In this document: one piece after another, positions 1-64,000 of the stretch | Layout of the letters: each line of letters starts with the position of its first letter | Numbering within the stretch: the stretch's first letter is position 1 | DNA from: Eledone cirrhosa | Taxonomy: Eukaryota | Reading direction: 5' to 3' | Assembly: GCA_964016885.1 (NCBI GenBank) | Contig: OZ024741.1 | Coordinates: forward strand, 252,898,001 to 252,962,000 | DNA length: 64,000 nucleotides | Made by a program: the position numbers and the translations under genes | Notes under the pieces: generated by a model | Told to the model about the DNA's origin: nothing | Seen by the model: the letters and a program-made list of their open reading frames with translations, nothing else | Database searches by the model: none

Positions 1-294
1 TTCTGGAAGAAATCTGCTGTATTCAGACCTGGAGAGGAAATGGGCTCTGCCAAACTTAAGAACTGCCCTAGAAACACCATATACCACTATGGTGTCACTA
101 TGACTCCATCCTAACTATTCTATAGTGTATTGTGCCTGTTTAGTGATGATATGTTATATTCTATACAATGGTAATGCTCATTTGCATACGGTGCAAACTT
201 AGTGGGTTATAATTAATTAGCAGTAACAGTTAAGATAGTGTTAAGCACAATAGGAGTGTATATCAAATCATAAACTATATGCTTATATATAATA

Positions 295-487
295 GTTTCT
301 GATTTGGGCACAAGGCCAGTAATTTTTTGGGGGGGAGTTGATTAAATCGATCTCAGCAAATGATTGGTACTTGATTTTATCGACCCTGTATGGATGAAAG
401 GCAAAGTTAACCTTGATGGGATTTGAACTCAGAACATAAAGGGACATAACTTTATACTGCAAAGCATGGGGTCCGATGCTCTACTAA
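295..487 (-). mobile_element. tRNA-derived SINE, group A (Meta-domain-like), degenerate
   Basis: Reverse complement matches the 17527-17718 and 19630-19820 copies: GAGTTCAAATCC B-box, then AACTTTGCCTTTCATCC...GGTCGATAAAAT...GTACCA. Confidence 0.8.
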
Positions 488-959
488 ATATATGAGAGCC
501 TTGTTATTAAAATATTATTTTGTTATGAAAAAATTACTTTTTCCTCTTTTGTTCTGTGAACATGTCACGGAGCAATATTTTTCTTTGATAATGACGCGCT
601 AATATGTTTATCTATATACTACTAAAGTTCTGTGATAGCTTGCTTGCTTGCTTGTGTGTAATGTAATACAACCAAAAGGGCACATAATGGGAAAATACTT
701 TGAAAGGAAGTTACCCCTGAAATGGGAACACAAATGGAATAAAACAAATTTCGCGTAAATCGAAGCACGGGTTCCCGAGATATGGGGCTTTCTGGGTACC
801 TTCATAAACAGAGAGAGAGAAGGATAGAGAGAAAGAGATAGTGGTTGTGAGAGAGTAGATTGAAAGAAAGACATAGAGAGAGGGAGAGGAGACAGAAGGA
901 GAATGGAAGAGAGAGAGAGAGACAGAGAGCTGGTGGTGTTGTTGTGTATACATATATGA

Positions 960-1007
<48 letters not shown>

Positions 1008-1320
1008 ATATGTGTGTCTATGACTAGTGTATATAGATAACAGACACTCACATATATATATACACACACACAGATACATATATATGTATACAAACACACT
1101 CATATATATATATATACATACACACACGTATATATATATATATCGGCCTTCCAGTTTCATTTCACATTATATACATGTCTGTGTATATTTTAATTATTTA
1201 AAAATTATTTTAAAGTGAACATGACTCAATGTGACACGGGTGGTCTAGTTATATATAAACATACAGTGTAAACCTTTATATATACTCCTTGTTGGTATCA
1301 CAACAAACAGGCTCCAGCTC

Positions 1321-1800
1321 ACACTGTAAAGTGGTTGTGTAGGTGTCATGGCAAAAAGCACCTACCTCACACTGTAAAGTGGTTGTGTAGGTGTCATGGC
1401 AAAAAGCACCTACCTCACACTGTAAAGTGGTTGTGTAGGTGTCATGACAAAAAGCACCTAGCACACACCGTAAAGTGGTTGTGTAGGTGTCATGGCAAAA
1501 AGCACCTACCTCACACTGTAAAGTGGTTGTGTAGGTGTCATGGCAAAAAGCACCCACCTCACACTGTAAAGTGGTTGTGTAGGTGTCATGGCAAAAAGCA
1601 CCTACCTCACACTGTAAAGGGGTTGTGTAGGTGTCATGGCAAAAAGCACCTACCTCACACTGTAAAGTGGTTGTGTAGGTGTCATGACAAAAAGCACCTA
1701 GCACACACCGTAAAGTGGTTGTGTAGGTGTCATGACAAAAAGCACCTAGCACACACCGTAAAGTGGTTGTGTAGGTGTCATGACAAAAAGCACCTAGCAC
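1321..1800 (+). repeat. 10 x 48-bp tandem repeat inside an RTE/SINE 3' tail
   Basis: Unit ACACTGTAAAGTGGTTGTGTAGGTGTCATGGCAAAAAGCACCTACCTC; runs directly into the tail at 1801. Confidence 0.95.
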
Positions 1801-1970
1801 ACACTGTAAATGTGGTTGGCATTAGGAAGGGCATCCAGCTATAGAAACCAAGCCAGAAACAGTTCTGTATGAGCAAGACACAGTCACCTCACCCAGCTTG
1901 CCTCAAACAGGACAACCTATCTAATCCATGCTAGTGTGGAAAATGGATGTTAAACGATGATGATGATGAT
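1801..1970 (+). mobile_element. RTE-type 3' tail (LINE or SINE fragment)
   Basis: GGTTGGCATTAGGAAGGGCATCCAGC...CCATGCTAGTGTGGAAAATGGATGTTAAAC(GAT)n, the same tail that follows the RTE ORF at 10835-11002. Confidence 0.85.
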
Positions 1971-2794
1971 ATATATATATAAAATATGAGTTGAATATGA
2001 ACTTAATGTTTTTAATTATATAAATACAAATTAATCAGTACACAACTAACAGAAATTAATTTCATACAAAATTTATTGCTTTTTATTTTTAAGGGAAAGA
2101 TAGGCTTCTAGAAAGATTCACAGGGAAATATTTTGTTTTTCTACTGACCAATTTCAGCTATGGATAGCTTTTCAATGTTTCAGTTTCAATGTTACATGTG
2201 TGCTGGTATTTTGTGTGAGGGTATATATGTATGTATGATATAAAAAGGTTTGCATCCAATGATGTAAACCAGTTCTACTTTTGGGGTGAATGCTTTCGAT
2301 GTTCAGAGAGTGGGATTGACCCACGTAAAGTCTTTCCTCACTTAAAAAAAGCTTCAAGCACAAGCTTGATATATGATATTTTTTGCTATGCATGGCATTG
2401 CTGGCCACAGGCATGTCCCTAGCAGAACTAAAAAGCCACATCCATGATGATCATACTCAAGTAAAAAGCGATAGCATTACTCAAAGTTGAGTTGCAGCCA
2501 TCATCATCATCATGTATGTATATATAAATATGGGAAGGGAAAAAAATTTCGAACTGCTGAAAATATTCATGCAATTTTAAGACTGAAACTCTCTTTGGGG
2601 ATGTATGTAAATTTCAAGAAACAAGTAAGGGAAATAACTCCTATAGTCTGAGTTGATATAAAGCTTTTGAACTATTTTTGGACAATGGAGTGAGAATGAA
2701 ACTTGACATTATGTCAACTCAATGGAATCAAGAAAAAATATTTCGAGTTTAGTTCTCTGCAACTTAACAGGCTACTGGATCAACCTCAATGACA

Positions 2795-6450
<3,656 letters not shown>

Positions 6451-6739
6451 GTAGTGGGGACAGGAATAGATCAATATTATACACTGACAGAGATATGGGG
6501 GAAAATAATGGTGGTGGATGTCTTTTATCAATCGATATTGTCACCTCCCACGCCATACATCCTACCTTTTCCCTTATGTGACATAGTGATGGAAGAGAAG
6601 AAGGGAGGGGGTATCACATTCTCTCATTTTTTTTGTTTCCACATTTTTTTCCTATAACTTTTTCTGTATTTTATTTCATTTTTACATTTTTATATCTTCT
6701 TATCCTACATCTACAAATTCCCCCTCTCTTAGTACAGTC

Positions 6740-7177
6740 CCACTACTACGACCACCACAACTACCACTCTACCACCACCACCACCACCACCACCACCACC
6801 ACCACAACTACCACCACTGCTACCACCACTACTACCACTACCACTACCACCACCACAACTGCCACAACCATCACCAGAGTCACCACAACTACTACCACCA
6901 CCACCACAACCACATCTACCACCACCACCACAACTACCACCACCATCACAACTACCATCACCACCACAACCATCACCACAACCACCACTGCCACCACCAC
7001 AACCACAACTACCACCACCACCACCACCACCACAACTAGCACCACCACCACCACCACCACCACCACCACCACAACTACCACCACCACCACAACTACCACC
7101 ACCACCACAACTACCACCACCACCACAACTACCACCACCACCACCACAACTACCACCACCACCACAACCATCACCAT
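6740..7177 (+). repeat. (ACC/ACT)n trinucleotide repeat
   Basis: Directly visible; source of the poly-Thr and poly-Val pseudo-ORFs. Confidence 0.95.
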
Positions 7178-7509
7178 ATTTCTTCTCACCTCTGTCCCCT
7201 TGTCAAATCTTTTCATGCAAGATCTGCTGCGCCTATTCAATCACCCCCTTAAAAAAAATATCCCCATCACCCTTTTTCCGCTCCCATCTCTGCACCGGTT
7301 CTACACTGTAGTGTTCCTTTTATTTTGCCAGTTCCCCACAATTTTTTTCTCTCCTCCCATTTTTTTTTAATGTCCCCTGGTTTATGGCTTTTTTTGTGTG
7401 TGAGTTGCTTTCTGTTTGAATCTTTCTGTCCAAAGAAGTGCACACGCAAACTCTATGCACAGATATATACACAAACACACACATATAGGTATTGCAAATC
7501 TATTTCCTA

Positions 7510-8311
<802 letters not shown>

Positions 8312-8544
8312 TTATTACATATATCTTTATTTCATATAGAAATAACTTCTACATGAGTCGAACTGCTTCCTTCATATAAAACCATGAGGACATTCCTGAT
8401 GATTTCATATGAATGAAACAATTCTAATTTTTTAGAAGTTATCTCTATATATAATAATGATGCCTATACTCTACCAATGTATTGAATACCTTTTTTAACT
8501 GTGGTTATTTCCTGATCCCCATCATGATTCCACAGATAATATGG

Positions 8545-8835
8545 TCGTTTTGGTGTCATGACAAAAATATTCTACTTCACAGTTTATAGTGGTTGTCTTG
8601 GTGCCACAATAAAAAGCACTCAGTCAACTCTGTACAGTGGTCATCTTAGTGCCATGATAAAAGCACCCAGTCCACACTTTAAATGTGGTTGGCATTAGGA
8701 AGGGCATCAACTGTTGAAACTAAGCCACAAACCATTCCATATGAGTGAAGACAGTCATCTGATCTGACTTATCTCACTATGGGACAGCACATCTAACCCA
8801 TGTTAGAGTGGAAAAATGGCTGTTTAATAGCGATG

Positions 8836-8840
<5 letters not shown>
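8545..8840 (+). mobile_element. degenerate RTE-type 3' tail with ~48-bp subrepeats
   Basis: Similar to 1321-1970. Confidence 0.7.
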
Positions 8841-8906
<66 letters not shown>

Positions 8907-9032
8907 CCTTGATAATGTAAACATTAAACTTATTCATTCCTTTGTCCATAGAGCTTAAATCTAATTGCATCATCATTCACTGATTGGTGTGTTGCCTACA
9001 CAACCCTGATTAGTCAACATTTTATAACATAA

Positions 9033-9095
<63 letters not shown>

Positions 9096-9120
9096 CTGAG
9101 TTTTTTTGAATACTAATAAT

Positions 9121-9305
9121 TGTTTCTACTTTTGGCACAAGGCCAGCAATTATCCCAGTGCATTACTGGTACTTTATTTTATTGACCCCGTAAGGATGAA
9201 AGGCAAAGTTAACCTCGGCGGGATTTGAACTCAGATCATAAAGGGAGGTAACTCTATGCTTCAAAGCATGGCACCCGACCCTCTACCAATACTGCCAATC
9301 CACCA
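9121..9305 (-). mobile_element. group A SINE with 19-bp TSD
   Basis: Near full-length; TTTTTTGAATACTAATAAT at 9102-9120 and 9306-9324. Confidence 0.9.
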
Positions 9306-9732
9306 TTTTTTGAATACTAATAATACTATTTGATTCGTTTGCAATTATGCAAACAGCCTCTTTTAAGCCATTCTACAGTTCTGTTTACATGCCAACACAA
9401 GAGCAAGAATGAGGGGCTCATTCTACTTACATGGCTGAAAAGAGGCTGCTTGCATAATTGCATTTTTGCAAAATTACATTTATTGTATTCAGCCATGTAT
9501 AGCGATAACTTTTTGTTAGCAATTTGAATATGGCAAAGCCGGCCATTAATCTCTGGTATACAGGAAACTGACTGGATTATCTGCTGATATGAAAATCTGG
9601 ATGATCAGTGGATCTGCTAAGATGAAGATCTGACTGATCAGCGAGTCTGCTAATATGCAAATCAGGCTGATCTGTATATTTTAGAAAATATCATATATTT
9701 TCACTAGCTCTGACAGTTGGCAGGTGAACAGT

Positions 9733-9783
9733 GAATTGTACTGATGAAGCGTAATCACCCAGAAACATTAGTGTCTACAGTTC
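9733..9783 (+). ncRNA. type I hammerhead ribozyme motif (stem II degenerate)
   Basis: Stem I GAATTGTA/TACAGTTC; CTGATGA 9741-9747; GAAA 9762-9765; near-palindromic stem III ACATTAGTGT; GTC triplet ending at 9775. Confidence 0.7.
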
Positions 9784-10276
9784 TGTTTACATGCCAACAC
9801 AAGAGCAAGAATGAGGGGCTCATTCTACTGACATGGCTTAAAAGGGGCTTGTTTGCATAATTGCAAACGAATCGAATATTATTATTAATATTCGAAAAAC
9901 TCAGATTGCATTTATTGTATTCAGTCATGTAGAGCGATAACTTTTTGTTAGTTATTTTATATATATACATAATAATAATAATAATAATACTATTTATAGT
10001 TATGTATATAGTATAAACAACTATAAACAGGAAGGTCAGTAATTTCCTATTACCTTATTACCACTAAGAGAAATAGTTCAATGTAGGAACATGAGTTGTT
10101 TTACAGAGCAGGAAAATTAATAAATTATACAATTATCAAAGTTGTGTCCAAATCATTTAATAGCTGACAATCGTTTCTTCCAAACTCTCATTTGGAGTCA
10201 TCGGAGCATTATCAATGTTTGTACATATAATTAACCTCCTATTCAACTGAACAATAATATAGATACATATATATTC

Positions 10277-11002
10277 GAAGCTTGCATGCTCCGCTGGATG
10301 TGTAACAGTAATATACGTGAACGGCAGAGCATAAACGAACTAAGGAAAAAATTAGAAATAAGAGGGATCAGATGTTGTTTACTCGAGAGAAGGCTACGTT
10401 GGTATGGACACGTGATGCGCATGAAAGTCGATAGCTGTATAACAAAGTGCAGGGCAATAAAGATAGACGGTAGCCACGGAATAGGCAGACCTAGAAAAAC
10501 CTGGGACGAGCTGATAAACTCCGACCTCACACACTTACACCTCTCCAAGACAATGTCACTGGACCGAGACCTTTGGCGGTACTCAGTAACAGAGAAGACC
10601 CGCCTTACCTAAATACAAAGTAAAACCTACTACAGCCAGTAGGCATCTCTAACAAAATACCCCCCCCCCCACCCCCCACCCCATCCACACCACCCCCTTC
10701 TATGTAAAGTTATGTCGGTGCCACACCATCCAGGCCGAAACAAATGGGATTGTGTAGGTGTCACGACAAAAAAACACACAGTTCACGCTGTAATGTGGCC
10801 GTGTAGGCAACACGGTAAAAACCTCCCAGACCCACACTGTAAATGTGGTTGGTGTTAGGAAGGACATCCAGCCGTAGAAAACCTGCCAGACAGTCCTATG
10901 CGGGCAAGACAATCACTCTTGCCTCAAGTGGGACTACCCCCGTCCAAACCCATGCAAGCATGGAACACGGACGTTAAACGTTGATGATGATGATGATGAT
11001 GA
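10277..11002 (+). mobile_element. 5'-truncated RTE-clade LINE (ORF C-terminus + 3'UTR + (GAT)n tail)
   Basis: ORF 10286-10612 contains MLRWMC...RRLRWYGHVMRM...GRPRKTW...DRDLWR, typical of an RTE C-terminus. Confidence 0.9.
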
Positions 11003-11012
11003 TATATTGATG

Positions 11013-11285
11013 TTGTGAGCAACAGTTTCGTATTTACAGGGTGGAATGGATGTGACATATATTTTACGATAATTGTACAAAAATTCAAATTCAAATTCAA
11101 ATTCAAATTAAAAGCACAGATAATACAGGAGAATAGAATAGTCTATTCTCCTGTATTATTTGTTGCATGTATTCCACTCTGTGCTTTTAATTTGAATTTC
11201 AATTTGAATTTGAATTTTTGTACAATTATCGTAAAATATATGTCACATCCATTCCACCCTGTAAATACGAAACTGTTGCTCACAA
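11013..11285. repeat. near-perfect inverted repeat (108-bp arms) with a nested 17-bp hairpin
   Basis: 11013-11120 is the reverse complement of 11178-11285 (one mismatch seen); inner TAATACAGGAGAATAGA-ATAG-TCTATTCTCCTGTATTA at 11121-11158. Confidence 0.95.
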
Positions 11286-11559
11286 ATCAATATATATGTA
11301 TCAAAAGTGTGAATATTTTGGTTAGATAAAAAAGAATTATGATAATGGTTCATGCCCATTGTCATCCCACGATCAACACAAGATGCCTTTTCACTGATAT
11401 TGCTTCTTTAAATATTTTATAAATTCTCTGATGACACAAGAATGAACAAAATTAATATTTATATCTACTTCCTTAATTCATTGCTCAGATTATATTATAT
11501 AGATACATCTATATGCAAATAATAGAACTTGAGCAAGATTTTTCACTATTTCTTATGGT

Positions 11560-12020
11560 TGGTAGGAGCCTCCAGTCATGTCAAGGCATAATAACCTCCC
11601 TAGTGTTGGTGATTCACAAGTTAAATGCACCCTGTACACACTGTAAAGTAGTTGGTGATAAGAAGGGTATCCAGCCATAGAAAACTTGCCAGACAAAGGG
11701 TCGGGGGGACCCTTTAGTTATGTCAAGGGCATGACAAACTTCCTAGTGCTGGTGATTTACACAATAAAAGCACCGAGTACACACTGTAATGATGTTGGTG
11801 ATAAGAAGGGCATCCAGCCATAGAAATCATGCCAAACAAAGGGTTGGGTGGACCCTCAGTGGTGACTCAGGCAAGACAACCTCTCTTGAGCATTCGATGG
11901 AAAGTGAGACTGTACATAAGTGCACAGGTTCCTGGCCTGCCTAGGATATCAGTGGCTCTGCTTCAGTACTGACTTGTTTTATATGGACCAGTCCAACCCT
12001 TGCTAGCCATAAAGTGGACA
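11560..12020 (+). mobile_element. old RTE-tail-related repeat with an internal duplication
   Basis: Two CACACTGTAA..GTTGGTGATAAGAAGGG.ATCCAGCCATAGAAA blocks, then a degenerate tail end. Confidence 0.6.
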
Positions 12021-12313
12021 TGTATGTGTGTGTGTATATATATATATACATATATATAAAGGTGAATGAGATATTTATTTTGGGTTACTTTAGTTAAGGT
12101 TTGGAATAATCTGTAACCTGGCGATGAAATATATGTTAATGCTTGAAAAAGCCTATTATATTGCTTATTCGTGTTAATCCTCTTTTTATCATATATATAT
12201 ATATATATTTTATCATATATATATATATGAATGAAACAATTCTAATTTTTTAGAAGTTATCTCTATATATAATAATGATGCCTATACTCTACCAATGTAT
12301 TGAATACCTTTTT

Positions 12314-12812
12314 GAAGGCGTGTGGCTGAGTGGTTAGAGAATTGGATTCGCAATCGTAAGGTTGTGAGTTCGATTCCTGGACCAGGTGATGCGTTATGTC
12401 CTTGAGCAAGACACTTTATTTCACGTTGCTCCTTCTACCTGGAGTTGCGACCGATAGATAGTATTAGCAATTGGAAAGACCAATGGAAACATTGTTCCCT
12501 CGGTCCGATTTGATGAAAGTCGATCGTTCCTTTTTTTATAGACCGGGTGATGTGTTGTTTCCTTGAGCAAGGTACTTTATTTCACATTGCTCCAGTTTAC
12601 TCAGCTGTAGAAATGAGATGATAGGGGCTGGGGTCCCTATCATTCCACTGCAAAGTGGTCGTGTAGGTGCCACGGCAAAAACCACCCAGCACTCACTGTA
12701 AATGAGGTCGGTGTTAGGAAGGGCATCCAGCTGTAGAAATCAAGCCAGAATCAGTTCCCGTCCCCCCTTGCAAGCAGGGAAAAGTGTAAAATGATGATGA
12801 TGATGATGATGA
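12314..12812 (+). mobile_element. tRNA-derived SINE, group B (CORE/V-like domain, RTE-type tail), apparently composite
   Basis: A-box TGGCTGAGTGG, B-box GAGTTCGATTCC, GTCCTTGAGCAAGACACTTTATTTCAC; a second body starts at ~12540 and ends in (GAT)n. Confidence 0.8.
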
Positions 12813-13507
12813 TATATATATACAGTCTGAGACTTTACACTCATACAAAATTTTCCATTAATTTACCCTGTAGATTACACTTTGGATGGTTCACTTTATT
12901 CTATTTGTTGATTGGAGAAACAATCTTAAGTTTGATATTTTAGCTTATTACAATGCACATGACTAGAACTCTTTCATTAGATATATATGTGTATATGTGT
13001 TTATATATAAATACATATGTTTTTAAGTGTGTATGCACATCTGTATGTAAATATGCATGTTTACAAGCTGGTTTACTTGTGTATACATATTTAGCTGGAA
13101 TCCATCTAGTTGGCAAACCTAGTTGGCATTTGATGTCACTAGCCAATGGTCAGTAGAGACTGAGTCATTGGCCAGAACAACGATGGTGTTATTGCAATTT
13201 GTGACCATGTGAAACAAAGCCAGCAGACTGATCATTGTTTTATAGGAGGACAAGTGCAGGAATCTTAAGCAGCAAGATGGTAATATGGTAATGTCCTTCA
13301 TCCACTGCAATAACCACCTTCAAGATTGCTAGGAGTAGAACAATCAATATGATATGGTAAAAAAGTTAGTTTTTCCCAAGCCATCAGGCTTATCAGGTCA
13401 GTGTTTATTCCCAGTTTCATCTTTCATCACTGTTAGCAATGGATGTGTGTATACTTGTCGAATGTTTGTATTCATGTGATGTCAGCTGATATCTATCCAT
13501 CTCTCTT

Positions 13508-13567
<60 letters not shown>

Positions 13568-13570
<3 letters not shown>

Positions 13571-14227
13571 GTATATATATAAAATTAGGTATATGTGTGT
13601 GTGTGTCTGTCTGTGTATTACCTATAGGGTCCTACATCTTACGACCGATTTTCATGAAACTTTACAGGCTCATAGATTAGTCATTTCTATATATCAGCGT
13701 ATCATTTTTTTTATTCCGGGGTCATTCTGCAGATAAAAATCGATAGGGGGTCACCTTTTTTTAGGTATCGAAAAATAAGATTTTTGGCTCTAGCACATTT
13801 TGCCACCGATTTCGTTCAAATTTTAAAGCAAAATAGAATTTATCATTGCCCATCCTGTAATGGCTTTATATTTTGCCTTTGTTGTTCAATATTCAAAAAT
13901 ACCACTTTTAAACTCAAATTTCCACTTTTTTGGCTCTAGCTCCCACATTAATCAACCTACTTTGTTCAAATTTTACACTACGCTAGATCTGATTATTTCA
14001 CGTCTTAAAGTGGCTTTACATTTTGGATTTTTTGTTCAGGAACGGCATGGCATGCCCCTTCGTCAGTCACCCACGTTTCTCAGTGATAGAGGTCATCACC
14101 ACCCTCCCCCGTATGGCCTGTGTGTGGCCATAGATGAGTCATCGAGAAGCAGTGGCTAAGATCAAGACCTTTTCATCAAAGCAGATATTATTTTACCTAT
14201 CCAGGCAACACTGCGTACTGTTGCTAG
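13568..14227 (+). mobile_element. non-autonomous Helitron-like element
   Basis: 5' TC..TATATATAAAA, (GT)n/(GTCT), ACCGATTTTCATGAAACTT; 3' degenerate hairpin CCAGGCAACACTGCG then CTAG; sits between A and T. Confidence 0.7.
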
Positions 14228-14366
14228 TATATATATATGTATGAGAAAGACATGGTCACCTGACCTACCATTGCCCACAAAAGGTTAACTCGTCTAACCC
14301 ATGCTAGCGGGGGAAAATGTATGTATGATTGCAAGGCGAATGCTCTAACCACTAAGCCATGTGCCT

Positions 14367-15328
<962 letters not shown>

Positions 15329-15374
15329 ACTTCGATTCTACTTACTCTATTTACACTACAACCACCTTAATTCT

Positions 15375-15752
15375 GGAATACAGCCCAACGCAATTTTGGG
15401 GCAGGGGGAAGTCGATTGACCCCAGTACGTTACTGGTGCTTTATTTTATTGAACTTCTAAGGATAAAAGGCAAAGCTAACTTCAGCGGGATTTTAACTCA
15501 GAATGTAAAGGGCCGTAACTCTCTGCTGCAATGCATGGCGTCCGACGCTCTACCGATACTGCCAATCCACCGACCTATAATAATAATAATAATAATAATA
15601 ATAATTGTTTCTACTTTTGGCACAAGGCCAGCAATTACCCAGTACATTACTGGTACTTTATTTTATTGACCCTGTAAGGATGAAAAGCAAAGTTAACCTC
15701 GACGGGATTCAAACTGAGACCGTAAAGGGATGTAACTATGCTAGAAAGTATG
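15375..15752 (-). mobile_element. two adjacent group A SINE copies
   Basis: 15375-15575 and 15604-15752 both match the group A pattern. Confidence 0.8.
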
Positions 15753-15770
15753 GCAATAATAATAATAATA

Positions 15771-16620
15771 ATATGTCAGTTAATATTACCTAAACAAAAT
15801 GTAAATTCATTGCTTACTTTCCTGCTTTTCTCATGCCTTTATAACTATATATCTACAAATTGTCTTGGATACATTTTGTCTAGACAATATCAATTGATGT
15901 ATTATTGTATTATTATATTTCAACTAATAATTATAATTTTTAGAAGAGCTCAATTATGGACCTAAAGAGCATTTGTCTTTAGCATTATTGTAAGCCCATA
16001 TGATTGGCAAGCAAAATGATTGGTATATTGTGTATTGATCCAAATTATTATATTGTATTTCTGCCTTTACATTAGTTGAGCTGAATTATGGACCTAATGC
16101 AGAACTATTTTTAGCATTCTTGTTGGGCCTGCCTCTATCCTTCTGCTTAAGCAGCATCTACACATGCGTTGACAGTTTATGTTGACTACATAGCTGATAA
16201 CAGAAATATGTGTATTTTAGTAATATGCCGCCTACTGATGATGAGCTGTGGTGTCTATGTGGTGTCAATGCTTGTTATCTAATAATGGTAATTGGTATTA
16301 TTTCTTGTCAGCCCAAAACAGCTGTATAGGCATCTGTTAAGGAATCGATATTAACCATCTTCATGTAAGTTCATTGCTGACTTTCTCACTTTTCTTATAC
16401 CTTTATATCTATATATCTACACGTGGCCACAGGTACATTTTGTCTAGGTAATATTAACTGATGTATTATTGTATTTCTATTCCTAATAATCTTAATTTTT
16501 AGTAGAGCTGAATTATAGATCTAACAAGGGGCTGTGTTCAGCATTCCTGTCAGCACGTGCGATTGCCAGTCAATATGATTGATATTTTGTGTATTGATCA
16601 AAATCATAATTTTGTGTATA
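15771..16620 (+). mobile_element. older Penelope-like/retrozyme element (inverted 5' piece + diverged direct repeat + decayed HHR)
   Basis: ~15797-16060 resembles ~16362-16620 (offset ~565); 15771-15802 approximates the reverse complement of 16433-16464; HHR remnant at 16230-16331. Confidence 0.65.
16230..16331 (+). ncRNA. decayed type I hammerhead motif (G12 lost)
   Basis: GCCTA-CTGATGA-tGAGCTG...CAGCCC-aAAA-CAGCTG-TA-TAGGC; palindromic stem III ACAGCTGT. Confidence 0.6.
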
Positions 16621-16634
16621 TATATATTTATATA

Positions 16635-17500
16635 TATATATAATATTTATAAAAAGCACAAAAGAATCAATACATTTTTAAGCTAACACATGTTTCAGCC
16701 AATAGAACTGTGTCTCGAGGTCGTATATTTACATAATTAGAAATTTTAGAATTCTTTAAAATAAAATTTTCTTTTAATTTAAAAATAAAAAAAATTTCTA
16801 AATTTACTTATAGTTTTACGCTGAGACCACCAGGAATAGGTTCAAGATCGGTATCATCAGGGTTTATTTTCACTTATTATTCACTCATATATGTCTCAAT
16901 TACAAAAATGATGACATCAGTATAAAACCATATGTAAAAGATCTTTTTTAAATTAAAAAAAAATTTTTTTAAGAATTAAAAATGTTATAATTATGTAACT
17001 ATACAACCTTGAGGTGAAGTTCTATCGGCTGAAACATGTGTTAGCTTTAAAATATATTGATTCTTTGGTGCTTTATAAATATTATATATCAGCCCTGTGT
17101 GAACCCCATTGCATTGTGCTTGGAACACTCTGGTAAAGTTTACACCTAATAATAACAATACTGTTATTATTATTAAACTCTACTAAGGGAAGTGGATTGG
17201 CAGTATCGGTAGAGGGTCGGACGCCATGCTTTGACGCATAGAGTTATGGCCCTTGCCATTCTGAGTTCAAATCCAGCCAAGGTTAACTTTGCCTTTCATC
17301 CTTACGGGGTCGATAAAATAAAGTACCAGTAATGCACTGGGTTAATTGCTGGACTTGTGCCAAAAGTAGAAACAATGATTAAACTCTACCAGAGTGTTCC
17401 AAGCTCAATGCAATGGGGTCACACAGAGCTGATATATAGTATTTATAAAGCACCAAATAATCAATACATTTTTAAACTAACACATATTTCAGTTGATAGA
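16635..17500. mobile_element. Penelope-like pseudo-LTR in three alternating-orientation copies
   Basis: ~16640-16790 is inverted relative to ~16945-17090, and ~17020-17140 relative to ~17380-17500; minus-strand CTGATGA (16854-16860)...GAAACATGTGTT. Confidence 0.55.
17186..17376 (+). mobile_element. group A SINE with 12-bp TSD
   Basis: ATTAAACTCTAC at 17172-17183 and 17378-17389. Confidence 0.9.
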
Positions 17501-17526
17501 TCTTAATTATTAATATTATATATATA

Positions 17527-17718
17527 GGGTGGTGGATTGGCAGTATCGGTAGAGGGTCGGACGCTATGCTTTGCAGCATAGAGTTACGGGCCTTCCTGTT
17601 CTGTGATTCAAATCCCGCTAAGGTTAACTTTGCCTTTCATCCTTACAGGGTCGATAAAATAAAGTACCAGTAATACACTGGGTAATTGCTGGCCTTGTGC
17701 CAAAAGTAGAAACAATTA
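17527..17718 (+). mobile_element. group A SINE
   Basis: GGTGGATTGGCAGTATCGGTAGAG...TTCAAATCCCGC..GTTAACTTTGCCTTTCATCC...GTAGAAACAAT. Confidence 0.9.
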
Positions 17719-17794
17719 ATATTATATATATATATATATATAATATTAATAATGTAATGTATAATATATATGTATAATAATATATAATATTAAT

Positions 17795-17987
17795 AATGTA
17801 ATGTGGCCGTGTAGGTAACACGGTAAAAACCTCCCAGTTCCACACTGTAAATGTGGTTGGTGTTAGGAAGGGCATCCAGCCGTAGAAAACCCGCCAGACA
17901 GTCCTATGCGAGCAAGACAACCACTCTTGCCTCAAGTGGGAAAACTCCCGTCCAAACCCATGCGAGCGTGGAATATGGACGTTAAAC

Positions 17988-18018
<31 letters not shown>
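17795..18018 (+). mobile_element. RTE LINE 3'UTR fragment
   Basis: Closely matches 10788-11002; (GAT)n tail. Confidence 0.88.
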
Positions 18019-18020
<2 letters not shown>

Positions 18021-18094
18021 TGTTAATAATTCTACTATATATATATATAAAGGTGTGTTCCATTCTCTCTATATAATCAGATATAACTTTATAC

Positions 18095-18135
<41 letters not shown>

Positions 18136-18739
18136 ATGAGTTTTGAGGCAGTTTTTGAAAGCACTGTGACAATATTATAAAACTTTTAAATGCTTTGAAG
18201 CCCAAACATTGCATTTAAAGAATTAAAACGTAATGTTTTATTCAAAATGTTCAATGTTAAAAGACTTTCATCAAAATTTGTATTGTTTTTTTCCACTCCA
18301 AGAACTTTTTGATGTTGGTTAATGGTCAGACAGACCAATGTCATAAAGCATAAACTTTAGTTGCAGTCATCCTAAAAGCTGTTATAAGTGGAAGAAACAG
18401 GCTATAGATGTTAGAGTACATTTTTCTTTTCTTTACCTTAGAAAAGAAAAATACACCACACCATCTATAGTTGGCTCCTTCAACTGCTAATTAGCTGTTT
18501 TTAGTGACTATTCTGATCATCACTCTAATCACATTCAACTCTATCCTTAATCACTCCCATTCCTTGTCTTCTTCACTCCTTCCCATAGGTTCTCAAACTA
18601 TTTGCCCCCCACCTCATGGCCACATAATACCTTCAGCATCTCCATCCCTATTTTCAGAGAGACCTGCCTACATGCAAATTGTAAATAATATATAATAAAT
18701 AAAATCGCTAATTTATATATATATATCAAATAATATAAT

Positions 18740-18837
18740 TGTTTCTACTTTTGGTACAAGGCCAGCAATTACCCAGTGTATTACTGGTACTTTATTTTAT
18801 CGACCCCGTAAGGATGAAAGGCTAAGTTAACCTCAGC
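18740..18837 (-). mobile_element. partial group A SINE
   Basis: 3' half of the group A pattern. Confidence 0.8.
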
Positions 18838-18854
18838 ATAATATAATATATACT

Positions 18855-19541
18855 AGTAATATACGTGAACAGCAAAGCATAAATGAACTAAGTGAGAAAT
18901 TAGGAATAAGAGGGATCAGATGCTGTTTACTTGAGAGAAGACTACGTTGGTATGGTCACGTGATGCGCATGAAAAACGACAGCTGTATAAAAAAGTGCAG
19001 GGCGATCAAAATTGATGAAAGTAGGTAGACCCAGAAAAACCTGGGACGATTTGATAAATTCTGACCTTACACACTTACACCTCTCCAAAACAATGTCACT
19101 GGGACCGAGATCTTTGGCGCTACGCAGTAATACAGAAAACCCACCTTGTCTAAGTACAAAGCGAAACCTACAGTCAGTAGGCACCTCTTAATCAAATATA
19201 CACCCCCATCCCACTACCCCAACTCCCCCACCCCATCTACACCCTTTCTCTGTAAAGTTATGTTGGTACCACAACATCCAGTCGTAAATAAATGAGGTCG
19301 TGTAAAAACACACAGTCCACACTGTAATGTGGCCGTGTAGGTAACACGGTAAAAACCTCCCAGTCCACACTGTAAACATGGTTGGTGTTAGGAAGGACAT
19401 CCAGCCGTAGAAAACCCGCCAGACAGTCCTATATGAGCGAGACGAGCAATCTCGCCTCAAGGGGGATAATTTCCGTCTAAACCCATGCTAGTGTGGAAGA
19501 TAGACGTTAAACGATGATGATGATGATGATGATGATGATGA
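18855..19541 (+). mobile_element. 5'-truncated, frameshifted RTE LINE (paralogue of 10277-11002)
   Basis: Collinear with 10307-11002; encodes RRLRWYGHVMRM; (GAT)n tail. Confidence 0.88.
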
Positions 19542-19629
19542 CTATGTATAAATAAATATTATATATTTTCATTTTACTATATTTATATGTAATATGTATC
19601 ATTTGATATTAATATATACTATTATAACT

Positions 19630-19820
19630 GGGCGGTGGATTGGCAGTATCGGTAGAGGGTCGGACCCCATGCTTTGACGCATGGAGTTACGGCCCTTGCC
19701 ATTCTGAGTTCAAATCCCGCCGAGGTTAACTTTGCCTTTCATCCTTACGGGGTCGATAAAATAAAGTACCAGTAATGTACTGGATATTTTCTGGCCTTGT
19801 GCCAATAGTAGAAACAATTA
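19630..19820 (+). mobile_element. group A SINE
   Basis: Full match to the group A pattern. Confidence 0.9.
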
Positions 19821-19869
19821 TAACATCTCTAACCCCCTCCCCTCTAGTTCCCCCCTTGGACCTTCTCAA

Positions 19870-20520
19870 TGCCTCTGCCATAGACTCTGTAGAGTGGTTG
19901 GTGCTAGAAATACCATCCAGCTCTAGAAAACTTGCCACATTGAAAGGATCGAAGTCTCCCTAGTGCTGGTGCTAAGAAACATGCCCAGTACAGTCTTTAA
20001 AGTAGTCGGTGTTTGGAAGAACATCCAGCTCTAGAAATCTTGCCAAACAAAGGGTTGAAAGAATCCAAACCACCCTAGTACTGGTGTTGTGATAAAGTAT
20101 TGCCAGTATAATCTATAAAGTGGTTGGTGTTTGGAGGGGCATGAAGCTGTGGAAAACCTGCCAAACATGGGGTAAAAAGAACTCTTCAGTTTGTTTTGAA
20201 GACACCACAAGGCTAGTGCCACAACAAAATGCATGAAGTACAGTGAGTAAAGTGAAAGAATGAAAACAAGCGAGGTGCAGCCTCTGACTTGCCTATAAGG
20301 TTAATAGCTTCAATAGTTTAGTGACTTGATCTGGAACAACACATCCAACTTCTGCCAGCATGGATAAGTAGAGAATAAATGATGATGGTGATGATGATGG
20401 TGGTATGGTGGTGGTGATGGTGGTGATGGTGGTTGTGATGATGGTGATGATGATGGTGGTGGTGATGGTGGTGATGATGGTGATGATGAGGATGATGGCG
20501 GTTGCAGTAGTAATGATGAA
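19870..20520 (+). mobile_element. old RTE-tail-related repeat (three ~115-bp blocks) with expanded (GAT/GGT)n tail
   Basis: Three GTGGTTGGTG...CATCCAGCT.TAGAAA blocks; GCCAGCATGGA..(GATGGT)n. Confidence 0.6.
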
Positions 20521-20601
20521 TACCTATATGGCTACTTATTAATAATTATTTATAGACAGACATATTTAGCCGCTATATATTTGTCTGGAGACATATATAT
20601 G

Positions 20602-20675
<74 letters not shown>

Positions 20676-20690
20676 AATATATATGTATGT

Positions 20691-20738
<48 letters not shown>

Positions 20739-21171
20739 GCTAGCGTGGAAAATGGACGTTAAACGAAGATGATGATGATGATGATGATGATGATGATATA
20801 TGTGTGTGTATGTATGTATGTATGTATATAGTACATATCCACATACAAACATACATACATACATACAAAGAGTAATATAAGGAAGTGAAAGTGTAGAAAA
20901 GAGGGGGAACATTGTACTAAAATACTAGTTAAACACAAAGGGAAGTTCCCTCTAAGGAGGGGAATAAAAAGTCCCCCTTAATCAGAATTCATTTGTTCCC
21001 CTCATCTATTTCAATTGAGATTTAGCTACAGTCTTTTAGAACTCATACACAACTGATCAATACTTCGCCTTAGACATCTTTCTCTATCTCTCTCTCACTC
21101 TCTCTCATCAGCTGACTCTCTTTATCTCACTATTTCTCTCTTTCTATTTGTATGTATATTTCTATTTGTAT

Positions 21172-21353
21172 GTTTCTACATTTGGCACAAGGCCAGCAAT
21201 TATCCAGTACATTACTGGTACTTTATTTTATCGACTCCGTAAGGATGAAAGGCAAAGTTAACCTCGGCGGGATTAGAACGCAGAATGGCAAGGGCTGTAA
21301 CTCAATGCGTCAAAGCATGGTGTCCGAATCTCTACCGATACTGCCAATCTACC
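21172..21353 (-). mobile_element. group A SINE
   Basis: Group A pattern on the minus strand. Confidence 0.88.
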
Positions 21354-21432
21354 AGATAATGATATATATATATATATATATATATATAATACTGCCTCTG
21401 TTTTGTTCCCGTTCCATTTTTCACTATATATA

Positions 21433-21778
21433 TCATTTCATTTTCATCATTTCATTTTACGTTTTCTTTTCCCTGCTTGCAAGGGTGGGACGGGAACTGA
21501 TTCTGGCTTGATTTCTACAGCTGGATGCCCTTCCTAACACCAACCTCATTTACAGTGAGTGCTGGGTGCTTTTTTGCCATGGCACCTCCACGACCACTTT
21601 GCAGTGGAATGATATGGACCCCAGTCCCTATCATCTCATTTATACAGCTGAGTAAACTGGAGCAATGTGAAATAAAGTGTCTTGCTCAAGGAAACAACAC
21701 ATCACCCAGGCTGAGAATTGAACTCACAACCTTTCGATTGCAAGGCCAATGCTCTAACCACTAAGCCATGTGCCTCCA
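21433..21778 (-). mobile_element. group B SINE, full length
   Basis: Reverse-complement match to 14718-15212 with one internal unit. Confidence 0.9.
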
Positions 21779-21852
21779 CATATATATATATATATATAAA
21801 TATATGTATATATATATACATATATGTATACATATATATATGTATATATATG

Positions 21853-22010
<158 letters not shown>

Positions 22011-22115
22011 GTGAAAAATGGAACGGGAACAAAACAGAGAGGCAGTATTATATACATATATATATATATGTATATATATGTATATATATGTATATATGTA
22101 TATATATATATACAC

Positions 22116-22158
<43 letters not shown>

Positions 22159-22464
22159 TAGTGAAAAATGGAACGGGAACAAAACAGAGAGGCAGTATTA
22201 TATACATATATATATACACACACACATACATACAAAGAAGTTAATGGGAGAAGAGAAGCAGCGGGAGAATTTGAAATGTGTGATGCATCAAAATACAAAC
22301 GACCATAATAATTGTCGATTGCTATAAATAATATTTGAGAAAATCAGGTAAAGGACCCTTGAAGGCAGGGGAAAATGGACAGAGTTGCGTTCCAGGAATT
22401 GGGGAATTGATTGTCTCAGTTATTATTGTGATAAACTATTATATCCATTATTTCAGATATGTAT

Positions 22465-22804
22465 ATCATCATCATCATCATTTTACGTCCGCTTTTTCCC
22501 TGCTTGCAAGGGTGGGACGGGAACTGATTCTGGCTTGATTTCTACAGCTGGATGCCCTTCCTAACACCAACCTCATTTACAGTGTGGGCTGGGTGCTTTT
22601 TTGCCATGGCACCTCCACGACCACTTTGCAGTGGAATGATAGGGACCCCAGTCCCTATCATCTCATTTCTACAGCTGAGTAAACTGGATCAATGTGAAAT
22701 AAAGTGTCTTGCTCAAGGAAACAACACATCACCCGGTCTGAGAATTGAACTCACAATCTTTCGATTGCAAGCCCAATGCTCTAACCACTAAGCCGTGTGC
22801 CTCC

Positions 22805-22805
<1 letters not shown>
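22465..22805 (-). mobile_element. group B SINE, full length
   Basis: Near-identical to 21433-21778. Confidence 0.9.
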
Positions 22806-22853
<48 letters not shown>

Positions 22854-22934
22854 GGGGGGGGGGTGCATGTATGTATGTATATACATACTACTGTACGTCT
22901 GTATACATATATGTATGTAAGTATACATACTTAT

Positions 22935-23362
22935 ATTTAAGTATCAGCCGTACTAGGAGTGAGAAATGAAATTTCATTTTTTCCATTTATCGTTTTCAGT
23001 ACGCCCGGCCGACTACATCACTCGATATTCAAATTAGGCTGGTCAGCATAAGGAAAGTATATACTTTCAAACATTCAATCGACTGACAGGAAGGTATACA
23101 GTGCTGATGACAGCTAATAAGCGTCTACGCGCGTGTTGCGCAAGTACTGTGAAACAATAAATTTCAACACTTCTTTGCACAGAGATAATATCAATAGGTA
23201 AAACTACAATTGTCACTGCTGGCGCAGCTCCTGCTTCGGCAGTCCAGGTCTGCAATTCATTCACCAGTGCCTGGCAGACAAAAAAGTGGTGCCATAAAAT
23301 GGGTGGTGCAACCTAACTTTGGTAACTTACTGACCCCGAGCAACGCCGGGCTTTAATGCTAG
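22935..23362 (+). mobile_element. Helitron-like element 3' end (5' boundary uncertain)
   Basis: CCCGAGCAACGCCGGG hairpin at 23335-23350, 8-nt spacer, CTAG at 23359-23362 followed by T. Confidence 0.6.
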
Positions 23363-23391
23363 TATATATATATATATATAAATAGAACTTC

Positions 23392-23426
<35 letters not shown>

Positions 23427-23705
23427 CCGTTCAACCCATGCTAGCATGGAAGAACGGACGTAAAACGGTGATGATGATGATGATATATATATATATTAAC
23501 CTGTTTAGCTTGGTTTGTTTTTTTGGCTCCGGTGGCTGATGGCTTCACGACCACTGTTTTCATTTTATCTGGCCTTTATAACATATGCTAATTGCTCTGG
23601 TCTTCTTTTAGTCCATTGAGCGCTTGCCGCATATCTCGAAGATTTGTTTTATTTTATTTTTGTTCCCCACTGAAATACGATCTCGCTGAAATAATATTTG
23701 TATAC

Positions 23706-23794
<89 letters not shown>

Positions 23795-23923
23795 GAAGTT
23801 CTATTTAAATTGTTGGGATACAACAAGCAAATATTTTTATAACTGATATAAAGCACTCAACAAATTATTAGAGTAAAGATACGATATATTAACATATGGA
23901 AACTATATTTATAAAACCATATT

Positions 23924-23988
23924 TATTTCATTATACATATTTCAAGGACACCAAGTTAAATTATGGTGTGCTTTCATCAGATAAAATA
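23924..23988 (-). ncRNA. type I hammerhead ribozyme motif (left arm)
   Basis: Reverse complement of 24126-24190. Confidence 0.65.
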
Positions 23989-24125
23989 TAATATAGAGCA
24001 GTTTTATAAATAAATATTGACATACCCTTAAAGAATGCGACCATTACTATCCAGGAGCTTCCAACAGCAATGGTTACATTCATTAAGGGTATGTCAATAT
24101 TTATTTATAAAACTGATCTATATTA

Positions 24126-24190
24126 TATTTTATCTGATGAAAGCACACCATAATTTAACTTGGTGTCCTTGAAATATGTATAATGAAATA
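24126..24190 (+). ncRNA. type I hammerhead ribozyme motif (right arm)
   Basis: Stem I TATTTTAT/ATGAAATA; CTGATGA 24134-24140; stem II AAGCACACCA/TGGTGTCCTT (9 of 10 pairs); GAAA 24171; near-palindromic stem III ATATGTAT; ATA triplet ending at 24182. Confidence 0.68.
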
Positions 24191-24231
24191 AATATGGTTT
24201 TATAAATATAGTTTCCATTTGTTAATATATC

Positions 24232-24312
<81 letters not shown>

Positions 24313-24381
24313 TATATATATGTATGTATATGTGTATATATATATATATATGTATGTATATGTATAATAAACAATACAATA

Positions 24382-24461
24382 TAATTACCTCATTACCAGA
24401 GGTTTCCCGAATAAGACGAATACGTGAAACGTCTTCATTCGTTCATCGGACAAGGCAATTA
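24382..24461 (-). ncRNA. type I hammerhead ribozyme motif with CCGATGA (U4C) core
   Basis: Minus strand: TAATTGCCTTGT-CCGATGA-aCGAATgAAGACG..CGTCTTATTCGg-GAAA-CC tct GG-TA-ATGAGGTAATTA; 12-bp stem I with 3 G-U pairs. Confidence 0.72.
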
Positions 24462-24462
24462 C

Positions 24463-24496
<34 letters not shown>

Positions 24497-25577
24497 GTAA
24501 TTACAAATATATATATATATATATAAATCTATACATACATACATGAAAGAAAGAATTTCTCTCTCTCTGTATACGCAGACCAATTGTCTCCCTTTGAATC
24601 GGTGGACTCTATGCAATTTCCTTTATAATGATAATGCAAGCAACAAACAAGCCACTTAAGTTCTCTAGCTAAATTGCCTTTCTCTCTTCCCCAAAGCACC
24701 ACTTATGATTTGCTAATCATTTTGAAAATAATTAAGAATTTGAAGGGATTTAGTAATATAACTAACTTTCCCATTATTAAACTGGTGTTTGGAACATAAT
24801 TTAACATAATTTCTTTCATAAAATTAAGATGGAAGAGTTTTAGATGAATATAAACACATTAAAATAAACAATTTATTGAGCGAAAGGCAGTTTCAGCCAG
24901 TTTGGTATTAAAAGGGCTAAAACAACCTCCTCCCTTGTCTTTTATATTTGTTGTTACACATCTTCCCCAGTTCAGTCCAATCCAGCAGATTTATGATCAG
25001 AGAAGGCCTTCCAGTTAAGACCATCTCATTTTAAAAATATATATTAACTCTTAATATCCTGTTCCACATGAAACCCCATTAGCAAAACTATCTTGAAATG
25101 TATATAACTGTCCTATGACTCCAACACATTACAAATTAAAGCATTTACTCTAATACTACAAATTTTCACAACAATTTTTTTTCCAATGATTAAGATACTA
25201 TAAAAATTTGAATTCATAAACCTGTTTTTAAATATTTTCTGCTAAATCATTACAGGATGTAATTAAAAATTACAATGTCCTAACTATCCATATTTATTCA
25301 AGGAGGTAAAATCTGATTTGATGGAGATTTGGCTATCATTTTTAGATAATCAGATGATAGTGTAGAAGGTTCCTTGCTAGTTTCACCTACTACAACTATA
25401 TTCTGTGGGTGGCCATGATCATGGTTTGTATTTATACATCTTTATACATTATGAACCATTATCTGGTTAGTTTATTCCCTTGTCCACTTATACTAAATAT
25501 ATGGTCACTATATTTCTTGTCTGCATGAGTGTGTATGTGCTGACAGATGTAGATATTAGCCAACCTATACCATTATT

Positions 25578-25808
25578 ATGTGGTGAATTGGCAGAGTTGT
25601 TAGAATACTTTATGGTATTTATTCTGGTTCTCTGCTCTCTGAGTTCAAATCCTGCTGAGGTCAACTTTGCCTTTCATCCTTTTGAGGCCAATAAAAAAGT
25701 ACCAATCTAGTACTGAGGTCGATTCTTCCTCTCTCTGGAAGAAATATGCTCTACTCAGGCCTGGAAATGGTTGGGCACCACCAGGCTTAAAATGCCCAAG
25801 AAACAATG
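25578..25808 (+). mobile_element. group A SINE variant with alternative 3' part
   Basis: Group A head, then CTCTGGAAGAAAT..CAGGCCTGGA..GGCACCACCAGGCTTAAAATGCCC; related pieces at 1-75, 30640-30680, 59664-59790 and 60550-60780. Confidence 0.7.
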
Positions 25809-26574
25809 CCCCTACAACTCTATCAGGTGTTACGGACCATACATACTTACATACCATCATTACCAGAATGATAAAGCCCAGACAGTAAGGGAAAGTTTTT
25901 TCTGGTGTGCAAAATCCTTGGCACACTTTGCCTCATGGTCCCAGTAAACTCCACCTTCATAACAGTAAGTAGAGAGATGGTTCAGGGATGAAGAACACCA
26001 CCAGATGTCTCCACTGCTATAGCTTCAATAAAAAGCAGCCAATACTTCAAGAGCTTGTCAGGCAACAAAAGTTTTGTCTACCACTGAATGCACCAGGCTG
26101 ATGCTGGAGAAATTGTTACTACATGTAACATCCCAGATGAGAGGCTTAAAACCATAGACAGGGAGTGTACTGTTAATCATATCAAATATATGGTCAATTT
26201 AGGGAACAATTAATCATACAAATATATAGCTACTTTAACTTTGGTGGACTGTCATTAATATGAAATATATGGTCACTTGAACTTTGGTGGACTGTCACTG
26301 ATACTAAATTTATGGTCACTTTATCTCAGTACAGATGTGACAGCTGTATACCAGTGCAGCCCTCTGGTAGTGTACCAGAACATTAAATGTAGTAAATGTA
26401 CAGTTGTAATTGACTGTGGGTAAAGGCAAGGAATTGACCTCAGTATTTGTTCTGGATCACTGTTCTAAATTCAAATCCTGCCAAGGTAAACTTTGCCATC
26501 CATTGTTTTGAGGTGGATGAATAAAATACTTGTCCACTATTAAAGTTGGTTCTCTTTCTCTCTCTCTCTCTCTC

Positions 26575-29500
26575 AACACCAAAACCACAACAACAACAAC
26601 ACACAAAACAAGCAAACACACAAAAACAAACAACTGCTCAACTACAAGCAACAGAAAAACACAGACAATTCTCCTGAAAAACACAGTCACACCCCATCTC
26701 ACTCCATCCAACAGTACCACAACCACACACACAAACACACCATCACCACACAACATACCCCTCCCACACACCCTGATGACGATTCATCACCAGACGAGGT
26801 TACTTCTCCATCCCCAAGCGAGGATGAAGCAGAGCCTCGGAAATCTAAAAAGCAAAAAAAGAGACACTGCAAAGCCACAAAACCACCAATCACCAACACA
26901 AACACACAACCACCAACACAAACAACAACACAAACACCACCACAATCAACCCCCCCTCCCCACCAGGAAAACAAAAACCAACACCACCCCAAACAACACA
27001 AATACCCACCATAAAAAGAAAACTACAAAGTGAACAACGAACAAAAACAACACAACAAAAATATAAACAACAGTACACATACATTAACACGAATAACAAA
27101 AACCTGATGGAGGTCATCTCTAAAGACCCCCAAGTTGGAAACCGAGGGGAAAACTTTCTTAAAATCAGACACGGCACCACACCTAAAACTGATAAGGGTT
27201 TCGATGGAAACCTAACGGAAACTGAAGGGTCAATTTTCGCAAGATCTTGGGAACCCTTGCCAAAAACCCATTAACCGCGACCTCTTGAAACGTTTCCCCA
27301 ACCCACCCAACACCCCCAACAACAACCAAATGGAGATTCAACAACCCGATGTCCAGGAAACAAAAAGGTAAGTACATCTTTTCATCCTTTTCGCCAACTC
27401 TTCTCCACCAACATGGCAAATTTACAAGTTGGAAGTGTGAATGTGCATGGCCTAGGGATTTTAAACGACCTTAGGTCATACGGTATGGATGTGATAGCCA
27501 TCAGCGAGTTCAGGATCCACAACAGGATCTCTGTCAGCCAGGAGGTGGAGGGGAGTGGCTGTTATGTTTCGGAAAAACCTGGACCTTGAAATACAGCAAA
27601 TACACTTGGACCCTGAGGGTAGACTAGTGGTCCTAGACGTGAACAGTGTTAGAGGTGGAGCCTTCAGACTGGTGGCCATTTATGCCTCTACTGGGACATT
27701 ACGGCCAGACTTCTTTAAGCGTCTAGAGTCTTTTCTGGGAACGTCTCGCTCCTTGCTTTTAGTGGGGGACTGGAATAGTATCCTAGACGAATGTTGGGAC
27801 TATGTAGGAACATGTCTCGGTAGAGCGGGGTGCAACAGCCTCAAAAATTTGATCGACCAATTCCAACTGGCCGATAGGTATCGACTAGATTTCCCGACTG
27901 CACCACAGTGGACGTGGACAAATCGCAGTGGGACATCCAGATCGTATTTAGATAGATTCTTAATTAGAGAGAGAAATAGGAAAATGTTAAGCTGTCCACA
28001 AATGTACATGGTTGCCTATTCAGACCACAAACTAGTCACTTGCATAGTCAACCATGATAGAACGCATAGAGAAGGACCCGGACTGGAAGCTGAACATGTC
28101 GTTACCGACGCATAAAGCCTACCGTAGACGGATAAGTAGTTTAGTTAAGCACCAGTTGATGGGACCCATCGTCAACAATAGGTGGTGGTGCTCTCTCAAG
28201 AGAGCAATTAGAGTAGAGTCCATAGCTTTTAGCAAAGAAATAGCTTTAGAGAAAGATAAAACAGAAAGAGAACTAGTAGCCAAGGTAGAGGAGGCACTTA
28301 GGAGTGACAACACAGCTAGAGTGCTAACATCGAGAACAGCACTGGACCAGTTCTTCGATGCGAAACACGAAGGCTGCGTTGTCAGGAGTAGATCACATGC
28401 TCTAGGAAACGAGGGAGCAAAAGCTGTTAGCTAGGCCCGAGTGGCAGAAGCGAAAAGTGGCAACAAGACAAGAACAAGGGGGACGAGACAAGTAACTTCA
28501 GGCCCATAACTCTCCTAAACACAGAGTTAAAGATTTTGGCCAAGGTGTTAGCAATGAGGCTGGCGTTTGTCATCGAGAACCTGGTGGGAAAAGCTCAAAC
28601 GTGTGCAATTCCAACCAGGCCCATACACGACAACCTCCACCTAATGCGATACATCATAGAGAGGGTGGGGTGTAAACCCGGCTTTGGTGCGGCTCTGATC
28701 AATTTAGATCAGTCTAAGGCATTTGATAGGGTCGACCATCGATACTTGGAATCAGTTCTCAAGGCGGGCGGTTTCGGATCCGTCTTCAGAGGCTGGATCA
28801 CAGCCATGCATACCAGCATCTGCTCGACAGTCAAGGTGAACGGCTACCTATCGGAGCCATTCCCAATCACACGTTCCATCTGACAAGGATGCCCTCTCTC
28901 CTCCATTCTGTACGTATTGACTCTCGAGCCACTACTGCAGAAGTTGGAGCTTTTGCAGGGCATCCTATTGGAACCGGGACTGCGAATAGTGGCGTCGGCT
29001 TATGCTGACGACGTGACAGTAGTGGTGTCAAAAATCTCGGAAATCAGGGCGACCGGCAACTTACTGCAGGAATATGAAAGGTTTACAGGGGCAAAACTCA
29101 ACCTGGACAAATCTGTCAGTTGCAACTCGGAATGTGGAGAGGCTAACCGATGCCGTCTGACAGTGTCGTTGGATGGTGGATAGAAGGACCGGTGAAATTG
29201 CTCAGGATCCGGTTCAGTCCAGACCTCCAGGTGAAGAAAAACTAGAAGGAGGTCACGGCCAAGGTATTTGCATCCACCCAGAAGTGGGCAGAGTGCAAAC
29301 TATCCTTGAAAGGTTGAGTGGAGGTGGCAAACACTTTCATAGCGTCCATCATCTACTACTGCTTGACCACCGTGCCTTGTCCCCATGAATACCTCACCAA
29401 GATGGAACGCATGCTCTCCCAATTCTTTTGGAAGAAGCAGGTGCCACTGGTGAGGAGATCCATCTGTTGCCAGCACCCTTCCAACGGAAGGCTGGGAATG

Positions 29501-30628
29501 CCGGGGCTGATGATGCGCAAACATGCTCTGCGGCTACAACATCTCCAGGTATTCCTCACCGACCGACCGGTGTGGGGCCCGTTTGGCAGACAAGCCTTTT
29601 CGCAACTTGTCCCACTGACGGAACTGCACTCCTGGGTCATGTAGAGACCGATGAAAATGGGTTCCTGGCACATTGAATGCGCTCAGGCGGTCACAGTCCT
29701 CTGTCAAGTGGGCACAGCAATCAGTGATGACTCCACTTCATCATTCTATAGAGGGATAATATATTACAAGTGCAATGACATGCTCGGAGAGACTCTGGGT
29801 GTCGTAAAAGACGAGCTCACCAGTCTGTTCAGTAGGACTTTCCGCCCGGGACCTATGGACAATTTCCAAAGGTCCCTGGCCTGGCAGTGCTACAGAGGAG
29901 CTCTAGCAGTACACGATAAGATCTACAGGCATGGGTACCCACAGGGATCCTTCAAAGAGGACGTGTCCAAGATGCGATTGGGACATTGAAACCATCCTGC
30001 ACGCAATTGTACACTGCCCGGGCGTAACCGACCTGTGAAACTACGCAGAACAACTGCTGTCACATGTGGGACAAATCCAGTTGACTGCTGAGTCCATAGT
30101 AAGGATCAAACAAAAGAGAGGGTGTTTTCCTCTGTATAGTGGCTATGGTGAAAGAGGTTATATGGTGGACAAGGTTGAGAGGACTGAGGACAGATGCCTA
30201 TCTCTCCAGACAACAACTCATTCCTTTCTTTAGATACCACTTTAGAAGGAGAATCAGGGTGCAGAGAGAAGTACTGCACCCCAGTAAATTCACTGAAAGG
30301 TGGGTGAATGTGGCAAAAATGACTCGAGTGATTGGGCCTTCTTTGTATATAAACCTGTAGGTTGAAAAGAGAACAAAAGAAGGAAGGAGCACTTGCACAA
30401 CATGCTCCTGGAGTTGAGGGTTATTCTATCTACAGGGTATAAAGCAACCCATTTGTAACGCCTCCCCCTATTGGGGATTTTGATTGTTATACTTTAATGA
30501 TAAAACTTTTTTACACGACTGTATGTAAAATCCCCACCATATGTCTTTGTATCGTCCCCTTTTCTTGTGCGCCATTGTGGCAAATAAAGAAATATATCTA
30601 TCTATCTATCTATCTATTTATCTATATC
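26575..30628 (+). mobile_element. decayed L1/Tx1-clade non-LTR retrotransposon
   Basis: APE-RT-Zn-finger remnants, AATAAA near 30584, (TCTA)n tail; 11-bp TSD TCTCTTTCTCT at 26551-26561 and 30629-30639. Confidence 0.9.
27413..30360 (+). pseudogene. disrupted ORF2: APE endonuclease + reverse transcriptase + C-terminal Zn finger
   Basis: MANLQVGSVNVHGL; GDWN; SYLDRF; YSDH; WKLN; RPITLLN; DQSKAFDRV; QGCPLS; AYADDV (~29000); CPRC..ETILHAIVHC (~29965). Multiple stops and frameshifts plus an internal deletion near 28470. Confidence 0.9.
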
Positions 30629-31566
30629 TCTCTTTCTCTAGAGTGAAGGGCTCCACCAAGTTTAAAATGCTCAAGGCCCCCAAAGAAGATGCTCTTATGA
30701 CTTAATCAGAAGTCAAGTATCCTTTAACTGTCCTTTTAGTTAACTAAAGTTATAGTCTGATAACTCGGAGAATGACAAACTGTCAGAGTACCATGACTAC
30801 AGATGTGGCAGATGTAGAATTGTAGTTAACTGAGGGTATAGTGTGATATCTGATAGACTGACTAACCAAGTACTGGGACTACAGATGTGGCAGATGCACA
30901 GTTATTAACTGTAAGGGCGTATGAAATAAAGTCAATGAACTGATCATCTAGCTCACTGGTCATGTAAGATTAATTCTGTAACCTGGATGATCTAATTAGT
31001 ATCATAATTTCCTGTATCGATAATTCAACCTCTTCAATACCAAATCTCCTGAAACTGTCCTCATTGCTACAATACAAAACCATCACTTATAAAACATTCA
31101 TATTTAAATTAAATCCTTCCATCATATTTTTATGGAAATAACCTTTTTTATCCTAACTTTTGTCAACTTAATTATTAAGAATTAGAGATTTTTGCAAAAT
31201 ATCTTCCAAATCTTTAATTTTCAAAATGAAAGAAAACACAAAAGCAACATATTTTATTAGAAATATTATTACAAAGGGGTTGATAGCTGGAGTAAAGAAG
31301 GGATGAATGTATTTTAGGGATACATTTTATTTTTGTTTAGTTGGTAACCAAGTGTTATACTCAGAGTGAAGGGGAACTTAATGAATCATGTGTAAGAAGT
31401 ACAGTCTGAATTCACATTCTTTGAGCTAGAGATAAACGAGATGAGTATAATCAGTTGGATGTGTAATGTTAACAATGTACATGGTAGTGAGATTTTTGGG
31501 TATTCAATGTGGTAGATCTGTGGAGGCTGGAGAGAAATGGTAACAGTAGAAGTAGTAAATGATATG

Positions 31567-34500
31567 ATGGTAGAGCAGCAATCGTGAGGGTTGTCAGTAG
31601 TTGTGTGGTGGTCATAGTAGTGGTGGCAATGGTGAGGGTTGTTAGTAGTTGTGTGGTGGTCATAGTAGTGGTGGCAATGGTGGGGATTGTTAGTAGTTGT
31701 GTGGTGGTCATAGTAGTGGTGGCAATGGTGGGGATTGTTAGTAGTTGTGTGGTGGTCATAGTAGTGGTGGCAATGGTGGGGATTGTTAGTAGTTGTGTGG
31801 TGGTCATAGTAGTGGTGGCAATGGTGGGGATTGTTACTAGTTGTGTGGTGGTCATAGTAGTGGTGGCAATGGTGGGGATTGTTAGTAGTTGTGTGGTGGT
31901 CATAGTAGTGGTGGCAATGGTGGGGATTGTTAGTAGTTGTGTGGTGGTCATAGTAGTGGTGGCAATGGTGGGGATTGCTAGTAGTTGTGTTGTGGTCATA
32001 GTAGTGGTGGCAATGGTGGGATTGTTAGTAGTTGTGTGGTGGTCATAGTAGTGGTGGCAATGGTGGGATTGTTAGTAGTTGTGTGGTGGTCATAGTAGTG
32101 GTGGCAATGGTGGGATTGTTAGTAGTTGTGTGGTGGTCATAGTAGTGGTGGCAATGGTGGGATTGTTAGTAGTTGTGTGGTGGTCATAGTAGTGGTGGCA
32201 ATGGTGGGATTGTTAGTAGTTGTGTGGTGGTCATAGTAGTGGTGGCAATGGTGGGGATTGTTAGTAGTTGTGTGGTGGTCATAGTAATGGTGGCAATGGT
32301 GGGATTGTTAGTAGTTGTGTGGTGGTCATAGTAGTGGTGGCAATGGCGGGATTGTTAGTAGTTGTATGGTGGTCATAGTAGTGGTGGCAATGGTGGGGAT
32401 TGTTAGTAGTTGTGTAGTGGTCATAGTAGTGGTGGCAATGGTGGGGATTGTTAGTAGTTGTGTGGTGGTCATAGTAGTGGTGGCAATGGTGGGGATTGTT
32501 AGTAGTTGTGTGGTGGTCATAGTAGTGGTGGCAATGGTGGGGATTGTTAGTAGTTGTGTGGTGGTCATAGTAGTGGTGGCAATGGTGGGGATTGTTAGTA
32601 GTTGTGTGGTGGTCATAGTAGTGGTGGTAATGGTGGGATTGTTAGTAGTTGTGTGGTGGTCATAGTAGTGGTGGCAATGGTGGGATTGTTAGTAGTTGTG
32701 TGGTGGTCATAGTAGTGGTGGCAATGGTGGGGATTGTTAGTAATTGTGTGGTGGTCATAGTAGTGGTGGCAATGGTGGGGTTTGTTAGTAGTTGTGTGGT
32801 GGTCATAGTAGTGGTGGCAATAGTGGGGATTGTTACTAGTTGTGTGGTGGTCATAGTAGTGGTGGCAATGGTGGGGATTGTTAGTAGTTGTGTGGTGGTC
32901 ATAGTAGTGGTGGCAATGGTGGGGATTGTTAGTAGTTGTGTGGTGGTGATAGTAGTGGTGGCAATGGTGGGGATTGTTAGTAGTTGTGTGGTGGTGATAG
33001 TAGTGGTGGCAATGGTGGGGATTGTTAGTAGTTGTGTGGTGGTGATAGTAGTGGTCGCAATGGTGGGATTGTTAGTAGTTGTGTGGTGGTCATAGTAGTG
33101 GTGGCAATGGTGGGGATTGTTAGTAGTTGTGTGGTGGTCATAGTAGTGGTGGCAATGGTGGGGATTGTTAGTAGTTGTGTGGTGGTGATAGTAGTGGTGG
33201 CAATGGTGGGGATTGTTAGTAGTTGTGTGGTGGTGATAGTAGTGGTGGCAATGGTGGGGATTGTTAGTAGTTGTGTGGTGGTGATAGTAGTGGTCGCAAT
33301 GGTGGGATTGTTAGTAGTTGTGTGGTGGTCATAGTAGTGGTGGCAATGGTGGGGATTGTTAGTAGTTGTGTGGTGGTCATAGTAGTGGTGGCAATGGTGG
33401 GGATTGTTAGTAGTTGTGTGGTGGTGATAGTAGTGGTGGCAATGGTGGGATTGTTAGTAGTTGTGTGGTACTCATAGTAGTGGTGGCAATGGTGGGGATT
33501 GTTAGTAGTTGTGTGGTGGTCATAGTAGTGGTGGCAATGGTGGGGATTGTTAGTAGTTGTGTGGTGGTCATAGTAGTGGTGGTAATGGTGGGGATTGTTA
33601 GTAGTTGTGTGGTGGTCATAGTAGTGGTGGCAATGGTGGGATTGTTAGTAGTTGTGTGGTTGTCATAGTAGTGGTGGCAATGGTGGGGATTGTTAGTAGT
33701 TGTGTGGTTGTCATAGTAGTGGTGGCAATGGTGGGGATTGTTACTAGTTGTGTGGTGGTCATAATTAGTGGTGGCAATAGTGGGGATTGTTACTAGTTGT
33801 GTGGTGGTCATAATTAGTGGTGGCAATGGTGGGATTGTTAGTAGTTGTGGCAATGGTGGGATTGTTAGTAGTTGTGGCAATGGTGGGATTGTTAGTAGTT
33901 GTGTGGTTGTCATAGTAGTGGTGGCAATGGTGGGGATTGTTAGTAGTTGTGTGGTGGTTATAGTAGTGGTGGCAATAGTGGGGATTGTTACTAGTTGTGT
34001 GGTGGTCATAATTAGTGGTGGCAATGGTGGGATTGTTAGTAGTTGTGGCAATGGTGGGATTGTTAGTAGTTGTGTGGTGGTCATAGTAGTGGTGGCAATG
34101 GTGGGGATTGTTAGTAGTTGTGTAGTGGTCATAGTAGTGGTGGCAATGGTGAGGGTTGTTAGTAGTTGTGTGGTGGTCATAATTAGTGGTGGCAATGGTG
34201 GGATTGTTAGTAGTTGTGTGGTGGTCATAGTAGTGGTGGCAATGGTGGGGATTGTTAGTAGTTGTGTAGTGGTCATAGTAGTGGTGGCAATGGTGAGGGT
34301 TGTTAGTAGTTGTGTGGTGGTCATAATTAGTGGTGGCAATGGTGGGATTGTTAGTAGTTGTGTGGTGGTCATAGTAGTGGTGGCAATGGTGGGGATTGTT
34401 AGTAGTTGTGTGGTGGTCATAGTAGTGGTGGCAATGGTGGGGATTGTTAGTAGTTGTGTGGTTGTGATAGTAGTGGTGGCAATGGTGGGGATTGCTAGTA

Positions 34501-37500
34501 GTTGTGTTGTGGTCATAGTAGTGGTGGCAATGGTGGGGATTGTTAGTAGTTGTGTGGTGGACATAGTAGTGGTGGCAATGGTGGGATTGTTAGTAGTTGT
34601 GTGGTGGTGATAGTTGTGGTGGTGATAGTTGTGGTGGTAATGGTGGGATTGTTAGTAGTTGTGTGGTGGTCATAGTAGTGGTGGCAATGGTGGGATTGTT
34701 AGTAGTTGTGTGGTGGTCATAGTAGTGATGGCAATGGTGGGATTGTTAGTAGTTGTGTGGTGGTCATAGTAGTGGTGGCAATGGTGGGGATTGTTAGTAG
34801 TTGTGTGTTACTCATAGTAGTGGTGGCAATGGTGGGGATTGTTAGTAGTTGTGTTGTGGTCATATGAGTGGTGGCAATGGTGGGGATTGTTAGTAGTTGT
34901 GTGTTACTCATAGTAGTGGTGGCAATGGTGGGGATTGTTAGTAGTTGTGTTGTGGTCATAGTAGTGGTGGCAATGGTGGGGATTGTTAGTAGTTGTGTGG
35001 TGGTGATAGTAGTGGTGGCAATGGTGGGGATTGTTAGTAGTTGTGTGGTACTCATAGTAGTGGTGGCAATGTTGGGGATTGTTAGTAGTTGTGTGGTGGT
35101 CATAGTAGTGGTGGCAATGGTGGGATTGTTAGTAGTTGTGTGGTGGTCATAGTAGTGGTGGCAATGGTGGGATTGTTAGTAGTTGTGTGGTGGTCATAGT
35201 AGTGGTGGCAATGGTGGGGTTTGTTAGTAGTTGTGTGGTGGTCATAGTAGTGGTGGCAATGGTGGGGATTGTTAGTAGTTGTGTGGTTGTCATAGTAGTG
35301 GTGGCAATGGTGGGGATCGTTAGTAGTTGTGTGTTACTCATAATAGTGGTGGCAATGGTGGGGATTGTTAGTAGTTGTGTGGTGGTCATAGTAGTGGTGG
35401 CAATGGTGGGGATTGTTAGTAGTTGTGTTGTGGTCATAGGAGTGGTGGCAATGGTGGGGATTGTTAGTAATTGTGTGGTGGTCATAGTAGTGGTGGCAAT
35501 GGTGGGGATTGTTAGTAGTTGTGTGGTGGTCATAGTAGTGGTGGCAATGGTGGGGATTGTTAGTAGTTCTGTGGTGGTCATAGTAGTGGTGGCAATGGTG
35601 GGGATTGTTAGTAGTTGTGTGGTGGTCATAGTAGTGGTGGCAATGGTGGGATTGTTAGTAGTTGTGTGGTGGTCATAGTAGTGGTGGCAATGGTGGGGAT
35701 TGTTAGTAGTTGTGTGGTGGTCATAGTAGTGGTGGCAATGGTGGGGATTGTTAGTAGTTGTGTGGTGGTGATAGTAGTGGTGGCAATGGTGGGATTGTTA
35801 GTAGTTGTGTGGTGGTCATAGTAGTGGTGGCAATGGTGGGGATTGTTAGTAGTTGTGTGGTGGTCATAGTAGTGGTGGCAATGGTGGGGATTGTTAGTAG
35901 TTGTGTGGTGGTGATAGTAGTGGTGGCAATGGTGGGATTGTTAGTAGTTGTGTGGTGGTCATAGTAGTGGTGGCAATGGTGGGGATTGTTAGTAGTTGTG
36001 TGGTGGTCATAGTAGTGGTGGCAATGGTGGGGATTGTTAGTAGTTGTGTGGTGGTGATAGTAGTGGTGGCAATGGTGGGATTGTTAGTAGTTGTGTGGTA
36101 CTCATAGTAGTGGTGGCAATGGTGGGGATTGTTAGTAGTTGTGTGGTGGTCATAGTAGTGGTGGCAATGGTGGGGATTGTTAGTAGTTGTGTGGTGGTCA
36201 TAGTAGTGGTGGCAATGGTGGGGATTGTTAGTAGTTGTGTGGTGGTCATAGTAGTGGTGGCAATGGTGGGGATTGTTAGTAGTTGTGTGGTGGTCATAGT
36301 AGTGGTGGTAATGGTGGGATTGTTAGTAGTTGTGTGGTGGTCATAGTAGTGGTGGCAATGGTGGGGATTGTTAGTAGTTGTGTGGTGGTCATAGTAGTGG
36401 TGGCAATGGTGGGGATTGTTAGTAGTTGTGTGGTGGTCATAGTAGTGGTGGCAATGGTGGGGATTGTTAGTAGTTGTGTGGTGGTCATAGTAGTGGTGGT
36501 AATGGTGGGATTGTTAGTAGTTGTGTGGTGGTCATAGTAGTGGTGGCAATGGTGGGATTGTTAGTAGTTGTGTGGTGGTCATAGTAGTGGTGGCAATGGT
36601 GGGGATTGTTAGTAGTTGTGTAGTGGTCATAGTAGTGGTGGCAATGGTGAGGGTTGTTAGTAGTTGTGTGGTGGTCATAATTAGTGGTGGCAATGGTGGG
36701 ATTGTTAGTAGTTGTGTGGTGGTCATAGTAGTGGTGGCAATGGTGGGGATTGTTAGTAGTTGTGTAGTGGTCATAGTAGTGGTGGCAATGGTGAGGGTTG
36801 TTAGTAGTTGTGTGGTGGTCATAATTAGTGGTGGCAATGGTGGGATTGTTAGTAGTTGTGTGGTGGTCATAGTAGTGGTGGCAATGGTGGGGATTGTTAG
36901 TAGTTGTGTGGTGGTCATAGTAGTGGTGGCAATGGTGGGGATTGTTAGTAGTTGTGTGGTTGTGATAGTAGTGGTGGCAATGGTGGGGATTGCTAGTAGT
37001 TGTGTTGTGGTCATAGTAGTGGTGGCAATGGTGGGGATTGTTAGTAGTTGTGTGGTGGACATAGTAGTGGTGGCAATGGTGGGATTGTTAGTAGTTGTGT
37101 GGTGGTGATAGTTGTGGTGGTGATAGTTGTGGTGGTAATGGTGGGATTGTTAGTAGTTGTGTGGTGGTCATAGTAGTGGTGGCAATGGTGGGATTGTTAG
37201 TAGTTGTGTGGTGGTCATAGTAGTGATGGCAATGGTGGGATTGTTAGTAGTTGTGTGGTGGTCATAGTAGTGGTGGCAATGGTGGGGATTGTTAGTAGTT
37301 GTGTGTTACTCATAGTAGTGGTGGCAATGGTGGGGATTGTTAGTAGTTGTGTTGTGGTCATATGAGTGGTGGCAATGGTGGGGATTGTTAGTAGTTGTGT
37401 GTTACTCATAGTAGTGGTGGCAATGGTGGGGATTGTTAGTAGTTGTGTTGTGGTCATAGTAGTGGTGGCAATGGTGGGGATTGTTAGTAGTTGTGTGGTG

Positions 37501-40500
37501 GTGATAGTAGTGGTGGCAATGGTGGGGATTGTTAGTAGTTGTGTGGTACTCATAGTAGTGGTGGCAATGTTGGGGATTGTTAGTAGTTGTGTGGTGGTCA
37601 TAGTAGTGGTGGCAATGGTGGGATTGTTAGTAGTTGTGTGGTGGTCATAGTAGTGGTGGCAATGGTGGGATTGTTAGTAGTTGTGTGGTGGTCATAGTAG
37701 TGGTGGCAATGGTGGGGTTTGTTAGTAGTTGTGTGGTGGTCATAGTAGTGGTGGCAATGGTGGGGATTGTTAGTAGTTGTGTGGTTGTCATAGTAGTGGT
37801 GGCAATGGTGGGGATCGTTAGTAGTTGTGTGTTACTCATAATAGTGGTGGCAATGGTGGGGATTGTTAGTAGTTGTGTGGTGGTCATAGTAGTGGTGGCA
37901 ATGGTGGGGATTGTTAGTAGTTGTGTTGTGGTCATAGGAGTGGTGGCAATGGTGGGGATTGTTAGTAATTGTGTGGTGGTCATAGTAGTGGTGGCAATGG
38001 TGGGGATTGTTAGTAGTTGTGTGGTGGTCATAGTAGTGGTGGCAATGGTGGGGATTGTTAGTAGTTCTGTGGTGGTCATAGTAGTGGTGGCAATGGTGGG
38101 GATTGTTAGTAGTTGTGTGGTGGTCATAGTAGTGGTGGCAATGGTGGGATTGTTAGTAGTTGTGTGGTGGTCATAGTAGTGGTGGCAATGGTGGGGATTG
38201 TTAGTAGTTGTGTGGTGGTCATAGTAGTGGTGGCAATGGTGGGGATTGTTAGTAGTTGTGTGGTGGTGATAGTAGTGGTGGCAATGGTGGGATTGTTAGT
38301 AGTTGTGTGGTGGTCATAGTAGTGGTGGCAATGGTGGGGATTGTTAGTAGTTGTGTGGTGGTCATAGTAGTGGTGGCAATGGTGGGGATTGTTAGTAGTT
38401 GTGTGGTGGTGATAGTAGTGGTGGCAATGGTGGGATTGTTAGTAGTTGTGTGGTGGTCATAGTAGTGGTGGCAATGGTGGGGATTGTTAGTAGTTGTGTG
38501 GTGGTCATAGTAGTGGTGGCAATGGTGGGGATTGTTAGTAGTTGTGTGGTGGTGATAGTAGTGGTGGCAATGGTGGGATTGTTAGTAGTTGTGTGGTACT
38601 CATAGTAGTGGTGGCAATGGTGGGGATTGTTAGTAGTTGTGTGGTGGTCATAGTAGTGGTGGCAATGGTGGGGATTGTTAGTAGTTGTGTGGTGGTCATA
38701 GTAGTGGTGGCAATGGTGGGGATTGTTAGTAGTTGTGTGGTGGTCATAGTAGTGGTGGCAATGGTGGGGATTGTTAGTAGTTGTGTGGTGGTCATAGTAG
38801 TGGTGGTAATGGTGGGATTGTTAGTAGTTGTGTGGTGGTCATAGTAGTGGTGGCAATGGTGGGGATTGTTAGTAGTTGTGTGGTGGTCATAGTAGTGGTG
38901 GCAATGGTGGGGATTGTTAGTAGTTGTGTGGTGGTCATAGTAGTGGTGGCAATGGTGGGGATTGTTAGTAGTTGTGTGGTGGTCATAGTAGTGGTGGTAA
39001 TGGTGGGATTGTTAGTAGTTGTGTGGTGGTCATAGTAGTGGTGGCAATGGTGGGATTGTTAGTAGTTGTGTGGTGGTCATAGTAGTGGTGGCAATGGTGG
39101 GGATTGTTAGTAATTGTGTGGTGGTCATAGTAGTGGTGGCAATGGTGGGGTTTGTTAGTAGTTGTGTGGTGGTCATAGTAGTGGTGGCAATAGTGGGGAT
39201 TGTTACTAGTTGTGTGGTGGTCATAGTAGTGGTGGCAATGGTGGGGATTGTTAGTAGTTGTGTGGTGGTCATAGTAGTGGTGGCAATGGTGGGGATTGTT
39301 AGTAGTTGTGTGGTGGTGATAGTAGTGGTGGCAATGGTGGGGATTGTTAGTAGTTGTGTGGTGGTGATAGTAGTGGTGGCAATGGTGGGGATTGTTAGTA
39401 GTTGTGTGGTGGTGATAGTAGTGGTCGCAATGGTGGGATTGTTAGTAGTTGTGTGGTGGTCATAGTAGTGGTGGCAATGGTGGGGATTGTTAGTAGTTGT
39501 GTGGTGGTCATAGTAGTGGTGGCAATGGTGGGGATTGTTAGTAGTTGTGTGGTGGTGATAGTAGTGGTGGCAATGGTGGGGATTGTTAGTAGTTGTGTGG
39601 TGGTGATAGTAGTGGTGGCAATGGTGGGGATTGTTAGTAGTTGTGTGGTGGTGATAGTAGTGGTCGCAATGGTGGGATTGTTAGTAGTTGTGTGGTGGTC
39701 ATAGTAGTGGTGGCAATGGTGGGGATTGTTAGTAGTTGTGTGGTGGTCATAGTAGTGGTGGCAATGGTGGGGATTGTTAGTAGTTGTGTGGTGGTGATAG
39801 TAGTGGTGGCAATGGTGGGATTGTTAGTAGTTGTGTGGTACTCATAGTAGTGGTGGCAATGGTGGGGATTGTTAGTAGTTGTGTGGTGGTCATAGTAGTG
39901 GTGGCAATGGTGGGGATTGTTAGTAGTTGTGTGGTGGTCATAGTAGTGGTGGTAATGGTGGGGATTGTTAGTAGTTGTGTGGTGGTCATAGTAGTGGTGG
40001 CAATGGTGGGATTGTTAGTAGTTGTGTGGTTGTCATAGTAGTGGTGGCAATGGTGGGGATTGTTAGTAGTTGTGTGGTTGTCATAGTAGTGGTGGCAATG
40101 GTGGGGATTGTTACTAGTTGTGTGGTGGTCATAATTAGTGGTGGCAATAGTGGGGATTGTTACTAGTTGTGTGGTGGTCATAATTAGTGGTGGCAATGGT
40201 GGGATTGTTAGTAGTTGTGGCAATGGTTGGATTGTTAGTAGTTGTGGCAATGGTGGGATTGTTAGTAGTTGTGTGGTTGTCATAGTAGTGGTGGCAATGG
40301 TGGGGATTGTTAGTAGTTGTGTGGTGGTTATAGTAGTGGTGGCAATAGTGGGGATTGTTACTAGTTGTGTGGTGGTCATAATTAGTGGTGGCAATGGTGG
40401 GATTGTTAGTAGTTGTGGCAATGGTGGGATTGTTAGTAGTTGTGTGGTGGTCATAGTAGTGGTGGCAATGGTGGGGATTGTTAGTAGTTGTGTAGTGGTC

Positions 40501-43500
40501 ATAGTAGTGGTGGCAATGGTGAGGGTTGTTAGTAGTTGTGTGGTGGTCATAATTAGTGGTGGCAATGGTGGGATTGTTAGTAGTTGTGTGGTGGTCATAG
40601 TAGTGGTGGCAATGGTGGGGATTGTTAGTAGTTGTGTAGTGGTCATAGTAGTGGTGGCAATGGTGAGGGTTGTTAGTAGTTGTGTGGTGGTCATAATTAG
40701 TGGTGGCAATGGTGGGATTGTTAGTAGTTGTGTGGTGGTCATAGTAGTGGTGGCAATGGTGGGGATTGTTAGTAGTTGTGTGGTGGTCATAGTAGTGGTG
40801 GCAATGGTGGGGATTGTTAGTAGTTGTGTGGTTGTGATAGTAGTGGTGGCAATGGTGGGGATTGCTAGTAGTTGTGTTGTGGTCATAGTAGTGGTGGCAA
40901 TGGTGGGGATTGTTAGTAGTTGTGTGGTGGACATAGTAGTGGTGGCAATGGTGGGATTGTTAGTAGTTGTGTGGTGGTGATAGTTGTGGTGGTGATAGTT
41001 GTGGTGGTAATGGTGGGATTGTTAGTAGTTGTGTGGTGGTCATAGTAGTGGTGGCAATGGTGGGATTGTTAGTAGTTGTGTGGTGGTCATAGTAGTGATG
41101 GCAATGGTGGGATTGTTAGTAGTTGTGTGGTGGTCATAGTAGTGGTGGCAATGGTGGGGATTGTTAGTAGTTGTGTGTTACTCATAGTAGTGGTGGCAAT
41201 GGTGGGGATTGTTAGTAGTTGTGTTGTGGTCATATGAGTGGTGGCAATGGTGGGGATTGTTAGTAGTTGTGTGTTACTCATAGTAGTGGTGGCAATGGTG
41301 GGGATTGTTAGTAGTTGTGTTGTGGTCATAGTAGTGGTGGCAATGGTGGGGATTGTTAGTAGTTGTGTGGTGGTGATAGTAGTGGTGGCAATGGAGGGGA
41401 TTGTTAGTAGTTGTGTGGTACTCATAGTAGTGGTGGCAATGTTGGGGATTGTTAGTAGTTGTGTGGTGGTCATAGTAGTGGTGGCAATGGTGGGATTGTT
41501 AGTAGTTGTGTGGTGGTCATAGTAGTGGTGGCAATGGTGGGATTGTTAGTAGTTGTGTGGTGGTCATAGTAGTGGTGGCAATGGTGGGGTTTGTTAGTAG
41601 TTGTGTGGTGGTCATAGTAGTGGTGGCAATGGTGGGGATTGTTAGTAGTTGTGTGGTTGTCATAGTAGTGGTGGCAATGGTGGGGATCGTTAGTAGTTGT
41701 GTGTTACTCATAATAGTGGTGGCAATGGTGGGGATTGTTAGTAGTTGTGTGGTGGTCATAGTAGTGGTGGCAATGGTGGGGATTGTTAGTAGTTGTGTTG
41801 TGGTCATAGGAGTGGTGGCAATGGTGGGGATTGTTAGTAATTGTGTGGTGGTCATAGTAGTGGTGGCAATGGTGGGGATTGTTAGTAGTTGTGTGGTGGT
41901 CATAGTAGTGGTGGCAATGGTGGGGATTGTTAGTAGTTCTGTGGTGGTCATAGTAGTGGTGGCAATGGTGGGGATTGTTAGTAGTTGTGTGGTGGTCATA
42001 GTAGTGGTGGCAATGGTGGGATTGTTAGTAGTTGTGTGGTGGTCATAGTAGTGGTGGCAATGGTGGGGATTGTTAGTAGTTGTGTGGTGGTCATAGTAGT
42101 GGTGGCAATGGTGGGGATTGTTAGTAGTTGTGTGGTGGTGATAGTAGTGGTGGCAATGGTGGGATTGTTAGTAGTTGTGTGGTGGTCATAGTAGTGGTGG
42201 CAATGGTGGGGATTGTTAGTAGTTGTGTGGTGGTCATAGTAGTGGTGGCAATGGTGGGGATTGTTAGTAGTTGTGTGGTGGTGATAGTAGTGGTGGCAAT
42301 GGTGGGATTGTTAGTAGTTGTGTGGTGGTCATAGTAGTGGTGGCAATGGTGGGGATTGTTAGTAGTTGTGTGGTGGTCATAGTAGTGGTGGCAATGGTGG
42401 GGATTGTTAGTAGTTGTGTGGTGGTGATAGTAGTGGTGGCAATGGTGGGATTGTTAGTAGTTGTGTGGTACTCATAGTAGTGGTGGCAATGGTGGGGATT
42501 GTTAGTAGTTGTGTGGTGGTCATAGTAGTGGTGGCAATGGTGGGGATTGTTAGTAGTTGTGTGGTGGTCATAGTAGTGGTGGCAATGGTGGGGATTGTTA
42601 GTAGTTGTGTGGTGGTCATAGTAGTGGTGGCAATGGTGGGGATTGTTAGTAGTTGTGTGGTGGTCATAGTAGTGGTGGTAATGGTGGGTTTGTTAGTAGT
42701 TGTGTGGTGGTCATAGTAGTGGTGGCAATGGTGGGGATTGTTAGTAGTTGTGTGGTGGTCATAGTAGTGGTGGCAATGGTGGGGATTGTTAGTAGTTGTG
42801 TGGTGGTCATAGTAGTGGTGGCAATGGTGGGGATTGTTAGTAGTTGTGTGGTGGTGATAGTAGTGGTGGCAATGGTGGGATTGTTAGTAGTTGTGTGGTG
42901 GTGATAGTAGTGGTGGCAATGGTGGGGATTGTTAGTAGTTGTGTGGTGGTCATAGTAGTGGTGGTAATGGTGGGTTTGTTAGTAGTTGTGTGGTGGTCAT
43001 AGTAGTGGTGGCAATGGTGGGGATTGTTAGTAGTTGTGTGGTGGTCATAGTAGTGGTGGCAATGGTGGGGATTGTTAGTAGTTGTGTGGTGGTGATAGTA
43101 GTGGTGGCAATGGTGGGATTGTTAGTAGTTGTGTGGTGGTGATAGTAGTGGTGGCAATGGTGGGGATTGTTAGTAGTTGTGTGTTACTCATAATAGTGGT
43201 GGCAATGGTGGGGATTGTTAGTAGTTGTGTGGTGGTCATAGTAGTGGTGGCAATGGTGGGGATTGTTAGTAGTTGTGTTGTGGTCATAGTAGTGGTGGCA
43301 ATGGTGGGGATTGTTAGTAATTGTGTGGTGGTCATAGTAGTGGTGGCAATGGTGGGGATTGTTAGTAGTTGTGTGGTGGTCATAGGAGTGGTGGCAATGG
43401 TGGGGATTGTTAGTAATTGTGTGGTGGTCATAGTAGTGGTGGCAATGGTGGGGATTGTTAGTAGTTGTGTGGTGGTCATAGTAGTGGTGGCAATGGTGGG

Positions 43501-46500
43501 GATTGTTAGTAGTTGTGTGGTGGTCATAGTAGTGGTGGCAATGGTTGGGATTGTTAGTAGTTGTGTGGTGGTCATAGTAGTGGTGGCAATGGTGGGGATT
43601 GTTAGTAGTTGTGTGGTGGTGATAGTAGTGGTGGCAATGGTGGGATTGTTAGTAGTTGTGTGGTGGTCATAGTAGTGGTGGCAATGGTGGGGATTGTTAG
43701 TAGTTGTGTGGTGGTCATAGTAGTGGTGGCAATGGTGGGGATTGTTAGTAGTTGTGTGGTGGTGATAGTAGTGGTGGCAATGGTGGGATTGTTAGTAGTT
43801 GTGTGGTACTCATAGTAGTGGTGGCAATGGTGGGGATTGTTAGTAGTTGTGTGGTGGTCATAGTAGTGGTGGCAATGGTGGGGATTGTTAGTAGTTGTGT
43901 GGTGGTCATAGTAGTGGTGGTAATGGTGGGTTTGTTAGTAGTTGTGTGGTACTCATAGTAGTGGTGGCAATGGTGGGGATTGTTAGTAGTTGTGTGGTGG
44001 TCATAGTAGTGGTGGCAATAGTGGGGATTGTTACTAGTTGTGTGGTGGTCATAGTAGTGGTGGCAATGGTGGGGATTGTTAGTAGTTGTGTGGTGGTCAT
44101 AGTAGTGGTGGCAATAGTGGGGATTGTTACTAGTTGTGTGGTGGTCATAGTAGTGGTGGCAATGGTGGGGATTGTTAGTAGTTGTGTGGTGGTTATAGTA
44201 GTGGTGGCAATGGTGGGGATTGTTAGTAGTTGTGTGGTTGTGATAGTAGTGGTGGCAATGGTGGGGATTGTTAGTAGTTGTGTGGTGGTTATAGTAGTGG
44301 TGGCAATGGTGGGGATTGTTAGTAGTTGTGTGGTGGTCATAGTAGTGGTGGCAATGGTGGGGATTGTTAGTAGTTGTGTGGTGGTTATAGTAGTGGTGGC
44401 AATGGTGGGGATTGTTAGTAGTTGTATGGTGGTCATAGTAGTGGTGGCAATGGTGGGGATTGTTAGTAGTTGTGTGGTGGTCATAGTAGTGGTGGCAATG
44501 GTGGGGATTGTTAGTAGTTGTGTGGTGGTTATAGTAGTGGTGGCAATGGTGGGGATTGTTAGTAGTTGTATGGTGGTCATAGTAGTGGTGGCAATGGTGG
44601 GGATTGTTAGTAGTTGTGTGGTGGTCATAGTAGTGGTGGCAATGGTGGGGATTGTTAGTAGTTGTATGGTGGTCATAGTAGTGGTGGCAATGGTGGGGAT
44701 TGTTAGTAGTTGTGTGGTGGTCATAGTAGTGGTGGCAATGGTGGGGATTGTTAGTAGTTGTGTGGTGGTTATAGTAGTGGTGGCAATGGTGGGGATTGTT
44801 AGTAGTTGTGTGGTACTCATAGTAGTGGTGGCAATGATGGCGACTGTTAGTAGTTGTGTGGTGGTCATAGTAGTGGTGGCAATGGTGGGGATTGTTAGTA
44901 GTTGTGTGGTGGTCATAGTAGTGGTGGCAATGGTGGGGATTGTTAGTAGTTGTGTGGTGGTTATAGTAGTGGTGGCAATGGTGGGGATTGTTAGTAGTTG
45001 TGTGGTGGTGATAGTAGTGGTGGCATTGGTGAGATTGTTACTAGTTGTGTGGTGGTCATAGTAGTGGTGGCAATGGTGGGGATTGTTAGTAGTTGTGTGG
45101 TGGTGATAGTAGTGGTGGCAATGGTGGGGATTGTTAGTAGTTGTGTGGTGGTCATAGTAGTGGTGGCAATGGTGGGGATTGTTAGTAGTTGTGTGGTGGT
45201 TATAGTAGTGGTGGCAATGGTGGCGATTGTTAGTAGTTGTGTGGTGGTGATAGTAGTGGTGGCATTGGTGAGATTGTTACTAGTTGTGTGGTGGTCATAG
45301 TAGTGGTGGCAATGGTGGGGATTGTTAGTAGTTGTGTGGTGGTGATAGTAGTGGTGGCAATGGTGGGGATTGTTAGTAGTTGTGTGGTGGTCATAGTAGT
45401 GGTGGCAATGGTGGGATTGTTAGTAGTTGTGTGGTGGTTATAGTAGTGGTGGCAATGGTGGGGTTTGTTAGTAGTTGTGTGGTGGTCATAGTAGTGGTGG
45501 CAATGGTGGGGATTGTTAGTAGTTGTGTGGTGGTCATAGTAGTGGTGGCAATGGTGGGGATTGTTAGTGGTTGTGTGGTGGTCATAGTAGTGGTGGCAAT
45601 GGTGGGGATTGTTAGTAGTTGTGTGGTGGTCGTAGTAGTGGTGGCAATGGTGGGATTGTTAGTAGTTGTGTGGTGGTCATAGTAGTGGTGGCAATGGTGG
45701 GGTTTGTTAGTAGTTGTGTGGTGGTCATAGTAGTGGTGGCAATGGTGGGGATTGTTAGTAGTTGTGTGGTGGTCATAGTAGTGGTGGCAATGGTGGGGAT
45801 TGTTAGTAGTTGTGTGGTGGTCATAGTAGTGGTGGCAATGGTGGGATTGTTAGTAGTTGTGTGGTGGTCATAGTAGTGGTGGCAATGGTGGGGATTGTTA
45901 GTAGTTGTGTGGTGGTCATAGTAGTGGTGGCAATGGTGGGGATTGTTAGTAGTTGTGTGGTGGTCATAGTAGTGGTGGCAATGGTGGGGATTGTTAGTAG
46001 TTGTGTGGTGGTCATAGTAGTGGTGGCAATGGTGGGGATTGTTAGTAGTTGTGTGGTGGTCATAGTAGTGGTGGCAATGGTGGGGATTGTTAGTAGTTGT
46101 GTGGTGGTCATAGGAGTGGTGGCAATGGTGGGGTTTGTTAGTAGTTGTGTGGTGGTCATAGTAGTGGTGGCAATGGTGGGGATTGTTAGTAGTTGTGTGG
46201 TGGTCATAGTAGTGGTGGCAATGGTGGGGATTGTTAGTAGTTGTGTGGTGGTCATAGTAGTGGTGGCAATGGTGGGGATTGTTAGTAGTTGTGTGGTGGT
46301 CATAGGAGTGGTGGCAATGGTGGGGTTTGTTAGTAGTTGTGTGGTGGTCATAGTAGTGGTGGCAATGGTGGGGATTGTTAGTAGTTGTGTGGTGGTCATA
46401 GTAGTGGTGGCAATGGTGGGATTGGTAGTAGTTGTGTGGTGGTCATAGTAGTGGTGGCAATGGTGGGGATTGTTAGTAGTTGTGTGGTGGTCATAATTAG

Positions 46501-49500
46501 TGGTGGCAATGGTGGGGATTGTTAGTAGTTGTGTGGTGGTCATAGTAGTGGTGGCAATGGTGGGGTTTGTTAGTAGTTGTGTGGTGGTCATAGTAGTGGT
46601 GGCAATGGTGGGGATTGTTAGTAGTTGTGTGGTGGTCATAGTAGTGGTGGCAATGGTGGGGATTGTTAGTAGTTGTGTGGTGGTCATAGTAGTGGTGGCA
46701 ATGGTGGGGATTGTTAGTAGTTGTGTGGTGGTCATAGTAGTGGTGGCAATGGTGGGGATTGTTAGTAGTTGTGTGGTGGTCATAGTAGTGGTGGCAATGG
46801 TGGGGATTGTTAGTAGTTGTGTGGTGGTGATAGTAGTGGTGGCAATGGTGGGATTGGTAGTAGTTGTGTGGTGGTCATAGTAGTGGTGGCAATGGTGGGG
46901 ATTGTTAGTAGTTGTGTGGTGGTCATAGTAGTGGTGGCAATGGTGGGGATTGTTAGTAGTTGTGTGGTGGTGATAGTAGTGGTGGCAATGGTGGGATTGT
47001 TAGTAGTTGTGTGGTGGTCATAGTAGTGGTGGCAATGGTGGGGATTGTTAGTAGTTGTGTGGTGGTCATAGTAGTGGTGGCAATGGTGGGGATTGTTAGT
47101 AGTTGTGTGGTGGTGATAGTAGTGGTGGCAATGGTGGGATTGTTAGTAGTTGTGTGGTACTCATAGTAGTGGTGGCAATGGTGGGGATTGTTAGTAGTTG
47201 TGTTGTGGTCATAGTAGTGGTGGCAATGGTGGGGATTGTTAGTAGTTGTGTGGTGGTCATAGTAGTGGTGGCAATGGTGGGGATTGTTAGTAGTTGTGTG
47301 GTGGTTATAGTAGTGGTGGCAATGGTGGGGATTGTTAGTAGTTGTGTGGTACTCATAGTAGTGGTGGCAATGGTGGGGATTGTTAGTAGTTGTGTGGTGG
47401 TCATAGGAGTGGTGGCAATGGTGGGGATTGTTAGTAGTTGTGTGGTGGTCATAGTAGTGGTGGCAATGGTGGGGATTGTTAGTAGTTGTGTGGTGGTGAT
47501 AGTAGTGGTGGCATTGGTGAGATTGTTAGTAGTTGCGTGGTGGTCATAGTAGTGGTGGCAATGGTGGGGAATGTTAGTAGTTGTGTGGTGGTCATAGTAG
47601 TGGTGGCAATGGTGGGGATTGTTAGTAGTTGTGTGGTGGTCATAGTAGTGGTGGCAATGGTGGGGATTGTTAGTAGTTGTGTGGTGGTGATAGTAGTGGT
47701 GGCAATGGTGGGATTGTTAGTAGTTGTGTGGTGGTCATAGTAGTGGTGGCAATGGTGGGGATTGTTAGTAGTTGTGTGGTGGTCATAGTAGTGGTGGCAA
47801 TGGTGGGGATTGTTAGTAGTTGTGTGGTGGTCATAGTAGTGGTGGTAATGGTGGGGTTTGTTAGTAGTTGTGTGGTGGTCATAGTAGTGGTGGCAATAGT
47901 GGGGATTGTTACTAGTTGTGTGGTGGTCATAGTAGTGGTGGCAATGGTGGGATTGTTAGTAGTTGTGTGGTGGTCATAGTAGTGGTGGCAATGGTGGGGA
48001 TTGTTAGTAGTTGTGTGGTGGTGATAGTAGTGGTGGCATTGGTGAGATTGTTAGTAGTTGCGTGGTGGTCATAGTAGTGGTGGCAATGGTGGGGATTGTT
48101 AGTAGTTGTATGGTGGTCATAGTAGTGGTGGCAATGGTGGGGATTGTTAGTAGTTGTGTGGTGGTCATAGTAGTGGTGGCAATGGTGGGGATTGTTAGTA
48201 GTTGTGTGGTGGTCATAGTAGTGGTGGCAATGGTGGGGATTGTTAGTAGTTGTGTGGTGGTGATAGTAGTGGTGGCAATGGTGGGATTGTTAGTAGTTGT
48301 GTGGTGGTCATAGTAGTGGTGGCAATGGTGGGGATTGTTAGTAGTTGTGTGGTGGTCATAGTAGTGGTGGCAATGGTGGGGATTGTTAGTAGTTGTGTGG
48401 TGGTCATAGTAGTGGTGGTAATGGTGGGGTTTGTTAGTAGTTGTGTGGTGGTCATAGTAGTGGTGGCAATGGTGGGGATTGTTAGTAGTTGTGTGGTGGT
48501 CATAATAGTGGTGGCAATGGTGGGGATTGTTAGTAGTTGTATGGTGGTCATAGTAGTGGTGGCAATGGTGGGGAATGTTAGTAGTTGTGTGGTGGTCATA
48601 GTAGTGGTGGCAATGGTGGGGATTGTTAGTAGTTGTGTGGTGGTCATAGTAGTGGTGGCAATGGTGGGGATTGTTAGTAGTTGTGTGGTGGTGATAGTAG
48701 TGGTGGCAATGGTGGGATTGTTAGTAGTTGTGTGGTGGTCATAGTAGTGGTGGCAATGGTGGGGATTGTTAGTAGTTGTGTGGTGGTCATAGTAGTGGTG
48801 GCAATGGTGGGGATTGTTAGTAGTTGTGTGGTGGTCATAGTAGTGGTGGTAATGGTGGGGTTTGTTAGTAGTTGTGTGGTGGTCATAGTAGTGGTGGCAA
48901 TAGTGGGGATTGTTACTAGTTGTGTGGTGGTCATAGTAGTGGTGGCAATGGTGGGGATTGTTAGTAGTTCTGTGGTGGTCATAGTAGTGGTGGCAATAGT
49001 GGGGATTGTTACTAGTTGTGTGGTGGTCATAGTAGTGGTGGCAATGGTGGGGATTGTTAGTAGTTGTGTGGTTGTCATAGTAGTGGTGGTAATGGTGGGG
49101 TTTGTTAGTAGTTGTGTGGTGGTCATAGTAGTGGTGGCAATGGTGGGGATTGTTAGTAGTTGTGTGGTGGTGATAGTAGTGGTGGCAATGGTGGGATTGT
49201 TAGTAGTTGTGTGGTACTCATAGTAGTGGTGGTAATGGTGGGGTTTGTTAGTAGTTGTGTGGTGGTCATAGTAGTGGTGGCAATGGTGGGGATTGTTAGT
49301 AGTTGTGTGGTGGTGATAGTTGTGGTGGCAATGGTGGGGATTGTTAGTAGTTGTGTGGTTGTCATAGTAGTGGTGGCAATGGTGGGGATTGTTAGTAGTT
49401 GTGTGTTACTCATAATAGTGGTGGCAATGGTGGGGATTGTTAGTAGTTGTGTTGTGGTCATAGGAGTGGTGGCAATGGTGGGGATTGTCAGTAATTGTGT

Positions 49501-50525
49501 GGTGGTCATAGTAGTGGTGGCAATGGTGGGGATTGTTAGTAGTTGTGTGGTGGTCATAGTAGTGGTGGCAATGGTGGGGATTGTTAGTAGTTGTGTGGTG
49601 GTCATAGTAGTGGTGGCAATGGTGGGATTGTTAGTAGTTGTGTGGTGGTCATAGTAGTGGTGGCAATGGTGGGGATTGTTAGTAGTTGTGTGGTGGTCAT
49701 AGTAGTGGTGGCAATGGTGGGGATTGTTAGTAGTTGTGTGGTGGTGATAGTAGTGGTCGCAATGGTGGGATTGTTAGTAGTTGTGTGGTACTCATAGTAG
49801 TGGTGGCAATGGTGGGGATTGTTAGTAGTTGTGTGGTGGTCATAGTAGTGGTGGCAATGGTGGGGATTGTTAGTAGTTGTGTGGTGGTCATAGTAGTGGT
49901 GGCAATGGTGGGATTGTTAGTAGTTGTGTGGTGGTTATAGTAGTGGTGGCAATGGTGGGGATTGTTAGTAGTTGTGTGGTGGTCATAGTAGTGGTGGTAA
50001 TGGTGGGTTTGTTAGTAGTTGTGTGGTACTCATAGTAGTGGTGGCAATGGTGGGGATTGTTAGTAGTTGTGTGGTGGTCATAGTAGTGGTGGTAATGGTG
50101 GGTTTGTTAGTAGTTGTGTGGTACTCATAGTAGTGGTGGCAATGGTGGGGATTGTTAGTAGTTGTGTGGTGGTCATAGTAGTGGTGGCAATAGTGGGGAT
50201 TGTTACTAGTTGTGTGGTGGTCATAGTAGTGGTGGCAATGGTGGGGATTGTTAGTAGTTGTGTGGTGGTTATAGTAGTGGTGGCAATAGTGGGATTGTTA
50301 GAAGTTGTGTGGTGGTCATAGTAGTGGTGGCAATGGTGGGGATTGTTAGTAGTTGTGTGGTTGTGATAGTAGTGGTGGCAATGGTGGGGATTGTTAGTAG
50401 TTGTGTTGTGGTCATAGTAGTGGTGGCAATGGTGGGGATTGTTAGTAGTTGTGTGGTGGTCATAGTAGTGGTGGCAATGGTGGGGATTGTTAGTAGTTGT
50501 GTGGTGGTCGTAGTAGTGGGGGCAA
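31567..50525 (+). repeat. ~19-kb satellite array, 48/47-bp unit, roughly 400 copies
   Basis: Consensus GTGGTGGTCATAGTAGTGGTGGCAATGGTGGGGATTGTTAGTAGTTGT; the 47-bp variant lacks one G. Confidence 0.98.
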
Positions 50526-50569
50526 TGGTTGTATTAATAGTATTAGGGAAAATGCTACTGACAGATTTC

Positions 50570-50598
50570 ATAGTAGCAGTAGTAGTAGCAGTAGTAGC

Positions 50599-50669
<71 letters not shown>

Positions 50670-50681
50670 AGTAGTAGCAGC

Positions 50682-50734
<53 letters not shown>

Positions 50735-50737
50735 AGT

Positions 50738-50794
<57 letters not shown>

Positions 50795-50819
50795 AAATAG
50801 TAGTAGTAGAGTTAGTGGC

Positions 50820-50878
<59 letters not shown>

Positions 50879-50962
50879 CAGCAGTAGTAGTAGTAGTAGT
50901 AGAAGTAGCAGTAGTAGTAGTAGTAGAAGAAATAGTAGCAGTAGTAGCAGTAGTAGTAGTAA
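50570..50962 (+). repeat. (AGT)n microsatellite
   Basis: Directly visible. Confidence 0.97.
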
Positions 50963-51624
50963 CTTCATTTAGTGGAAGACATTAATGAGTGGGGAGAGGG
51001 TGGATGGATATTTTAGGAGAGATGAAATGATTGAGATGAAGGAAGGACTATATTGGTGGAAGGGAGATTAGGGTCTGCAGGAGGGGGGGGGGGGTCATGA
51101 CAAGGGGTCACATCTGAGGAGACTGACAGTTCTTACAAAGGGAATAATAGCAATCCTTGCACACGCACACACAAACACTCATTTACGCATGCACATTCCC
51201 AATGGCACATACACTTACACACACACTAGTACAATGGACACAGACCATACATACTTGCACATATACACTTATATAATACTACAATGACACACACACACAC
51301 ACATTTACACATGCTCATACACAATAGTACAATTGTCACACACATATACATACACCTTCTTAATCACGCAATAATACAATAACACAAACACATATTTACA
51401 CATACAAACACACATGCTTACACATACAAACACACATACTTACACATACACACACACATACTTACGCATACATACACATACTTACACATTCATACACACA
51501 TACTGACACATACACACACACACACACACATACAAACACACACTAGCTCAATGGCTACCTATACAAGCACATTACATAACAGCACACATGCTCACAAACA
51601 CAAACATACAGATACACACACACA

Positions 51625-52250
51625 AACCAACAGTCACACACACACTCTCTCTCCCCCTCTTATACACACACCAACAGTCACACACACTCTCTCTCCCCCT
51701 CTTATACACACACACACACACCTACAGTCACACACACTCTCTCTCCCCCTCTTATACACACACACACCAACAGTCACACACACTCTCTCTCCCCCTCTTA
51801 TACACACACACACACACCCACAGTCACACACACTCTCTCTCCTCCTCTTATACACACACACACACACCTACAGTCACACACACACTCTCTCTCCCCCTCT
51901 TATACACACACACACCTACAGTCACACACACTCTCTTACACACACACACCAACAGTCACACACACTCTCTCTCCTCCTCTTATACACACACACACACACA
52001 CCTACAGTCACACACACTCTCTCTCTCTTACACACACACACCAACAGTCACACGCACTCTCTCTCCCCCTCTTATACACACACACACACACACACACCTA
52101 CAGTCACACACACCCTCTCTCCCCCTCTTATACACACACACACACACACACACACATAGACACACAGACACACACACACTCACACACATAGACATACACA
52201 CAGACACACACACACACACATAGACACACACACACAGACACACACACTGT
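51625..52250 (+). repeat. ~40-55-bp minisatellite built from CA/CT blocks
   Basis: Repeated CAGTCACACACACTCTCTCTCCCCCTCTTATACACACAC... Confidence 0.9.
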
Positions 52251-52295
52251 TCACTCACTTTCACACATACAGATCCTTCTGCAAACTCTCTCGCA

Positions 52296-52896
52296 CATTG
52301 TCATCATCATCATCATAACCACCATCATTATCATCAACAACATCCCCATCATCAATATCATCACTATCACCATCACCATCATAACCACCATCATCACCAT
52401 CATCACCATCACCATCACCACCACCATCACTATCACCATCACCATCATAACCACCATCATCACCACCACCGCCACCACCGCCACCACCACCACCACCATC
52501 ACCACCACCACCACCACCACCACCACCACCATCACCACCACCAACATCATCATCACCATCATTGTCAACATCATCACCATCATCACCATCATTGTCAACA
52601 TCATCATCATCATCACCATCATCATCGTCAACATCATCATCATCATCACCATCATCACCATCATTGTCAACATCATCATCATCATCACCATCATCACCAT
52701 CATTGTCAACGTCATCATCATCACCACCATCATCATCGTCAACATCATCATCATCATCATCATCGTCAACATCATCATCACCATCATCACCATCATTGTC
52801 AACATCATCATCATCATCAACAATAGCATCATCATCATTATAAGCTTACAAATGTTTCTATTGTAACATTCTGGTTTTGGCAAACCTGCAAAATCA

Positions 52897-52981
<85 letters not shown>

Positions 52982-53046
52982 TCTCTGTCTGTCTCTCTCT
53001 CTCTCTCTCTCTCCCCTCTCTTCACCCCCCCCCCTCTCTCTCTCTC
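52296..53046 (+). repeat. (CAT/CAC)n followed by (CT)n
   Basis: Directly visible. Confidence 0.95.
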
Positions 53047-53274
53047 CGACCCTCATCTGCCTCAGGGCTAACACTTCTGTTAATCTAGCTGTAGGCTATA
53101 TACCTCACATGTTGCAGAGGAATGACAGGTGTGACAACTAGCTTTCTAGCCTGGGGGAGTTCTATCTCACATCCACCCAACAACGCTGTCTTGATTGATC
53201 AGAGCTCAATACTAGCTTTAACGAACACCAATTGTGTCTTCGTTATCGTTACACACAAATACATGTAAAGACAA

Positions 53275-55065
<1,791 letters not shown>

Positions 55066-55089
55066 ATGTGTTGAACTAATAATAGCATT

Positions 55090-55922
55090 CTCTCTTTCAC
55101 TTTCTCCTTCTTTCTTTCTCTCTCTCACACCTCTCCCTTCCCCTCTCTCTCTCTCTCTCTCTCTCTCTCCTTCCCTTCCCCCCTCTCTCTCTCTCTCTCT
55201 CTCTCCTTCCCTTCCTTTCTGTCTCTCTCTCTCACCTTCCCTTTCTTCTCTCTCTTTCTTCTATTAATATAACAACTGTATGGTATTGGTAAAATATAGT
55301 AGCAAGAGGGGAAATACACCTAGAGTAGATTAGTGTCTTCTCCATGGGGAGATTATGTTTGTCACCCACACAACATGGCTGACATAGGGAGAGAATGAGA
55401 CAAATAGAGAAAGAGAGCAAGGGAGAAAATGGAGAGAGTGGAGATAGAAACAGGGAGAGAGAGAGAGACACACAACAGAGAGAAAGAGGAAGGAGAAAGA
55501 GAGACAATGTGGCACAACAGAGAGAGAGAGAGAGACATAACAGAGAGAGAGAGAGGGAGGGAGAGGGGAGAGAAAGAGAGGGAGAGAGACGGGGAGAGAA
55601 AGACGGGAGAGAGCCAATGTGACACAACAGACAGAGAGAAAGAGAGGGAGAGAGAGGAGGAGAGAAAGAGAGTGAGAGAGCCAATGTGACACAACAGAGA
55701 GAAAGAGAGGGAGAGAGAGGAGGAGAGAAAGAGAGGGAGAGAGAGAGACAATGGGGTACCACAGAGAGAGACAGAGAGAAAAAAGAGGGGGGTATAGAAA
55801 AACAAAAGAGAGAGTGGGTGTAGAAACAGGGAGAGAGTGAGAGAGAGAGAGTTAAAAAGATAGGAAACAAGGGAGAAAGGTGAAGAGAGGACAGTGAGAG
55901 ACAGAGAGATAGAGAAAGAGAA

Positions 55923-55976
<54 letters not shown>

Positions 55977-56018
55977 CAGATAAAGATAGTGATAGGAGAG
56001 ATAGTGATAGTAAGTGAT

Positions 56019-56055
<37 letters not shown>

Positions 56056-56660
56056 AAGACAAGAGAGAGGAAAGCAGAAAGTGAGAGAGACATAGAAAGA
56101 GAGACATTAAGAGTGAGGCTCAGAGATAGTCATAGGGAGAGAAAGTGAGAGGGATAAAGAGGGAAAGAGAGTCAGTGATAGATAGAAGGGGTGGAGAAGG
56201 AGAGAGAGAGAGGGAGAAAGAGAGAGAGTGTCAGTGAGAGGTAGAAGCGGCAGAGAAGGAGAGAGAGAAGGAGAGAGAGAAAGAGAGGGAGAAAGAGAGA
56301 GAGTGTCAGTGAGAGGTAGAAGCGGCAGAGAAGGAGAGAGAGAAGGAGAGAGAGAAAGAGAGGGAGAAAGAGAGAGAGAGTGTCAGTGAGAGAGAGAAGG
56401 AGAGAGAGGGTCAGTGAGAGATAGTAGGAGAGAGAGTCAGAGAGAGAGAGTCAGTGAGAGATAGTAGGAGAGAGAGTCAGAGAGAGGAGAGAGAGAGAGT
56501 CAGTGAGAGATAGTAGGAGAGAGAGTCAGAGAGAGAGTCAGAGAGAGGAGAGAGAGAGAGTCAGTGAGAGATAGTAGGAGAGAGAGTCAGCGAGAGGAGA
56601 GAGAGAGTCAGTGAGAGATAGAAGGGGCGGAGAGAGAGAGAGAGAGAGAGAGAGCAATAG
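55090..56660. repeat. (CT)n/(GA)n low-complexity region with short GA-rich minisatellites
   Basis: e.g. repeated GTCAGTGAGAGATAGTAGGAGAGAGA at 56410-56620. Confidence 0.9.
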
Positions 56661-57052
56661 AGAGATAGGGGGAGTTGTGTTGAATCTGCAATACCAATTG
56701 TCTTTTATCACTAACAACAAACCCCTAACTGTACTGACCCCTCCCCAGCCAATACCACTAACTAAAACTGTCCCTAATTATCTGAAAGCACGATTGGCAA
56801 AGTCCTCAGGCTATTTCTTGCTGACTCATTCATTTTCATTTACAGAAACGCCCTATTAGAATTAATCATTCTATCATATTGATTTTTTATTGTAATATGA
56901 ACTGATGAAGTAAAAGAGATAGAAATAGATAGTGAGAGAGAGAGGGGGAGGATAAACAGAGAGAGAGAGAGAGAGGGAGATAAAGAGAGAGGAGGGAGAT
57001 AAAGAGATATGGTATAGTCAATTAAATGTTTACAATATATTGCTGGTACTAA

Positions 57053-57425
57053 TGGCGGTGAGTGAATTGGAAATTATCAGTACAACATCAAACAAGATAT
57101 CTAACAGTACTGATTTAAGTCCCTTTGTGCATAGAGTTCAAATCCTGCCAAAGTCATTTATCCAGGGCCTTATTAATTCCTTTTGAGGCCCTTAGAAATA
57201 AAAATATTTTGTGCGTCCTCCACCTCCAGCCCCTACTGTAAATGTGGTTGGTGTTAAGAAGAGCATCCGGCTGTAAAAATCTCAGTCAATTTTACAAGTC
57301 TGTCTGAGCAATTTATGGTGTAGTCAATTTGGCCAGATTTGTCTCATGACGTGGACTACCTGGCTAACCCATGCTAGCATTGAAAATAGACAATAAATGG
57401 CGATGATGTTTATGATGATGATGAT
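57053..57425 (+). mobile_element. degenerate group A SINE head followed by an RTE-type tail
   Basis: GAGTTCAAATCCTGCC at ~57133; CTGTAAATGTGGTTGGTGTTAAGAAGAGCATCC..(GAT)n. Confidence 0.65.
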
Positions 57426-58726
57426 GCCCCTCTTTCCTTGGTGTGCTAAGCATATACATATTTTACTTAATGGTTAATCCAGCTCTGCACCCTTCTTTTA
57501 TGCTCTTCCTTGGTTGATTAAATAACTCTGAAATAATCTGAGGTCTTGTGTTAATGCTAGAACAGCATTGTATGACTGGTACTTGTCTTTCACATTAGTG
57601 GCAACCACAAACAATGAAAATAAAAACCATTTAAAATGTTATGCATTATACTAAATATAGCACACACCCCTCCAATCAAATCCTATGTATTGGAAAAAGA
57701 AGGAAACATTGGATAATGAGAAGTGGGATGGGCATGGCTGGAATGTTATTGATCATAAGTCAACAGCAATAATTTACATGCACATCTTTATACACACAAA
57801 CATACATAAGGACCTTCCAAGAGAAACTGTATGAGGTCAAACAAAACTGCTTTTAAGCCCTGTTGAGGAGCTCCTCTCAAAATTCAAGGGTAGTGAGAAA
57901 GTTTTTTCAGGAGGAGGCTGGATATTTCCAGCTCTTCTTTGGTTCTCTGGGTCCCAGACTGATGCATAAACTTATAGACCCTTCATATGAATAGTAGGGC
58001 GATACATCTGGACACACACAGACACACACACATGTACACACATATGAGGACACACATACACTCACAAGCACACACACATAGACACACATATTAAATACTG
58101 TGCTAAAATGCATGCAATAATAAAGCTAAAAATAATATAAAAATCAAATTAAAAATAACAAATAAAATGAAAATAAAAATTAAAGTATTCTTTTAGAGAC
58201 AATCTACACACACACACACACATGTATATATAAAAGATGGTGTAGACATTACAATACAACGGGAGGAAACATAATAGTACCACTGATGGTGTCACAGATG
58301 TGTGATGAAAGAACTTTCATAGAATATGTATACAGATATAAATATACATATTCTATTTCATAGAATATGTATATTTATATCTGTATTTTAAACCGTTGGT
58401 CAATCAATGATAAACATTGATTGCCAGATTAATTTCTCTATGGAAATATAAGAGATACTGAAGCGAAAACCAATCCAAACCAAACAGGGAGTGTTTTGTT
58501 ATTATTTCTGGCAATATTATAACAATATGACCCTCCCCAAATATAACAATATATATATATATATATATATGAATACCCCCTCCGCCTCCGTGGTATTTTC
58601 TTCGTGGTTATAAGAGGCTTAGCTCTGTTTCTCGACCGTTATATCGCGTGACTATCTCCCCCTCCGCCTTTTGGGATTCTTTCTCACGTCGTGTAGACGC
58701 GTTCTTGAGACTAGTAAAATGAGGTA

Positions 58727-58814
58727 TCCTCTTGATAAGTCGGCAGACCTCGCAAGGACTCTATATCTTTGATATATTGTTTTTGTTTATGCCACGAAAC
58801 TACGTAGTCGAGGA
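58727..58814 (+). ncRNA. type I hammerhead ribozyme, U3-A8 variant (copy 1)
   Basis: TCCTC-TTGATAA-GTcGGCA...TGCCAC-GAAA-CTACGTAG-TC-GAGGA; perfect palindrome ACTACGTAGT as stem III; predicted cut after C58809. Confidence 0.8.
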
Positions 58815-59317
58815 ATTTAGGAACAGTTTAGGTATGATACATTTTATTACTAATTATATCTAAATGTTTCTTCTCTCTTCATAATGTATTTTTAACTCTG
58901 ATACTGGTTCAGTCTGGTTCAAACTGAATTGGTCTGTCCCAGTCATTCATTGAGCAACATCGGTGAAGTTGGCACCCTTAACTCACAGTTGGGTGCGGAT
59001 GCATTCATGTATATATGTGTGTGTCCGCATGTATCTGTGTGTTTCTAAATATATTAATAACTCCCTCTGGTCGAGCAATCTTTGAAGTGTGGGGACAACT
59101 GGAAAGCTTCCATTACTCATACTTCTCGCCTTCTTCACTACCTCTACTACGGCCTCGATATGAATACCCCCTCCGCCTCCGTGGTATTTTCTTCGTGGTT
59201 ATAAGAGGCTTAGCTCTGTTTCTCGACCGTTATATCGCGTGACTATCTCCCCCTCCGCCTTTTGGGATTCTTTCTCACGTCGTGTAGACGCGTTCTTGAG
59301 ACTAGTAAAATGAGGTA

Positions 59318-59405
59318 TCCTCTTGATAAGTCGGCAGACCTCGCAAGGACTCTATATCTTTGATATATTGTTTTTGTTTATGCCACGAAACTACGTAGTC
59401 GAGGA
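59318..59405 (+). ncRNA. type I hammerhead ribozyme, U3-A8 variant (copy 2)
   Basis: Same sequence as copy 1; predicted cut after C59400. Confidence 0.8.
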
Positions 59406-59994
59406 ATTTAGGAACAGTTTAGGTATGATACATTTTATTACTAATTATATCTAAATGTTTCTTCTCTCTTCATAATGTATTTTTAACTCTGATACTGGTT
59501 CAGTCTGGTTCAAACTGAATTGGTCTGTCCCAGTCATTCATTGAGCAACATCGGTGAAGTTGGCACCCTTAACTCACAGTTGGGTGCGGATGCATTCATG
59601 TATATATGTGTGTGTCCGCATGTATCTGTGTGTTTCTAAATATATATATATATATATATATATGGGTTCCACCAGGTTTAAAATACTTAATATATATATG
59701 ATGATGATGATGATGATATCCCTGGTGGAATATTTTGGGTATATTAAACCTGGTGGTACCCATAGCCTTTCCAGATTTGAACACAGCCAGAGAAGGAAAG
59801 AGAGAAAAAGGGAGAAGGAAATATAGAGAAAAACATCATCCTCAGTAATGGACTGGTACATTTTTATCAATCTCAAAAATTTGAACTCAGAAAGCATAAA
59901 AAAAAAATCAGAAAGATTACTGCAAAGAACTCTATCCAATGTTCTAATGACTCTGCCAATTTGCCACCTTATTCTACATAAGACATATAATAAC

Positions 59995-60182
59995 TGTTTC
60001 TACGTTAGGCACAAGGCCAGAAATTACACAGTGCATTACTGGTACTTTATTTTATCGACCCCGTAAGGATGAAAGGCAAAGTTAACCTTGGCGGGATTTG
60101 AACTCAGAATGGCAAGGGCCGTAACTCTATACATCAAAGCATGGCGTCCAACCCTCTACCAATACTGCCAATCCACCGCCCT
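59995..60182 (-). mobile_element. group A SINE with 16-bp TSD
   Basis: TAAGACATATAATAAC at 59979-59994 and 60183-60198; a degenerate copy precedes it at ~59840-59970. Confidence 0.9.
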
Positions 60183-60549
60183 TAAGACATATAATAACAA
60201 CAGGTGAGATGCAGTGGGGCTAGGAAGATGAGAAATATTCATTTAAATCTAAGGGATAAAATGTTCCAAGGGTGAATATGGTGCATTGCTCTTTGTGTTT
60301 CCTGGAGTGATGCTCTATGGTAGGTGGGCACTCTGGATATTTAGCTGTGATTAAGGGATTAGCCAGAGATATTGAAATGGTGGTGCAATTGGGTTGCCTG
60401 GAGTAGCTTGACAGACGCTGTGAAGGACATTGGCAGACAAATCAACTAGTTGATAGCCTATTTTCCAGCATTGGATTATAGTAAAGTAAATTATCAAAAC
60501 CTTAACTCTTGACAAAGTTGTAAAAGTGCTGTCTTGATACACACACAAC

Positions 60550-60780
60550 ATGTTTTGGGCATTTCAAACCTGGTGGTACCCCTTTCTCTCCAGGTCTAAA
60601 CACAGTTGATTGTTTCCAGATAAAGTGAGAATGAGAACAAATTGACCCCAGTATTGAACTGGTACTTTTTTTTATCAAACCTGAAAGGATAGGATTTGAA
60701 CACAGAATACATAAAATCAAAACAAATGCTGAAACATTTTTAATTTGAAGCCCTAATGACTCAACCAATTTGCCGTCTTC
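60550..60780 (-). mobile_element. group A SINE variant (as 25578-25808)
   Basis: Minus strand GTTCAAATCC..CCTTTCAGGTTTGATAAAAAAAAGTACCAG..GGTACCACCAGGTTTGAAATGCCC. Confidence 0.65.
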
Positions 60781-61539
60781 AGACAAATAAGAACATGTGT
60801 AAGGCACCAAGGAAAGAGAAGTGCTATTTTATTCAAATGAAATGTATTTGTTATTCCAAAAAGAATTTTTTGGCTGACATTATATAAGAGGGTCACAGTA
60901 ACCTTTTAAGTGTTTCGGGCCTCAAAAGGACACAATCCAGCTTGGCTTGCTTCACCAACAAAACAGACATCACAGAGTTTGCTAATGATGTAGTATATAA
61001 TATTGATGGATGTGTAGCTGAAGCTTTGTGTGATTTTGGTATTGTGTTTAGATATGACAATTGTCGTGATATTATTAAGGTAGGAATAGGTGTAACATAT
61101 GTTATGGAGATCCTACTTGAATATACCTGGCTGCATGAAGCTGGGAACTTCTAATTAAAAAATTAAAAAAGGTTGTTGTGGAAATTCCAATCCTGAAACC
61201 CCCCCCCCCCCCCCACACCTTCCATCCAATTGAAAGACAGAGGAGATGGCGTGGGAAGAGATCGGTTATGGGGCTAGAGAATAGAAATTGGCAGTTGCAA
61301 AATAGTATGCTTTAATAGGGGGGTTGCTGGGTGGACAGTAAAATGTGGTAGGGATCTGGTCTGTACATGTGCCTGAGGAGATGGGGTTGTAGCTGAGCAG
61401 CAGTTGGCATGGTTGATGGCCTTCTTCCCTTCCTAATCCCACTCACCCCAGCTGCTGTTATGCAGAATGTCTTTAAAAAATCTTTATTTTATTTCTGGTA
61501 TTTTAAAATTCATTTCTATTTAAATTTTATTATTATTAA

Positions 61540-61799
61540 GTGTGTGTGTTTGTGTGTATTTGTGTGTGTATGTGCATGTGTGTGCATGCGTGTGTATGTG
61601 TGTGTGTATGAATATGTGTGTGTGTGAGTGTTTGTGTGTGTGTATGTGTATGTGTGTGCACTAGTGAGAAAATGTGAATTGGTAGCACACTATCTCTAGT
61701 TCGTGTCCATGTATGTTTGAATGTATGAGTGTGTGTCTGTGTGCTCACCTTATCTGTATTTATGTTTATGCACTGACGTGTGTATGTGTATGTGTGAGT

Positions 61800-61875
<76 letters not shown>

Positions 61876-61985
61876 AATAGTGAGAAAATGAGAATTGGTA
61901 GCACAGCTTCACTCATTCGTATTCATGAGTGACTCCATGAATATGTGTGCTTTTATTATCTGTGTGTGTGTGTGTGTGTGTTTAT
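61540..61985. repeat. (TG)n microsatellite field
   Basis: Directly visible. Confidence 0.95.
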
Positions 61986-62444
61986 GCATGCACTGACATG
62001 GATGCACATGTATTGTGTGGGTGTGGGTGTGCTACTGTTGACAAACTTTATGTTACATTCTCTGACCTGGCCAACAAAAACACCCCTTCCCTTCCTTAAA
62101 CTGACAATTAAACCCCATCCCTCTCCTCAACACCCTCGTCCTCTTTTAATGCTCTTATTTTTTCTTTATCCCACCCTCTCCCAAATTCTTTCCTCCCTTC
62201 TCTGCCTATCTCTCTTTATCTCTAATCGCTCTTCCTTGCTCTCTTTATCTCTCCTTTATCACTTTTATTCTCCCTCCACCTCACCTTCTACCAACTTTTC
62301 TTCCTCTCTCCTTTCCTCTATTATATTCTCTCCAGCCGCTTCCCTCCTATACATATGCAACTACTAACTCTGTGTCTCTAACTGTCATGCGACTAAACAC
62401 ATCATAGACTATGGGCAAAGGATATCTCTCTCTCTCTCTTTCTC

Positions 62445-62478
62445 TGTCTGAAGAAGGACTTCGTCCAAAACATCAAAA
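62445..62478 (+). ncRNA. decayed minimal hammerhead motif
   Basis: CTGAAGA-aGGAC ttc GTCC-aAAAC-aTC; two CpG-type changes from CGAAACGTC; stem I not intact. Confidence 0.4.
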
Positions 62479-62915
62479 CCTCGTCTGACAACAATAGAGA
62501 AACTCAGGAAACTTCTAAACTTCTCCGCCAATAAATACCATATTCTATCAACGCAGACCACCATTAACTTCCCCTAAATTGTGTCATTATCTTCATCATC
62601 GTCAATATTTAACGCTAGCAAGAGTTGGGTTGAATAAGACTTCACAGACCGCGTTAGTACTCAGGTAGGGCTACTGGTCTCGTACATACACACACACAAC
62701 TATATATATACACACACACACACATATATAAGAACAGAACAAAGGAAAGACACAAAATAAAATATTATTCACTGAGGTCACAAACATTCGGTTATTGAAC
62801 CAACAAACCGGAAATTTATAATAAATTGAAGAGAAAACCCACAGGTGCGTGTGTTTTTAGTGGTAGCATGACCCTTCCAAAGTATAACAATACACATACA
62901 AACACACACACACAC

Positions 62916-62950
<35 letters not shown>

Positions 62951-62955
<5 letters not shown>

Positions 62956-63280
62956 GTGCGCCGGTATTCGCGGGATTTACGTTCCTAGAGCACCCGCGAA
63001 GAGTGGATAACCACGAATATTGGACGTGGCCTATAAACGTCAAAATATAACGTAAAATATAATACAGAAAGAGGCAGCTTCTTATGCGAAGCTGCATCCA
63101 ATAGACCGGCAAATACGGTATATTGTTATTAATAATTTAGCATTAAAAATATATATTGCCACGAAAAAAAGCCATAAAAAATTTGCAGACGATATTTACG
63201 ATTCCGCGAATATACGGTGGTTTCCACGAACAATTATTAGTTAGGTTCTAAGGAAAATTAAGAATGCCTGGGGTTTACTG
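62951..63280. mobile_element. Tc1/mariner (pogo/Tigger-like) MITE, degenerate
   Basis: Ends ...GGGGTTTACTG|TA; degenerate left end TAGTTGTGCGCCGGTATTCGCGGG; repeated CCGCGAA/CCACGAA motifs; TA flanks. Confidence 0.6.
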
Positions 63281-63335
<55 letters not shown>

Positions 63336-63839
63336 CACATATTAAGGTAATGTTATATACCATTTCCACCTTCGCTTGGCTAATAACATCAGAGATACGA
63401 TTAGCTAGCCGACAGCGATTGACACTTGGTCACTTACCTTGTCATCTGGTCGCCTGGTCAACAGAAAACGACATTGTCACCGGTCAATAAACACAGACAC
63501 TTAAGACAATAAAACTGTTAAAACAATGGATTAAAAAAAACACTTTACACCAGTAAACTGGTTTGTTTATTGTACATATATATCTTTTCTAAGTGTCTTT
63601 ATCCAATCGATAGAGACACTTAAGGCAATAGATACTTGAAACAAATAATTCGGAAACACAGTCAGTTAGATATGTTTGATATCTGTCATTAGTACAACAC
63701 AACAAAGGTTAGCATTATCGAACATAAATTTTCTACTCGACCGATTGTTGTTCTAGCGAACCGGAAACAAACTTGTGAGGCAAAATCAACAATGAAAAGT
63801 GAAAACACATGTCCTAAACACATACAGACACACACACAC

Positions 63840-63900
<61 letters not shown>

Positions 63901-64000
63901 TATACCCGTATACATAAATATTCACAGACACATTGACAATAAGTAGTTTTAAGTAAACAGCAATATATACGTAACTACTAACAGAAACAGAACGGCATAG

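Follow-up and report, generated by a model that had tools for sequence, protein, structure and literature searches.

A hammerhead-bearing insertion in the window

Can a genomic insertion keep a record of the self-cleavage of the RNA from which it was copied? The question is raised by a locus in the window, that is, the whole stretch of 64,000 nucleotides of Eledone cirrhosa DNA analyzed here (contig OZ024741.1, positions 252,898,001 to 252,962,000), in which a direct repeat begins close to the predicted cleavage site of a hammerhead ribozyme motif. A preliminary description of the locus had taken this as a sign that the template RNA's 5' end was made by self-cleavage and then reverse-transcribed. 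We found that positions 9092-9957 represent a single insertion from a tandem repeat family whose non-coding, 441-nt unit carries a type I hammerhead motif. Positions in the repeat family are numbered relative to the predicted cut, +1 being the first nucleotide 3' of it, and the features of the locus are as follows.

9034..9091 (no strand): (TA)n tract, the left insertion target, from a tandem-repeat scan of the window
9092..9120, approximate (- strand): inverted arm, distal piece, covering unit ~+109 to +143 and having a 3' end of the short class, from alignment
9121..9305 (- strand): unrelated SINE-like repeat, a later insertion with a 19-bp target duplication; the window has at least 8 other copies
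9306..9371 (- strand): inverted arm, proximal piece, unit +127 to +58, from alignment
9372..9775 (+ strand): repeat unit, first pass, starting at -2 relative to the predicted cut, from direct-repeat alignment
9579..9672 (+ strand): three ~33-bp subrepeats (period 33, 2.8 copies); in the family majority every one contains a word like ATGCARAT
9666..9700 (+ strand): site resembling a host U2 snRNA promoter element in the family majority, partly deleted in the window copy; a lead only
9733..9783 (+ strand): type I hammerhead motif with a predicted cut following C9775; C9750, where the family has G, breaks stem II
9776..9957 (+ strand): partial second pass that reaches unit +186 (3' end of the long class, bearing the ~45-nt tail), with TA/ATA repeats beyond it

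Most of what had been described at the locus was recovered. The direct repeat with an offset of 402 lies at 9372-9447 / 9774-9849 (96% identity) and extends, across a ~30-nt deletion, to 9525/9957; the inverted copy of part of it corresponds to 9306-9371 plus approximately 9092-9120; and the degenerate ~32-bp subrepeats placed at 9570-9675 are those of 9579-9672. The unit of ~400 bp holds for the window copy only, which is shorter than the 441-nt family unit owing to deletions. The inverted arm is split by the later repeat, which we take to be a SINE from a B-box-like motif and which is flanked by the 19-bp target duplication (9102-9120 = 9306-9324). Given a cut after C9775, the upstream copy has its +1 at 9374; the match indeed begins within 2 nt of this position, running 2 nt further 5' (TC, 9372-9373).

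Elsewhere in the window, a 125-aa stop-free frame at 10235-10612 (+) presumably represents the C-terminal end of a LINE reverse transcriptase, which it resembles. A 19-kb array at 31578-50529 consists of ~396 copies of a 48-bp unit (94% matches) with extreme strand skew. Two weak tRNA-like matches just at the Rfam threshold (21707-21770 and 22738-22794, both -) are probably SINE heads.

A dispersed, non-coding repeat family

We searched the 3.0-Gb genome for relatives of the window copy; a DNA search yielded 2,869 candidates. The 18-mer just 3' of the cut had 1,736 exact matches, compared with 0 for its reversed control, and the family comprises at least 1,736 segments genome-wide. The majority unit, built from 120 loci, is 441 nt long with 38% GC, and the median identity of copies to it is 91%. 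In the doubled family unit there is no ATG frame >50 aa (the longest is 50 aa) and the longest stop-free frame is 97 aa, in keeping with the earlier view that the unit lacks credible coding content. The window copy holds one hammerhead, and two complete hammerheads occur in single loci elsewhere (for example, L002, L004 and L005). Thus the family combines sequence marks of a non-LTR retrozyme: a non-coding tandem unit, one hammerhead per unit, low GC and many copies. The SINE lies inside the unit in 43 of 304 family loci (L031-L334, some of which overlap); 42 of these 43 insertions fall at unit +100..+127, an ATT-rich patch that is a strong SINE insertion hotspot, with one junction nearly fixed at +109.

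Judged from its sequence, the family would be a new non-LTR retrozyme, or non-autonomous Penelope-like, family. Non-LTR retrozymes and their likely origin from Penelope-like elements (PLEs) are already published (PMC7229834; bioRxiv 10.64898/2026.07.22.740005, as far as the available text of each goes). A survey of titles, largely from openly accessible literature, on hammerheads with Penelope in octopus or in cephalopod retrotransposons found no description of this family.

The hammerhead motif

All elements of the hammerhead claimed at 9733-9783 can be read directly in the window copy: stem I (9733-9740/9776-9783), CTGATGA (9741-9747), GAAA (9762-9765), a stem III with a TTAG loop and a GTC ending at C9775, after which the cut is predicted. 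Stem II is disrupted by a C for G at 9750, and an Rfam scan of the window copy recognized no hammerhead at the gathering threshold or at E<=10. The preliminary description had predicted that a rebuilt consensus would restore stem II as GGGT/ACCC, and the family majority has exactly this, reading 8-bp stem I, CTGATGA, A-GGGT-loop-ACCC-A, GAAA and 3-bp stem III. It thus has the type I layout, with CUGAUGA, GAAA and UH forming a core around three stems (8, 4 and 3 bp for stems I, II and III) and stem I open. The majority core is conserved at 95-100% per column, and overall core conservation is 95-96%, compared with the median copy identity of 91%. Stem II is kept in 74 of the 135 copies with an intact core, and common stem I variants (T-G/C-G, A-T/G-T) preserve pairing. 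One natural intact copy, L069, is identical to the majority between -45 and +60. Ten letters of stem III are predicted to be able to pair with a second copy (-8.8 kcal/mol), a pairing described for animal hammerheads that act as dimers (PMC4209133, in the text available).

Two features may count against ribozyme activity. The G10.1-C11.1 pair directly flanking the core is absent from the majority, where A and A flank GGGT/ACCC; in other PLE-associated hammerhead motifs of the same genome, T and T flank stem II. In addition, in the fold of lowest predicted energy (-16.4 kcal/mol) the core is paired to stem III; the active fold reaches -10.2 kcal/mol.

Probable insertion by Penelope-type enzymes

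The family carries the signature of Penelope insertion, namely (TA)n targets, inverted arms in a tail-out arrangement and two classes of 3' ends ~45 nt apart. A first sample consisted of 93 copies with an anchor at +15..+40, taken from 90 loci among the first 100 listed of 589 matches; 52 of the 93 ended at +138..150 and 23 at +176..193, so that 75 fall in the two classes. Together with a second sample, a TA microsatellite abuts 73 of 85 short-class 3' ends. There were 91 simple two-arm, tail-out loci; both ends could be classed in 42, each of which paired one short with one long end (42/42 vs 21 expected, p 2e-13), and at least one end was unclassed in the remaining 49. The window copy obeys the same rule (+143 and +186). 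Contigs built from three runs on a single sample, which may be the source sample, agreed with the assembly: their loose ends led into (TA)n at +143 and +148. One-end tail extension, an inverted 5'-truncated copy and partial tandems, the hallmarks of PLE mobilization, are thus all found. In the available text of the two sources, the Penelope tail occurs at one end only (PMC8557442) and its length equals the gap between two internal start sites of reverse transcription (PMC11167929); the end pairing of the family matches both.

The host genome has candidate enzymes, with frames of up to 1,096 aa that combine a reverse transcriptase (RT) with a C-terminal GIY-YIG domain, several of them with the CX4CxxC linker that has been tied to Neptune (PMC8557442, in part). 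Stop-free examples are L365:3809-6622 (-, 938 aa), L366:1688-4219 (+, 844 aa) and L367:775-4062 (+, 1,096 aa). Several other hammerhead variants adjoin Penelope-like RT and GIY-YIG frames in the same genome. No homology to the unit was found in 50 GIY-YIG loci (two of which are the same place), drawn from 150 scored of 10,597 candidates; PLE mobilization is therefore read from the geometry of the insertions. On the strength of these sequence patterns, the family was likely pasted in by Penelope-type retrotransposon enzymes.

The preliminary description had likened the locus to the pseudo-LTR (pLTR) arrangement of Penelope-like insertions. The Penelope-like architecture stands; the pLTR part is not borne out in the loci examined, in each of which the repeat is a stand-alone tandem unit rather than the pLTR of an ORF-bearing copy, and no RT and GIY-YIG ORF between pLTRs was found in the frames and loci scanned. 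A version in which the unit is the pLTR of an autonomous Penelope element, its copies being truncated 3' ends and the ORF-bearing copies having escaped sampling, could draw on the hammerheads present in PLE pLTRs (PMC4209133), on the relation of Xenopus retrozymes to pLTRs (bioRxiv 10.64898/2026.07.22.740005; both in the available text) and on our sampling of ~330 loci out of thousands. Against this, long copies continue 5' into another unit rather than into an ORF (66 two-pass loci, up to 884 nt collinear); 100 frames chosen from the longest of 350 flanking frames gave no GIY-YIG match in Pfam (0/100) and no homologous element; and in the two places where a unit copy accompanies a GIY-YIG frame, the two are separate insertions in TA tracts. 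We consider this version very unlikely.

The explanation that we consider probable is that a non-coding 441-nt hammerhead repeat is inserted into (TA)n tracts by a PLE RT/endonuclease acting in trans, a minority of its templates being self-cleaved at the predicted site. Reverse transcription by the Penelope protein would start internally in the RNA, from ~+143/148 for one strand of the target and from ~+186/192 for the second, and the two cDNAs would join at their truncated ends. Most templates would exceed unit length or be continuous across the cut, while cDNAs made from linear, cut RNA would run off at +1. High copy number, TA targets, ragged 5' truncation and a nucleotide-level excess of ends at +1 are all observed and favour this explanation. 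The dispensability of ribozyme cleavage for Penelope insertion in vitro (PMC11167929, in part) may weigh against it.

An excess of 5' ends at the predicted cut

As a check, the preliminary description had proposed asking whether 5' ends pile up at the cleavage site. We searched the genome for 18-mers starting at a given boundary and preceded by two non-family letters, and aligned every match to separate true ends from point changes. Five boundaries were measured (+1, -4, +5, +10 and -14), the last two being controls chosen after the first three counts. True 5' ends accounted for 32 of 45 matches at +1, compared with 5 of 16 at -4, 5 of 22 at -14, 11 of 23 at +5 and 12 of 18 at +10, an excess with a binomial p of 1.3e-7 vs the four controls, 1.6e-8 vs the upstream pair and 1.4e-4 vs the downstream pair. 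It persisted when ends with at least 4 nt of microhomology (5 of the 32 at +1) were dropped, leaving 27 at +1 vs 5, 10, 11 and 4 at -4, +5, +10 and -14, and when look-alike junctions were collapsed by eye (22 vs 5, 9, 10 and 4 in the same order, p 1e-4). Simulated uniform truncation gave near-equal counts, with +1 at most ~1.3 times any control, and in simulation TA flanks favoured -4 rather than +1. The anchor pools were about equal in unselected loci (54, 50, 54, 51 and 52), a genome-wide count being available for the +1 pool only. First-pass copies made up 17 of 19 checked +1 ends, as expected from a cut monomer. Assuming a detection chance of ~0.56 (our own estimate), ends at the cut account for ~3% of the 1,736 anchored segments, vs ~0.5% upstream and ~1% downstream. 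Read contigs around the cut included ends at -1, +3 and +8 among the matches listed.

Counts of ends are thus highest at +1, form a shoulder on its 3' side and drop on its 5' side, which is what run-off from cut RNA with some end loss would give. Positions +1..+4 (TGCA) are a palindrome at the end of stem I. Fold-back junctions centred on it (L049; L222, L232) would arise from both cDNAs running off at the cut, and, as perfect fold-backs are missed by the search pattern, the +1 count may be conservative. A coverage jump at +1 in the majority alignment was discarded as an artefact of the reference edge.

Could the excess arise while the ribozyme leaves its templates uncut? In such an account the repeat is mobilized by PLEs, but the +1 ends are due to RNA or cDNA structure (the end of stem I, and TGCA/CATG palindromes that favour template switching). 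In its favour, ends at +5 and +10, inside stem I, are also at ~2 times background. Fold-backs of stem I account for three of the +1 junctions, a TG microhomology recurs in several, prediction gives the inactive fold the greater stability, and 8 of 9 Xenopus retrozyme dimers were uncleaved in vitro (bioRxiv 10.64898/2026.07.22.740005, in the text available). Structure would leave unexplained, however, the 27 +1 ends without long microhomology and the 17 of 32 in which no inverted arm was detected. Moreover, the -4 control also begins with TG yet has only 5 ends, and the six-fold drop in counts just 5' of the cut is the step expected from an RNA end. On balance we find this account unlikely. A promoter starting at +1, or repeated copying from a single source locus that happened to be truncated there, is highly improbable: an inverted arm starting near +16 is common to five junctions, but flanks are otherwise all different across the +1 ends, 22 ends are left once shared junctions are collapsed, +1 is a pyrimidine, and the sole promoter-like site predicts a start near -53. 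The excess is therefore probably a small footprint of hammerhead cleavage in vivo, as far as genomic ends can tell, and self-cleavage likely marks a minority of templates.

The junction of the window copy itself is ambiguous, as it starts 2 nt upstream of the cut. A start at -2 cannot come from cleaved RNA unless TC is due to the inverted arm or to chance. The family continuation of the inverted arm would read GCCATGTC, so that the TC at 9372-9373 could derive from either arm. Taking ~3-5% cut ends times a 6% probability of a fortuitous match, and putting ordinary ends at -2/-1 at ~1%, we roughly estimate the chance that this junction was made by cleavage at about one in three; an ordinary truncation at -2/-1 is more likely. 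The claim that a self-cleaved 5' end was reverse-transcribed is thus supported, by the excess, at the level of the family; ends at the cut make up ~3% of segments, and most copies cross the cut.

Template form and a promoter lead

The cut is crossed by 72 of 93 copies in the +15..+40 sample and by 18 of 24 of those reaching +15 in a mid-unit sample (90 copies from the first 91 of 193 matches listed, window copy excluded). This majority agrees with the preference for unprocessed RNA, the main substrate in vitro according to the available text of PMC11167929. A strong second-pass wall of ends in the +15..+40 sample (4 of 6) was rejected, being unreplicated in the mid-unit sample, where 6 of 24 ended in +1..+15 (p 0.03) and none of 18 at the cut itself; no wall of 5' ends was seen upstream.

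In 66 loci one part of the unit is covered by two passes, with collinear stretches of up to 884 nt. Non-majority letters are shared four times as often between the passes of one locus (0.96%) as between loci (0.24%). We lean slightly towards circles, made by cleavage and ligation, as the templates of these loci, over uncut multimers from a tandem source; a circular template has been proposed for retrozymes (PMC7229834, in part).

A U2-promoter-like site upstream of the hammerhead is a lead only, drawn from sequence likeness. A two-part element at -58/-59 is common to four distinct U2 promoters of the host. The unit matches it best at -111, which would place a start at -53, in the 5' arm of stem I. 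This score was reached in 16 of 1000 shuffles and in 1 of 150 genomic flanks, with a model shaped after the likeness had been seen; leaving promoter L411 out of the model shifts the best site to -177. There is no excess of ends at the predicted start (4 ends, 0.41%/nt), and none at -49..-57. A U6-type motif in the unit was not significant (233 of 1000 shuffles). Among L385-L387, L410-L412 and L439, the U6 genes of the host have TATGCWAAT in common at -77 to -79, as well as a TATA at ~-30, and its U2 genes have RTCARTSRVT (-58/-59) and AGWAAAATAT in common; genes of both types occur in tandem arrays. A second tandem hammerhead family (L375:6800-8001, also L359; period ~510 nt, internal TA tracts) strongly matches the upstream motif of the host U6 genes at a site 89 nt ahead of its core.

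A full life cycle recorded in the copies, from a captured snRNA-type promoter starting at the 5' arm of the ribozyme through in vivo cleavage and ligation into circles, on which reverse transcriptase reads across the cut and rebuilds the upstream promoter, to twin-primed PLE insertion, is possible but rather doubtful. If true, the genome itself would supply direct proof that retrozymes move by means of PLE machinery and that this machinery uses cleaved RNA in vivo.

Comparison with known systems

The comparisons below draw on the available text of the cited sources. Like the animal non-LTR retrozymes (PMC7229834; bioRxiv 10.64898/2026.07.22.740005), the family has a non-coding tandem unit of a few hundred nucleotides (GC 38% here) with one type I hammerhead per unit and a short self-complementary stem III, in a genome where PLEs co-exist. 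It differs in forming dispersed insertions of 0.3-2 units with inverted arms rather than arrays, in the A.A beside stem II, in being known from genomic DNA alone, and in its PLE tail signature and spike of 5' ends, which those texts do not report for retrozymes. The enzyme moving animal retrozymes has so far been argued from co-occurrence and phylogeny; the strict rule of one short and one long end ties a retrozyme-like RNA to Penelope insertion chemistry.

With endonuclease-bearing (EN+) PLEs (Poseidon PAc, PMC11167929; Neptune/Naiad, PMC8557442) the family shares 5' truncation, partial tandems, an inverted 5' copy, a one-end tail, AT or (TA)n targets and a hammerhead upstream of the putative RT starts; unlike them, it has no ORF, and its tail is ~45 nt rather than 30-40. 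The function of Penelope-associated hammerheads has been called unclear (PMC8557442). RNA-seq of PAc is described without ends at the cut (PMC11167929), whereas genomic ends are enriched there in our family. In the literature examined we found no report of a genomic 5'-end excess at a hammerhead cut. The six-fold excess bounds cleaved templates at a few percent, and both the tail rule and the cut-end counts can be applied to any hammerhead repeat family in any assembled genome.

Newt satellite 2 is likewise a tandem hammerhead repeat, with an snRNA-type promoter cited in PMC2220036; the U2-promoter-like site is its counterpart here, as a weak sequence lead only. The HDV-like ribozyme of R2 belongs to a different ribozyme and retrotransposon class, and its cut defines the full-length end rather than the few percent of copies seen here, but it offers a precedent for genomic 5' junctions that are set by a ribozyme cut and varied through microhomology (PMC3774820).
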